Source of the DNA: a virus
Virus genome (UHGV): UHGV-0292054
DNA: 10,649 nucleotides
Direction: 5' to 3' (one strand)
Shown here: positions 1 through 10,649 of the stretch, in pieces
Layout of the letters: the number at the start of each line of letters is the position of its first letter
Numbering within the stretch: position 1 is the first letter of the stretch
Translations under genes and position numbers: made by a program
The notes under the pieces: model-generated
Databases searched by the model: none
Seen by the model: only the letters and a program-made list of their open reading frames with translations
What the model was told of the DNA's origin: nothing

Positions 1-855
1 TCAGCAGTTCGTCATCAGGGCGTCACCGCCACCACCGGTGGCCTTGCTGCGGCGCTGCTGGGTCAGACTTTCGGTGTGGTCGAGACTGTTTTTCAGGCGG
101 GTGAATGCCTGACTGGTTTCATCCGCCCTGTCAGTCACATCCTGCTTAAGTGCGGAAAAGGCGGTTTCCATCTCAGCGAGTCGCTGCTCAGTGGCGCTCA
201 GCTTTTCCTGCACATGTTCAGCAACAGCGGTCACCGCTTCATGCACGTCATTCAGACGGGCGTCATCGCTGGCCTGTTTGCGGCCAAAAATGGATTTCAC
301 CTTTTCGGTCAGGGCGGTGAACACGGTTTCAGGCAGGTCTTCAAATTCCAGCTCAACAGGCGTTGCCACTGAAATCAGGTTTTCAGGGCTTAATTTGAAG
401 CGGTTCAGGGGGTTGTGTTTTGCCGTGCGGCAGAATTCCAGGTATTCCGTGCCGAGGCTTGCCGGGTCATCGGTGACGGCCAGCCCCACCAGATAACATT
501 TGCCGGTGTTGGCAAAGTTCGGCTGAATTTCCATTGAGGTATAGACCTTCTGCGCGGCCTTGTTCATCGCGATAAGGTCATCGGTCGGGGTGATTTTCGC
601 AAACAGCGCCCATTTGCCTTTCAGCGCCGAATCATCGTCAATCTTTTCGGCCTTCAGTTCGGCCACATCGCCATAACGTTTAAAAATGCCGTCAGGCAGG
701 ATGCCGCGCAGATGTTCCAGGTTAATACGGCAACCATAGACTCGCGGGTCAAAGGTTTCGGCCATTTCCTGAATATCCTGCGCACTGATGACACGCCCGT
801 CACAGGTGTCACCCTCAACGCCGATACGAAAGAATTTTGAGACTTTTTTAGCCAT
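1..855 (-). CDS. O: Capsid scaffolding protein GpO (P2-like), full length, 284 aa
   Basis: ORF track 1..921 minus; the product from the internal ATG at 855 (MAKKVSKFFRIGVEGDTCDGR...) matches my recollection of P2 gpO in sequence and length. The TTG/GTG-extended start at 921 was rejected. Stop codon is at 1..3. Divergent from P as in P2. Confidence 0.88.
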   Translation of the reverse strand: MAKKVSKFFRIGVEGDTCDGRVISAQDIQEMAETFDPRVYGCRINLEHLRGILPDGIFKRYGDVAELKAEKIDDDSALKGKWALFAKITPTDDLIAMNKAAQKVYTSMEIQPNFANTGKCYLVGLAVTDDPASLGTEYLEFCRTAKHNPLNRFKLSPENLISVATPVELEFEDLPETVFTALTEKVKSIFGRKQASDDARLNDVHEAVTAVAEHVQEKLSATEQRLAEMETAFSALKQDVTDRADETSQAFTRLKNSLDHTESLTQQRRSKATGGGGDALMTNC

Positions 856-1028
856 TGTCAGGAGTCCTGAATAGTGAGTAGAGGAGTCACATGTCGGCAT
901 CAGTTTCCCGACGATGCGCATCCTCCGCCATCAGTCCCGGATGGCTTATCACTGACACAACAGCACCTTAGCGAATCGCGGGGCGCGACTCAGTAGCCTT
1001 GCCGTGTATTCATCACGGCGAGGTATTC
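856..1028. promoter_or_regulatory. Divergent intergenic region between O and P, expected to carry the Ogr-dependent late promoters
   Basis: 173-bp spacer between divergent late genes, same arrangement as the P2 O/P promoter region. I could not find clean TGT-N12-ACA activator dyads by eye, so the call is positional only. Confidence 0.35.
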
Positions 1029-2801
1029 ATGACCATCACCACAGACACCACTCTTTTACACGACCCGCGTCGTCAGGCGGCGCTGCTGTACTGGCAGGGG
1101 TTTTCCGTGCCGCAGATTGCCGCCATGTTGCAGATGAAACGCCCGACGGTGCAGAGCTGGAAACAGCGCGACGGCTGGGACAGCGTTGCCCCCATCAGCC
1201 GTGTCGAAATGAGCCTGGAAGCGCGGCTGACCCAGCTCATCATCAAACCGCAGAAAACCGGCGGTGACTTCAAGGAAATTGACCTGCTGGGACGCCAGAT
1301 TGAACGACTGGCACGGGTAAATCGCTACAGCCAGACCGGCAACGAGGCAGACCTTAATCCGAACGTCGCTAACCGCAACAAAGGCGGGCGTCGCAAACCG
1401 AAAAAGAATTTTTTCAGTGACGAAGCCATCGAAAAGCTGGAGCAGATTTTCTTTGAGCAGTCTTTCGACTATCAGTTGCACTGGTATCGCGCCGGGCTTG
1501 AGCACCGCATCCGCGATATCCTGAAATCCCGCCAGATTGGCGCGACGTTTTATTTTTCCCGCGAGGCACTGCTGCGCGCCCTGAAAACCGGTCATAACCA
1601 GATTTTTCTGTCGGCCAGTAAAACGCAGGCGTATGTGTTCCGCGAATACATCATCGCCTTTGCCCGTCTGGTGGACGTTGACCTTACCGGTGACCCGATT
1701 GTCCTGGGCAATAACGGCGCAAAACTGATTTTTCTCGGCACCAACTCCAACACCGCGCAGAGCCATAACGGCGACCTGTACGTCGATGAGATTTTCTGGA
1801 TCCCGAATTTTCAGGTACTGCGTAAGGTGGCATCAGGTATGGCCTCACAGAGTCACCTGCGCTCGACCTATTTCTCCACCCCGTCCACGCTGGCGCACGA
1901 CGCCTACCCGTTCTGGTCAGGTGAACTGTTCAACCGGGGACGTGCCAGCGCCGCCGAACGTGTGGAAATCGACGTCAGTCATAACGCCCTTGCCGGGGGG
2001 CTTCTCTGTGCGGACGGCCAGTGGCGGCAGATTGTCACCATTGAGGACGCCCTGAAAGGTGGCTGCACGCTGTTCGACATTGAGCAGCTCAAACGTGAAA
2101 ACAGCGCCGACGATTTTAAAAACCTGTTCATGTGTGAATTTGTTGACGACAAGGCGTCGGTGTTCCCGTTCGAGGAGCTGCAACGCTGCATGGTCGACAC
2201 GCTGGAAGAATGGGAAGACTATGCGCCGTTTGCCGCCAATCCGTTCGGCTCCCGCCCGGTATGGATTGGTTACGACCCGTCACACCGTGGCGACAGTGCC
2301 GGATGCGTGGTGCTGGCACCGCCGGTGGTGGCCGGTGGCAAATTCAGAATACTTGAGCGTCACCAGTGGAAAGGCATGGACTTTGCCACCCAGGCTGAAT
2401 CCATCCGCAAACTCACCGAAAAATACAACGTCGAATACATCGGAATTGATGCCACCGGCCTCGGTGTCGGCGTGTTCCAGCTCGTGCGCTCGTTCTATCC
2501 CGCCGCGCGTGATATCCGCTACACGCCGGAAATGAAAACCGCAATGGTGCTCAAGGCAAAAGACGTCATCCGCCGTGGCTGTCTGGAATACGACGTCAGC
2601 GCCACCGACATCACCAGCTCGTTTATGGCTATCCGCAAGACCATGACCAGCAGCGGACGCAGCGCCACCTATGAGGCCAACCGCAGCGAGGAAGCCAGCC
2701 ACGCCGACCTCGCCTGGGCGACCATGCACGCCCTGTTAAATGAGCCACTCACCGCCGGTATCAGCACCCCGCTGACATCCACCATTCTGGAGTTTTACTG
2801 A
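1029..2801 (+). CDS. P: Terminase large (ATPase) subunit GpP, 590 aa
   Basis: ORF track 999..2801 begins at a TTG; ATG at 1029 is preceded by GAGGT 5 nt upstream. Product MTITTDTTLLHDPRRQAALLYWQGFSVPQIAAM... matches P2 gpP in sequence and length. Stop TGA overlaps the Q start. Confidence 0.9.
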   Translation: MTITTDTTLLHDPRRQAALLYWQGFSVPQIAAMLQMKRPTVQSWKQRDGWDSVAPISRVEMSLEARLTQLIIKPQKTGGDFKEIDLLGRQIERLARVNRYSQTGNEADLNPNVANRNKGGRRKPKKNFFSDEAIEKLEQIFFEQSFDYQLHWYRAGLEHRIRDILKSRQIGATFYFSREALLRALKTGHNQIFLSASKTQAYVFREYIIAFARLVDVDLTGDPIVLGNNGAKLIFLGTNSNTAQSHNGDLYVDEIFWIPNFQVLRKVASGMASQSHLRSTYFSTPSTLAHDAYPFWSGELFNRGRASAAERVEIDVSHNALAGGLLCADGQWRQIVTIEDALKGGCTLFDIEQLKRENSADDFKNLFMCEFVDDKASVFPFEELQRCMVDTLEEWEDYAPFAANPFGSRPVWIGYDPSHRGDSAGCVVLAPPVVAGGKFRILERHQWKGMDFATQAESIRKLTEKYNVEYIGIDATGLGVGVFQLVRSFYPAARDIRYTPEMKTAMVLKAKDVIRRGCLEYDVSATDITSSFMAIRKTMTSSGRSATYEANRSEEASHADLAWATMHALLNEPLTAGISTPLTSTILEFY

Positions 2802-3835
2802 TGAGCAAGAAAAAAGGGAAAACACCGCAACCTGCGGCAAAAACAATGACCGCCAGCGCCCCGAAAATGGAAGCATTCACCTTTGGTGAGCCGGTGCCGG
2901 TACTCGACCGCCGTGACATTCTGGATTACGTCGAGTGCATCAGTAACGGCAGATGGTATGAGCCACCGATCAGCTTTACCGGTCTGGCAAAAAGCCTGCG
3001 TGCTGCCGTGCATCACAGCTCACCGATTTACGTCAAACGTAATATTCTGGCCTCGACATTTATCCCGCATCCGTGGCTTTCCCAGCAGGATTTCAGCCGC
3101 TTTGTGCTGGATTTTCTGGTGTTCGGTAATGCGTTTCTGGAAAAGCGTTACAGTACCACCGGTAAGGTCATCAGACTGGAAACCTCACCGGCAAAATATA
3201 CCCGCCGTGGCGTGGAGGAGGATGTTTACTGGTGGGTGCCGTCCTTCAACGAGCCGACACCTTTCACGCCCGGCTCCGTGTTTCATCTGCTGGAGCCGGA
3301 TATTAATCAGGAGCTGTACGGCCTGCCGGAATATCTCAGCGCCCTTAACTCTGCCTGGCTGAATGAGTCAGCCACGCTGTTCCGCCGCAAGTATTACGAA
3401 AACGGCGCACATGCCGGATACATCATGTACGTCACTGATGCCGTGCAGGATCGCAACGATATCGAAATGCTCCGCGAAAACATGGTGAAGTCGAAAGGCC
3501 GCAACAACTTTAAAAATCTGTTTCTCTATGCCCCGCAAGGGAAAGCCGACGGCATTAAAATTATCCCGCTCAGTGAAGTGGCAACGAAGGACGATTTTTT
3601 TAATATCAAAAAAGCCAGCGCCGCAGACCTGCTGGACGCGCACCGCATCCCTTTTCAGTTGATGGGCGGCAAGCCGGAGAACGTCGGGTCGCTGGGTGAT
3701 ATTGAGAAAGTGGCAAAGGTCTTTGTCCGCAATGAGCTTATCCCGTTACAGGACAGGATCCGCGAGATAAACGGCTGGCTCGGTCAGGAGGTCATCCGCT
3801 TTAAAAACTACTCACTGGACACTGACAACGGCTGA
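2801..3835 (+). CDS. Q: Portal (capsid-vertex) protein GpQ, 344 aa
   Basis: ATG at 2801 overlaps the P stop (TGATG), indicating translational coupling. Length and sequence match P2 gpQ. Transcribed toward cos as in P2. Confidence 0.9.
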   Translation: MSKKKGKTPQPAAKTMTASAPKMEAFTFGEPVPVLDRRDILDYVECISNGRWYEPPISFTGLAKSLRAAVHHSSPIYVKRNILASTFIPHPWLSQQDFSRFVLDFLVFGNAFLEKRYSTTGKVIRLETSPAKYTRRGVEEDVYWWVPSFNEPTPFTPGSVFHLLEPDINQELYGLPEYLSALNSAWLNESATLFRRKYYENGAHAGYIMYVTDAVQDRNDIEMLRENMVKSKGRNNFKNLFLYAPQGKADGIKIIPLSEVATKDDFFNIKKASAADLLDAHRIPFQLMGGKPENVGSLGDIEKVAKVFVRNELIPLQDRIREINGWLGQEVIRFKNYSLDTDNG

Positions 3836-3840
3836 ACATC

Positions 3841-3862
3841 GCCGCCTGCGGGCGGCTTTTTT
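3841..3862 (+). terminator. Rho-independent terminator downstream of Q
   Basis: GCCGCC-TGCG-GGCGGC hairpin followed by TTTTTT, 6 nt after the Q stop codon. Confidence 0.6.
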
Positions 3863-4004
3863 ACCCCCCGTCATCACGCCCTCACACGCTCACCACCGCA
3901 CAAAACAGCCCGCAGACACACCAACGCCCCGGCGCACAATCTAAACGCCATCACGACGCGCTCAGACGCTGAAAAAATAAAATCAGCACCACCGCCAGCG
4001 CGCA

Positions 4005-4023
4005 GTGCTTTCCCCGCCTCGCC
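4005..4023. other. P2-type cos site (19-nt cohesive end sequence)
   Basis: gtgctttccccgcctcgcc at 4005..4023 is the reverse complement of GGCGAGGCGGGGAAAGCAC, the P2 cohesive end as I recall it. Its position next to Q and its orientation fit the P2 map. Confidence 0.65.
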
Positions 4024-4169
4024 CGCCCGCTTCATGGGTCGGTTTTAATGCAGTTGCATGAACACCGTCAAACCTAGCTAGCATTGGCAGCAGAAAGCAA
4101 GTGAGCTAGACTAAAGCACATTCAAACTCATGCACCAAATGATGCACGGAAAAAACAGAGAAATCGCGG

Positions 4170-4199
4170 AAAAAGCAAAAAAATAGCACCCAAAGGTGC
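4170..4199 (-). terminator. Putative rho-independent terminator ending the cargo operon (minus strand)
   Basis: GCACC-CAAA-GGTGC hairpin at 4186..4199, followed on the minus strand by a T-rich run (plus-strand aaaagcaaaaaaata at 4170..4185). Lies just downstream of the stop at 4211. Confidence 0.45.
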
Positions 4200-4210
4200 C
4201 ACTTTGATGA

Positions 4211-4783
4211 TTAATTTTTATTGTCGCCAGAAGGTTTATTGTTGCTTTTGAACAAACCACTAACAACAAACCCAACCAATCCCACAATACTCACAGTTGT
4301 GGTTCCCATAAGCGCAATGATAATTGTTTCTGGTGGATCAAAATCTTTTTTCAATACATACATAAATATGACCCAGCCGACAAAACAACACCAAACAATC
4401 ATGAATTGATATGTTTTATCAGCCATAGTTCTACGGAGCTCATTGTCCGTAAGCAGGCCGTCGGTTTCCGCATTTTTTCTTTTGGTTTCTGCCTGTACGC
4501 TTTCAAGGTTAGTGCTTATAGTTTCAACACAGCGACTCAATTCAGCAATTTGAAAATTAAGACTGGATAAATCCAAACGCTGCATGGTCGCAGCATCCTC
4601 TTCTTCCTTTTGCATTTCATCAACAGCGTCCTCAACAGACTCAGGCTCATGAGATTCTTCATCCCAACAGCCCTCATCTCCCAAAGCCGCAGAGGCAGTT
4701 ATCAGATTCTGCTCAGCTTGCTGCAATCGTCTGAGAAGGTCTTTATCAAATTCAGCTGTCACTTTCTTATTATCGTCAGGCAT
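4211..4783 (-). CDS. Hypothetical membrane protein, 190 aa: acidic/coiled-coil-like N-terminal domain plus two C-terminal hydrophobic helices; candidate toxin/effector of the cargo module
   Basis: ATG at 4783..4781. Hydrophobic stretches QFMIVWCCFVGWVIFMYVL and TIIIALMGTTTVSIVGLVGFVVSGLF; acidic segment DEESHEPESVEDAVDEMQKEEED. AT-rich relative to the flanking phage genes. No homologue recalled. Confidence 0.6.
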   Translation of the reverse strand: MPDDNKKVTAEFDKDLLRRLQQAEQNLITASAALGDEGCWDEESHEPESVEDAVDEMQKEEEDAATMQRLDLSSLNFQIAELSRCVETISTNLESVQAETKRKNAETDGLLTDNELRRTMADKTYQFMIVWCCFVGWVIFMYVLKKDFDPPETIIIALMGTTTVSIVGLVGFVVSGLFKSNNKPSGDNKN

Positions 4784-4787
4784 AAAA

Positions 4788-4809
4788 AACCCCGTACATA
4801 GACGGGGTT
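4788..4809 (-). terminator. Intercistronic terminator-like hairpin (possible attenuator) between the two cargo genes
   Basis: Perfect 8-bp stem AACCCCGT / ACGGGGTT with a 6-nt loop, followed on the minus strand by a U-run that ends at the ATG of the downstream gene (4783). The only purine-rich candidate SD (GGGG) is inside the stem. Confidence 0.45.
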
Positions 4810-4823
4810 ATCTTAATTCGGAC

Positions 4824-5294
4824 TCATAGTCCGATGCAATTGCTATCGCCGTGTAGCAGCTTTTGATAGTAATCCTGAATAACGGAATCAGGAATGATAT
4901 CCATACGACTATCCATTGCTTGCTTCCAAGGAGTACCTTCACGATGTGTGAAAGCAGATAAATCCTCAGCGGTATATTTACCGTAAACGTTATAAACGTT
5001 CTGCAGCAACTGCTCAGTCATAGGGTCAAACTCCTGAGAAATTGCCGATGGAACTTGTATTGGTTGTGTTATGGGACTACGGCCATAAACTTTAAGATAG
5101 TTATACAGAACTGGAACCACTGGACCATAACGCCATGCACAAACTGGTGTCGTTAACAAAGGCGTCCCTTTGTAACCCAGATTTATACCATGTGCTATAT
5201 AGGTCAGCTTTTGTGCCTGCATCTGGGTGATTGGCATACCAGCCGCGCAAGCAAGTTCTATAAACTTATTCGCGATGTTCAATGGGCTGTACAT
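4824..5294 (-). CDS. Panacea/DUF4065-like protein, 156 aa (PanA/SocA-type candidate antitoxin or sensor)
   Basis: ATG at 5294 preceded by AAGGAGG 6 nt upstream; the track start at 5345 is a GTG and was rejected. The motif QKLTYIAHG...G.PLL...AWRYGPVVPVLY resembles the conserved core of PF13274 as I remember it. Sits directly upstream of the membrane-protein gene. Confidence 0.55.
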   Translation of the reverse strand: MYSPLNIANKFIELACAAGMPITQMQAQKLTYIAHGINLGYKGTPLLTTPVCAWRYGPVVPVLYNYLKVYGRSPITQPIQVPSAISQEFDPMTEQLLQNVYNVYGKYTAEDLSAFTHREGTPWKQAMDSRMDIIPDSVIQDYYQKLLHGDSNCIGL

Positions 5295-5511
5295 ACTCAA
5301 CCTCCTTTGCTGTCCTCTTATGTCACGAAAAGCAACCGAGAACACTCAATTTTTACCTATACCCGAGCCTTCAAGCCTGGAATTGTAAACGCTATATCTT
5401 AAGCATACTCAACATTGCGCGCGGAGTATAAATTTGATAGTGAGCATACACAATCAATAAACCATATATTTTTATAGAAATATACATTTATAGCATCTTT
5501 CCAGATTAAAG

Positions 5512-5531
5512 TACTGTATATAAAAACAGTA
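5512..5531. promoter_or_regulatory. LexA (SOS) box
   Basis: TACTGTATATAAAAACAGTA has CTGT-N8-ACAG with an AT-rich spacer, 18/20 matches to the consensus TACTGTATATATATACAGTA. Lies between the A stop (5572) and the cargo operon start. Confidence 0.65.
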
Positions 5532-5555
5532 TAATGATTTTTATCACACTTGCAA
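5528..5555 (-). promoter_or_regulatory. Putative sigma70 promoter for the cargo operon (minus strand), overlapped by the LexA box
   Basis: Minus-strand reading gives TTGCAA (5555..5550), a 16-nt spacer, then TATACT (5533..5528). The -10 overlaps the LexA box, the usual layout of SOS-repressed promoters. Confidence 0.4.
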
Positions 5556-5571
5556 CGCTGTTCATTTCAGT

Positions 5572-7754
5572 TTATATGAATCCCGGCCACTCATCAGCGA
5601 CCGGATACGTGAATTTTTTCCCGTCATAATTTACTGTTGCCCCACGCGCCAGCGCCTCAAGCTCCCATCGCTGCGGCCTGATACCGTTCTGAGCAAGGTC
5701 AACGCGGATACGGGTGATTTGCATTCTTTCCGACCGGGTCAGTCTGGCCGATGGTGCAATTTCATGTGGTTTTAACGGGCTTCCGTTTCTTTGCTGACGG
5801 TTTGGTCTTCTCAGGCCGTGTTTTAATGCGCTTCTGAGCGCCCTCACAACCTCCGGGTCATTCCATTCGATAACACCGTCATCAACCAGATTAAGCACTG
5901 CTGCGGCGTGCTCAGAAGGTGTGGGAGCCGGTAACGAAGTATCACCACCGTTGAGCTTTCCACAGTTATTGACAGGACTCCGAGGCGCGGCGATGCCGCT
6001 TTTTAAAGTCAAAGGCTCAACGACCGGAACTTTCGGCACAATGCGCCAGTCCGTCGTTCTGGTGATATGAATATGACGCGCGCCGAGATGCGGCGCGTAA
6101 ATGCCGACCACTCTCTCGACTTCTTCCTCGTACTCGTTAACTTCATCCGACGGGCTACGGGCGACTCTGACAGTCTGGCAATCGCGCGGAACATTTGCCC
6201 CACCCTGCGCACTGATATACAACGCAAAATCGCCACTGTCTGCGGCAGCGCGTGCAGCCTCGACGCGTTCGTCAAACTCATCAGCAATGCTGACGCCCAT
6301 GCAGTAACAGCCGCGGCAGTATCTTTCAGAGGTCTGCCGGTATCGTTATCGAGCTGACCATCCAGTGCATAGCCGTCGATGTTTTTTGAGATGTATTTCG
6401 CGATATACCCCGCAGCACCGCCCCGATTAAGGTGTTTTGCCTGAAAACGGTTTCGCGCTGCTCCTCTTTCGTCGCCATCCTCTTTGAGCGCATAGCGACG
6501 CATGATTTCGATAATCTGGTTACGCTGGCGCGAATTACAAAAAAGCATCATATGCCAGTGCGGCGTTCCGTCGTGGTGTGGCTCGACGACACGCAAACCG
6601 TAGACCTGTAAATCATTATCCTTGAATGCCGTGCGCATCAGGCTCCAGATGCGGCAGAGATAACGCTGCGCATCCTTTGGATTAAATGCCTCATCGTTCC
6701 AGCCGTGATTAAGCTGAACGGTTTTACTTTCGCCTTTTCTGACCTGACGAGTCGGGTGATACTTTGACGGCGCAGTCAGCGTGATAAACATCCCCACATC
6801 ACCCTCTGCGGCGGCGTAACGCTCAATACCGGCAATGGTGTTCATCAGCTCCATCCGGCGAATTTCAGGATTAGAAATACTGCCCATCACCTTACTGATA
6901 AGGTCGATGCGCTCGCCGGTTTCCCTGTTTTCAAGGTCACACGATTTAAGAAATTCCAGATTTGCCTGGCGGCGCGCACGCACATCACGAATGGCGTGTT
7001 TACTGGCATAAGGAGAACGGTCTTTATTGACCTCCCCGACAGCTATCAGTAACGCTTCATGCCAGCGCATACGCTGGCCTTTAAGCTGATGAGTCCACCA
7101 CTCATCGTTAAACAGACGGGCAATGGCAGAATATGCCTGCCTCGTGGTCATCTGCCCTTTACGGTATTTTTTCCAGTAGAGAGGGGAAATATTGAAAGCA
7201 CGTGCAGCGCCAGCAACATGACCATAGAGGTGAGCCTGCGCCTCATCCGTAAACAGCGATTCTTTTTCGCCATGCGCATCCACCCAGGCATCGCAGAGTT
7301 CCTCATACATCATGAAAAGCTGCGATGAGATACGGGCGGCAAACTTTTTCAGCTCCTTGTCATTCATCCCCGGCAGACGCGCATAATGGTCACGCTCTGC
7401 CAGAAACAGCAACGACGCGTCGGTGTTCATTTCATGGCGCTGATTCACACGCTCAATGCGCGGCCATAAACGACGCTGAAAAGTGGATGTGAGAAAATAA
7501 AACCCGTGCACCGGGCTTTTATTGCGCCGGATGTAGTCATAGCGTGAAGTAAACAGCGAGCGCAAAAAGTAAGGCAGGCGGTTAATCGTGGATAAAACAC
7601 CTTGCACCTGACGCATCTCGTCACGTGTAAGGGGTCTTTCGCGCCCGACAGCCTCGCGTGGCGCGTTCCATGCATAAGCACCGGTAAGCGCCTTACCGGT
7701 GCCTGCGGCAAATGCTGACGGAGGGACAAAACGCCCGGAGGCTTTAACGGCCAT
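5572..7754 (-). pseudogene. A: Replication initiation endonuclease gene A (P2 gpA family), interrupted by a frameshift or small deletion near 6295..6310
   Basis: Two overlapping minus-strand ORFs in different frames (6009..7796 and 5572..6300) both match P2 gpA: the N-terminal part MAVKASGRFVPPSAF...AGYIAKYISKNIDGYALDGQLDNDTGRPLKDTAAAVTAWAS and the C-terminal part GVSIADEFDERVEAARAAADSGDF...PGFI. The 93-aa tail of the long ORF is the out-of-frame reading of the C-terminal part. ATG at 7754 chosen over the TTG at 7796. Combined length is about 727 codons against about 761 recalled for P2 A. Confidence 0.7.
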
Positions 7755-8019
7755 ATGAGCCAAAAGCCTCTGAACAACGCTTGCTGAGTTGCTCAACCTG
7801 CACGTTTAAATCAGCAAAAGACTTTGCGCTTCCGGTCAGAATATCGTGATGCATCAGGCCTGAAACGAGCTGGCTTAATTTCGGGTAATAACCAACCACC
7901 GCCAGCCATTCCTGACCGGCGTTTTTACCGCTTTCAGCTCTCTTTTTCTCGTGGAGAATAAACTGAAAGCTGTCACTGGTAACGACATAACGTTCGCCAA
8001 TTTCAATACGAATACTCAT
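7744..8019 (-). CDS. Small early-operon protein, 91 aa (position of P2 orf83)
   Basis: ATG at 8019 overlaps the upstream stop (ATGA); ends 11 nt inside the A start. Typical coupled small ORF of the P2 early operon. Confidence 0.55.
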   Translation of the reverse strand: MSIRIEIGERYVVTSDSFQFILHEKKRAESGKNAGQEWLAVVGYYPKLSQLVSGLMHHDILTGSAKSFADLNVQVEQLSKRCSEAFGSYGR

Positions 8020-8240
8020 GCCGTTCTCCGGTAATGTTTGTTTTTTGCTTCAAAGACTGACTGACAGGAAACACAACGCGTGGCTGACGGGTAAGCCGCA
8101 CGACGGGCAGCAGGTATTGGCGCGTCACACTCTTCGCAAACCAGCGCAGAAGCACCGCAATGTTTTACCCTTGCCGCGTTAATCTGGCGCTCCAGTAATT
8201 CAGCCTGTTGTTCCTGAATAAAATCTACGTTGTCCGGCAT
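8016..8240 (-). CDS. TraR/DksA-family C4 zinc-finger protein, 74 aa (P2 orf82-like)
   Basis: Four cysteines in CGASALVCEEC...RCVSCQ, the pattern of phage TraR/DksA-like proteins. ATG at 8240 overlaps the upstream stop (TAATG). Confidence 0.6.
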   Translation of the reverse strand: MPDNVDFIQEQQAELLERQINAARVKHCGASALVCEECDAPIPAARRAAYPSATRCVSCQSVFEAKNKHYRRTA

Positions 8241-8542
8241 TACCAGTTCCTTTTGTCGTTCAGTTTTTTAAATTCATCAGCGCAATAGCTGGCGATTTCT
8301 GTCGTTAATTTCGTCAGTTCATCCACGGAGGAAATTTGCTTGTGAAATACAGCGCGTTTAACAAGTAAATTGACCACATCAGACAGGAGGTTTAATTCAC
8401 TCTGATAAATCGCGATAACAGATTCAGTTATTTCGCGTTTTTCTTTATCAAGACCAAGTTGAATAAGAGACAAATCGCCATTTTTCATAACGGCGATTTT
8501 TAAGGCATTGTTCAGTAAAACAACTGAACGAGAACAGGACAT
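8240..8542 (-). CDS. Hypothetical early-operon protein, 100 aa, AT-rich
   Basis: ATG at 8542 overlaps the upstream stop (TGATG). Visibly lower GC than neighbouring genes. No recognisable motif. Confidence 0.5.
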   Translation of the reverse strand: MSCSRSVVLLNNALKIAVMKNGDLSLIQLGLDKEKREITESVIAIYQSELNLLSDVVNLLVKRAVFHKQISSVDELTKLTTEIASYCADEFKKLNDKRNW

Positions 8543-8766
8543 CAAAGCACCTCCCCGCGAGACAATCCGATGTTGTGAAATTTTTCCGACTCCTGACTGA
8601 GCAGCTCGACTATCTCCACGCGGGATAACTCCGCCTTTGTGATGTGGCGAATCATGGCGTCAAGATGAGAAGAAAAGCGCGTCGCTGCATCGGCCTGTGC
8701 TTCGGTTCTGGCCTGTTGCAGCAGTAATGCGTATTTACCGCACTGATTTTCAGAAACTGTATGCAT
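8542..8766 (-). CDS. Hypothetical early-operon protein, 74 aa
   Basis: ATG at 8766 preceded by GGAGA; the track start at 8799 is probably a non-ATG extension. Product [21 protein letters not shown]... Confidence 0.5.
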
Positions 8767-8829
8767 GACTTTCTCCAGGCAAAAAGAAGCCCCGCACAAT
8801 TAAGTGCGTTAAAAACTCTGGTTAATTAC

Positions 8830-9336
8830 TTAATGCAGATATTGCTCTGGTTTTACCGACGTCAGAATTGTCGGTGCATACTCAAACAGGCTGAATAATT
8901 CACGTAATGCACGGAATAAAGCATCACGCCAGTAACATGACTCTTCATTAATTCGCCAGTATGGCTGGTTGAATTCTTTTTCAGTCAATCCGGCATGCAT
9001 AAATAAAGTGCGACGCTGACTGACTGTTAAAAAACTAATATATGCATACTCACTTGCGCCAACCTGACGGCGTTTTGAGAATGCCCCACGCAATTCATCA
9101 ATTGCACAAACCAGCCGTTCACGTTCGACGTCGTTCATTTCTTCAAAACGCATCGTTGCGTGACGCTGTTTTAACTGCGCATGAAAGCAAACCGTTAGCC
9201 GTTCGCGCTCCATCATCTGATTATAATAATCACATGTATCCTGCCAGCGAGGAACGGCAAGATGCTTACCAATTATCCGGCGCATAGCTGCTGGCTGTTT
9301 TTCAACGAGATTGAGCGTCATCACTGTCATTTCCAT
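8830..9336 (-). CDS. B: Replication protein B (P2 gpB-like), 168 aa
   Basis: ATG at 9336 preceded by GGAGG. Product MEMTVMTLNLVEKQPAAMRRIIGKHLAVPRWQDT... matches my recollection of P2 B in sequence, size (about 166 aa) and position. Confidence 0.75.
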   Translation of the reverse strand: MEMTVMTLNLVEKQPAAMRRIIGKHLAVPRWQDTCDYYNQMMERERLTVCFHAQLKQRHATMRFEEMNDVERERLVCAIDELRGAFSKRRQVGASEYAYISFLTVSQRRTLFMHAGLTEKEFNQPYWRINEESCYWRDALFRALRELFSLFEYAPTILTSVKPEQYLH

Positions 9337-9497
9337 ACCCTCCGGCTTTTCAGAAAGGTCAGAGCCTTTTTTAACGGACTCTGTTTTTTGGTGCGGATAA
9401 TGATTCCCTTACGCCCCTTACCGTGGGTGATGGTGAAGTCAATCGCCCTTGGGCTTTCGTTACGCAGTAACTGAGCAATACAACGCGGTTCACTCAT
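9327..9497 (-). CDS. Small hypothetical protein, 56 aa, between cox and B (position of P2 orf78)
   Basis: ATG at 9497 sits 2 nt after the cox stop (TGATTATG); stop overlaps the B start. The track's longer version from 9524 overlaps cox and is less likely. Confidence 0.4.
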   Translation of the reverse strand: MSEPRCIAQLLRNESPRAIDFTITHGKGRKGIIIRTKKQSPLKKALTFLKSRRVWK

Positions 9498-9499
9498 AA

Positions 9500-9772
9500 T
9501 CACAACCCCATCCACAAAAGCCATGCATCACGCTGTTCAACTGGTCGGTTATAAAACGCCTCTCGTACAGCGCGATTAAACTCTGGAATGAAAACCCACT
9601 TCTCACCGACACGAGCGTTCGGCTTACTTGGATCACGAAGCTCAATAACTGGCAATTTATTCTCTTTTACCATCTTGACTACAGCCGTTTCTGGCTTACC
9701 AAGTAACTCTGCAAACTTAACCGTATGTACCGCATCAATCGGGTACTGAATCACATAGTCATTGACTTCCAT
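9500..9772 (-). CDS. cox: Cox-like excisionase / transcriptional repressor, 90 aa
   Basis: ATG at 9772. The motifs KLPVIEL and GEKWVFIPEFN, the C-terminal DAWLLWMGL, the size and the first-gene position opposite C all fit P2 Cox. Confidence 0.7.
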   Translation of the reverse strand: MEVNDYVIQYPIDAVHTVKFAELLGKPETAVVKMVKENKLPVIELRDPSKPNARVGEKWVFIPEFNRAVREAFYNRPVEQRDAWLLWMGL

Positions 9773-9924
9773 TGATTAGCCCTTTTTGCTTTCGTGTTAC
9801 CCTTATTAGATCCAGTCCCTTCTAGGTCGCCCCTGTCCTTTCTAGGGACTGGCTAACACACTCAAAAGGTCACCAATACACAACCTTTTGACGGGAATAT
9901 AAGTCACCAATAGGTTACTGTCAA
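9773..9924. promoter_or_regulatory. Immunity switch region between cox and C (Pe/Pc promoters and operator repeats)
   Basis: Inverted repeat ccagtccct (9812..9820) / agggactgg (9844..9852). Direct repeats c(c)cttctagg / cctttctagg spaced about 20 bp apart. Direct repeat gtcaccaata at about 9870 and 9903. Candidate Pc is TTGACG (9888..9893), 17 nt, TAGGTT upstream of the C ATG. Confidence 0.5.
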
Positions 9925-10218
9925 ATGCAGACATTCGAAAAACTGAAAGCGATTAGGAAAGCAGAAGGCTTAACACAGGCGAAATTCAGCGAAATTAGCG
10001 GGATAGCTCTAGGAACAGTCAAAAATTACGAAAGTGGGCATAAAGACCCTGGTCTCAGCATCGTTATGCGAGTCACAAATACGCCTTTATTTAAAAAATA
10101 TACGCTCTGGTTAATGACTGGTGATACGTCACCACAAGCTGGTCAGATCGCGCCGGCTCTCGCACACATTGGGCAAAAACCAACAGAATCAGACCACTCC
10201 GAAAAACAGACTGGTTAA
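9925..10218 (+). CDS. C: Immunity repressor C (P2 C-like), 97 aa
   Basis: Divergent from cox. N-terminal HTH-like segment LTQAKFSEISGIALGTVKNYESG; C-terminal KYTLWLMTGD...GQIAPALAHIGQ resembles P2 C. Confidence 0.75.
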   Translation: MQTFEKLKAIRKAEGLTQAKFSEISGIALGTVKNYESGHKDPGLSIVMRVTNTPLFKKYTLWLMTGDTSPQAGQIAPALAHIGQKPTESDHSEKQTG

Positions 10219-10287
10219 CACTCTATAAACATTATATTTTCACCATTTGTTACCAAGATGGTGAATACAGCGTCAGAGGGCTTTCTT

Positions 10288-10533
10288 ATGTCAATTAAGA
10301 AGCTCGATGATGGACGCTATGAAGTGGACATTAGACCTCGCGGTCGCGACGGAAAACGCATCCGCAGGAAATTTGAAAGAAAAGCTGAGGCTGTAGCATT
10401 TGAGCGATACACAATCGCCTACGCCAGCCAGAAAGAATGGGCAGGTCAGCGAGCAGATCGCAGAACTTTGAGTGAGTTGCTGGACATCTGGTGGAAATAT
10501 CACGGGCAAAACCACGAGCATGGAACAAAATAG
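10288..10533 (+). pseudogene. int: Integrase N-terminal fragment (about 81 codons of an expected 337), truncated by IS2
   Basis: ATG at 10288; the track start at 10258 is an upstream ATG. MSIKKLDDGRYEVDIRPRGRDGKRIRRKFERKAEAVAFERY... matches the P2 Int N-terminus. The frame ends at a TAG formed by the first bases of the IS2 end. Confidence 0.8.
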
Positions 10534-10649
10534 ACTGGCCCCCTGAATCTCCAGACAACCAATATCACTTAAATAAGTGATAGTCTTAATACTAGTTTTT
10601 AGACTAGTCATTGGAGAACAGATGATTGATGTCTTAGGGCCGGAGAAAC
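10531..10649 (+). mobile_element. IS2 (IS3 family) left end, continuing beyond the window
   Basis: tagactggccccctgaatctccagacaaccaatatcactta matches the IS2 left inverted repeat as I recall it. About 90 nt later comes ATG ATT GAT GTC TTA GGG CCG GAG AAA, encoding MIDVLGPEK, the start of InsC/OrfA. Confidence 0.8.
10622..10649 (+). CDS. insC: IS2 transposase OrfA (InsC), 5' partial
   Basis: Starts MIDVLGPEK and runs off the window end. Confidence 0.75.

What the first reader, a model, noticed from the sequence alone, without database searches (positions are those of the whole stretch)
1..10649. Degenerate prophage with intact structural and cargo genes: possible domestication
Two key mobility and replication genes (int and A) are disrupted, while O, P, Q, B, cox, C and the cargo cassette have full-length reading frames. 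That pattern is what would be expected if the host keeps the element for its immunity and cargo functions and no longer as a viable phage.
Basis: inference. Interest (0 to 1): 0.45.

Follow-up and report, generated by a model that had tools for sequence, protein, structure and literature searches.

The report
Recently disabled P2-like prophage arm
This is one end of an ordinary P2-type prophage of E. coli that was very recently disabled by a jumping gene landing in its integrase and a small deletion in its replication gene. Everything else is still intact simply because there has been no time for it to decay, so there is no sign yet that the host is "keeping" it.

Summary
The window is the O-P-Q-cos-hotspot-A-B-cox-C-int arm of a P2-like (Peduovirus) prophage. 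int is cut after codon 81 of 326 by an IS2 end, which starts at 10531. A carries a clean 85-bp deletion between two 7-bp direct repeats (6291-6297), leaving 488 native residues plus a 93-residue out-of-frame tail instead of 755 aa. All other genes have the same lengths as in an intact relative.

Domestication is not supported. Apart from the two lesions, the window differs from a complete 31.6-kb prophage in ETEC strain 602354 by one synonymous base in 10.5 kb. Neither lesion junction occurs in 5,426 complete E. coli genomes, the species-representative genomes, JGI metagenomes or IMG/VR. All 11 complete genomes that carry the same cargo lack the A deletion junction and the IS2-int junction. 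The lesions are therefore private and recent, and intact neighbours need no selection to explain them.

The best reading is a freshly "grounded" prophage, a state already described for P2-like elements.

The cargo is a PanA/PanT-like toxin-antitoxin pair in the known gpA-gpQ defence hotspot. It sits behind a conserved promoter that overlaps a LexA box, a minor point that may be unreported.

The parts
1..855 (-). gpO capsid scaffold/protease, 284 aa, intact. Its stop codon is the first three bases of the window.
   Evidence: Pfam Phage_GPO E=1e-109. Same length as in the intact relative.
1029..2801 (+). gpP terminase large subunit, 590 aa, intact. It carries the only base difference from ETEC 602354 (2567, synonymous).
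   Evidence: Pfam Terminase_6N/6C/Terminase_5. SNP located.
2801..3835 (+). gpQ portal, 344 aa, intact
   Evidence: Pfam Phage_portal
4005..4023 (-). 19-nt P2-type cohesive end (cos), GGCGAGGCGGGGAAAGCAC
   Evidence: Exact match. Sequence given for P2-related phages in PMC3931495.
4211..4783 (-). PanT-like putative membrane toxin, 190 aa. Acidic N-terminal region and two C-terminal hydrophobic helices (about 125-146 and 152-178).
   Evidence: phrog_26171. Hydropathy. 44% identity over the C-terminal half to P0066, the partner of a Panacea protein. Weak DUF2975 hit below the Pfam cutoff.
4788..4809 (-). Conserved GC hairpin followed by a T-run that ends at the panT ATG. Terminator- or attenuator-like, and it sequesters the GGGG upstream of the start codon.
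   Evidence: Scan. Conserved in four genera, with one compensatory change, CCCCAT/ATGGGG.
4824..5294 (-). PanA antitoxin (standalone Panacea/SocA domain), 156 aa
   Evidence: Pfam SocA_Panacea E=1.9e-17. RefSeq name 'Panacea domain-containing protein'. dN/dS 0.05-0.13 across genera.
5512..5555 (-). Sigma-70-like promoter (TTGCAA-16-TATACT, 5555..5528). Its -10 element and start region overlap a LexA box, TACTGTATATAAAAACAGTA (5512-5531).
   Evidence: Promoter scan. The LexA box matches the consensus at 18 of 20 positions, and 0 of 200 shuffles give a match. The CTG-N10-CAG core is invariant in four diverged cassettes.
5572..6290 (-). 3' remnant of gene A, now out of frame. It corresponds to residues about 517-755 of intact A and contains the sequence I recall as the P2 ori nick region (5969-5988).
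   Evidence: The ori assignment is from memory and not verified.
6291..6297 (.). Junction of the 85-bp deletion in A: the single remaining copy of the 7-bp direct repeat (GGCGTCA on the gene strand)
   Evidence: Alignment with intact A. A 41-nt junction query finds nothing in 5,426 complete E. coli genomes or in three other collections.
6009..7754 (-). Frameshifted gene A: 488 native residues (GPA nuclease domain, HUH-type motif about 393-401, YIAKYISK at 450-457) plus 93 foreign residues; 581 aa against 755 aa
   Evidence: Pfam Phage_GPA full-length match
7744..9524 (-). Intact early genes: DUF5405 (7744-8019), TraR/DksA zinc finger (8016-8240), DUF5405 (8240-8542), DUF2732 (8542-8766), B (8830-9330), small ORF (9327-9524)
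   Evidence: Pfam and PHROG. Same lengths as in the intact relative.
9500..9772 (-). cox (excision directionality factor and Pc repressor), 90 aa, intact
   Evidence: Pfam Phage_Cox E=9e-24
9925..10218 (+). C immunity repressor, 97 aa, intact. The C-cox switch region is identical to that of the intact relative.
   Evidence: Pfam HTH_3
10288..10533 (+). Truncated int: 81 of 326 codons, with the stop codon TAG supplied by IS2
10531..10649 (+). Left end (IRL) of IS2, in the same orientation as int. The InsC start codon is at 10623. The element runs off the window.
   Evidence: Identical to annotated IS2 copies at ygeQ and mqsR

Best explanation
The window is the early/packaging arm of a P2-like (Peduovirus) prophage of the type integrated between cpxP and fieF in enterotoxigenic E. 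coli. It has just been 'grounded' by two independent, ordinary mutations.

(1) IS2 transposed into codon 82 of int. This removes the catalytic domain, so site-specific excision and re-integration are lost.

(2) An 85-bp deletion lies between two 7-bp direct repeats in gene A, the footprint of replication slippage or microhomology-mediated deletion. It frameshifts the rolling-circle initiator after residue 488. By established P2 biology, A acts in cis and late transcription depends on replication. The lesion should therefore block replication, late gene expression and lysis, and it cannot be complemented.

Both events are private to this genome and very young. The remaining genes (O, P, Q, B, cox, C, cargo) are intact because no time has passed, not because selection has demonstrably preserved them.

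Functions that can still operate in the lysogen are C-mediated immunity and the hotspot cargo. The cargo is a PanA (Panacea antitoxin) / PanT-like (two-helix membrane toxin) pair, transcribed from a promoter overlapped by a LexA box and so probably SOS-inducible.

Shown: the two lesions, their uniqueness, the near-identity to intact relatives, the domain content and the conserved regulatory motifs. Inferred: loss of Int and A function, non-viability, SOS control and PanT toxicity.
For: Synteny and domains.

Backbone 96-98% identical to isolated Peduoviruses.

A complete 31.6-kb relative with no pseudogene flags lies between cpxP and fieF.

The window differs from that relative by one synonymous SNP, the 85-bp deletion and IS2.

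The IS2 boundary is at 10530/10531.

Int and A domain maps.

The C-terminal third of A is under purifying selection in intact relatives (dN/dS 0.10-0.19).

Neither junction is found in any collection searched.

The cassette is present in 11 of 5,426 complete genomes. None has either junction, and the ten spanning matches carry the extra 85 bp of intact A.

Cargo family and regulation.

Literature. Grounding by recombinase mutation is described in PMC6379469. Defective P2-like elements with pseudogenised mobility and replication genes, gpA most often, next to near-identical defence genes are described in PMC13586616. The gpA-gpQ hotspot is described in PMC9122126. PanAT membrane toxins are described in PMC8832971.
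Against: Only about a third of the prophage is visible, so further lesions or a large deletion beyond O or beyond IS2 cannot be excluded.

Loss of A function is inferred. The nuclease domain with both active-site tyrosines is retained.

If the unseen 21 kb is lesion-free, two hits landing one each in A and int would be unlikely by length alone (about 0.004; about 0.016 for any excision or replication gene). That would hint at selection for grounding.

The source genome and reads were not found, so the lesions cannot be verified at read level.
Confidence: 0.8

Rival explanations
1. True domestication. The host lineage benefits from C immunity and the PanAT cargo, and selection favoured and now maintains a locked-in, non-lytic prophage.
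For: Both visible lesions hit excision or replication functions, and the A lesion is the kind that protects the host from lysis after derepression (established P2 biology). The cargo pair is under purifying selection across genera and sits in a known defence hotspot. The same pattern is reported for defective P2-like elements.
Against: The lesions are private: no other genome or contig shares either junction. There is one synonymous difference from intact relatives, so there is no post-inactivation history on which selection could be read. The cargo is equally conserved in intact prophages. O, P and Q are intact although useless to a host. The LexA box suggests the cargo is repressed in unstressed lysogens.
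Confidence: 0.1
2. One or both lesions are artefacts of assembly or of a minority subpopulation, for example a contig that merely ends in or mis-joins to IS2, or a deletion present in only some reads.
For: The window ends only 119 nt into IS2 and starts exactly at the stop codon of O, which looks like a short contig bounded by repeats. The source could not be found.
Against: The int-IS2 join sits exactly at the IS2 terminus (TAGACTGG...), as in genuine insertions at ygeQ and mqsR. An 85-bp loss bounded by a 7-bp direct repeat is a typical biological deletion. It is not a homopolymer error or a k-mer graph artefact (inference).
Confidence: 0.07
3. The element is still a working phage. The truncated A retains nicking and joining activity, and Int is supplied in trans by another P2-like prophage in the same cell.
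For: The complete Pfam GPA domain, the HUH-type motif and the YIAKYISK tyrosines lie upstream of the frameshift. Related strains carry 2-5 P2-like matches per genome.
Against: 267 C-terminal residues, which are under purifying selection in relatives, are replaced by 93 unrelated residues. The IS2 insertion would also add about 1.3 kb (the known length of IS2) to a headful-limited genome with cos packaging. No relative with a naturally short A was seen.
Confidence: 0.03

Closest known systems
Intact P2-like prophage at cpxP-fieF in ETEC strains 602354, ETEC-2265, 120899, 103605, TW10722 and 204446 (RefSeq complete genomes)
   Same: About 100% nucleotide identity over 10.5 kb, with one synonymous SNP against 602354. 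Same gene order and the same PanA/PanT cargo cassette.
   Different: Those copies carry the extra 85 bp of a full-length A and lack the IS2-int junction. In 602354, A is annotated at 755 aa and int at 326 aa. The window has the 85-bp deletion and the IS2 insertion.
Bacteriophage P2 and isolated Peduoviruses (e.g. vB_EcoM-12474III, phage 899, STYP1)
   Same: O-P-Q-cos-hotspot-A-B-cox-C-int synteny, the 19-nt cos sequence, and 96-98% identity over backbone genes.
   Different: The hotspot cargo differs (old/tin in P2; ParB/methylase, Fic, retron, cdt and others elsewhere). No isolated phage in the collection carries this cassette.
'Grounded' or defective P2-like prophages with conserved defence genes (PMC6379469; PMC13586616)
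   Same: [quoted passage not shown]
   Different: Here the state is at its very beginning: two lesions, otherwise intact, not shared with any other genome. The published cases are mostly more eroded islands.
PanAT type II toxin-antitoxin systems with membrane-depolarising toxins (E. coli STEC O31 PanA-PanT, cluster T3; PMC8832971)
   Same: A standalone Panacea antitoxin is followed by a toxin with a charged N-terminus and C-terminal transmembrane helices. Order A|T with a short spacer. Identity is 46% (PanA) and 44% over the C-terminal half (PanT) to a pair with the published 22-nt spacing.
   Different: I could not confirm by accession that the compared pair is the validated one. This cassette lies in the P2 gpA-gpQ hotspot, and its promoter overlaps a conserved LexA box that the compared locus lacks. 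Toxicity and neutralisation are untested.
SOS-controlled genes at the cos-proximal end of P2-family phages (tum of coliphage 186) and LexA-controlled membrane toxins such as TisB (both from memory)
   Same: A LexA box overlaps the promoter of an accessory gene at the same genome position as tum in 186. An SOS-linked small membrane toxin is also the logic of tisB.
   Different: No sequence relationship to Tum or TisB was tested or seen. This is a protein antitoxin-toxin pair, not an antirepressor or a type I system.

Membership tests
P2-like phage (Peduovirus) prophage | Gene order O / P-Q / cos / variable hotspot / A ... B-cox / C-int, with the matching protein families | tested here: met
   ORFs and Pfam; annotated phage and prophage relatives
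P2-like phage (Peduovirus) prophage | High nucleotide identity to isolated members | tested here: met
   96-98% identity over 81-85% of the window to 11 phage records
P2-like phage (Peduovirus) prophage | 19-nt P2-type cohesive end | tested here: met
   Exact match at 4005-4023; sequence as given in PMC3931495
P2-like phage (Peduovirus) prophage | Complete late (head, tail, lysis) gene set and att sites | not testable with these tools
   These lie outside the window, and the source genome was not found
Defective ('grounded') prophage | Inactivating lesion in the recombinase or att sites | tested here: met
   IS2 after codon 81 of 326; the catalytic domain (residues 164-307) is lost
Defective ('grounded') prophage | Inability to replicate or produce particles | not testable with these tools
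   Inferred from the frameshift in A and the constraint on its C-terminal third. Needs an induction or plaque assay.
Domesticated prophage (retained by selection) | Inactivated state inherited vertically and shared by related genomes | tested here: not met
   Neither junction is found in 5,426 complete E. coli genomes or three other collections. The 11 relatives that carry the cassette lack both junctions.
Domesticated prophage (retained by selection) | Purifying selection on retained genes after inactivation, against decay of the others | tested here: inconclusive
   Only one (synonymous) substitution against the intact relative in 10.5 kb, so there is no signal either way
Domesticated prophage (retained by selection) | Demonstrated host benefit of the retained functions | not testable with these tools
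   Requires immunity, defence and fitness assays
PanAT type II toxin-antitoxin | Antitoxin with a Panacea (DUF4065/SocA) domain | tested here: met
   PF13274, E=1.9e-17, 64.6 bits against a cutoff of 25.7
PanAT type II toxin-antitoxin | Adjacent co-oriented partner gene conserved as a pair | tested here: met
   The pair is conserved with a 40-41 nt spacer in the gpA-gpQ hotspot of Escherichia, Scandinavium, Salmonella and Buttiauxella prophages
PanAT type II toxin-antitoxin | Partner is toxic and is neutralised by PanA | not testable with these tools
   Only homology to a probable T3-cluster membrane toxin and two predicted transmembrane helices
IS2 (IS3 family) | Terminal inverted repeat and start of orfA (insC) identical to IS2 | tested here: met
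   119 of 119 nt identical to annotated IS2 copies
IS2 (IS3 family) | Complete element with the right inverted repeat and a target-site duplication | not testable with these tools
   The element runs off the window end
LexA-repressed (SOS) promoter | CTG-N10-CAG palindrome close to the consensus, overlapping a promoter and conserved in orthologous loci | tested here: met
   18 of 20 positions match the consensus, with 0 of 200 shuffles matching. It overlaps the -10 element of TTGCAA-16-TATACT. The core is invariant in four loci whose flanks are about 69% identical.
LexA-repressed (SOS) promoter | LexA binding and DNA-damage induction | not testable with these tools
   Needs EMSA or ChIP, and expression after mitomycin C in lexA+ against lexA(Ind-) strains

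The most novel reading that the evidence does not exclude
The two hits were selected rather than accidental. Loss of A stops replication-dependent late expression, so the host cannot be lysed by its own prophage. Loss of Int prevents curing. The cell keeps C immunity and an SOS-triggered PanAT membrane-toxin module as a fixed defence or abortive-infection island. Because P4-type satellites do not need P2 genes A or int (from memory: Six 1975), the intact late genes could still serve as a helper set.

On this reading the window would capture the first step of domesticating a P2 defence hotspot, with an SOS-wired PanAT system that I found no report of.
Probability: 0.1. Interest if true: 0.4.

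Novelty: new member of a known kind. Interest (0 to 1): 0.2.

Why it matters
In itself it matters little. IS insertions and slippage deletions that ground prophages are routine, and the specific pattern (P2-like element with a dead gpA or int next to an intact defence cassette) is already described.

Its value is as a clean, datable example of the first step: two lesions, one SNP from intact siblings. With the source strain in hand, such a pair of near-isogenic lysogens, grounded and intact, would allow a direct test of whether grounding a P2-like prophage pays.

The side observation may be more useful. A PanA/PanT-type module in the P2 gpA-gpQ hotspot carries a LexA box conserved across four genera, which predicts SOS control of a Panacea toxin-antitoxin system. 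The trigger of such systems is still unknown.

Tried and rejected
(1) Finding the source genome. Exact look-ups of the frameshifted A products (581 aa and 242 aa) found nothing.

Look-ups of the 81-aa and 91-aa Int fragments returned six short contigs. The three whose ends I read (L003-L005) simply stop 1-2 nt after codon 81 and carry the intact int sequence (AAAAG...), not the IS2 junction. The look-up selects for exactly such contig ends, so I took all six, including L008, to be the same. This was a dead end.

(2) Exact scans for both junctions in the species-representative genomes, JGI metagenomes and (deletion junction only) IMG/VR found no matches.

(3) IS2 hits seemed to begin about 15 nt upstream of the IS end. 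Alignment showed this is only partial similarity of the target sites (G-AA-AA before TAGACTGG), and the IS2 boundary stays at 10531.

(4) PADLOC gave no hit of note for either cargo protein. Rfam found nothing above noise.

(5) The weak DUF2975 match of the toxin is below the Pfam cutoff, so I did not use it to assign function.

(6) dN/dS for the window against its intact siblings is impossible because there is only one substitution. I computed it across genera instead, which speaks only to the cassette and to A in general.

(7) I could not confirm by accession that the compared E. coli pair is the experimentally validated PanAT.

(8) The review of phage P2 that I wanted for the cis action of A and the ori position is not held. 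Those points rest on my own knowledge.
Full report
**What the window is**

Six-frame ORFs and Pfam give this order:
- gpO scaffold (1-855, minus strand)
- gpP terminase (1029-2801, plus)
- gpQ portal (2801-3835, plus)
- a 1.7-kb low-GC segment (about 42% against 52-57% elsewhere) with two minus-strand genes
- gene A, rolling-circle initiator (minus)
- four small early genes, then B and cox (minus)
- C repressor (9925-10218, plus)
- the start of int (plus)

The exact 19-nt P2 cohesive end lies at 4005-4023 (sequence as quoted in PMC3931495). Megablast against phage records gives 96-98% identity over 81-85% of the window to 11 isolated Peduoviruses. The uncovered part is the variable cargo. So this is the packaging and early arm, roughly one third, of a P2-like prophage, drawn in reverse relative to the usual P2 map.

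**Checking the two lesions**

The closest sequences are prophages in complete ETEC genomes. In strain 602354 the element is a 31.6-kb prophage between cpxP and fieF. It has a full late-gene set and no pseudogene flags; A is 755 aa and int is 326 aa.

*Gene A.* Aligning the window's A region with that gene shows a single gap of exactly 85 bp and no other difference. The gap is bounded by two copies of GGCGTCA, one of which remains at 6291-6297. Translation gives 488 native residues and then 93 out-of-frame residues, 581 aa in total. The Pfam GPA domain (133-462), the HUH-type motif (about 393-401) and YIAKYISK (450-457) lie upstream of the break. The last 267 residues are lost.

*int.* Homology to intact int stops at 10530. 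From 10531 the sequence TAGACTGGCCCCC... is identical over all 119 remaining bases to annotated IS2 copies inserted at ygeQ and at mqsR in other strains, including the InsC start codon. Int is therefore cut after residue 81. It loses most of the Int_N domain (57-155) and all of the catalytic domain (164-307). The TAG stop codon comes from the IS2 terminus.

*Other genes.* All other genes translate without interruption and have the lengths annotated in the intact relative.

**Are the lesions more than chance, and are they real?**

A deletion bounded by a short direct repeat and an IS joined exactly at its inverted repeat are both typical biological events. They are not homopolymer errors or k-mer graph artefacts (inference).

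I could not find the source. Exact-protein look-ups and exact-junction scans in all available collections were negative, so the lesions cannot be confirmed at read level.

The window starts exactly at the stop codon of O and ends 119 nt into IS2. That looks like a short contig bounded by repeats.

Statistically, two lesions cannot show targeting. By length, the deletion would fall in A with probability about 0.21 within the window, and the IS2 position may define the window edge. If the unseen 21 kb were lesion-free, one hit each in A and int would have probability about 0.004. That cannot be evaluated here.

**Testing the domestication reading**

- The cargo cassette (4060-5560) occurs in only 11 of 5,426 complete E. 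coli genomes, always chromosomal, at 99.5% identity or more.
- The ten of these whose match spans the locus carry the extra 85 bp of an intact A.
- A 41-nt query that can only match across the deletion junction finds nothing in the 5,426 genomes.
- No record contains the int-IS2 junction.
- Apart from the lesions, the window differs from strain 602354 at a single position, 2567, a synonymous change in P.

The lesions are therefore private to this genome and very recent. With essentially no substitutions, dN/dS cannot be computed, and the integrity of O, P, Q, B, cox, C and the cargo is what recency alone predicts. O, P and Q are late genes that are silent in a lysogen (established P2 biology), so their integrity is no evidence of host use.

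The defining features of domestication fare as follows: a shared inherited inactive state is not met, post-inactivation purifying selection is uninformative, and host benefit is untestable here.

**Likely consequences of the lesions (inference)**

Without the catalytic domain, Int cannot excise or re-integrate the element.

The missing C-terminal third of A is under purifying selection in intact relatives. dN/dS is 0.10-0.19 between the Escherichia, Salmonella and Scandinavium copies, so the truncation is probably inactivating even though the nuclease core remains.

From established knowledge of P2 (my own; the review I wanted is not held), A acts in cis and late transcription needs replication. 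An A-defective prophage therefore cannot be rescued in trans and should not lyse its host after derepression.

The C-cox switch and C are identical to the intact relative, so immunity should persist.

**The cargo**

The two genes lie in the gpA-gpQ interval, the known P2 defence hotspot that holds old and tin in P2 itself (PMC9122126).

The upstream gene (4824-5294) is a standalone Panacea/SocA antitoxin (PF13274, E=1.9e-17).

The downstream gene (4211-4783) encodes a 190-aa protein with an acidic N-terminal region (30 D+E against 13 K+R in residues 1-120) and two C-terminal hydrophobic helices. This is the architecture described for the membrane-depolarising PanT toxins of E. coli and Bartonella (PMC8832971).

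The pair is 46% (PanA) and 44% over the C-terminal half (PanT) identical to an E. coli Panacea-plus-182-aa pair with the same antitoxin-then-toxin order and the 22-nt spacer listed for the validated STEC O31 system. I could not confirm the accession match.

The pair is conserved in the same hotspot in prophages of Scandinavium, Salmonella and Buttiauxella, with dN/dS of about 0.05-0.13, although dS is near saturation. PADLOC does not recognise it, and no isolated phage in the collection carries it.

**Regulation of the cargo (noticed in passing)**

Twenty to forty bases downstream of the A stop codon, on the cargo strand, there is a promoter-like site, TTGCAA-16-TATACT. Its -10 element and start region are overlapped by TACTGTATATAAAAACAGTA (5512-5531). 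This matches the LexA consensus at 18 of 20 positions, and none of 200 shuffles produced a match.

The CTG-N10-CAG core and the -10 element are invariant in the four cassettes from different genera, although the surrounding 290 bp are only about 69% identical. The more distant E. coli PanAT locus has no such box.

Between panA and panT, a GC hairpin followed by a T-run that ends at the panT ATG is conserved, with one compensatory change.

These features predict SOS-inducible transcription with attenuated toxin expression. I found no paper in the library that links Panacea systems with LexA. A second conserved leader block (5414-5439) remains unexplained.

**Comparison with what is known**

Grounding of prophages by recombinase mutations, including IS insertions, is a described concept (PMC6379469).

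A 2026 survey of thousands of P2-like and P4-like elements reports defective P2-like regions. [quoted passage not shown]

The window is a new, very early example of that known kind. It is not a new kind.

**Verdict**

The best explanation is a recently grounded P2-like prophage carrying an intact, probably SOS-controlled PanAT-type cassette (confidence about 0.8).

Interest is low (0.2). The most novel reading not excluded is selected grounding that fixes an SOS-wired defence island, with probability about 0.1.

Noticed in passing
window 5512-5555 (minus strand): A near-consensus LexA box (TACTGTATATAAAAACAGTA) overlaps the -10 element of the only good promoter upstream of the panA-panT cargo. 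The CTG-N10-CAG core is invariant in the orthologous cassettes of Scandinavium (L013), Salmonella (L015) and Buttiauxella (L017) prophages. This predicts SOS control of a Panacea toxin-antitoxin module. No paper in the library links the two.
   Followed up: partly
window 4788-4809 (minus strand): A conserved hairpin, AACCCCGT-ctatgt-ACGGGGTT, followed by a T-run that ends at the panT start codon. One compensatory change occurs in Scandinavium (CCCCAT/ATGGGG). It looks like an intra-operon terminator or attenuator that also hides the GGGG upstream of the ATG. It could set the antitoxin-to-toxin ratio.
   Followed up: partly
window 5414-5439: A second strongly conserved block in the panA leader (minus strand ...TATCAAATTTATACTCCGCGCGCAAT...) across four genera, with no assigned function and no Rfam match.
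   Followed up: no
window 6298-6300 and ORF 5572-6300 (minus strand): The deletion brings an existing ATG into frame with the C-terminal part of A. This creates a 242-aa ORF that corresponds to residues 514-755 of intact A. No obvious ribosome-binding site precedes it, so it is probably meaningless.
   Followed up: partly
window 10516-10535; L019 1501-1520; L020 1501-1518: Three independent IS2 insertion sites (int here, ygeQ, mqsR) share a similar sequence just outside the left end (G-AA-AA-(A/G)-N before TAGACTGG). This may reflect an IS2 target preference. It made BLAST extend IS2 hits into the flank.
   Followed up: partly
window 1-3 and 10531-10649: The window begins exactly on the stop codon of gene O and ends 119 nt inside IS2. 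This suggests it may be a whole short contig bounded by repeats (a second P2-like prophage and IS2), so the state of the remaining two thirds of the prophage is unknown.
   Followed up: no
window 4060-5560: This exact cargo cassette is rare. It occurs in 11 of 5,426 complete E. coli genomes (mostly human ETEC, plus two pig strains and one river isolate) and in no isolated phage record, yet diverged versions occupy the same hotspot in three other enterobacterial genera.
   Followed up: yes
window 5969-5988 (minus strand): The sequence GCGCCTCGGAGTCCTGTCAA, which I recall as the P2 ori nick region inside gene A, survives downstream of the deletion. The cis site would then be present while its initiator is broken. 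The assignment is from memory only.
   Followed up: no

What the first reader, a model, noticed from the sequence alone, without database searches (positions are those of the whole stretch)
4211..5294. Uncharacterised two-gene cargo cassette in the P2 tin/old hotspot: Panacea-like protein plus two-helix membrane protein
The slot between cos and gene A, where P2 carries tin and old, is a known insertion hotspot for anti-phage systems in P2-like prophages. Here it holds an AT-rich operon of two genes on the minus strand. The first (4824..5294) carries a DUF4065/Panacea-like core (QKLTYIAHG...AWRYGPVVPVLY), a domain family used as antitoxins for many unrelated toxins. The second (4211..4783) has an acidic soluble N-terminal domain and two C-terminal transmembrane helices, an architecture typical of membrane-disrupting toxins or abortive-infection effectors. 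The order putative antitoxin then toxin and the tight spacing fit a PanAT-like or Abi module. I cannot place the membrane protein in any named family.
Basis: partly seen in the sequence, partly recalled or inferred. Interest (0 to 1): 0.85.

Follow-up and report, generated by a model that had tools for sequence, protein, structure and literature searches.

The report
PanAT membrane toxin–antitoxin pair in prophage
The two genes are a real toxin–antitoxin pair of a kind already tested in another E. coli strain (a Panacea-domain antitoxin plus a small membrane-damaging toxin), carried as cargo in the variable slot of a decaying P2-like prophage; whether it protects against phages has not been tested.

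Summary
Two minus-strand genes (panA 5294-4824, 156 aa; panT 4783-4211, 190 aa) lie in an AT-rich island between cos and gene A of a P2-like prophage. The first is a Panacea/DUF4065 protein (PF13274, 65 bits, cut-off 25.7). The second has an acidic helical N-terminus and a two-helix C-terminal membrane hairpin.

The membrane protein can be placed in a family. It is homologous (44% over the C-terminal 95 residues, E=6e-27) to the toxin encoded beside WP_000287252.1. That protein is the PanA of the E. coli STEC O31 PanAT pair, which Kurata et al. 2022 showed to be a type II TA with a membrane-depolarising, permeabilising toxin (cluster T3). The two PanAs are 46% identical.

A Panacea gene sits directly upstream in all 18 related loci where upstream DNA was available, from Enterobacterales to Alphaproteobacteria. 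The exact cassette is already listed, untested, as 'DUF4065 + hypothetical' in Rousset et al. 2022's P2-hotspot tables.

Two details are new. A terminator-like hairpin abuts the panT start codon in all P2-hotspot variants, with compensatory stem changes. The host prophage is defective (gene A has an 85-bp deletion; int is cut by IS2).

Verdict: new member of a known kind. An anti-phage role is plausible but untested.

The parts
5425..5453 (-). Candidate promoter of the cassette: -35 TTGTGT (5453-5448), 17-nt spacer, -10 TATACT (5430-5425). It lies in the only long block of the leader that is conserved with the Buttiauxella locus.
   Evidence: Read from the sequence. The block TGATTG.GTATGC.C..TATCAAATTTATACTCCGCGCGCAA is conserved between the window and L002. 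This is an inference; the consensus scan instead flagged 5555-5528.
5301..5306 (-). Shine-Dalgarno AGGAGG, 6 nt upstream of the panA ATG
   Evidence: Sequence; conserved in L002
4824..5294 (-). panA: 156-aa stand-alone Panacea-domain (DUF4065) antitoxin, = WP_000287234.1
   Evidence: PF13274 at 65.1 bits, E=1.4e-17. GPV motif present. 46% identical to the validated PanA WP_000287252.1. RefSeq annotation.
4784..4809 (-). Intercistronic hairpin AACCCCGT-CTATGT-ACGGGGTT (4809-4788) followed by TTTT (4787-4784), directly abutting the panT ATG. Terminator-like; the only purine-rich candidate ribosome-binding stretch (GGGG) lies in its 3' arm.
   Evidence: Terminator scan. Free energy -15.6 kcal/mol, z=-2.77. 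An equivalent hairpin is present in all P2-hotspot variants (L002, L003, L004, L020/21), with C-G to T-A and T-A to C-G compensatory changes and unrelated loops. It is absent from non-P2 loci.
4211..4783 (-). panT: 190-aa membrane toxin candidate, = WP_001112381.1
   Evidence: ORF and RefSeq CDS. 44% identity over 95 aa to the partner of the validated PanA. PHROG 26171, E=1e-135.
4412..4471 (-). panT residues 105-124: conserved juxtamembrane helix (A..G...DN.LR..MA..T), the candidate PanA-binding segment
   Evidence: Invariant or near-invariant columns A105, G109, D113, N114, L116, R117, M120, A121, T124. Its role is inferred from the Bartonella PanT:PanA interface mapped in PMC10440598.
4346..4411 (-). 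panT TM helix 1 (residues about 125-146)
   Evidence: Hydropathy; AF2 helix with pLDDT 84-87
4250..4327 (-). panT TM helix 2 (residues about 153-178), containing the invariant GLVGFVVSGLF motif
   Evidence: Hydropathy. Invariant columns 157-180. The motif is retained in Caulobacter, Methylocystis and Niveispirillum homologues.
4180..4205 (-). Terminator-like hairpin plus T-run closing the operon, 5 nt after the panT stop
   Evidence: sequence

Best explanation
The cassette is a type II PanA-PanT toxin-antitoxin module of the membrane-toxin (T3) type, carried as cargo in the cos-proximal variable slot of a P2-like prophage.

Shown here:
- panA encodes a stand-alone Panacea domain protein.
- panT encodes a protein with an acidic, helical and partly disordered cytoplasmic N-terminus, a conserved juxtamembrane helix, and an N-in/C-in two-helix hairpin with an invariant small-residue face (T161, S165, G168, G171, S175/G176).
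- The two genes are co-inherited across Proteobacteria.
- Both are homologous to the E. coli STEC O31 pair.

Taken from the tested homologue (Kurata 2022): PanT alone stops growth by depolarising and permeabilising the inner membrane. PanA neutralises it without needing ClpXP or Lon. Kurata inferred direct binding from pull-downs of five other PanAT pairs, so binding of this pair is not shown.

Inferred:
- PanA binds the cytoplasmic juxtamembrane and N-terminal part of PanT and so prevents insertion or oligomerisation.
- In the P2-borne variants, the terminator-like hairpin that ends at the panT ATG and sequesters the GGGG stretch keeps toxin synthesis well below antitoxin synthesis.
- Loss or inactivation of PanA frees PanT and collapses the membrane potential. 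Candidate triggers are a shut-off of host expression by an infecting phage, a phage cue sensed by Panacea, or loss of the element.
- The biological payoff would then be abortive-infection defence of the lysogen, retention of the prophage, or both.
For: - Panacea domain above Pfam's threshold, with the GPV signature.
- Two TM helices and an acidic N-terminus.
- A Panacea gene lies directly upstream of the membrane gene in all 18 related loci where upstream DNA was available: L002-L004 and L006-L009, L010-L013, L015-L017, L018-L023. L005 starts at a contig end, so its upstream side could not be checked. Some alphaproteobacterial pairs overlap by a few bases.
- PanA and PanT divergence are correlated (r=0.77, Mantel p=2e-4).
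- PanA is 46% identical (E=6e-47) to WP_000287252.1. Kurata's Table 1 lists that accession as the validated E. coli STEC O31 antitoxin of a 'Membrane' toxin (Dataset S1). It occurs in L015-L017 with a 22-nt spacer, as in Dataset S1.
- PanT is 44% identical over 95 aa (E=6e-27) to its partner.
- Kurata's sequencing primer STEC_TOX_ctrl1, reverse-complemented, encodes FVVSGL, the family's invariant motif.
- Depolarisation plus SYTOX uptake for PanT(Esc. col.), and ClpXP/Lon independence of neutralisation: PMC8832971.
- Panacea contacts the region just before the TM segment in the Bartonella pair: PMC10440598.
- The hairpin is conserved with compensatory changes.
Against: - Nothing about this particular pair has been tested: not toxicity, neutralisation, binding or phage phenotype.
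- Homology to the validated toxin covers only the C-terminal half. The N-terminal ~90 residues do not align, so regulation or triggering could differ.
- The sequence of WP_000019185.1 itself was not retrievable. The link runs through its cognate antitoxin accession, the neighbouring accessions WP_000019186/7, the 22-nt spacer and a primer.
- The PanT structure model is only moderately confident overall (mean pLDDT 65, pTM 0.32).
- No PanA:PanT complex could be predicted with the tools.
- The hairpin's effect on expression is inferred. It rests on four distinct sequences.
Confidence: 0.8

Rival explanations
1. Role-level alternative A: the module is primarily an abortive-infection anti-phage system. 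Panacea acts as the sensor of a phage cue and PanT as the membrane effector, so that the P2-like lysogen is protected from other phages.
For: - It occupies the tin/old slot, which Rousset 2022 showed is rich in defence systems. It is listed there among the hotspot arrangements.
- Homologues sit beside an RT gene in an Enterobacter P2 hotspot (L020) and beside type I RM genes in a Providencia prophage (L022).
- Ernits 2023 proposes that Panacea is a sensor domain.
- Membrane effectors are common in Abi systems.
Against: - No PADLOC model matches.
- I found no phage-challenge result for any membrane-type PanAT in the held literature.
- It was not mentioned in the main text of Rousset 2022.
- Location in a hotspot is only circumstantial.
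Confidence: 0.35
2. Role-level alternative B: the module is mainly a selfish addiction or stabilisation element that keeps the prophage, or just itself, in the chromosome, with no dedicated anti-phage role.
For: - In the window the cassette is intact and 100% identical to that of other strains, while the prophage around it has lost gene A function (85-bp frameshifting deletion) and int (IS2 insertion).
- The STEC O31-type copy lies at a prophage remnant or IS junction.
- Kurata 2022 discusses an addiction role for PanATs near transposons and prophages.
Against: - Chromosomal prophages do not segregate like plasmids, so post-segregational killing gives little benefit.
- The cassette is rare (11 of 5,426 complete genomes), which argues against strong drive.
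- Persistence in one decayed prophage is a single anecdote.
Confidence: 0.3
3. The membrane protein is not a toxin. It would be a benign prophage membrane factor, for example superinfection exclusion at the inner membrane or a lysis-timing protein, and the Panacea protein would be a regulator or chaperone for it.
For: - Small two-TM prophage proteins often act in exclusion or lysis.
- L018 and L022 place homologues near holin and lysis genes.
- The N-terminal domain is long and variable, unlike minimal pore peptides.
Against: - The homologous E. coli protein is toxic and permeabilises the membrane when expressed alone.
- The strict pairing with Panacea and the expression-limiting hairpin fit a dangerous product.
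- There is no similarity to known holin or Sie families in Pfam or PHROGs.
Confidence: 0.07
4. A SocAB-like type VI system: the Panacea protein is a proteolytic adaptor that hands the toxin to ClpXP rather than a binding inhibitor.
For: - Pfam names the domain after SocA.
- The best NCBIfam hit is the SocA antitoxin model (98 bits).
- Homologous pairs occur in Caulobacter (L005, L006).
Against: - The NCBIfam score is far below the equivalog cut-off (98 against 190).
- The partner is a membrane protein, not SocB.
- Kurata 2022 found that PanA neutralisation is independent of ClpXP and Lon.
Confidence: 0.04

Closest known systems
E. coli STEC O31 PanA-PanT (WP_000287252.1 / WP_000019185.1), cluster T3, Kurata et al. 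2022 PNAS (PMC8832971)
   Same: - Stand-alone Panacea antitoxin upstream of a ~180-190 aa protein with a charged N-terminus and a two-helix C-terminal membrane hairpin.
- PanA is 46% identical.
- The PanT C-terminal 95 residues are 44% identical, with the identical GLVGFVVSGLFKS motif.
- Both are prophage-associated in E. coli.
   Different: - The N-terminal ~90 residues of the toxin do not align.
- The spacer is 40 nt with a terminator-like hairpin, instead of 22 nt with an ordinary ribosome-binding site.
- The location is the P2 cos-proximal hotspot, rather than a prophage remnant near zur/dinF/lexA.
- The window's pair is untested.
Bartonella choladocola (apis) PanT(D11/T12):PanA, Kurata 2022 and Ernits 2023 (PMC10440598)
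   Same: - Stand-alone Panacea neutralising a small membrane toxin with a charged N-terminus.
- Panacea is predicted, and supported by mutagenesis, to contact the segment just before the TM region. This is the model used here for the conserved residues 105-124.
   Different: Homology was not established here. A search seeded with an alphaproteobacterial family member returned no Bartonella protein. Kurata only suggests that T3 and T12 may be related.
P2 tin and old, and other P2-hotspot defence systems (Rousset et al. 2022, PMC9122126)
   Same: - Same genomic slot between gene A and cos.
- AT-rich, own-promoter cargo expressed from the prophage.
- Some validated hotspot systems also use transmembrane effectors.
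   Different: - The Pfam and PHROGs hits give only Panacea and unnamed families, not Old or Tin.
- No anti-phage phenotype is reported for this cassette. It appears only as a table entry, 'DUF4065 + hypothetical'.
Caulobacter SocAB (type VI TA)
   Same: The antitoxin carries the same domain family (PF13274).
   Different: - Below the SocA equivalog threshold.
- The toxin is unrelated to SocB.
- The mechanism expected here is neutralisation without protease delivery.
Small membrane-depolarising TA toxins (HokB, TisB; type I)
   Same: The expected end effect is the same: inner-membrane depolarisation and a general metabolic shutdown (HokB was used as the comparator).
   Different: - Those are ~30-50 aa single-helix peptides controlled by antisense RNA. 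No Rfam RNA is detected in the locus.
- Here the toxin is a 190-aa two-TM protein controlled by a protein antitoxin.

Membership tests
PanAT type II toxin-antitoxin systems (Kurata 2022) | Antitoxin carries the Panacea/DUF4065 domain (PF13274) above threshold | tested here: met
   65.1 bits, E=1.4e-17, cut-off 25.7; profile positions 2-113 of 113 covered
PanAT type II toxin-antitoxin systems (Kurata 2022) | GPV signature motif of Panacea, critical for neutralisation | tested here: met
   AWRYGPVVP at residues 52-60; the motif is described in PMC8832971
PanAT type II toxin-antitoxin systems (Kurata 2022) | Conserved two-gene architecture with the same partner across distant genomes | tested here: met
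   A Panacea gene lies directly upstream of the homologous membrane gene in all 18 related loci with upstream DNA (L002-L004, L006-L013, L015-L018, L020-L022; L005 is cut at a contig end, and L019 and L023 repeat L018 and L022).. Mantel r=0.77, p=2e-4.
PanAT type II toxin-antitoxin systems (Kurata 2022) | Toxin arrests growth and the cognate PanA neutralises it, with complex formation | not testable with these tools
   Needs co-expression and pull-down. Toxicity and neutralisation are shown only for the 44-46% identical STEC O31 pair; its complex formation was not in the passage read.
T3-type PanT membrane toxins | Sequence homology to the validated PanT(Esc. col.) | tested here: met
   E=6e-27, 44% over 95 aa, to the protein encoded next to WP_000287252.1 (WP_000019186/7, WP_000089360, WP_053878051). 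WP_000019185.1 itself was not retrieved. A primer from the paper encodes FVVSGL.
T3-type PanT membrane toxins | [quoted passage not shown] | tested here: met
   Net charge -18 over residues 1-122; TM helices 125-146 and 153-178; AF2 helical hairpin
T3-type PanT membrane toxins | Depolarises and permeabilises the inner membrane | not testable with these tools
   Needs a DiSC3(5)/SYTOX Green assay, as in PMC8832971 Fig. 5
SocAB type VI TA | SocA equivalog score and a SocB-type toxin partner | tested here: not met
   NF047745 gives 98 bits against a cut-off of 190. The partner is a two-TM protein with no SocB similarity.
DUF2975 (PF11188), the name RefSeq gives the membrane protein | Score above Pfam's gathering threshold | tested here: not met
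   22.1 bits against 27, covering only residues 127-179. The RefSeq name rests on a sub-threshold resemblance between TM segments.
Catalogued anti-phage defence systems (PADLOC-DB v2) | Match to any defence-system protein model | tested here: not met
   No hit for PanA; only a 0.052 E-value chance-level hit for PanT

The most novel reading that the evidence does not exclude
The P2-borne PanAT variants are a genuine abortive-infection defence. The stand-alone Panacea domain would sense a phage cue, and the hypervariable acidic N-terminal domain of PanT would tune which cue releases the pore-forming hairpin. The conserved terminator/RBS-sequestering hairpin would act as a safety catch that is overridden during infection, for example by phage antitermination or altered transcription. 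This would be the first demonstrated biological role and trigger logic for a membrane-type PanAT.
Probability: 0.3. Interest if true: 0.55.

Novelty: new member of a known kind. Interest (0 to 1): 0.3.

Why it matters
PanAT systems are known as toxin-antitoxin pairs, but their natural role and trigger are open questions. Ernits et al. 2023 only hypothesise that Panacea is a sensor. This cassette places a membrane-type PanAT in the best-validated prophage defence hotspot of E. coli, with natural variants in several genera. That makes a direct test of 'PanAT as prophage-encoded phage defence' easy to set up. The conserved hairpin between antitoxin and toxin genes offers a concrete handle on how the toxin is kept low. 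On its own it is an ordinary addition to a described family, not a new kind of system.

Tried and rejected
- PADLOC models: no defence-system match.
- INPHARED phage genomes by megablast: no match to the cassette. It is seen only in bacterial chromosomes as a prophage.
- A 'distant' DNA search with panA in E. coli genomes: only the same 11 genomes. The STEC O31-type locus is too diverged at the DNA level and had to be reached through the protein family.
- PDB sequence search with PanA: nothing at E<=1.
- Rfam scan of 3800-5700: only a sub-threshold PhrS hit (18 bits against 37). This argues against an RNA antitoxin.
- Linking the family to the Bartonella T12 toxin: a search seeded with the Niveispirillum homologue gave 21 hits, none from Bartonella. 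The link is left open.
- Exact matching of Kurata's STEC primers to native loci failed, probably because the constructs were recoded. At the protein level they encode FGGIV (PanA) and FVVSGL (PanT).
- MAFFT alignment of the short hairpin regions came out of register. I therefore compared the per-sequence folds rather than running pair counts.
- The supplement of the 2026 NAR P2/P4 paper is not held, so I could not see whether the cassette was scored there.
- DUF2975 membership (the RefSeq name) was rejected as sub-threshold.
- SocA equivalog membership was rejected.
Full report
**Observation**

The window is a P2-like prophage segment. It holds scaffold gene O (1-921, minus strand), terminase P (999-2801, plus), portal Q (2801-3835, plus) and a GC-rich cos region. 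An AT-rich island follows (GC 0.39-0.44, against 0.52-0.59 around it), and then gene A, several small early genes, cox, C and int.

- panA runs from 5294 to 4824 and encodes 156 aa. It has an AGGAGG ribosome-binding site 6 nt upstream.
- panT runs from 4783 to 4211 and encodes 190 aa.

RefSeq annotates the same two genes (WP_000287234.1 and WP_001112381.1) in the same place in 11 of 5,426 complete E. coli genomes, at 99.5-100% DNA identity.

**The two proteins**

PanA scores 65.1 bits (E=1.4e-17) on Pfam PF13274 SocA_Panacea, well above the 25.7-bit cut-off, and covers the whole profile. It carries the GPV signature (AWRYGPVVP) that Kurata et al. describe as critical for neutralisation. It falls far below NCBIfam's SocA equivalog cut-off (98 against 190 bits). 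It has no relative in the PDB by sequence.

PanT has a net charge of -18 over residues 1-122 (pI 4.2) and two hydrophobic segments at about 125-146 and 153-178. AlphaFold2 on a 25-sequence alignment gives:
- an all-helical model with helix 5-35;
- a disordered acidic stretch (pLDDT below 50 for residues 35-63);
- one long helix 57-145 that runs into TM1;
- a second helix 152-182.

pLDDT is 84-87 for residues 121-170, but only 65 overall. Basic residues flank the hairpin on the N- and C-terminal sides. With no signal peptide, this suggests an N-in/C-in hairpin (inference).

The RefSeq name 'DUF2975' rests on a sub-threshold hit (22.1 against 27 bits) to the TM segment only.

**Is it a unit?**

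The membrane protein has 72 relatives (90%-identity clusters) in the word-indexed protein search, all with named sources from Enterobacterales. A profile search of 1.84 billion representatives found 619 proteins at E<=0.001, mostly 110-200 aa and matching the juxtamembrane-plus-hairpin part.

The alignment shows a hypervariable N-terminal half and a strongly conserved C-terminal half. The conserved half contains the motif A..G...DN.LR..MA..TF.FM..WC.FV, followed by ALLGT.T.SIVGLVGFVVSGLFKS.

A scan of one genome per species found 8 loci. They include Buttiauxella, Pectobacterium, Erwinia, two Caulobacter, Methylocystis and Niveispirillum. In seven of them the gene directly upstream is a Panacea protein (64-90 bits for the six scanned; ORFs). 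The eighth (L005) starts at a contig end, so its upstream side is missing. Several alphaproteobacterial pairs overlap by a few bases. The same pairing holds for the E. coli, Enterobacter and Providencia loci fetched through exact-protein look-ups.

Across 13 pairs, PanA identity and PanT C-terminal identity are correlated (r=0.77, Mantel p=2e-4). The two genes therefore travel and diverge together.

**Placing it among known systems**

Kurata et al. 2022 (PMC8832971) validated nine PanAT pairs. One is from E. coli STEC O31: antitoxin WP_000287252.1 and toxin WP_000019185.1, mode of action 'Membrane', cluster T3, order A|T, 22-nt spacer.

I found WP_000287252.1 annotated in three complete E. coli genomes (L015-L017). 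In each it lies directly upstream, with a 22-nt spacer, of 182-aa proteins WP_000089360.1, WP_000019186.1 and WP_000019187.1. These belong to the P0066 cluster recovered as homologues of the window's PanT.
- The window's PanA is 46% identical to that PanA over its full length (E=6e-47).
- The window's PanT is 44% identical over its C-terminal 95 residues (E=6e-27), with the GLVGFVVSGLFKS block identical.
- The N-terminal halves do not align.

I could not retrieve the sequence of WP_000019185.1 itself. The link rests on four things: its cognate antitoxin accession, the adjacent accession numbers, the matching spacer, and the paper's sequencing primers. Reverse-complemented, those primers encode FGGIV (present in WP_000287252.1) and FVVSGL (the family's invariant motif).

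**Mechanism**

For the STEC O31 homologue, Kurata showed three things:
- expressing the toxin shuts down transcription, translation and replication indiscriminately;
- the toxin depolarises the membrane and lets SYTOX Green in;
- PanA neutralisation does not need ClpXP or Lon.

From pull-downs of five other PanAT pairs, Kurata inferred that PanA neutralises by direct binding. The passage I read does not name the E. coli pair among them.

For the Bartonella membrane-type pair, Ernits et al. 2023 (PMC10440598) predicted that the Panacea core contacts the unstructured N-terminal region and the short helix just before the TM segment. They supported this by mutagenesis.

By analogy, I propose that PanA holds the conserved juxtamembrane helix of PanT (residues ~105-124) and blocks insertion or oligomerisation. 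This step is inferred. The invariant small or polar face of TM2 (T161, S165, G168, G171, S175/G176) is what one would expect of a helix-packing or pore-lining surface. That is also an inference from the sequence.

**A detail not previously described, as far as I could find**

The 40-nt spacer in the window is almost entirely a hairpin, AACCCCGT-CTATGT-ACGGGGTT, followed by TTTT and then the panT ATG. Its free energy is -15.6 kcal/mol, with z=-2.77 against shuffles.

All other P2-hotspot variants have an equivalent hairpin in the same place:
- Buttiauxella L002 is identical;
- Pectobacterium L003 has ACCCCGTA/TACGGGGT;
- Erwinia L004 has AAATCCCGTA/TACGGGATTT;
- Enterobacter L020/L021 have ACCCCGCT/AGCGGGGT.

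The loops are unrelated, and two stem positions change on both sides (C-G to T-A, and T-A to C-G). The non-P2 family members (STEC O31 type, L018, L022) instead have 20-25-nt spacers with ordinary ribosome-binding sites and no hairpin.

There is no room for a promoter after the hairpin, so panT must be read by transcripts that pass it. The only purine-rich stretch before the ATG (GGGG) lies in the 3' arm of the stem. The simplest reading is an attenuator, an RBS-sequestering element, or both, which keeps toxin output below antitoxin output. This is inferred from four distinct sequences and needs experimental testing.

A second terminator-like hairpin (4205-4180) closes the operon.

A candidate promoter lies in the only well-conserved block of the 277-nt leader: -35 TTGTGT (5453-5448) and -10 TATACT (5430-5425).

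**Biological role**

The cassette sits where P2 carries tin and old, a slot that Rousset et al. 2022 showed to be a reservoir of anti-phage systems. That paper's supplementary table lists this exact protein pair as 'DUF4065 + hypothetical' in several genomes. The main text does not mention it at all.

Relatives occupy the same slot in Buttiauxella, Pectobacterium, Erwinia and Enterobacter. In one case the neighbour is a reverse-transcriptase gene. In a Providencia lambdoid prophage the neighbours are type I restriction-modification-like genes.

These locations make an abortive-infection role plausible. However, no PADLOC model matches, and I found no phage-challenge data for membrane-type PanATs in the held literature.

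An addiction or selfish role is equally open. In this window the prophage is defective while panAT is intact:
- Gene A has an 85-bp deletion between two TGACGCC repeats, which splits it into overlapping 595- and 242-aa ORFs.
- int is cut by IS2 at 10531.

**Verdict**

The claim of an uncharacterised and unplaceable system is overstated.
- A 44-46% identical E. coli pair has been tested for toxicity, neutralisation and membrane damage.
- The family (T3) is described.
- The cassette is already catalogued in the P2 hotspot.

This is a new member of a known kind. What remains open, and worth a modest experiment, is whether it defends against phages and what the conserved intercistronic hairpin does.

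Noticed in passing
window 6291-6297 (junction); gene A 5572-7796, minus strand: Gene A (replication endonuclease) carries an 85-bp deletion relative to the otherwise identical prophage in NZ_CP025916 (L001 8199-8283), between two 7-bp direct repeats (TGACGCC). It shifts the frame and splits A into overlapping 595-aa and 242-aa ORFs. The best-matching complete E. coli genomes listed (6 shown of 1,574 matching records) all match in two pieces, that is, without the deletion.
   Followed up: yes
window 10531-10649: The integrase gene is truncated after 81 codons by an IS2 end (TAGACTGGCCCCCTGAATCTCC..., then the start of the transposase ORF MIDVLGPEK). The 119 bases match 'IS3-like element IS2 family transposase' features in thousands of E. 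coli records. Together with the gene A lesion, this makes the prophage defective, while panAT stays intact.
   Followed up: yes
panT residues 1-95 (window 4499-4783), compared with alignment A1: The N-terminal half of the toxin is hypervariable in sequence and length across the family and does not align with the validated STEC O31 toxin. TM2 (GLVGFVVSGLF) is invariant from Enterobacterales to Alphaproteobacteria. This suggests a swappable regulatory or sensing module on a fixed effector.
   Followed up: partly
L020 5964-7724 and L022 5866-8692: Homologous PanAT pairs sit directly beside a reverse-transcriptase gene (RVT_1) in an Enterobacter P2 hotspot, and beside N6_Mtase and Methylase_S (type I RM-like) genes in a Providencia lambdoid prophage. 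They are co-located with likely defence genes.
   Followed up: no
L005, L006 (Caulobacter), L007, L008 (Niveispirillum), L009 (Methylocystis): Shorter versions of the toxin (129-149 aa) with the same TM2 motif occur in Alphaproteobacteria. Where the upstream DNA is present (all but L005), a Panacea gene lies directly upstream, overlapping the toxin gene in several cases. L006 sits among core genes (proA/nadD/rsfS-like neighbours) rather than in an obvious prophage.
   Followed up: partly
window 4211-4783; RefSeq WP_001112381.1: RefSeq names the membrane protein 'DUF2975 domain-containing', but the Pfam score (22.1 bits) is below the gathering threshold (27) and covers only the TM hairpin. The name is probably misleading.
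   Followed up: yes
L002 4454-5005, compared with window 5295-5571: The Buttiauxella P2-like prophage has two extra small ORFs (101 and 81 aa) between gene A and the panAT leader. They are absent from the window, so the hotspot content upstream of the cassette also varies.
   Followed up: no

What the first reader, a model, noticed from the sequence alone, without database searches (positions are those of the whole stretch)
4784..4823. Terminator-like hairpin between the two cargo genes, abutting the membrane-protein start codon
A perfect 8-bp GC-rich stem with a 6-nt loop, followed by a U-run, lies in the 40-nt gap between the genes, and the downstream ATG follows the U-run directly. The only purine-rich stretch that could serve as a ribosome-binding site (GGGG) is buried in the stem. 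This would hold expression of the putative toxin well below that of the upstream gene, both by termination and by occluding translation initiation. It is the kind of built-in stoichiometry control seen in TA and abortive-infection operons.
Basis: seen in the sequence. Interest (0 to 1): 0.5.

Follow-up and report, generated by a model that had tools for sequence, protein, structure and literature searches.

The report
Terminator hairpin with nested toxin promoter
The hairpin between an antitoxin gene and a membrane-toxin gene in a P2-like prophage is a real, evolutionarily conserved terminator that also buries the toxin's ribosome-binding site, and it comes with a conserved promoter-like signal that would let the toxin gene be transcribed separately.

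Summary
On the - strand, 4809..4788 forms an 8-bp stem with a 6-nt loop (AACCCCGU/CUAUGU/ACGGGGUU). A U-run follows, and the downstream ATG (4783) abuts it. The only usable Shine-Dalgarno (GGGG, 4793..4790) lies in the 3' arm.

The two genes are a PanA (Panacea-domain) antitoxin and a two-helix membrane toxin. They are homologous to the experimentally validated E. coli PanAT pair, and they sit in a P2-like prophage between replication gene A and the portal gene.

In 27 distinct junctions from several enterobacterial genera the hairpin, U-run and ATG are all kept. On 20 aligned junctions, 99.4% of cells are paired and 8 of 10 pairs show compensatory changes.

Only 2 of 149 degenerate PanA codon columns have an invariant third base, and those two spell TTGC. 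This fits a sigma-70 promoter whose start site (about 4803) falls inside the 5' arm, so its transcripts would escape both termination and SD occlusion.

Relatives outside P2 phages, including the validated pair, lack all of these features. I rate it a new variant of known TA regulation. The promoter and the termination are inferred, not measured.

The parts
4788..4809 (-). Terminator-like hairpin. The 5' arm is AACCCCGU (4809..4802), the loop is CUAUGU (4801..4796) and the 3' arm is ACGGGGUU (4795..4788).
   Evidence: Scan and fold. Covariation on 20 aligned junctions: 99.4% of cells paired, 8 of 10 pairs compensatory, 0 of 500 shuffles. The hairpin is kept in 27 of 27 long-gap junctions.
4784..4789 (-). 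U-run (UUUUUU). It serves both as the terminator tail and as the SD-to-AUG spacer, and it abuts the toxin start codon.
   Evidence: Sequence. A U-run of 4-8 nt is present in all long-gap junctions except L010; it is short or interrupted in L022 and L023.
4790..4793 (-). The SD-like GGGG, inside the 3' arm and 6 nt upstream of the AUG.
   Evidence: The 3' arm is always the G-rich one (GGGG, GGGA or GAGG), 6-11 nt from the AUG. P(unpaired) is 0.000 on read-through RNA in 22 of 22 loci, against a mean of 0.39 from the predicted internal +1.
4834..4839 (-). Candidate -35 element TTGCAT. It overlaps PanA codons Asn-Cys-Ile (AAT TGC ATC).
   Evidence: TTGC is invariant. The residue before Cys varies (N/S/A/T/V/I) but its third base is always T, and Cys is always TGC. 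These are the only 2 of 149 degenerate PanA codon columns with an invariant third base. Short-gap relatives use TGT and lack TTGC.
4810..4815 (-). Candidate -10 element TAAGAT. It lies 18 nt downstream of the -35 and ends directly at the 5' arm.
   Evidence: T1, A2, A5 and T6 are invariant in 27 of 27 junctions, while positions 3 and 4 vary (TAAGAT, TAATAT, TATCAT, TATTAT, TAGAAT, TAAAAT, TAACAT, TATGAT). The spacer is 17 or 18 nt, and the distance to the stem is -2 to +1 nt.
4803..4803 (-). Predicted transcription start: the G after the C-run, seventh nt after the -10 and seventh of the eight nt of the 5' arm. This is inferred, not mapped.
   Evidence: A purine follows the C-run 7-8 nt after the -10 in all junctions. 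It is G in all but L007, where it is A with a compensating change on the 3' arm.
4824..5294 (-). PanA antitoxin gene (156 aa, a stand-alone Panacea domain).
   Evidence: Pfam PF13274, 65.1 bits against a cut-off of 25.7. RefSeq WP_000287234.1, 'Panacea domain-containing protein'. 45% identical to the validated PanA WP_000287252.1.
4211..4783 (-). Membrane toxin gene (190 aa). It has a charged, coiled-coil N-terminal half and two C-terminal transmembrane helices, and is a PanT 'T3'-type homolog.
   Evidence: Only weak DUF2975 similarity. Across 31 homologs the C-terminal domain is almost invariant and the start Met aligns. The gene always lies directly downstream of a PanA. 44% identical over the C-terminal half to the phage gene annotated PanT.
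5417..5453 (-). Candidate main promoter of the cassette: TTGTGT (5453..5448), a 17-nt spacer, TATACT (5430..5425), then the GC-rich block CCGCGCGC (5424..5417).
   Evidence: TTG, TA.AT/TA.CT and CGCGCGC are conserved in nearly all long-gap loci. Not mapped experimentally.
4180..4205 (-). Terminator-like hairpin plus U-run just after the toxin stop codon, marking the end of the cassette.
   Evidence: Scan: 11 pairs followed by TTTGCTTTTT. Fold.
4819..4833 (-). Small hairpin CGGACUAUGAGUCCG with the PanA stop codon UGA in its loop. It lies within the spacer of the candidate promoter.
   Evidence: Fold. Kept in close relatives, with a compensatory change in L008 (GGTCT/AGACC), but not kept across the family.

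Best explanation
The element is a composite regulatory junction in a phage-borne PanA/PanT toxin-antitoxin cassette.

1. Transcripts that enter from upstream come from the cassette's own strong promoter near 5453..5425, and probably also from the co-directional P2 early operon through gene A. They encode the antitoxin and meet a canonical intrinsic terminator (4809..4784).
2. Any polymerase that reads through makes an RNA in which the toxin's only Shine-Dalgarno (GGGG) is locked in the 3' arm of the same hairpin, so the toxin is not translated from it.
3. The toxin is instead transcribed from a weak sigma-70 promoter nested in the junction: -35 TTGCAT in the last PanA codons and -10 TAAGAT abutting the stem. 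Its start site (about 4803) lies after the C-run of the 5' arm. That mRNA lacks the 5' arm, cannot form the hairpin, is not terminated, and carries a 20-25 nt leader with an open SD and a U-rich spacer.

The net effect is that toxin output is fixed and insulated from the much stronger and variable transcription of the antitoxin.

**Shown:** the sequence anatomy, conservation, covariation, nucleotide-level selection on TTGC and TAnnAT, and SD sequestration in silico.
**Inferred:** actual termination, promoter activity, start-site position and the physiological rationale.
For: **Hairpin**
- 27 of 27 long-gap junctions keep it. On the 20 aligned junctions, 99.4% of cells are paired, 8 of 10 pairs carry double-sided changes, 0 of 500 shuffles match, and slid registers give only 33-52% pairing.
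- 21 of 22 junctions score as terminator-like.
- The C-rich-5'/G-rich-3' arm polarity never flips, and the G-run lies 6-11 nt from the AUG.
- P(unpaired) of the SD is 0.000 on read-through RNA in 22 of 22 loci.

**Promoter**
- TTGC and T-A-n-n-A-T are invariant, with a 17-18 nt spacer and a fixed distance to the stem.
- Only 2 of 149 degenerate PanA codon columns have an invariant wobble base, and they are the adjacent codons that spell TTGC, at a median nucleotide identity of 56%.
- Seven different codons for six residues all end in T.
- The best PWM site is the same one in 23 of 23 junctions, and +1 falls at position 6-9 of the 8-11-nt 5' arm, on an invariant purine.
- All six short-gap relatives lack the hairpin, TTGC (they use Cys TGT) and TAnnAT at the equivalent position together.
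- More distant PanA-toxin pairs have overlapping genes and none of these features.

**Toxin gene under selection.** 33 columns are invariant across 31 homologs, so the toxin must be expressed somehow.

**Context**
- The long-gap type is found only in P2-like prophages, downstream of and co-directional with gene A.
- The scan finds no - strand terminator between gene A and PanA.

**Precedent.** A verified internal promoter in the axe antitoxin gene, with -35 3/6, -10 TATGAT and a 17-bp spacer, drives the txe toxin (PMC3760812).
Against: - There are no transcript data: no mapped start site, no 3' ends, no reporter assays.
- The candidate promoter is weak by consensus (-35 3/6, -10 4/6, 18-nt spacer). 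Its PWM score is not exceptional for this AT-rich sequence: 3.7% of shuffles reach the observed mean and 14% reach the lowest score. The tool's own promoter scan did not list it.
- The bypass depends on the exact start. If transcription began 3 nt further upstream, the partial hairpin re-forms and the SD closes again.
- In the window itself the SD is predicted only 8% open even from +1.
- L010 lacks a U-tail, so termination is not universal.
- The 27 junctions are phylogenetically related, so invariance is not 27 independent observations.
Confidence: 0.55

Rival explanations
1. This is a pure attenuator with SD occlusion. The pair is a single bicistronic operon. The hairpin terminates most transcripts after PanA, and the toxin is made only from the minority that read through. 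Translation on those would be inefficient, relying on hairpin breathing or on SD-independent, S1-mediated loading on the open U-run and AUG. TTGC and TAnnAT would be conserved for some other reason.
For: - Hairpin conservation, terminator scores and complete SD sequestration.
- The U-run and AUG stay largely unpaired.
- The candidate promoter is weak and its PWM score unexceptional.
- Intra-operon terminators that set toxin:antitoxin ratios are documented (PMC11878559).
Against: - It leaves several features unexplained: the only two invariant wobble positions in PanA, the invariant TAnnAT, the constrained 17-18 nt spacer, and the fixed -10-to-stem distance.
- An RNA-pairing explanation for TAnnAT fails. 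The predicted partners differ in register between loci: in the window UAAGA pairs with UUUUA, while in L016 UAU pairs with AUG.
- The PanA stop codon is 14-17 nt upstream of the stem, too far for a terminating ribosome to open it.
Confidence: 0.27
2. The hairpin is simply the 3' terminator of PanA and of the upstream phage early operon, with no translational role. The toxin is a separate gene, and the G-run sitting in the 3' arm is a by-product of common descent.
For: - The scan finds no other - strand terminator between gene A and the hairpin.
- The hairpin type occurs only in the P2 position downstream of gene A.
Against: - Arm polarity never flips, although stems change at 8 of 10 positions.
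- The G-run keeps SD-appropriate spacing of 6-11 nt, and no alternative SD exists between the hairpin and the AUG.
- L010 keeps the hairpin and its GAGG without any U-tail, so the stem is retained even where termination is unlikely.
Confidence: 0.1
3. The junction is a DNA-level element, such as a recombination or module-exchange site for swapping toxin and antitoxin partners or cargo cassettes, or an operator for a phage or host DNA-binding protein.
For: - PanA and toxin identities are discordant between loci. Examples: L003 PanA 90% and toxin 75%; L020 PanA 53% and toxin 61%.
- A near-identical hairpin sits in inverted orientation 3' of the toxin gene in the short-gap relatives.
Against: - Compensatory changes preserve pairing rather than sequence, which points to a folded single strand.
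- The U-run and the abutting ATG are orientation-specific RNA features.
- No repeats or recombinase genes are associated with the junction.
- Stand-alone Panacea domains are not thought to bind DNA (PMC10440598).
Confidence: 0.05
4. The hairpin is a chance inverted repeat with no function.
For: Lenient terminator-like matches are common in the window (29 found against 12.4 expected).
Against: - It is conserved, with covariation, at 49-98% pairwise nucleotide identity of the flanking PanA gene.
- It is identical base for base in Buttiauxella, although the toxin there is only 75% identical.
Confidence: 0.01

Closest known systems
Experimentally validated E. coli PanA/PanT pair (PanA WP_000287252.1 with PanT WP_000019185.1, toxin cluster T3; Kurata et al. 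2022, PMC8832971)
   Same: Same two-gene order (antitoxin, then toxin). Same stand-alone Panacea antitoxin. Same toxin build: a charged N-terminus plus two C-terminal TM helices, reported as a pore-forming, membrane-depolarising toxin. The window's proteins are homologs: PanA 45% identical, and toxin 44% identical over the C-terminal half.
   Different: The validated pair has a 22-nt gap with an exposed AGGGA SD. It has no hairpin, no TTGC (its Cys codon is TGT) and no TAnnAT at the equivalent position, and it sits in lambdoid or other contexts. The paper never mentions a terminator.
Intrinsic terminator inside the hicAB operon of IncI2 plasmids (Lin et al. 2025, PMC11878559)
   Same: A G/C-rich hairpin plus U-tract between the two genes of a type II TA pair sets their expression ratio by internal termination.
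   Different: In hicAB the toxin gene comes first, so termination raises the toxin:antitoxin ratio. Here the antitoxin comes first, so termination favours the antitoxin. Going by the abstract, no nested promoter or SD-in-stem design is described there.
Internal promoter p_axe inside the axe antitoxin gene, driving the txe toxin (Boss et al. 2013, PMC3760812)
   Same: A sigma-70 promoter embedded in the antitoxin coding sequence, with -35 3/6, -10 TATGAT and a 17-bp spacer. It produces a toxin-only transcript and is not autoregulated.
   Different: p_axe starts about 110 bp upstream of txe and is not combined with a terminator. Here the candidate start lies inside a terminator hairpin only 20-25 nt from the AUG.
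Terminator between the toxI repeats and toxN in the ToxIN abortive-infection system (Fineran et al. 2009; from my own knowledge, not checked here)
   Same: A Rho-independent terminator between the antitoxin and toxin parts of a phage-defence TA locus limits toxin transcript levels.
   Different: ToxIN is a type III system with an RNA antitoxin. No promoter nested in the terminator is known to me.
Genome-wide coupling of promoters and terminators in bacteria (bioRxiv 10.64898/2026.08.19.745784; only the listed abstract lines were available)
   Same: [quoted passage not shown] This is the general class to which the junction would belong.
   Different: I could not read the paper, so I cannot say whether start sites inside the hairpin arm, SD-in-stem designs or TA loci are described.

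Membership tests
Rho-independent (intrinsic) terminator | A G+C-rich stem of about 5-14 bp with a short (3-8 nt) loop | tested here: met
   An 8-bp stem with 5 G-C pairs and a 6-nt loop; hairpin dG -12.2 kcal/mol. Relatives have stems of 8-11 bp and loops of 3-7 nt.
Rho-independent (intrinsic) terminator | A U-tract immediately 3' of the stem | tested here: met
   UUUUUU in the window. The tail score is positive in 21 of 22 long-gap junctions; L010 lacks the tail (the score formula was recalled from memory).
Rho-independent (intrinsic) terminator | Transcripts actually end at the U-tract | not testable with these tools
   No RNA-seq or Term-seq data are available. This needs Term-seq, Northern blots or in vitro transcription.
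PanA/PanT type II toxin-antitoxin system | The antitoxin carries the Panacea (DUF4065, PF13274) domain | tested here: met
   PF13274 at 65.1 bits against a cut-off of 25.7, covering profile positions 2-113 of 113.
PanA/PanT type II toxin-antitoxin system | A conserved adjacent two-gene architecture with a toxin partner | tested here: met
   The toxin homolog lies directly downstream of a PanA homolog in every locus with enough upstream DNA, out of 74 loci. The same holds.
PanA/PanT type II toxin-antitoxin system | Homology to an experimentally validated pair | tested here: met
   The short-gap relatives carry PanA WP_000287252.1, the validated accession, and toxins WP_000019186/7, neighbours of the validated WP_000019185.1. 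The window's toxin matches them at E = 4e-22 and 44% identity.
PanA/PanT type II toxin-antitoxin system | The toxin is toxic and is neutralised by the cognate PanA | not testable with these tools
   Requires expression assays. This is inferred from the homolog (PMC8832971).
Sigma-70 promoter | -35 and -10 hexamers with 17 +/- 1 bp spacing | tested here: met
   TTGCAT (3/6), an 18-nt spacer, TAAGAT (4/6, including the key A2 and T6). Relatives reach 5/6 (TTGCCA) and 5/6 (TATTAT, TAAAAT, TAGAAT, TAATAT). The site is below the threshold of the tool's own scan.
Sigma-70 promoter | Hexamers conserved beyond neutral expectation | tested here: met
   TTGC accounts for the only 2 invariant wobble positions among 149 codon columns. 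T1, A2, A5 and T6 of the -10 are invariant in 27 of 27 junctions.
Sigma-70 promoter | A mapped transcription start and promoter activity | not testable with these tools
   Needs 5'-RACE or dRNA-seq and reporter fusions.
SD-sequestering hairpin (translational occlusion) | The SD and/or start codon are base-paired in a stable local structure | tested here: met
   P(unpaired) of the G-run is 0.000 in the read-through context in 22 of 22 loci. No other SD lies within 27 nt of the AUG.
SD-sequestering hairpin (translational occlusion) | Disrupting the stem raises translation | not testable with these tools
   Needs translational fusions with stem and compensatory mutants.
Any curated RNA family (Rfam 15) | A match at the gathering threshold | tested here: not met
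   No hit anywhere in the window.
Known anti-phage defence system (PADLOC-DB 2.0) | A match of either protein to a defence-system model | tested here: not met
   No hit for PanA, and only a non-significant hit (E = 0.052) for the toxin. A defence role is inferred only from the location in the P2 cargo hotspot.

The most novel reading that the evidence does not exclude
The junction is a 'self-bypassing terminator'. A single ~60-bp DNA segment terminates and translationally silences every transcript that arrives from upstream. It also hosts a promoter whose start site lies inside the terminator's own 5' arm, so only locally initiated toxin mRNA escapes.

This would uncouple toxin from antitoxin transcription in a phage-borne PanAT cassette. 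The antitoxin would come from a strong promoter with a GC-rich, discriminator-like block, and from phage early read-through. The toxin would come from a constitutive, insulated weak promoter.

A trigger that shuts down the antitoxin promoter (stress, or infection by another phage) could then release the toxin without any change in toxin synthesis.
Probability: 0.45. Interest if true: 0.65.

Novelty: new variant of a known kind. Interest (0 to 1): 0.55.

Why it matters
PanA antitoxins pair with dozens of unrelated toxins, and how these pairs are regulated and triggered is an open question. The published work proposes Panacea as a sensor but says nothing about transcriptional architecture.

This analysis shows that homologous PanA-toxin pairs use three different junction designs:
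- overlapping genes;
- a short gap with an open SD;
- in P2-like prophages, a terminator with the SD in its stem plus a nested promoter-like block.

The third design gives a compact, testable example of how a mobile element can insulate a lethal gene from strong neighbouring transcription while keeping it expressed. The synonymous-site signal offers clean mutations for testing it: AAT->AAC and TGC->TGT change the -35 without changing PanA.

If confirmed, it would add a concrete, evolutionarily supported case to the emerging idea that bacterial promoters and terminators are coupled, and it could be useful as a small insulator part for synthetic biology.

Tried and rejected
- **Bidirectional terminator.** On the + strand the tail after the stem is ATCTTAATTC in the window, and in other loci it is CAATAATAA-like and not T-rich. 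Rejected.
- **RNA-level explanation for TAnnAT** (an extended helix with the U-run and AUG). The predicted pairings use different registers in different loci, and positions 3 and 4 vary without any possible compensation. Rejected as the main cause.
- **Stop-codon hairpin (4833..4819) as part of the conserved element.** It is kept only in close relatives. Not part of the core.
- **Rfam** found no family in the window. **PADLOC** found no defence model.
- **E. coli complete genomes.** Only 11 near-identical copies exist, useless for covariation, so I moved to viral, metagenome and protein-database loci.
- **First covariation count.** It was entered one column out of register and redone correctly.
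- **First SD-accessibility calculation.** It used too wide a window and some wrong ATGs and was redone on the G-run only.
- **Confirming the validated toxin accession through cluster membership.** The accession lists were truncated. The link was confirmed through RefSeq annotation instead.
- **The 2026 preprint on promoter-terminator coupling** could not be opened. Only its listed abstract lines are used.
- **Is the composite a general PanA feature?** Distant PanA loci have overlapping genes and no hairpin, so it is clade-specific.
Full report
**1. What is in the sequence**

The window is a P2-family prophage. RefSeq annotation of an identical E. coli copy shows the order integrase, C-like repressor, Cox, gene A (replication endonuclease), a 'Panacea domain-containing protein', a 'DUF2975 domain-containing protein', then the portal, terminase and capsid genes.

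The two cargo genes lie on the - strand. PanA occupies 5294..4824 and the 190-aa membrane protein occupies 4783..4211.

The RNA folds into this hairpin in both the MFE and the centroid structures (z = -3.5). GGGG (4793..4790) is the only SD-like stretch within reach of the AUG, and it lies in the 3' arm.

**2. What the genes are**

The upstream protein matches the SocA/Panacea domain PF13274 at 65 bits, against a cut-off of 25.7. The downstream protein has no significant family match.

In 31 homologs the downstream protein has a variable, charged N-terminal half and an almost invariant two-helix C-terminal domain (...GTTTVSIVGLVGFVVSGLFKS). The N-terminal Met aligns across relatives, which supports the annotated start.

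Kurata et al. 2022 validated an E. coli PanA/PanT pair whose toxin (cluster T3) has the same build and forms membrane pores (PMC8832971). Their supplement lists it as antitoxin-then-toxin with a 22-nt gap.

The short-gap cassettes I retrieved carry exactly that PanA accession (WP_000287252.1) and toxins WP_000019186/7. A phage record annotates them as PanA and PanT.

The window's pair is therefore a diverged homolog of a validated membrane-toxin PanAT system: PanA 45% identical, toxin 44% identical over the C-terminal half.

**3. The hairpin is conserved, with covariation**

Only 11 of 5,426 complete E. coli genomes carry the cassette, and all copies are near-identical. I therefore collected loci from viral contigs, metagenomes, GTDB genomes and the large protein collection.

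The toxin homolog lies directly downstream of a PanA in every locus with enough upstream DNA.

Twenty-seven distinct 'long-gap' junctions (gap 40-47 nt) all keep the order C-rich arm, loop, G-rich arm, U-run, ATG. They come from Escherichia, Salmonella, Buttiauxella, Pantoea, Enterobacter, Serratia and unnamed metagenome or viral contigs. The stem sequences differ:
- CCCCGU/ACGGGG
- CCCCAU/AUGGGG
- UCCCGUU/AACGGGA
- CCCCGC/GCGGGG
- GCCUCGC/GCGAGGC

On the 20-sequence alignment the counts are as follows:

| Measure | Result |
|---|---|
| Cells forming standard pairs | 99.4% |
| Pairs with changes on both sides | 8 of 10 (22 cells) |
| Shuffles reaching the observed values (% paired, pairs and cells changed on both sides, covariation score) | 0 of 500 |
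| Pairing in slid registers | 33-52% |

An earlier run was one column out of register.

In Buttiauxella the hairpin, U-run and ATG are identical base for base, although the toxin is only 75% identical.

A terminator score, using a formula recalled from memory, is positive in 21 of 22 junctions. L010 keeps an 11-bp stem but has no U-tail.

**4. SD occlusion**

The arm polarity never flips. The 3' arm always carries GGGG, GGGA or GAGG, 6-11 nt before the AUG. On a read-through RNA (-150..+60) the unpaired probability of that G-run is 0.000 in 22 of 22 loci.

The PanA stop codon lies 14-17 nt upstream of the stem. From what is generally known about ribosome footprints, a terminating ribosome would not open the stem.

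Neither has been measured.

**5.

The junction alignment shows two further invariant blocks:
- TTGC, at the last PanA codons.
- T-A-n-n-A-T, located 17-18 nt downstream and ending -2 to +1 nt from the stem.

*TTGC is selected at the nucleotide level.* The residue before the Cys varies (N, S, A, T, V, I), encoded by AAT, TCT, AGT, GCT, ACT, GTT and ATT, which all end in T. The Cys codon is always TGC.

In a codon alignment of 21 long-gap PanA genes (median pairwise nucleotide identity 56%), only 2 of 149 degenerate codon columns have an invariant third base, and they are exactly these two adjacent codons. Other invariant residues (Y, D, G, L) wobble freely.

*The hexamers and the predicted start.* The hexamers read TTGCAT, TTGCAA, TTGCCA or TTGCAC, and TAAGAT, TAATAT, TATCAT, TATTAT, TAGAAT, TAAAAT, TAACAT or TATGAT.

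A simple sigma-70 weight matrix, with frequencies from memory, picks this same site as the best in 23 of 23 junctions. It places +1 at position 6-9 of the 8-11-nt 5' arm, on the purine that follows the C-run. That purine is G in every junction except L007, where it is A with the compensating change on the other arm.

A transcript starting there lacks the C-run and cannot form the hairpin. It would have a 20-28-nt leader with the SD, a U-rich spacer and the AUG.

*Predicted SD opening.* From that start the SD opens to a mean of 0.39 (range 0.03-0.76). It reaches only 0.08 in the window itself, and it closes again if the start is moved 3 nt upstream. The thermodynamic support for the bypass is therefore moderate.

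*Weakness of the promoter call.* Individual PWM scores are not exceptional: 3.7% of shuffles reach the mean. The tool's own scan did not list the site. The case rests on the conservation pattern.

The experimentally verified internal promoter in the axe antitoxin gene is of similar quality: -35 3/6, -10 TATGAT, 17-bp spacer (PMC3760812).

**6. The features appear and disappear together**

The six distinct short-gap junctions (18-25 nt), including the validated pair, share these properties:
- no hairpin;
- an exposed SD-like stretch in most (AGGGA in four, AAAGG in L069);
- a TGT Cys codon preceded by A, C or T, so no TTGC;
- no TAnnAT at the equivalent position.

More distant PanA genes are followed by similarly built two-helix toxins with overlapping or abutting genes (gap -29..+6) and no hairpin.

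Every long-gap locus with enough flanking DNA lies in a P2-like prophage, with gene A upstream on the same strand and/or the portal gene downstream. No short-gap locus does.

The scan finds no - strand terminator between gene A and PanA. The hairpin is thus the first terminator-like site met by polymerases leaving the phage early operon.

Upstream of PanA, nearly all long-gap loci share TTGnnn-N17-TATAAT/TATACT followed by CGCGCGC. In the window this is 5453..5417. It is a good candidate for the main cassette promoter.

**7. Most likely mechanism**

I favour a composite model, at about 0.55. The terminator ends antitoxin-encoding and phage transcripts. The same hairpin silences the toxin on any read-through. 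A nested weak promoter, firing from inside the 5' arm, supplies the toxin mRNA.

This accounts for all of the invariants:
- the hairpin;
- the arm polarity;
- the U-run and the abutting ATG;
- TTGC and TAnnAT;
- the spacer length and the -10-to-stem distance.

It also explains how a toxin gene under clear purifying selection can be expressed behind a closed SD.

It explains the hairpin but not TTGC or TAnnAT.

Less likely are a terminator with no translational role (0.10), a DNA-level recombination or operator site (0.05), and a chance hairpin (0.01).

**8. Comparison with what is known**

- Intra-operon terminators in TA loci are known: hicAB (PMC11878559), and ToxIN from my own knowledge.
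- Toxin-driving promoters inside antitoxin genes are known: axe-txe (PMC3760812).
- A 2026 preprint reports genome-wide coupling of promoters and terminators. I could not read it.
- Neither PanAT paper mentions a terminator.
- Rfam has no matching family.

I therefore rate this as a new variant of a known kind. It is a well-supported, clade-specific junction design for a known TA family, in which the nested promoter is inferred rather than shown.

Noticed in passing
window ~6291..6297 (- strand gene A, 5572..7839): Relative to the otherwise 99.98%-identical RefSeq copy (L001), the window has an 85-nt deletion inside the P2 replication gene A. The deletion shifts the frame and splits the gene into two ORFs (6009..7796 and 5572..6300), so this prophage copy may be replication-defective.
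   Followed up: partly
window 5417..5453 (- strand): A conserved promoter-like block lies upstream of PanA: TTGTGT-N17-TATACT followed by CCGCGCGC. TTG, the -10 and CGCGCGC are nearly invariant across long-gap loci. The GC-rich block sits where a discriminator would be, hinting at stringent or growth-rate control of the antitoxin. Many relatives also have a second TTGAC(A/G)-type promoter-like site closer to PanA, which is degenerate in the window.
   Followed up: partly
window 4819..4833 (- strand): A small hairpin, CGGACUAUGAGUCCG, holds the PanA stop codon UGA in its 3-nt loop. It is kept in close relatives, with a compensatory change in L008 (GGUCU/AGACC), but not across the family. It lies in the spacer of the candidate internal promoter.
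   Followed up: partly
L002 1348..1378 (and L026, L031, L051): In the hairpin-less lambdoid-type cassettes a hairpin sits right after the toxin stop codon. Its antisense reading, ATAACCCGTATATGTACGGGTTATTTTT, is about 26 of 29 identical to the window's intergenic terminator, ATAACCCCGTCTATGTACGGGGTTTTTT. There it probably terminates the convergent prtN-like gene. The two hairpins may share an origin, or the similarity may be coincidental.
   Followed up: no
L009, L010, L011, L013, L014, L016, L017, L020, L023, L062, L063, L065: first ~60 nt after the toxin stop: Paired GCATG-like motifs, for example TGCATGAATCCGCATGAT and GCATGGATTCGCA, recur just 3' of the toxin gene in many long-gap loci but not in the window. 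They could be a conserved phage site near cos or a protein-binding site.
   Followed up: no
L132 2164..2220: A distant PanA-toxin pair has a 12-bp hairpin without a U-tail, GCCACUCCCUUU-GAAA-AAAGGGGGUGGC, directly in front of the toxin start. Again a G-run sits in the 3' arm. This may be an independent case of SD occlusion without termination.
   Followed up: no
window 5500..5556 (- strand): A further promoter-like site (TTGCAA-N16-TATACT, 5555..5528) overlaps an AT-rich inverted repeat (TACTGT...ACAGTA). It lies between gene A and the PanA promoter and is partly conserved in the closest relatives (L003, L007, L008).
   Followed up: no
L157, L159, L168 (upstream of PanA): Several cassettes have a DinI-family gene between gene A and PanA. 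Downstream neighbours at the same hotspot include DUF4145, AIPR, KAP NTPase and N6-methyltransferase genes, consistent with a variable cargo or defence hotspot.
   Followed up: no

What the first reader, a model, noticed from the sequence alone, without database searches (positions are those of the whole stretch)
5512..5555. Near-consensus LexA box overlapping the putative cargo promoter
TACTGTATATAAAAACAGTA at 5512..5531 matches the E. coli LexA consensus at 18 of 20 positions. On the minus strand it overlaps a TTGCAA-N16-TATACT promoter aimed at the cargo operon. That would tie cargo expression to DNA damage, the same signal that accompanies prophage induction or an attack on the host genome. 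The mechanistically characterised P2 is not SOS-inducible, so SOS wiring of a cargo cassette is notable; the comparable case is tum in phage 186.
Basis: partly seen in the sequence, partly recalled or inferred. Interest (0 to 1): 0.7.

Follow-up and report, generated by a model that had tools for sequence, protein, structure and literature searches.

The report
SOS-repressed promoter on a prophage toxin-antitoxin cassette
A very strong binding site for the DNA-damage repressor LexA sits on a promoter that reads into a toxin-antitoxin pair carried by a P2-type prophage, and its conservation in related prophages suggests this cargo is switched up when the host's DNA is damaged.

Summary
TACTGTATATAAAAACAGTA (5512..5531) is 20/20 identical to the E. 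coli umuDC LexA operator and is the only LexA-like site in the window. It overlaps the -10 of a minus-strand promoter, TTGCAA-N16-TATACT.

The window is a defective P2-type prophage. The box lies inside the variable cargo cassette between gene A and cos. That cassette encodes a PanA (Panacea) antitoxin and a membrane PanT-like toxin.

Every relative with PanA at least 47% identical sits at this locus in a P2/186-type prophage and has one strong LexA box upstream (22 distinct box sequences). In 186-type relatives the box drives a tum antirepressor homologue (with or without dinI) placed ahead of panAT. In P2-type relatives, including the window, tum is absent but the promoter and box are kept.

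An independently located, experimentally validated E. coli PanAT also carries LexA-like boxes.

Caveat: a second promoter, conserved in all loci, lies between the box and panA. SOS control is therefore probably added on top of a basal level, not the only control. No expression or binding data exist.

Verdict: real, probably functional, and a new variant of the phage 186 SOS operon. Moderately interesting.

The parts
5512..5531 (.). LexA operator (SOS box) TACTGTATATAAAAACAGTA, read on the + strand. It spans roughly -10 to +10 of the distal promoter.
   Evidence: Identical to the E. coli K-12 umuDC operator, heterology index 2.77 (PMC2994835). A box is present at the equivalent place in all relatives.
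5528..5555 (-). Distal, LexA-overlapped sigma-70-type promoter: -35 TTGCAA at 5555..5550, 16-nt spacer, -10 TATACT at 5533..5528. The inferred start is near 5521.
   Evidence: The arrangement is conserved in L002, L165, L167, L169 and L182. The transcription start is inferred, not mapped.
5417..5453 (-). Proximal promoter: -35 TTGTGT at 5453..5448, 17-nt spacer, -10 TATACT at 5430..5425, followed by the G+C-rich stretch CCGCGCGC at 5424..5417.
   Evidence: Read. The equivalent element scores 10-11 of 12 in L252 and L003 and is present in all 13 loci printed. This block is 86% conserved in the short-architecture alignment.
4824..5294 (-). panA, a Panacea/SocA-domain antitoxin of 156 aa. Its Shine-Dalgarno AAGGAGG lies 7 nt upstream of the ATG.
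   Evidence: Pfam PF13274 at 64.6 bits against a cutoff of 25.7. RefSeq names it 'Panacea domain-containing protein'. It is 45% identical to the validated PanA of E. coli STEC O31, WP_000287252.1.
4784..4809 (-). Terminator-like hairpin AACCCCGTCTATGTACGGGGTT followed by a T run that ends at the panT ATG.
   Evidence: Conserved with compensatory stem changes in 21 of 22 P2/186-type cassettes.
4211..4783 (-). panT-like toxin of 190 aa, with a charged N-terminal half and two predicted C-terminal membrane helices.
   Evidence: Weak Pfam DUF2975 hit, below the curated cutoff. It is 44% identical over 95 aa to the toxin next to the validated E. coli PanA. That toxin family depolarises and permeabilises the membrane (PMC8832971).
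4180..4205 (-). Terminator-like hairpin at the end of the cassette.
4066..5577 (.). Extent of the variable cargo cassette in the P2 hotspot between cos/portal Q and gene A, the position held by tin and old in P2.
   Evidence: Homology breakpoints against 62 P2-like IMG/VR loci. P2 and 186 maps.
5572..5574 (-). Stop codon of replication gene A, 17 nt upstream of the distal -35. No terminator-like site lies between it and panA.

Best explanation
The site is a working LexA operator on the outer (distal) of two tandem promoters of a prophage-borne panA-panT toxin-antitoxin cassette.

In an undamaged lysogen, host LexA binds 5512..5531. That covers the -10 and the start site of the TTGCAA-N16-TATACT promoter and shuts it, about as tightly as umuDC is shut. 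Any basal panAT expression then comes from the conserved proximal promoter about 100 nt downstream.

DNA damage leads to RecA-stimulated LexA self-cleavage. The distal promoter opens, and a transcript with a leader of about 227 nt reads through the proximal promoter region into panA. No terminator lies in between. A fraction of this transcript passes the conserved hairpin terminator into panT.

In evolutionary terms, this promoter holds the place of p95 of phage 186. In 186-type relatives the same LexA-boxed promoter drives tum (with or without dinI) followed by panAT. In P2-type prophages, which are not SOS-inducible, tum has been lost but the SOS promoter has been kept next to the cargo.

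What is shown: the sequence identity, the positions, and the conservation. What is inferred: LexA occupancy, promoter activity, SOS inducibility, and what induction does to the cell.
For: 1. The operator is identical to umuDC. umuDC has heterology index 2.77 and no detectable basal expression (PMC2994835).

2. Conservation across relatives. All 13 loci with PanA 57-90% identical, and 17 of 18 IMG/VR loci with PanA at least 47% identical, have one 18-28 bit box between the stop codon of A and panA. These comprise 22 distinct box sequences. The single exception, L194, has a contig that ends before the expected position.

3. Background is low. Hits of 15 bits or more number 4 in 579 kb of unrelated loci and 6 in 950 kb of P2-like DNA, and all 6 of the latter fall in the hotspot.

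4. In six distinct tum-less loci the -35, the spacing, the -10 and the box register are kept. The -10/TACTGT half-site is 97% conserved, against 55-59% in the flanks.

5. tum-less cassettes that keep the box occur in at least three separate PanA lineages: the short-architecture group, L187 and L189.

6. Independent contexts. The validated E. coli PanAT, in a non-P2 location, has TTGACA-N16-TATAAT followed by three LexA-like boxes of 17.6, 20.1 and 17.1 bits. A Herminiimonas panA paired with a different toxin has a box at -35, and L207 has one at -61.

7. No terminator-like site lies between the box and panA, in the window or in L252 and L003.

8. The 186 record annotates p95, a LexA site, tum, a partial terminator and orf97 at the same map position. 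Tum-N homologues reach up to 69% identity to 186 Tum.
Against: - There are no binding, transcription-start or expression data for this element.
- The distal promoter matches the consensus at only 9 of 12 positions, and promoter-like hits in the region are no more frequent than in shuffles.
- A conserved proximal promoter, possibly two, lies closer to panA. The cassette may therefore be expressed largely independently of LexA.
- Half of the box overlaps the -10, so part of its conservation could reflect selection on the promoter alone.
- Three tum-less relatives have TCAG in place of ACAG in the distal half-site and score lower, at 18-20 bits.
- In 186-type relatives the box is explained by tum, so those loci are not independent evidence for SOS control of panAT.
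- Both toxin and antitoxin would be induced together, so the physiological outcome is unclear.
Confidence: 0.72

Rival explanations
1. Evolutionary relic. The box and distal promoter are left over from a 186-type p95-tum operon after tum was lost. LexA may still bind, but panAT is in practice driven by its own proximal promoter, and SOS makes no meaningful difference to cargo expression.
For: The proximal promoter is conserved in every locus and reaches 10-11 of 12 in long-architecture relatives. The homology of the arrangement to p95-tum is clear. Three tum-less relatives have weakened boxes.
Against: The box, the -10, the -35 and their spacing persist in six distinct tum-less sequences whose flanking DNA has diverged to 55-59% identity with indels. 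They also persist in two further tum-less lineages. The window's box is among the strongest known natural operators. In the short-architecture group the proximal promoter is a poorer match (8 of 12) than the distal one (9 of 12). An unrelated genomic context of PanAT also carries LexA-like boxes.
Confidence: 0.16
2. Barrier function. LexA bound just after the stop codon of gene A mainly limits read-through from the phage early operon (Pe-cox-B-A) into the cargo, or insulates A from the cassette. On this reading it does not gate a promoter of its own.
For: No terminator-like site follows A. The box begins 41 nt after the A stop codon.
Against: The conserved -35/-10 in fixed register with the box is not needed for a roadblock. 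In the lysogen the early operon is repressed anyway. This idea rests on inference alone.
Confidence: 0.06
3. The box controls something other than panAT. Candidates are a plus-strand promoter (TATAAT at 5530..5535) making an RNA antisense to the 3' end of A, or a small peptide or sRNA encoded between the box and the proximal promoter (for example the 31-aa ORF at 5392..5487).
For: A perfect TATAAT lies on the + strand next to the box. A hydrophobic 31-aa ORF exists.
Against: The + strand hexamer is not conserved: relatives read TACACT, TATAAC, TATACA and TATAGC, and it has no usable -35. The 54-61 nt between the box and the proximal promoter is the least conserved stretch and has indels that are not multiples of three. 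The ORF is interrupted in L002. There is no Rfam family and no terminator.
Confidence: 0.04
4. Chance match in A+T-rich intergenic DNA.
For: The region is only about 38-43% G+C.
Against: 0 of 200 shuffles gave a match. The score of 27 bits compares with a background of about one 15-bit hit per 145-160 kb. A box is present in every relative.
Confidence: 0.01

Closest known systems
Phage 186 SOS operon: p95 (LexA-repressed), tum, partial terminator t95a, orf97, t95b (record NC_001317)
   Same: It sits at the same map position, immediately downstream of replication gene A and before cos. It reads in the same direction. The LexA box overlaps the -10 and start site. A partial or internal terminator precedes a downstream non-essential cargo gene. 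Relatives of the window's cassette carry genuine Tum-N homologues (up to 69% identity) and DinI genes behind the box.
   Different: The window has no tum or dinI, and it has P2-type immunity (C plus Cox). SOS therefore cannot induce the prophage through this operon. The output is a PanA/PanT pair rather than an antirepressor, and a second promoter is interposed. Beyond the box there is no nucleotide similarity to p95.
E. coli umuDC operator
   Same: The 20-nt LexA site is identical, so the same very tight repression and late SOS induction are expected (PMC2994835).
   Different: The promoter context, orientation and regulated genes are all different. The shared sequence is only 23 nt, so this is convergence on the consensus and not homology.
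PanAT toxin-antitoxin systems, in particular PanAT of E. coli STEC O31 with a pore-forming membrane toxin (Kurata et al. 2022, PMC8832971)
   Same: The antitoxin has a Panacea domain and lies upstream (45% identity). The toxin has a charged N-terminus and C-terminal membrane helices (44% identity over 95 aa). The validated locus also has LexA-like boxes after its promoter.
   Different: It has a different genomic location and lacks the inter-gene hairpin. The two PanAT papers read here contain no occurrence of 'SOS' or 'LexA'. Toxicity and neutralisation have not been shown for the window's own pair.
SOS-induced membrane toxins of E. coli (tisB/istR-1, dinQ/agrB, hokE) and LexA-repressed colicin operons
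   Same: A LexA box gates a membrane-damaging toxin that is made together with, or held in check by, a cognate neutraliser. Strong boxes give expression in only a small subpopulation, as for colicins and umuDC (PMC2994835). tisB/istR is cited as LexA-regulated in PMC8072944; the other examples rest on my own knowledge.
   Different: Those toxins are small type I peptides controlled by antisense RNAs, or secreted bacteriocins. Here the toxin is a 190-aa protein with a protein antitoxin, no antisense RNA family was found, and the module is prophage cargo.
P2 tin/old defence hotspot next to cos (Rousset et al. 2022, PMC9122126)
   Same: The cassette fills exactly this hotspot.
   Different: That paper contains no occurrence of 'LexA', 'SOS', 'Panacea' or 'DUF4065'. 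In my sample, only about 4 of 62 other hotspot cassettes carry a LexA-like box.

Membership tests
E. coli-type LexA operator (SOS box) | Palindromic core CTGT-N8-ACAG within a 20-nt site close to TACTGTATATATATACAGTA | tested here: met
   Perfect core and 18 of 20 matches to the consensus. Identical to the umuDC site.
E. coli-type LexA operator (SOS box) | Predicted affinity within the range of proven sites (heterology index well below about 12) | tested here: met
   The same 20-mer as umuDC, heterology index 2.77 (PMC2994835). It scores 27.1 bits, the top of the training set (the matrix was built from sites I recalled from memory).
E. coli-type LexA operator (SOS box) | Placed over or next to a promoter so that binding blocks RNA polymerase | tested here: met
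   It overlaps the -10 and the inferred start of TTGCAA-N16-TATACT. This register is conserved in 6 of 6 tum-less relatives. The promoter itself is predicted, not mapped.
E. coli-type LexA operator (SOS box) | LexA binding and DNA-damage-inducible, lexA-dependent transcription | not testable with these tools
   Needs EMSA or ChIP and reporter or RNA measurements.
186-type SOS operon (p95-tum) | LexA-boxed promoter between gene A and cos, reading away from A | tested here: met
186-type SOS operon (p95-tum) | First gene encodes the Tum antirepressor (N-terminal domain, with a DinI-like domain fused or separate) | tested here: not met
   A Tum-N profile search found nothing upstream of panA in the window or in the short-architecture group. 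It found clear hits in L185, L188, L190, L191, L193 and L195, and BLAST found them in L003, L004 and L171-L176.
186-type SOS operon (p95-tum) | Partner CI-type repressor that Tum inactivates | tested here: not met
   The window and L251 have a P2-type C (HTH) plus Cox. Relatives that carry tum (L171, L252) have Phage_CI_repr, CP76 and Fil.
PanAT (Panacea antitoxin) toxin-antitoxin system | Panacea/SocA domain (PF13274) protein | tested here: met
   64.6 bits against a cutoff of 25.7.
PanAT (Panacea antitoxin) toxin-antitoxin system | Conserved two-gene arrangement with an adjacent toxin gene | tested here: met
   The panT homologue lies 40-43 nt downstream in nearly all relatives examined. It is homologous to the partner of the validated PanA.
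PanAT (Panacea antitoxin) toxin-antitoxin system | The toxin inhibits growth and the antitoxin neutralises it | not testable with these tools
   Shown only for the 44-45% identical E. coli pair (PMC8832971).
P2 cos-adjacent defence hotspot | Variable cassette between portal gene Q/cos and gene A, flanked by conserved backbone | tested here: met
   Breakpoints at about 4060 and about 5577 against 62 loci.
P2 cos-adjacent defence hotspot | Anti-phage activity of the cassette | not tested
   No PADLOC model matches either protein. A phage challenge is needed.

The most novel reading that the evidence does not exclude
A prophage that cannot itself be induced by SOS uses the host's LexA as a sensor. 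DNA damage, the induction of a co-resident SOS-inducible prophage, or a phage attack on the chromosome would fire a pore-forming PanT toxin from the P2 defence hotspot. This would make SOS-triggered abortive killing, or suppression of competing prophages, a selected and recurrent regulatory feature of this PanAT clade. On this reading the LexA boxes found at independent PanAT loci reflect that function and not ancestry from the tum operon.
Probability: 0.2. Interest if true: 0.75.

Novelty: new variant of a known kind. Interest (0 to 1): 0.55.

Why it matters
Cargo in the P2 hotspot is usually treated as constitutively expressed defence. How PanAT modules are regulated is not addressed in the papers I could read.

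A LexA-gated PanAT would link the SOS response to a membrane-permeabilising toxin in a prophage that is not SOS-inducible. It would give a concrete case of how a regulatory module (the 186 p95 promoter) is re-used after its original target, tum, is lost. It would also suggest that screens for defence activity using native promoters under non-inducing conditions could miss SOS-gated systems.

The idea is directly testable with simple reporter fusions, because the operator is one of the best-characterised LexA sites.

Tried and rejected
- A small SOS-induced hydrophobic peptide (31-aa ORF, 5392..5487, minus strand) resembling TisB. Rejected: the ORF is broken in L002, the region has indels that are not multiples of three, and its conserved part coincides with the proximal promoter.
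- A plus-strand promoter using TATAAT at 5530..5535. It is not conserved and has no -35.
- Known RNA families in the window: none.
- PADLOC defence models for PanA and PanT: none.
- Nucleotide searches with the cassette or its leader against the phage collection found only the backbone flanks or nothing. In E. coli complete genomes the leader occurs only with this cassette, in 11 of 5,426 genomes.
- Folding the long and short 5' leaders to look for a difference in panA ribosome-site exposure. This was uninformative, and I mis-indexed the SD window, so I draw nothing from it.
- Direct nucleotide homology between the window promoter and 186 p95: none beyond the LexA box itself.
- Literature searches linking Panacea/PanAT or the P2 hotspot with LexA/SOS found nothing relevant. 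The library is not complete, and the original phage 186 papers are not in it.
- One look-up (P0025) returned no contig.

Full report
**1. The observation.**
The + strand at 5512..5531 reads TACTGTATATAAAAACAGTA. It is the only site in the 10,649-nt window within three mismatches of the LexA consensus, and none of 200 dinucleotide-preserving shuffles produced one. It is also the only perfect CTGT-N8-ACAG.

The 20-mer is identical to the umuDC operator of E. coli K-12, which I read from NC_000913 at 39 nt upstream of the umuD ATG; 23 nt are shared when flanks are counted. [quoted passage not shown]

I built a symmetrised weight matrix from 24 E. coli sites that I recalled from the literature, so it is approximate. 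It gives the box 27.1 bits, and nothing else in the window exceeds 8 bits. The same matrix finds the annotated LexA site of phage 186 p95 at 26.7 bits and finds nothing in the A-to-cos region of P2.

On the minus strand, TTGCAA (5555..5550), a 16-nt spacer and TATACT (5533..5528) form the only promoter-like hit on that strand in 3800..5800. The box starts at the third base of the -10. The scan as a whole found no more hits than shuffles give, so this promoter needs outside support.

**2. What the window is.**
RefSeq annotation of an E. coli chromosome that matches 4100..5600 at 100% shows the gene order. It runs: capsid scaffold O, terminase P, portal Q, a DUF2975 protein, a Panacea-domain protein, replication endonuclease A, four small P2 early genes, B, Cox, an HTH repressor, and integrase, next to cpxP. 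This is a P2-type prophage read in reverse.

Against 62 other P2-like IMG/VR loci, homology ends at about 4060 on the cos side and resumes at about 5577, just after the stop codon of A at 5572. The box and promoter therefore belong to the variable cassette that occupies the tin/old hotspot (Rousset et al. 2022, PMC9122126). They are not part of the phage backbone.

The cassette occurs in 11 of 5,426 complete E. coli genomes, always with this leader.

**3. The cargo.**
- The first gene (4824..5294, minus strand) has a Panacea/SocA domain: PF13274, 64.6 bits against a cutoff of 25.7.
- The second gene (4211..4783, minus strand) has a charged N-terminal half and two C-terminal hydrophobic helices.
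- The two proteins are 45% and 44% identical to a pair in E. coli 2014C-4135. The antitoxin of that pair, WP_000287252.1, is the PanA that Kurata et al. validated. Its toxin family depolarises and permeabilises the membrane (PMC8832971).
- Between panA and panT lies a terminator-like hairpin followed by a T run that ends at the panT ATG.

**4. Relatives.**
I collected loci encoding PanA relatives from GTDB genomes, ENA/Logan/NCBI assemblies and IMG/VR. Every relative at least 47% identical lies between a P2/186-type gene A and the portal gene, with a panT homologue downstream.

Each has a single strong LexA box (18-28 bits) between the stop codon of A and panA; two loci have a tandem pair. There are 22 distinct box sequences. 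The one locus without a box, L194, has a contig that stops about 930 nt upstream, short of where its closest relatives carry theirs.

For comparison, hits of 15 bits or more occur 4 times in 579 kb of unrelated PanA loci. They occur 6 times in 950 kb of P2-like DNA, and all six lie in the hotspot.

**5. Two architectures.**
In the "long" form, the box is followed within 15-25 nt by a ribosome site and a 50-65 aa gene homologous to the first 60 residues of the 186 antirepressor Tum. Identity reaches 69% (L176), and profile E-values run from 1e-17 to 1e-27. This gene is often followed by a separate DinI gene that is 39-44% identical to the DinI-like C-terminal part of Tum in L172, L173 and L176. 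Where the flanks were long enough, these prophages have 186-type immunity: CI repressor and CP76/CII in L171 and L252, and Fil also in L252.

In the "short" form, which includes the window, L002/L180, L165/L251, L167/L181, L169 and L182, the box lies 229-247 nt before panA and there is no tum. The window and L251 have P2-type C plus Cox. Two further lineages, L187 and L189, also lack any Tum-like ORF but keep the box.

The 186 record itself places p95, a LexA site, tum, a partial terminator, orf97 and a final terminator at this map position. It notes that orf97 expression blocks 186 infection. The window's promoter is thus the positional counterpart of p95 with tum removed, and panAT takes the place of orf97.

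**6. Is the box still under selection without tum?**
In the six short-form sequences the -35 keeps TTG (TTGCAA, TTGTAA, TTGTAC, TTGAAG, TTGCTT), the spacer stays at 16-17 nt, the -10 is TATACT or TATGCT, and the box always begins at the third base of the -10.

| Segment (short-form alignment) | Column identity |
|---|---|
| -10 / first half-site | 97% |
| Second half-site | 74% |
| Promoter spacer | 55% |
| 54-61 nt after the box (contains indels) | 59% |

Three relatives have TCAG instead of ACAG and score 18-20 bits, which is still within the range of proven sites. Part of this conservation could be due to the -10 alone.

**7. Independent contexts.**
The validated E. coli PanAT sits at the edge of a different prophage-like region near zur and dinF. 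It has TTGACA-N16-TATAAT followed by three LexA-like boxes (17.6, 20.1 and 17.1 bits) within 141 nt of the panA ATG. A Herminiimonas chromosomal panA paired with an unrelated 311-aa partner has a box 35 nt before its ATG, and IMG/VR locus L207 has one at -61. These cannot be explained by descent from p95-tum.

**8. The complication: a second promoter.**
About 100 nt downstream of the box, every locus has TTGnnn-N17-TATA(A/C)T followed by (C)CGCGCGC and then TTGAC(G/A). In long-form loci this is the best promoter hit in the region, at 10-11 of 12. In the window it is TTGTGT-N17-TATACT at 5453..5425, which is 8 of 12 and weaker than the distal promoter.

So panAT very probably has LexA-independent transcription, and the SOS promoter adds to it. 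No terminator-like site separates the box from panA, in the window or in L252 and L003, so distal transcripts should reach panA.

**9. Mechanism proposed.**
LexA holds the distal promoter shut in the lysogen. DNA damage opens it, and the long transcript raises panA expression. Through partial read-through of the hairpin, panT expression rises as well.

What this achieves is not known. Options are abortive killing when the chromosome is under attack, interference with co-resident SOS-inducible prophages, or simply a boost of a defence module. These are speculation.

**10. Novelty.**
LexA operators, the 186 SOS operon, SOS-induced membrane toxins and PanAT are all known. What I did not find in the searchable literature is any link between PanAT, or P2-hotspot cargo, and LexA. 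The searchable library is incomplete. I file this as a new variant of the 186-type SOS operon. It fails the tum and CI membership tests but works like p95.

**11. Limits.**
Everything about binding, promoter use and induction is inferred from sequence and comparison. The weight matrix rests on recalled sites. Immunity type was checked in only two loci of each architecture.

Noticed in passing
window about 6291..6297 (gene A, minus strand, 5572 to about 7754): Replication gene A carries an 85-bp deletion relative to the otherwise 99.98-100% identical prophage in NZ_CP025916. This splits A into two frames (ORFs 5572..6300 and 6009..7796). The best-matching complete genomes listed, including all those at 100% identity, align in two pieces spanning 686 bp of the record, so they lack the deletion.
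   Followed up: partly
window 10531..10649: The integrase gene is interrupted at 10530/10531 by the end of an IS2 element (IS3 family). The 119 nt are 100% identical to multi-copy IS2 in E. coli genomes. Together with the deletion in A, this suggests the prophage is defective while its cargo cassette and LexA box remain intact.
   Followed up: partly
window 4784..4809 (minus strand); same place in L002-L004, L165-L195: A terminator-like hairpin followed by T6-7 and then the panT ATG is conserved between panA and panT, with compensatory stem changes (ACCCCGT/ACGGGGT, ACCCCAT/ATGGGGT, ATCCCGT/ACGGGAT, GTCCCGT/ACGGGAC, ACCCCGC/GCGGGGT). The only Shine-Dalgarno-like purines lie in the 3' arm of the stem. 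It probably sets a low toxin-to-antitoxin ratio. It is absent from the validated E. coli PanAT locus L177.
   Followed up: partly
window 5417..5453 (minus strand) and 8016..8240 (minus strand): The conserved proximal promoter is followed by a G+C-rich discriminator-like stretch (CCGCGCGC). The same prophage encodes a TraR/DksA-type zinc-finger protein. Promoters with such discriminators are typical targets of DksA/TraR-like factors (my own knowledge), so the phage might turn this promoter down during lytic growth. This is pure speculation.
   Followed up: no
L177 5033..5156 (NZ_CP027310, upstream of WP_000287252.1): The experimentally validated E. coli PanAT of Kurata et al. 2022 has a near-consensus promoter followed by three LexA-like boxes (17.1, 20.1 and 17.6 bits). 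'SOS' does not occur in the main text of that paper.
   Followed up: partly
L172 2165..2674; L173 and L252 7279..7712; L176 2265..2707: In several 186-type prophages, Tum is split into two genes: a 60-63 aa Tum-N homologue and a separate 77-aa DinI. In phage 186 both parts are fused in one 146-aa protein. Other relatives (L003, L004, L174, L175) have Tum-N only.
   Followed up: partly
L121 10854..10873; L135 and L147 11999..12018: Other cargo cassettes in the P2 hotspot also carry LexA-like boxes. L121 has TACTGTGTTTTTATACAGTT (23.5 bits) 174 nt after the stop codon of A, ahead of a cassette with a small membrane protein and a 645-aa ATPase-like protein. L135 and L147 have a 19.5-bit box. All six hits of 15 bits or more in 950 kb of P2-like DNA fall in this hotspot.
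   Followed up: partly
L079 about 3966..3985 (Herminiimonas sp. KBW02): A chromosomal panA (33% identical), next to groES/groEL and paired with an unrelated 311-aa partner, has a LexA-like box (TACTGTACAAATAAACAGCC, 18.8 bits) 35 nt before its ATG, just after a TATAAT.
   Followed up: no
window 5340..5415 (minus strand) and equivalent in relatives: The panA leader contains further conserved blocks: TTGAC(A/G) about 10-15 nt after the discriminator, with a TA-rich hexamer 15-17 nt later, and AATTTGAGAGTTC. These could be a third promoter or an RNA element. The window and L002 have a 26-nt insertion here.
   Followed up: no

What the first reader, a model, noticed from the sequence alone, without database searches (positions are those of the whole stretch)
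5572..7754. Replication gene A is split between two reading frames
Both halves of P2 gpA are recognisable, but the N-terminal part (to ...AAAVTAWAS) and the C-terminal part (from GVSIADEFDE...) are in different frames, meeting near 6295..6310. About 30 codons expected between them appear to be missing. This suggests an internal deletion that is not a multiple of three, which would inactivate the rolling-circle initiator. The P2 origin lies inside the A coding region, so the deletion may also touch ori.
Basis: partly seen in the sequence, partly recalled or inferred. Interest (0 to 1): 0.5.

Follow-up and report, generated by a model that had tools for sequence, protein, structure and literature searches.

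The report
Frameshifted replication gene in decaying prophage
The replication-initiator gene of a P2-like prophage has lost 85 bases between two copies of a 7-base repeat, which shifts its reading frame and almost certainly kills it; this is ordinary prophage decay, not a new mechanism.

Summary
Gene A lies on the minus strand, with its ATG at 7754. It is base-for-base identical to the intact 755-codon gene A of an E. coli prophage (strain 120899), except that 85 bp are missing. The deletion lies between two GGCGTCA direct repeats, and one copy remains at window 6291-6297.

The product has 488 native residues plus 93 out-of-frame residues and stops at 6009-6011. The last 241 codons survive in another frame (5572-6297).

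The deleted residues 489-516 hold eight residues that are invariant from P2 to corticovirus PM2. The gene is therefore very probably dead, although the HUH motif and the two catalytic tyrosines remain.

The origin nick site (5968-5988, nick about 5981) is intact and lies 303 bp from the junction.

The junction occurs in none of 5,426 complete E. coli genomes, 50,697 phage records, GTDB representative genomes, IMG/VR or JGI metagenomes. It is a private and very recent lesion. An assembly error cannot be excluded without reads.

An IS2 element also cuts the integrase gene at 10531, so this prophage is decaying. The finding is an ordinary pseudogene of low interest.

The parts
6291..7754 (-). Native N-terminal 488 codons of P2-type gene A (replication endonuclease). 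It contains the Pfam Phage_GPA domain (residues 133-462), the HUH motif and both catalytic tyrosines.
   Evidence: 100% identical to gene nt 1-1464 of the intact gene in L002. PF05840 E 1.3e-122. phrog_91 E 4.5e-239.
6552..6560 (-). HUH motif codons H399-W400-H401 (CAC TGG CAT)
   Evidence: Motif located. H399, W400 and H401 are invariant in the 7-member family alignment.
6393..6407 (-). Active-site tyrosine motif Y450-I-A-K-Y454
   Evidence: Found at the same positions as in P2 gpA and invariant. The role of the two tyrosines is taken from Odegrip & Haggard-Ljungquist 2001, as cited in PMC3986222.
6291..6297 (-). Deletion junction. This is the single surviving copy of the 7-bp direct repeat GGCGTCA (TGACGCC on the + strand). 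In the intact gene the two copies lie at gene nt 1458-1464 and 1543-1549, 85 bp apart.
   Evidence: The BLAST blocks overlap by 7 nt.
6009..6290 (-). Out-of-frame tail of the truncated product: 93 missense codons and a stop codon at 6009-6011. The same DNA is also the start of the stranded C-terminal coding remnant.
   Evidence: Translation; ORF list.
5572..6300 (-). Stranded C-terminal remnant of gene A. It holds 241 native codons starting at GVSIADEFDE, plus the stop at 5572-5574. The ATG at 6298-6300 is fortuitous: it comes from GC-ATG-GG in the upstream frame and has no Shine-Dalgarno-like sequence in front of it.
   Evidence: 100% identical to gene nt 1550-2268 of L002. phrog_91 profile positions 534-744, E 1.8e-73. 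Upstream 25 nt shown.
5968..5988 (-). Origin of replication (gpA nick site, nick at about 5981). It is intact and lies inside the stranded C-terminal remnant.
   Evidence: Identical to the rep_origin feature of phage fiAA91-ss. 60 of 61 nt around the annotated P2 nick site (AF063097 nt 29892) are identical.

Best explanation
This is a recently pseudogenised copy of replication gene A in a P2-like (Peduovirus) prophage of E. coli or a close relative.

An 85-bp segment was lost between two 7-bp direct repeats (GGCGTCA), and one copy was kept. That is the signature of slipped-strand mispairing, or microhomology-mediated deletion, during replication or repair.

Because 85 is not a multiple of three, translation from the normal ATG reads 488 native residues, then 93 wrong-frame residues, and stops 28 nt before the origin nick site. 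The last 241 codons are no longer translated.

The truncated protein keeps the HUH metal-binding motif and tyrosines Y450 and Y454. It lacks the family-invariant block W490-I492-Q494-F495-G499-R507-E508-R510 and all of the conserved C-terminal third. It is therefore most likely unable to initiate rolling-circle replication.

By the classical P2 literature, gpA acts in cis. A second P2-like prophage would therefore not be expected to rescue it. The origin DNA itself is untouched.

With the IS2 insertion that truncates the integrase gene, the prophage can probably neither excise nor replicate. It is a decaying element locked in the chromosome.

Shown directly: the deletion, the repeats, the frames, the intact ori, and the absence of the junction elsewhere. 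Inferred: the slippage mechanism, loss of function, and that the lesion is biological rather than an assembly error.
For: - The window is 99.98% identical to the prophage of E. coli 120899 over 10.4 kb. The alignment falls in two blocks that overlap by 7 nt and skip 85 nt of the reference.
- The exact reconstruction shows a GGCGTCA repeat at both ends of the lost segment and zero other differences across the 2183 nt of the gene.
- All 25 listed phage records, and all 30 E. coli records listed in each, align in two pieces with a record span 85 nt longer than the query span.
- The junction 41-mer or 40-mer is absent from 5,426 complete E. coli genomes, 50,697 phage records, GTDB representatives, IMG/VR and JGI metagenomes. 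A control 41-mer taken 30 nt away finds 426 records.
- The deleted residues 489-516 carry 8 invariant columns in an alignment spanning P2, a 186-like phage, HP1, K139/kappa, a Burkholderia phage and corticovirus PM2 P12. The most distant tblastn matches all extend to residues 511-518, so the conserved core ends inside the deleted block.
- HUH, Y450 and Y454 are retained and ori is intact.
- Gene A holds 17 direct-repeat pairs of at least 7 bp within 150 bp of each other, so such a deletion needs no special cause.
- IS2 cuts int at 10531.
- Other truncated or frameshifted gpA forms exist in public data: P0001, P0003, P0033, P0065 and P0091.
Against: - No read data are available, so a sequencing or assembly artefact, or a deliberate edit of the sequence, cannot be excluded. 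The allele is seen nowhere else.
- Loss of function is inferred from conservation and has not been measured. The catalytic motifs survive, and no experimental work on the C-terminal third of gpA was retrieved.
- The AlphaFold model of the intact protein was too poor (mean pLDDT 45) to show what the deleted block does structurally.
Confidence: 0.85

Rival explanations
1. The 85-bp gap is not biological. It could be an assembly or consensus error, for example a mis-join where the genome holds two or three P2-like prophages, or an edit introduced into the sequence.
For: - The junction is unique among all collections searched.
- The exact products are absent from the protein collection.
- Many E. 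coli genomes carry 2-3 P2-like copies, which can confuse assemblers.
- The rest of the gene has no other change.
Against: - An 85-bp loss bounded exactly by a 7-bp direct repeat is the classic form of a real slippage deletion. A 7-bp repeat is far shorter than assembler k-mers. Typical long-read errors are 1-2-bp homopolymer indels. These points rest on established knowledge and are an inference here.
- The same window carries a second private lesion, IS2 in int, whose junction is also absent from all 5,426 genomes. That fits a genuinely distinct, decaying prophage.
Confidence: 0.1
2. The gene is still functional as a split gene. The N-terminal nuclease fragment and a C-terminal fragment started at the new in-frame ATG (6298-6300) would reassemble. 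Alternatively, the ribosome would shift frame to restore a full-length protein.
For: - The deletion happens to place an ATG in frame with the C-terminal part.
- The HUH motif, the tyrosines and ori are all intact.
Against: - The 28 deleted residues include 8 family-invariant positions, and neither fragment can supply them.
- There is no Shine-Dalgarno-like sequence ahead of the ATG.
- The upstream frame runs 93 codons past the ATG, so termination-reinitiation coupling is not available.
- No relative shares the junction, so there is no conservation of the kind expected of programmed recoding.
Confidence: 0.02
3. The truncated HUH/tyrosine protein has been kept for a new role, for example interfering with the replication of incoming P2-like phages by binding or nicking their origins without completing initiation.
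For: - The catalytic half is intact and still sits behind the early-operon genes.
- The prophage keeps its cargo and immunity genes, identical to the reference.
Against: - The allele is private to this one sequence and has no other substitution. That points to a very recent neutral event, not a selected variant.
- In a P2 lysogen the early operon that contains A is repressed by C (established P2 biology, from memory).
- gpA acts in cis (classical literature, from memory).
Confidence: 0.03

Closest known systems
Intact gene A of the P2-like prophage of E. coli 120899 (NZ_CP025916.1, WP_000268607.1, 'replication endonuclease', 755 aa)
   Same: All 2183 nt present in the window are identical. The neighbours are the same on both sides: orf83/82/81/80, B, cox, C and int upstream, and the Panacea gene, the DUF2975 gene, portal and terminase downstream. 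There is one synonymous difference in 10.4 kb.
   Different: The window lacks gene nt 1465-1549 (85 bp), so its frame is broken. It also has IS2 in int.
Bacteriophage P2 gpA (AF063097, AAD03306.1, 761 aa), the HUH rolling-circle initiator that nicks ori inside its own gene
   Same: About 97% nucleotide identity. It has the same HUH motif, the same Y450/Y454 motif and the same ori nick sequence.
   Different: P2 gpA is full length. The window allele is truncated after residue 488. The last residues differ (…PGFI versus …PGFSTVMEWT). P2 carries orf91, tin and old downstream, where the window carries the Panacea and DUF2975 genes.
Other truncated or frameshifted gpA sequences in public assemblies (P0001 584 aa, P0003 475 aa, P0033 475 aa, P0065 553 aa with an internal loss, P0091 516 aa)
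   Same: These are the same gene at 98-100% identity, broken by indels. This shows that decay of gene A in resident P2-like prophages is common.
   Different: Each has a different break point, and none has the 6291-6297 junction.

Membership tests
P2 gpA family of HUH rolling-circle replication initiators (Pfam PF05840 Phage_GPA; PHROG 91) | Significant match to the family profile | tested here: met
   PF05840: 409 bits against a cut-off of 31.4, residues 133-462. phrog_91: E 4.5e-239 for the N-terminal part and 1.8e-73 for the C-terminal part.
P2 gpA family of HUH rolling-circle replication initiators (Pfam PF05840 Phage_GPA; PHROG 91) | HUH metal-binding motif | tested here: met
   H399-W-H401 is present at window 6552-6560 and invariant in alignment A1.
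P2 gpA family of HUH rolling-circle replication initiators (Pfam PF05840 Phage_GPA; PHROG 91) | Two active-site tyrosines, YxxxY (Y450, Y454 in P2) | tested here: met
   YIAKY is present at window 6393-6407. Their role is as cited in PMC3986222.
P2 gpA family of HUH rolling-circle replication initiators (Pfam PF05840 Phage_GPA; PHROG 91) | Family-invariant block after the tyrosines (W490, I492, Q494, F495, G499, R507, E508, R510) | tested here: not met
   Residues 489-516 are deleted. The window therefore holds a broken member of the family, not a functional one.
P2 gpA family of HUH rolling-circle replication initiators (Pfam PF05840 Phage_GPA; PHROG 91) | One continuous ORF of about 755-765 codons that includes the conserved C-terminal third | tested here: not met
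   The frame breaks at 6291-6297. The products would be 581 aa and an untranslated 241-codon remnant.
P2 gpA family of HUH rolling-circle replication initiators (Pfam PF05840 Phage_GPA; PHROG 91) | Origin nick sequence inside the gene | tested here: met
   GCGCCTCGGAGTCCTGTCAAT at window 5968-5988 is identical to the annotated origin of fiAA91-ss and to P2.
P2 gpA family of HUH rolling-circle replication initiators (Pfam PF05840 Phage_GPA; PHROG 91) | Nicking-joining activity and support of ori-dependent replication | not testable with these tools
   This needs biochemistry or a replication assay.
Pseudogene made by slipped-strand (direct-repeat) deletion | In the ancestral allele the lost segment is bounded by a short direct repeat, and one copy remains | tested here: met
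   GGCGTCA lies at gene nt 1458-1464 and 1543-1549 of L002, with a single copy in the window.
Pseudogene made by slipped-strand (direct-repeat) deletion | Length not divisible by three, with a premature stop | tested here: met
   85 nt are lost, and the stop falls at 6009-6011 after 93 wrong-frame codons.
Pseudogene made by slipped-strand (direct-repeat) deletion | The lesion is present in the organism's DNA and is not only an assembly product | not testable with these tools
   No reads are available, and the source genome was not found in any collection.
Programmed ribosomal frameshift or naturally split gene | The frame change is conserved among relatives | tested here: not met
   The junction is absent from all E. 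coli genomes and phage records, although about 1,600 E. coli genomes and 88 phage records carry the gene.

The most novel reading that the evidence does not exclude
The most novel reading not excluded is that the 581-aa product is made and is useful. It keeps the HUH motif and both tyrosines but lacks the conserved post-tyrosine block and the C-terminal third. It might act as a dominant-negative or abortive nickase that interferes with the origins of superinfecting P2-like phages. That would turn a dead replication gene into an exclusion function.
Probability: 0.03. Interest if true: 0.35.

Novelty: already known. Interest (0 to 1): 0.08.

Why it matters
Its value is mainly for annotation. Gene A at 5572-7754 (minus strand) should be marked as a pseudogene, and the prophage as defective because int is also cut by IS2. 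The case gives a dated example of how resident P2-like prophages are disabled. There are two independent lesions on a background that otherwise differs by one synonymous base in 10.4 kb from an intact prophage, while the immunity and cargo genes remain untouched. It does not open a new question.

Tried and rejected
- **Structure of the deleted block.** An AlphaFold2 model of an intact homologue (P0002, with a 50-sequence alignment of 72-85% identity) reached only mean pLDDT 45, and below 50 for residues 422-639. It was not used, and no fold search was run.
- **Solved structures.** A sequence search of the PDB with the intact protein found nothing.
- **NCBIfam.** No model matches gpA.
- **PADLOC.** No match for the truncated gpA or for the two cargo proteins.
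- **A hairpin that might have favoured the deletion.** The intact 111-nt stretch folds no better than shuffles (z = 0.65), so this idea was dropped.
- **Finding the source genome or a sister isolate.**
  - Exact-product look-ups for the 581-, 595- and 242-aa ORFs found nothing.
  - Exact junction scans of GTDB genomes, IMG/VR and JGI metagenomes found nothing.
  - Scans for the int::IS2 junction in GTDB genomes and JGI metagenomes found nothing.
  - The order of the two lesions could therefore not be established.
- **RNA genes.** Rfam and tRNA scans of the window were empty.
- **Literature.** The primary paper on the P2 nick site (PMC332061) is not held. The extent of ori beyond the annotated 21 bp therefore rests on database annotations and on PMC3986222.
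- **Programmed frameshift or split-gene readings.** These were rejected. The reasons are given under the rival explanations.

Full report
**What is in the window**

The window is the early and replication half, plus the start of the late region, of a P2-like (Peduovirus) prophage. In window order the genes are:

| Window coordinates | Strand | Gene |
|---|---|---|
| 1-921 | - | gpO scaffold |
| 1029-2801 | + | terminase ATPase |
| 2801-3835 | + | portal |
| 4211-4783 and 4824-5345 | - | two cargo genes |
| 5572-7754 | - | gene A |
| 7744-9336 | - | orf83, orf82, orf81, orf80 and B |
| 9500-9772 | - | cox |
| 9925-10218 | + | C repressor |
| from 10288 | + | int |

The window is 99.98% identical to a prophage next to cpxP in E. 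coli strain 120899 (locus L002). Window 100-6297 aligns with one mismatch in 6198 bases. Window 6291-10533 aligns with one mismatch in 4243 bases.

**Checking the observation**

The finding is correct, but the gene is on the minus strand.

- From the ATG at 7754 the frame runs to a stop at 6009-6011.
- A second ORF in another frame runs from 6300 to 5572.
- Against PHROG 91 ('nicking at origin of replication') the first product covers profile positions 9-503 (E 4.5e-239). The second covers 534-744 (E 1.8e-73). About 30 profile positions are absent.
- The two BLAST blocks against L002 overlap by 7 nt in the window (6291-6297) and skip 85 nt of the reference.
- A base-by-base reconstruction shows that gene nt 1-1464 and 1550-2268 of the intact 2268-nt gene are present without a single mismatch. 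The 85 nt between them are gone.
- The heptamer GGCGTCA stands at both ends of the lost segment (gene nt 1458-1464 and 1543-1549), with one copy retained.

**Is the junction found elsewhere?**

No. In every listed match the record span exceeds the query span by 85 nt and the alignment comes in two pieces. This holds for 25 of 88 phage records and for the 30 records listed in each of two searches, which matched 1,604 and 1,458 E. coli records.

I used a 41-nt query centred on the junction. It leaves fewer than 28 matching bases on each side, so intact alleles cannot seed a match.

| Query | Collection | Result |
|---|---|---|
| 41-nt junction | 5,426 complete E. coli genomes | no match |
| 41-nt junction | 50,697 phage records | no match |
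| control 41-mer, 30 nt away | 5,426 complete E. coli genomes | 426 records |
| 40-nt junction, exact scan | GTDB representative genomes | no match |
| 40-nt junction, exact scan | IMG/VR | no match |
| 40-nt junction, exact scan | JGI metagenomes | no match |

The exact products are not in the protein collection either. The allele is private to this sequence.

**What is lost**

The intact protein has 755 residues. The window allele encodes residues 1-488 followed by 93 wrong-frame residues.

The following are upstream of the break and intact:

- the Pfam Phage_GPA domain, residues 133-462;
- the HUH motif, H399-W-H401, at window 6552-6560;
- the two active-site tyrosines, Y450 and Y454, at window 6393-6407.

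PMC3986222 cites Odegrip & Haggard-Ljungquist 2001 for the role of the tyrosines.

The deleted residues 489-516 (TWRIPQFKTVGLPTMGAYRELRKLPR) are not a linker. I aligned P2, the E. coli allele, a 186-like phage, HP1, K139/kappa, a Burkholderia phage and corticovirus PM2 protein P12. In that alignment the block holds eight invariant columns: W490, I492, Q494, F495, G499, R507, E508 and R510.

The most distant tblastn matches all extend to query residues 511-518. The universally conserved core therefore ends inside the deleted block.

Further invariant positions downstream are out of frame: A533, G546, G547, Y570, R594, N625 and C626. I infer that the product cannot initiate replication. This is an inference from conservation and has not been measured.

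**The origin**

P2's annotated nick site (AF063097 nt 29892, inside gene A) maps to window 5981, and 60 of the 61 surrounding bases are identical. The 21-bp rep_origin feature of phage fiAA91-ss maps to 5968-5988 with no mismatch.

The origin therefore lies 303 bp downstream of the junction and is intact. I could not retrieve the primary paper on the nick site. An unannotated auxiliary site in the deleted 85 bp cannot be formally excluded, but nothing points to one.

**How it happened**

A deletion bounded by a short direct repeat with one copy retained is the textbook outcome of slipped-strand mispairing, or microhomology-mediated repair. This rests on established knowledge and is an inference here.

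The intact gene contains 17 direct-repeat pairs of at least 7 bp within 150 bp of each other, so the substrate is commonplace. The deleted stretch has no unusual secondary structure (z = 0.65).

The gene carries no other change, and the whole 10.4 kb differs from L002 by one synonymous C/T at 2567. The event is therefore very recent.

**Context**

The integrase gene (ATG at 10288) is cut after codon 81 by the left end of IS2, which begins at 10531 and supplies a TAG stop. No complete E. coli genome has that junction, nor do the GTDB or JGI collections.

The prophage thus carries two independent, private, inactivating lesions, one in excision and one in replication. Its immunity and cargo genes are identical to the reference.

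Public data hold several other broken gpA forms with different break points: P0001, P0003, P0033, P0065 and P0091. This is the usual pattern of prophage decay.

**Rival readings**

- **Assembly or editing artefact.** This cannot be ruled out without reads. I give it about 0.1. The repeat-bounded form of the lesion and the second private lesion both argue for a real, distinct genome.
- **Functional split gene or programmed frameshift.** This is very unlikely. The invariant block is physically absent. The fortuitous ATG at 6298-6300 has no ribosome-binding sequence. The junction is not conserved.
- **A new role for the truncated nickase.** This is not excluded, but it has no support. A private allele with no further change looks neutral and recent.

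**Verdict**

The remark about ori is refuted. The feature is an ordinary prophage pseudogene: an already known kind of event, of low interest, and useful mainly for correct annotation.

Noticed in passing
window 10288-10649: The integrase gene (ATG at 10288) is interrupted after codon 81 by the left end of IS2, which starts at 10531 (TAGACTGGCCCC…) and supplies an in-frame TAG. This int::IS2 junction is absent from all 5,426 complete E. coli genomes, the GTDB representatives and the JGI metagenomes. The prophage has therefore probably also lost excision.
   Followed up: yes
window 4211-5345 (minus strand): The slot between gene A and the portal gene holds two cargo genes. P2 carries orf91, tin and old at this place. 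The first cargo gene encodes a Panacea-domain protein (PF13274, E 1.9e-17; 5345-4824). The second encodes a 190-aa protein with a weak DUF2975 match (E 1.6e-4, below the Pfam cut-off; 4783-4211). The antitoxin-like gene comes first, so the layout looks like a PanA-type toxin-antitoxin or defence pair. Neither protein matches PADLOC, and both PHROG families are of unknown function.
   Followed up: partly
window 5968-5988; alignment A1 columns around N625/C626: The family-invariant peptide …AAPRSPVNNC… is encoded by the origin nick sequence itself (GCGCCTCGG/AGTCCTGTCAATAAC). Conservation of these residues across distant relatives may therefore reflect a constraint on the DNA (ori) as much as on the protein.
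   Followed up: partly
proteins P0001, P0003, P0033, P0065, P0091, P0038: Public assemblies contain several other frameshifted or internally deleted gpA sequences, 98-100% identical to this one (P0038 is 84% identical), each with a different break point. Two of them stand for clusters of about 1,000 member sequences. Loss of gene A seems to be a recurrent route of P2-like prophage decay.
   Followed up: partly
window 5572-5580 versus P2 (L003 3290-3320): Homology to P2 and other Peduovirus phages stops within a few codons of the end of gene A (…PGFI* here, …PGFSTVMEWT* in P2). The boundary of the variable cargo locus therefore sits inside the last codons of A.
   Followed up: no
window 2567: Apart from the deletion and IS2, the only difference from the E. 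coli 120899 prophage in 10.4 kb is a C/T change at the third position of a valine codon in the terminase ATPase gene. It is synonymous.
   Followed up: yes

What the first reader, a model, noticed from the sequence alone, without database searches (positions are those of the whole stretch)
10288..10649. IS2 insertion truncates the integrase after about codon 81
The Int-like frame runs from 10288 and stops at a TAG supplied by the first bases of the IS2 left inverted repeat at 10531; InsC begins at 10622. A tyrosine integrase missing its catalytic domain cannot carry out excision, so the prophage is locked in the chromosome. IS2 carries an outward-facing promoter element in its ends, which could also alter local transcription.
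Basis: partly seen in the sequence, partly recalled or inferred. Interest (0 to 1): 0.55.

Follow-up and report, generated by a model that had tools for sequence, protein, structure and literature searches.

The report
IS2 insertion disrupting a prophage integrase
A common E. coli jumping gene (IS2) sits inside the integrase gene of a P2/Wφ-type prophage and cuts the protein to 81 of 326 residues, an ordinary way for a prophage to lose the ability to leave the chromosome.

Summary
Window 10288-10530 is identical to the first 81 codons of an intact 326-aa P2-family (Wφ-type) tyrosine integrase that lies next to cpxP in several ETEC genomes. The intact gene reads ...ACA AAA GAG TTT. The window reads ...ACA AAA TAG ACT GGC CCC.

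From 10531 to the window end (119 bp) the sequence is 100% identical to thousands of annotated IS2 copies. It starts at the canonical IS2 left terminus TAGACTGG, and the orfA/insC ATG is at +91 (10622). The stop codon comes from the first three IS2 bases.

The 81-aa product keeps only the N-terminal region and 24 residues of the core-binding domain. It has no catalytic domain, so it cannot recombine DNA.

Three limits apply:
- The window ends inside IS2, so the right end, the 5-bp duplication and the 3' part of int are unseen. I could not find them in any collection.
- The IS2 end in the window carries the inward promoter P-IRL. The outward -35 element is in the unseen right end.
- The prophage is also damaged elsewhere: an 85-bp frameshifting deletion in replication gene A (about 6290).

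This is ordinary prophage decay by a known element, and interest is low.

The parts
9925..10218 (+). Immunity repressor gene C (97 aa, helix-turn-helix), upstream of int on the same strand
   Evidence: Pfam HTH_3, E = 2e-8. The homologous CDS is annotated in ETEC relatives and as 'C: immunity repressor' in phages fiAA91-ss and Wphi.
10288..10530 (+). 5' fragment of the tyrosine integrase gene: codons 1-81 of 326
   Evidence: Identical to residues 1-81 of the intact WP_000023384.1. Only Int_N profile positions 1-24 of 100 remain and there is no Phage_integrase domain.
10526..10530 (.). CAAAA, the 5 bp next to the IS2 terminus. This is the predicted target site, expected to be repeated at the unseen right end if the insertion is simple.
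   Evidence: Inferred from the 5-bp duplication (GGGAC) flanking an annotated IS2 copy. The second copy was not observed.
10531..10533 (+). TAG stop codon of the truncated int frame, supplied by IS2 bases 1-3
   Evidence: The intact allele has GAG here and the window has TAG followed by ACTGGCCCC.
10531..10649 (+). Left end of IS2: the first 119 of 1,331 bp, with the transposase reading the same way as int. It is cut by the end of the window.
   Evidence: 119/119 identity to annotated IS2 copies, E = 8e-55. Boundaries were checked on L009 1601-2931.
10531..10572 (+). IS2 left inverted repeat (IRL, 42 bp)
   Evidence: Length and layout from PMC3299598. Sequence read.
10570..10576 (+). TAAATAA, the docking site for the OrfA repressor
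   Evidence: The motif and its position (within IS2 residues 39-48) are as described in PMC3299598. Read.
10578..10586 (+). Start of the weak inward extended -10 promoter P-IRL (TGAT at IS2 residues 48-51)
   Evidence: PMC3299598 and the sequence. The assignment rests on the literature and was not tested here.
10622..10649 (+). First 9 codons of IS2 orfA (insC): MIDVLGPEK
   Evidence: The annotated IS2 transposase CDS starts at the same offset, +91.

Best explanation
A copy of IS2 (IS3 family, copy-out/paste-in) has transposed into codon 82 of the integrase gene of a Wφ-type P2-family prophage. In its closest relatives this prophage sits next to cpxP.

IS2 lies with its left end (IRL) towards the int start, and its transposase reads in the same direction as C-int. 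Translation of int stops at the TAG formed by the first three IS2 bases. The 81-residue product keeps the N-terminal region (probably the arm-type DNA-binding domain) and one helix of the core-binding domain. It lacks the rest of that domain and the whole catalytic domain with the active-site tyrosine.

Shown: the breakpoint, the identity of both partners, and the loss of the domains.

Inferred: the prophage cannot make a working integrase and so cannot excise or re-integrate on its own. With the separate 85-bp frameshift in replication gene A, it is a defective ('grounded') prophage that still carries its repressor and its cargo genes. Also inferred but not seen: the rest of IS2, a second CAAAA, and the int 3' part (codons 82-326) followed by the attachment site and cpxP.
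For: - The breakpoint is exact to the base against the intact allele.
- Window 1-10530 is 100.0% identical, apart from one 85-bp gap, to prophages in seven ETEC genomes with an intact 326-aa int next to cpxP.
- The IS2 segment is 119/119 identical to annotated IS2, and the join is at the true IS2 terminus TAGACTGG. That position is the signature of transposition, not of recombination or misassembly within a repeat.
- Domain map: Int_N 57-155 and Phage_integrase 164-307. The P2 integrase structure 5c6k aligns to residues 48-324, E = 2.7e-82.
- Precedents: KpLE2 P4 integrase interrupted by IS3A (PMC3032704); int disrupted in Sp3, Sp11 and Sp12 of O157 Sakai (PMC2669165); the 'grounding' concept (PMC6379469).
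Against: - The window stops 119 bp into IS2, so the right end, the target duplication and the 3' part of int are not seen.
- Neither the observed left junction nor the predicted right junction occurs in 5,426 complete E. coli genomes, the species-representative genomes, or the metagenome and viral contigs. The allele has no independent second sighting.
- No excision assay was possible. Int supplied in trans could still excise the element.
Confidence: 0.85

Rival explanations
1. IS2-bounded rearrangement rather than a simple insertion. After the original insertion, or through recombination between two of the many IS2 copies in such strains, the DNA beyond this IS2 is no longer the int 3' part. 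It has been deleted or inverted, possibly taking the attachment site with it.
For: - The right end is unseen, and the predicted right junction was not found anywhere.
- Related ETEC strains carry many IS2 copies, for example 18 places in the chromosome of strain 504239. These are substrates for IS-IS recombination.
- The prophage shows other decay, the 85-bp deletion in A.
Against: - The left junction was not found either, so the source genome is simply absent from the collections and the missing right junction carries no weight.
- Simple insertions with a target duplication are the usual outcome of IS2 transposition (my knowledge; illustrated by the copy).
Confidence: 0.12
2. Assembly or windowing artefact. 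The int fragment and the IS2 end were joined wrongly, and the real genome has an intact int.
For: The window ends inside a multicopy repeat, as short-read contigs often do, and no second sighting of the junction exists.
Against: - The join falls exactly at the first nucleotide of IS2, not inside shared sequence.
- There is no repeat shared between int and IS2 at the join that could mislead an assembler.
- A contig that stops about 119 bp into a repeat is what a true junction looks like in a de Bruijn-graph assembly (inference).
Confidence: 0.03
3. The truncated product is functional. An 81-aa arm-binding protein made from the lysogenic C-int transcript occupies the arm sites of attL/attR, or of an incoming related phage's attP, and so stabilises the prophage or interferes with relatives.
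For: - The fragment retains residues 1-81.
- A single-sequence AlphaFold model gives three strands plus a helix for residues 2-51 (mean pLDDT 71).
- Its best Foldseek matches include the AtERF1 GCC-box domain and the Tn916 integrase N-terminal DNA-binding domain. From my knowledge these share the fold of the lambda Int arm-binding domain.
- The reading frame, ribosome-binding site and upstream C gene are intact.
Against: - The Foldseek matches are not significant (E = 0.34 and 1.2), and the model was built without an alignment.
- The allele is seen nowhere else, so there is no sign of selection.
- The exact-sequence hits to the 81-aa and 91-aa products were all contig-end fragments of the intact allele.
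Confidence: 0.05

Closest known systems
IS2 (IS3 family; genes insC/insD = orfA/orfB) of Escherichia coli
   Same: The 119 bp in the window are identical to annotated IS2. They show the terminus TAGACTGG, the 42-bp IRL, the TAAATAA OrfA site, TGAT of P-IRL, and the orfA ATG at +91 with MIDVLGPEK.
   Different: Nothing differs in the part that is visible. Only 9% of the element lies in the window, so completeness, the right end and the target duplication are unknown.
Integrase of coliphage Wφ / P2 (Peduovirus tyrosine integrases; P2 Int structures 5c6k, 5dor)
   Same: The C-int segment 10100-10533 is 99.1% identical to Wφ, 99.5% to fiAA91-ss and 99.8% to Yersinia phage GMG73 / Escherichia phage 899. 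The intact allele matches P2 Int at E = 2.7e-82. The gene order cox | C int and the neighbour cpxP match the Wφ-type site cpxP-fieF.
   Different: Here only codons 1-81 precede the IS. The core-binding and catalytic domains are missing from the product.
Other prophage integrases disrupted in E. coli (KpLE2 P4-type int interrupted by IS3A; Sp3, Sp11 and Sp12 int of O157 Sakai), i.e. 'grounded' prophages
   Same: Same kind of event and the same expected outcome, a prophage unable to excise by itself (PMC3032704; PMC2669165; PMC6379469).
   Different: A different IS and a different prophage family. This particular allele was not found in any collection searched.

Membership tests
IS2 (IS3 family insertion sequence) | Left terminus TAGACTGG... 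and the 42-bp IRL | tested here: met
   10531-10572 is identical to the left end of an annotated IS2 that is bounded by a 5-bp duplication. Layout as in PMC3299598.
IS2 (IS3 family insertion sequence) | OrfA operator TAAATAA and the P-IRL extended -10 just inside IRL | tested here: met
   TAAATAA at 10570-10576 and TGAT at 10578-10581, matching residues 39-51 described in PMC3299598. This tests sequence presence only, not activity.
IS2 (IS3 family insertion sequence) | orfA (insC) start at the proper offset | tested here: met
   ATG at 10622 (+91), MIDVLGPEK. Same offset as the annotated transposase CDS.
IS2 (IS3 family insertion sequence) | Full 1,331-bp element with orfA/orfB, the frameshift site and IRR ending ...AAATCCA | not testable with these tools
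   The window ends at IS2 base 119. The source genome was not found in any collection.
IS2 (IS3 family insertion sequence) | 5-bp direct target duplication | not testable with these tools
   Only the left copy (CAAAA, 10526-10530) is visible. The predicted right junction was searched for and not found.
P2-family (Wφ-type) tyrosine integrase | Sequence identity of the N-terminal part with an intact family member | tested here: met
   81/81 residues identical to WP_000023384.1. The DNA is 99.1-99.8% identical to Wφ, fiAA91-ss and GMG73.
P2-family (Wφ-type) tyrosine integrase | Core-binding domain (Pfam Int_N) present | tested here: not met
   Only profile positions 1-24 of 100 are present, at 24.5 bits against a cutoff of 27. 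This is a gene fragment, not a functional member.
P2-family (Wφ-type) tyrosine integrase | Catalytic domain (Pfam Phage_integrase) with the active-site tyrosine | tested here: not met
   Absent from the 81-aa product. It occupies residues 164-307 of the intact allele and aligns with the P2 and HP1 integrase catalytic-domain structures.
P2-like prophage (Peduovirus) | Gene content and order: scaffold O | terminase P, portal Q | cargo | A ... cox | C int | tested here: met
   Annotation of the 100%-identical ETEC locus and ORFs at the same coordinates in the window.

The most novel reading that the evidence does not exclude
The insertion creates a new arrangement in which the lysogenic C-int transcript has two consequences. 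It makes a free 81-residue arm-site-binding protein that interferes with integration or excision of related Wφ-type phages. It also reads in the sense direction into IS2 orfA/orfAB, coupling IS2 transposase expression to the prophage repressor promoter. Neither effect is excluded by the sequence, and neither has any support beyond the geometry and a weak fold resemblance.
Probability: 0.05. Interest if true: 0.4.

Novelty: already known. Interest (0 to 1): 0.12.

Why it matters
The finding matters mainly for annotation. int should be called a pseudogene interrupted by IS2, and the prophage should be scored as defective because it has two lesions: int::IS2 and the 85-bp deletion in gene A. For strain biology, the repressor C and the cargo genes are probably now fixed in the chromosome. 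Those cargo genes are a Panacea-domain protein with a weakly DUF2975-like neighbour, at the P2 variable locus. This is one more example of prophage 'grounding' by an IS and opens no new question.

Tried and rejected
**1. Looking for the same allele elsewhere, to reach the other IS2 end.**
- The left junction was searched in complete E. coli genomes, species-representative genomes, metagenome contigs and viral contigs.
- The predicted right junction (IRR + CAAAA + int codon 82 onward) was searched in complete E. coli genomes, species-representative genomes, metagenome contigs and viral contigs.
- All eight searches were empty.

**2. Exact-sequence look-up of the 81-aa and 91-aa products.**
- Six short contigs were returned.
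- The five I read end in ...CAAAA...CAAAAG or ...CAAAAGA, which is the intact allele cut by a contig end. I did not read the end of the sixth, but its gene also runs to within one base of the contig end.
- The tool can only return fragments of exactly this length, so this is a selection effect. I rejected it as evidence for the IS2 allele or for a breakpoint hotspot.

**3. Exact look-up of the two frameshifted gene A products to identify the source contig.** Neither is on record.

**4. Searching for the gene A deletion junction.**
- In complete genomes, every full-coverage hit in the rows shown spans 145 bp in two pieces, so those records do not carry the deletion. Only a sample of the 159 full-coverage records was listed.
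- In viral contigs there was no hit.

**5. Structure of the 81-aa fragment.** The model has moderate confidence, and the fold matches are suggestive (AP2/ERF-type and Tn916 Int N-domain) but not significant. I use them only as a lead.

**6. Promoter and terminator scan of 9700-10649.** It found one promoter-like site, no more than expected by chance (mean 1.6 in shuffles). It lies on the minus strand at 9924-9896 and fits the early promoter for cox. It found nothing at the IS2 end.

Full report
**What is in the sequence**

The frame that starts at the ATG at 10288 translates to 81 residues, [81 protein letters not shown], and stops at TAG 10531-10533.

A megablast of 10100-10649 against 5,426 complete E. 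coli genomes gave best hits covering only query 1-434, that is window 10100-10533. These hits fall on genes annotated helix-turn-helix protein and phage integrase.

In ETEC strain 602354 the homologous CDS starts at the same ATG and encodes an intact 326-aa integrase, WP_000023384.1. It is followed by cpxP, cpxR and cpxA. Its first 81 residues are identical to the window's product.

The DNA diverges exactly after window 10530. The intact allele reads GGAACAAAA GAG TTT AAT C, and the window reads GGAACAAAA TAG ACT GGC C. The apparent match up to 10533 is one mismatch (G/T) followed by a chance AG.

**The inserted sequence**

Window 10531-10649 is 119/119 identical (E = 8e-55) to copies annotated 'IS3-like element IS2 family transposase'. 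Matches covering most of the query occur in 4,708 of 5,426 genomes, with a median of 3 places per genome.

I checked the element's boundaries on an annotated copy in strain 504239, L009 1601-2931:
- It begins TAGACTGGCCCC and ends GGGGCAAATCCA.
- It is flanked by a 5-bp duplication, GGGAC.
- Its transposase CDS begins 91 bp in.

Applied to the window, IS2 starts at 10531 and orfA/insC starts at 10622, where the window reads MIDVLGPEK.

The published anatomy of the IS2 left end fits base for base (PMC3299598):
- 42-bp IRL: 10531-10572.
- OrfA docking site TAAATAA: 10570-10576.
- TGAT of the weak extended -10 promoter P-IRL: 10578-10581.

**What the truncation removes**

Pfam places the core-binding domain (Int_N) at residues 57-155 and the catalytic Phage_integrase domain at 164-307 of the intact protein. 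The 81-aa product matches only the first 24 of 100 Int_N profile positions, below the family cutoff.

The intact protein aligns with the solved P2 integrase (5c6k) over residues 48-324 at E = 2.7e-82, and with the P2 and HP1 catalytic domains.

From established knowledge of tyrosine recombinases, the catalytic residues and the nucleophilic tyrosine lie in that C-terminal domain. A product ending at residue 81 cannot cleave or rejoin DNA.

What remains is the N-terminal region. A single-sequence AlphaFold model gives three strands and a helix (residues 2-51) and then one more helix, with mean pLDDT 71. Its best Foldseek matches include the AtERF1 GCC-box domain and the Tn916 integrase N-terminal DNA-binding domain, but at E = 0.34 and 1.2. 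That is a lead for an arm-type DNA-binding fold, not a demonstration.

**The prophage around it**

Window 1-10530 is 100.0% identical, apart from one gap, to a prophage in seven complete genomes, all or mostly ETEC (strains 120899, 602354, 103605, ETEC-2265, TW10722, 204446 and record LR883006).

The annotation of that locus gives the P2 layout:
- capsid scaffold O
- terminase ATPase P and portal Q
- two cargo genes
- replication endonuclease A and small early genes
- cox
- then C and int on the other strand, next to cpxP

The C-int segment is 99.1% identical to coliphage Wφ, 99.5% to fiAA91-ss, and 99.8% to Yersinia phage GMG73 and Escherichia phage 899. The Wφ prophage of E. coli W is recorded at cpxP-fieF (PMC3032704). 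This is a Wφ-type Peduovirus prophage.

**A second lesion**

The single gap is an 85-bp deletion in the window relative to ETEC 120899. It lies inside gene A at about 6290/6291, between two copies of the 7-bp direct repeat TGACGCC.

It shifts the frame. The window's A product is native for about 488 residues, then has about 93 out-of-frame residues, against 755 residues in the intact protein. The YIAKY motif lies upstream of the deletion, but the C-terminal third is lost.

No listed full-coverage hit in complete genomes carries this deletion. Only a sample of those hits was listed.

The prophage is therefore damaged in replication as well as recombination. That fits ongoing decay better than a single regulatory event.

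**How it most likely works**

Shown: IS2 sits at int codon 82 with its transposase in the same orientation as int. The stop comes from IS2, and the catalytic domain is not encoded in the product.

Inferred: no functional Int is made, so the element cannot excise or re-integrate on its own. Excision in P2-type phages also needs Cox and IHF (my knowledge). Repressor C, upstream and intact, should still confer immunity.

Int supplied in trans by a related phage could still act if the attachment sites are intact. Prophage-prophage complementation of defective prophages is documented in O157 Sakai (PMC2669165).

**The promoter remark**

For IS3-family elements including IS2, the outward -35 hexamer that can form fusion promoters lies in IRR (PMC9330008). 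IRR is the end not contained in the window. If the insertion is simple, it would face the int 3' remnant and the attachment site.

The visible end carries P-IRL, which points into the element. A consensus scan found nothing at the IS2 end. It found one promoter-like site, no more than chance predicts, on the minus strand at 9924-9896, which fits the early promoter for cox.

**What could not be settled**

The window ends 119 bp into IS2. Neither the observed left junction nor the predicted right junction (IRR + CAAAA + GAGTTTAATC) was found in any collection:
- complete E. coli genomes
- species-representative genomes
- metagenome contigs
- viral contigs

The frameshifted A products are not on record either. 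The source genome is evidently absent from these collections.

I therefore cannot show the target duplication or the int remnant, and an IS2-bounded deletion or inversion remains possible (about 0.12).

A misjoin is unlikely (about 0.03). The join is at the exact IS2 terminus, and no sequence is shared between the partners there.

Exact-sequence look-ups of the 81-aa and 91-aa products returned only contig-end fragments of the intact allele. That is a selection effect of the look-up and not evidence of anything.

**Comparison with what is known, and verdict**

Both partners are known, and so is the kind of event:
- KpLE2 P4-type integrase interrupted by IS3A (PMC3032704).
- int disrupted in three prophages of O157 Sakai (PMC2669165).
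- The general 'grounded prophage' picture (PMC6379469).

The particular allele is unrecorded in the collections searched, but nothing about it is unusual. Novelty: already known. Interest: low (0.12).

Noticed in passing
window about 6284-6297 (deletion point 6290/6291), inside gene A on the minus strand (5572-7754): An 85-bp deletion relative to the otherwise 100%-identical ETEC prophage, lying between two copies of the 7-bp direct repeat TGACGCC. It frameshifts the replication endonuclease A: about 488 native residues plus about 93 out-of-frame residues, against 755 aa. It is a second inactivating lesion in the same prophage.
   Followed up: partly
window 4211-4783 (-) and 4824-5294 (-): These are cargo genes at the P2 variable locus between portal Q and gene A. 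One is a 156-aa SocA/Panacea-domain protein (antitoxin-type domain, E = 1.4e-17). The other is a 190-aa protein with a weak, sub-threshold DUF2975 match (E = 1.6e-4, 22.1 bits against a cutoff of 27). They may be a toxin-antitoxin or anti-phage pair that the immobilised prophage would retain. Function was not examined.
   Followed up: no
window 9896-9924 (-): A near-consensus sigma-70 promoter-like site (TTGACA, 17 nt, TATATT; 11 of 12) lies on the minus strand, directly abutting the start of C (9925) and pointing towards cox. This fits the face-to-face early/repressor promoter switch of P2-type phages. One such site in this region is no more than chance predicts.
   Followed up: no
L002-L007 (contig ends): Six short public contigs carry a gene call ending at int codon 81 that touches or nearly touches the contig end. 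The five whose ends I read carry the intact allele (...CAAAAG/GA). I read this as a selection effect of exact-length protein look-up, not as a biological breakpoint.
   Followed up: yes
window 10649 (end of window): The window stops 28 bases into insC, 119 bp into a multicopy IS. Short-read contigs typically break at such points, so the source may be a draft assembly in which the other IS2 end lies on a different contig.
   Followed up: no
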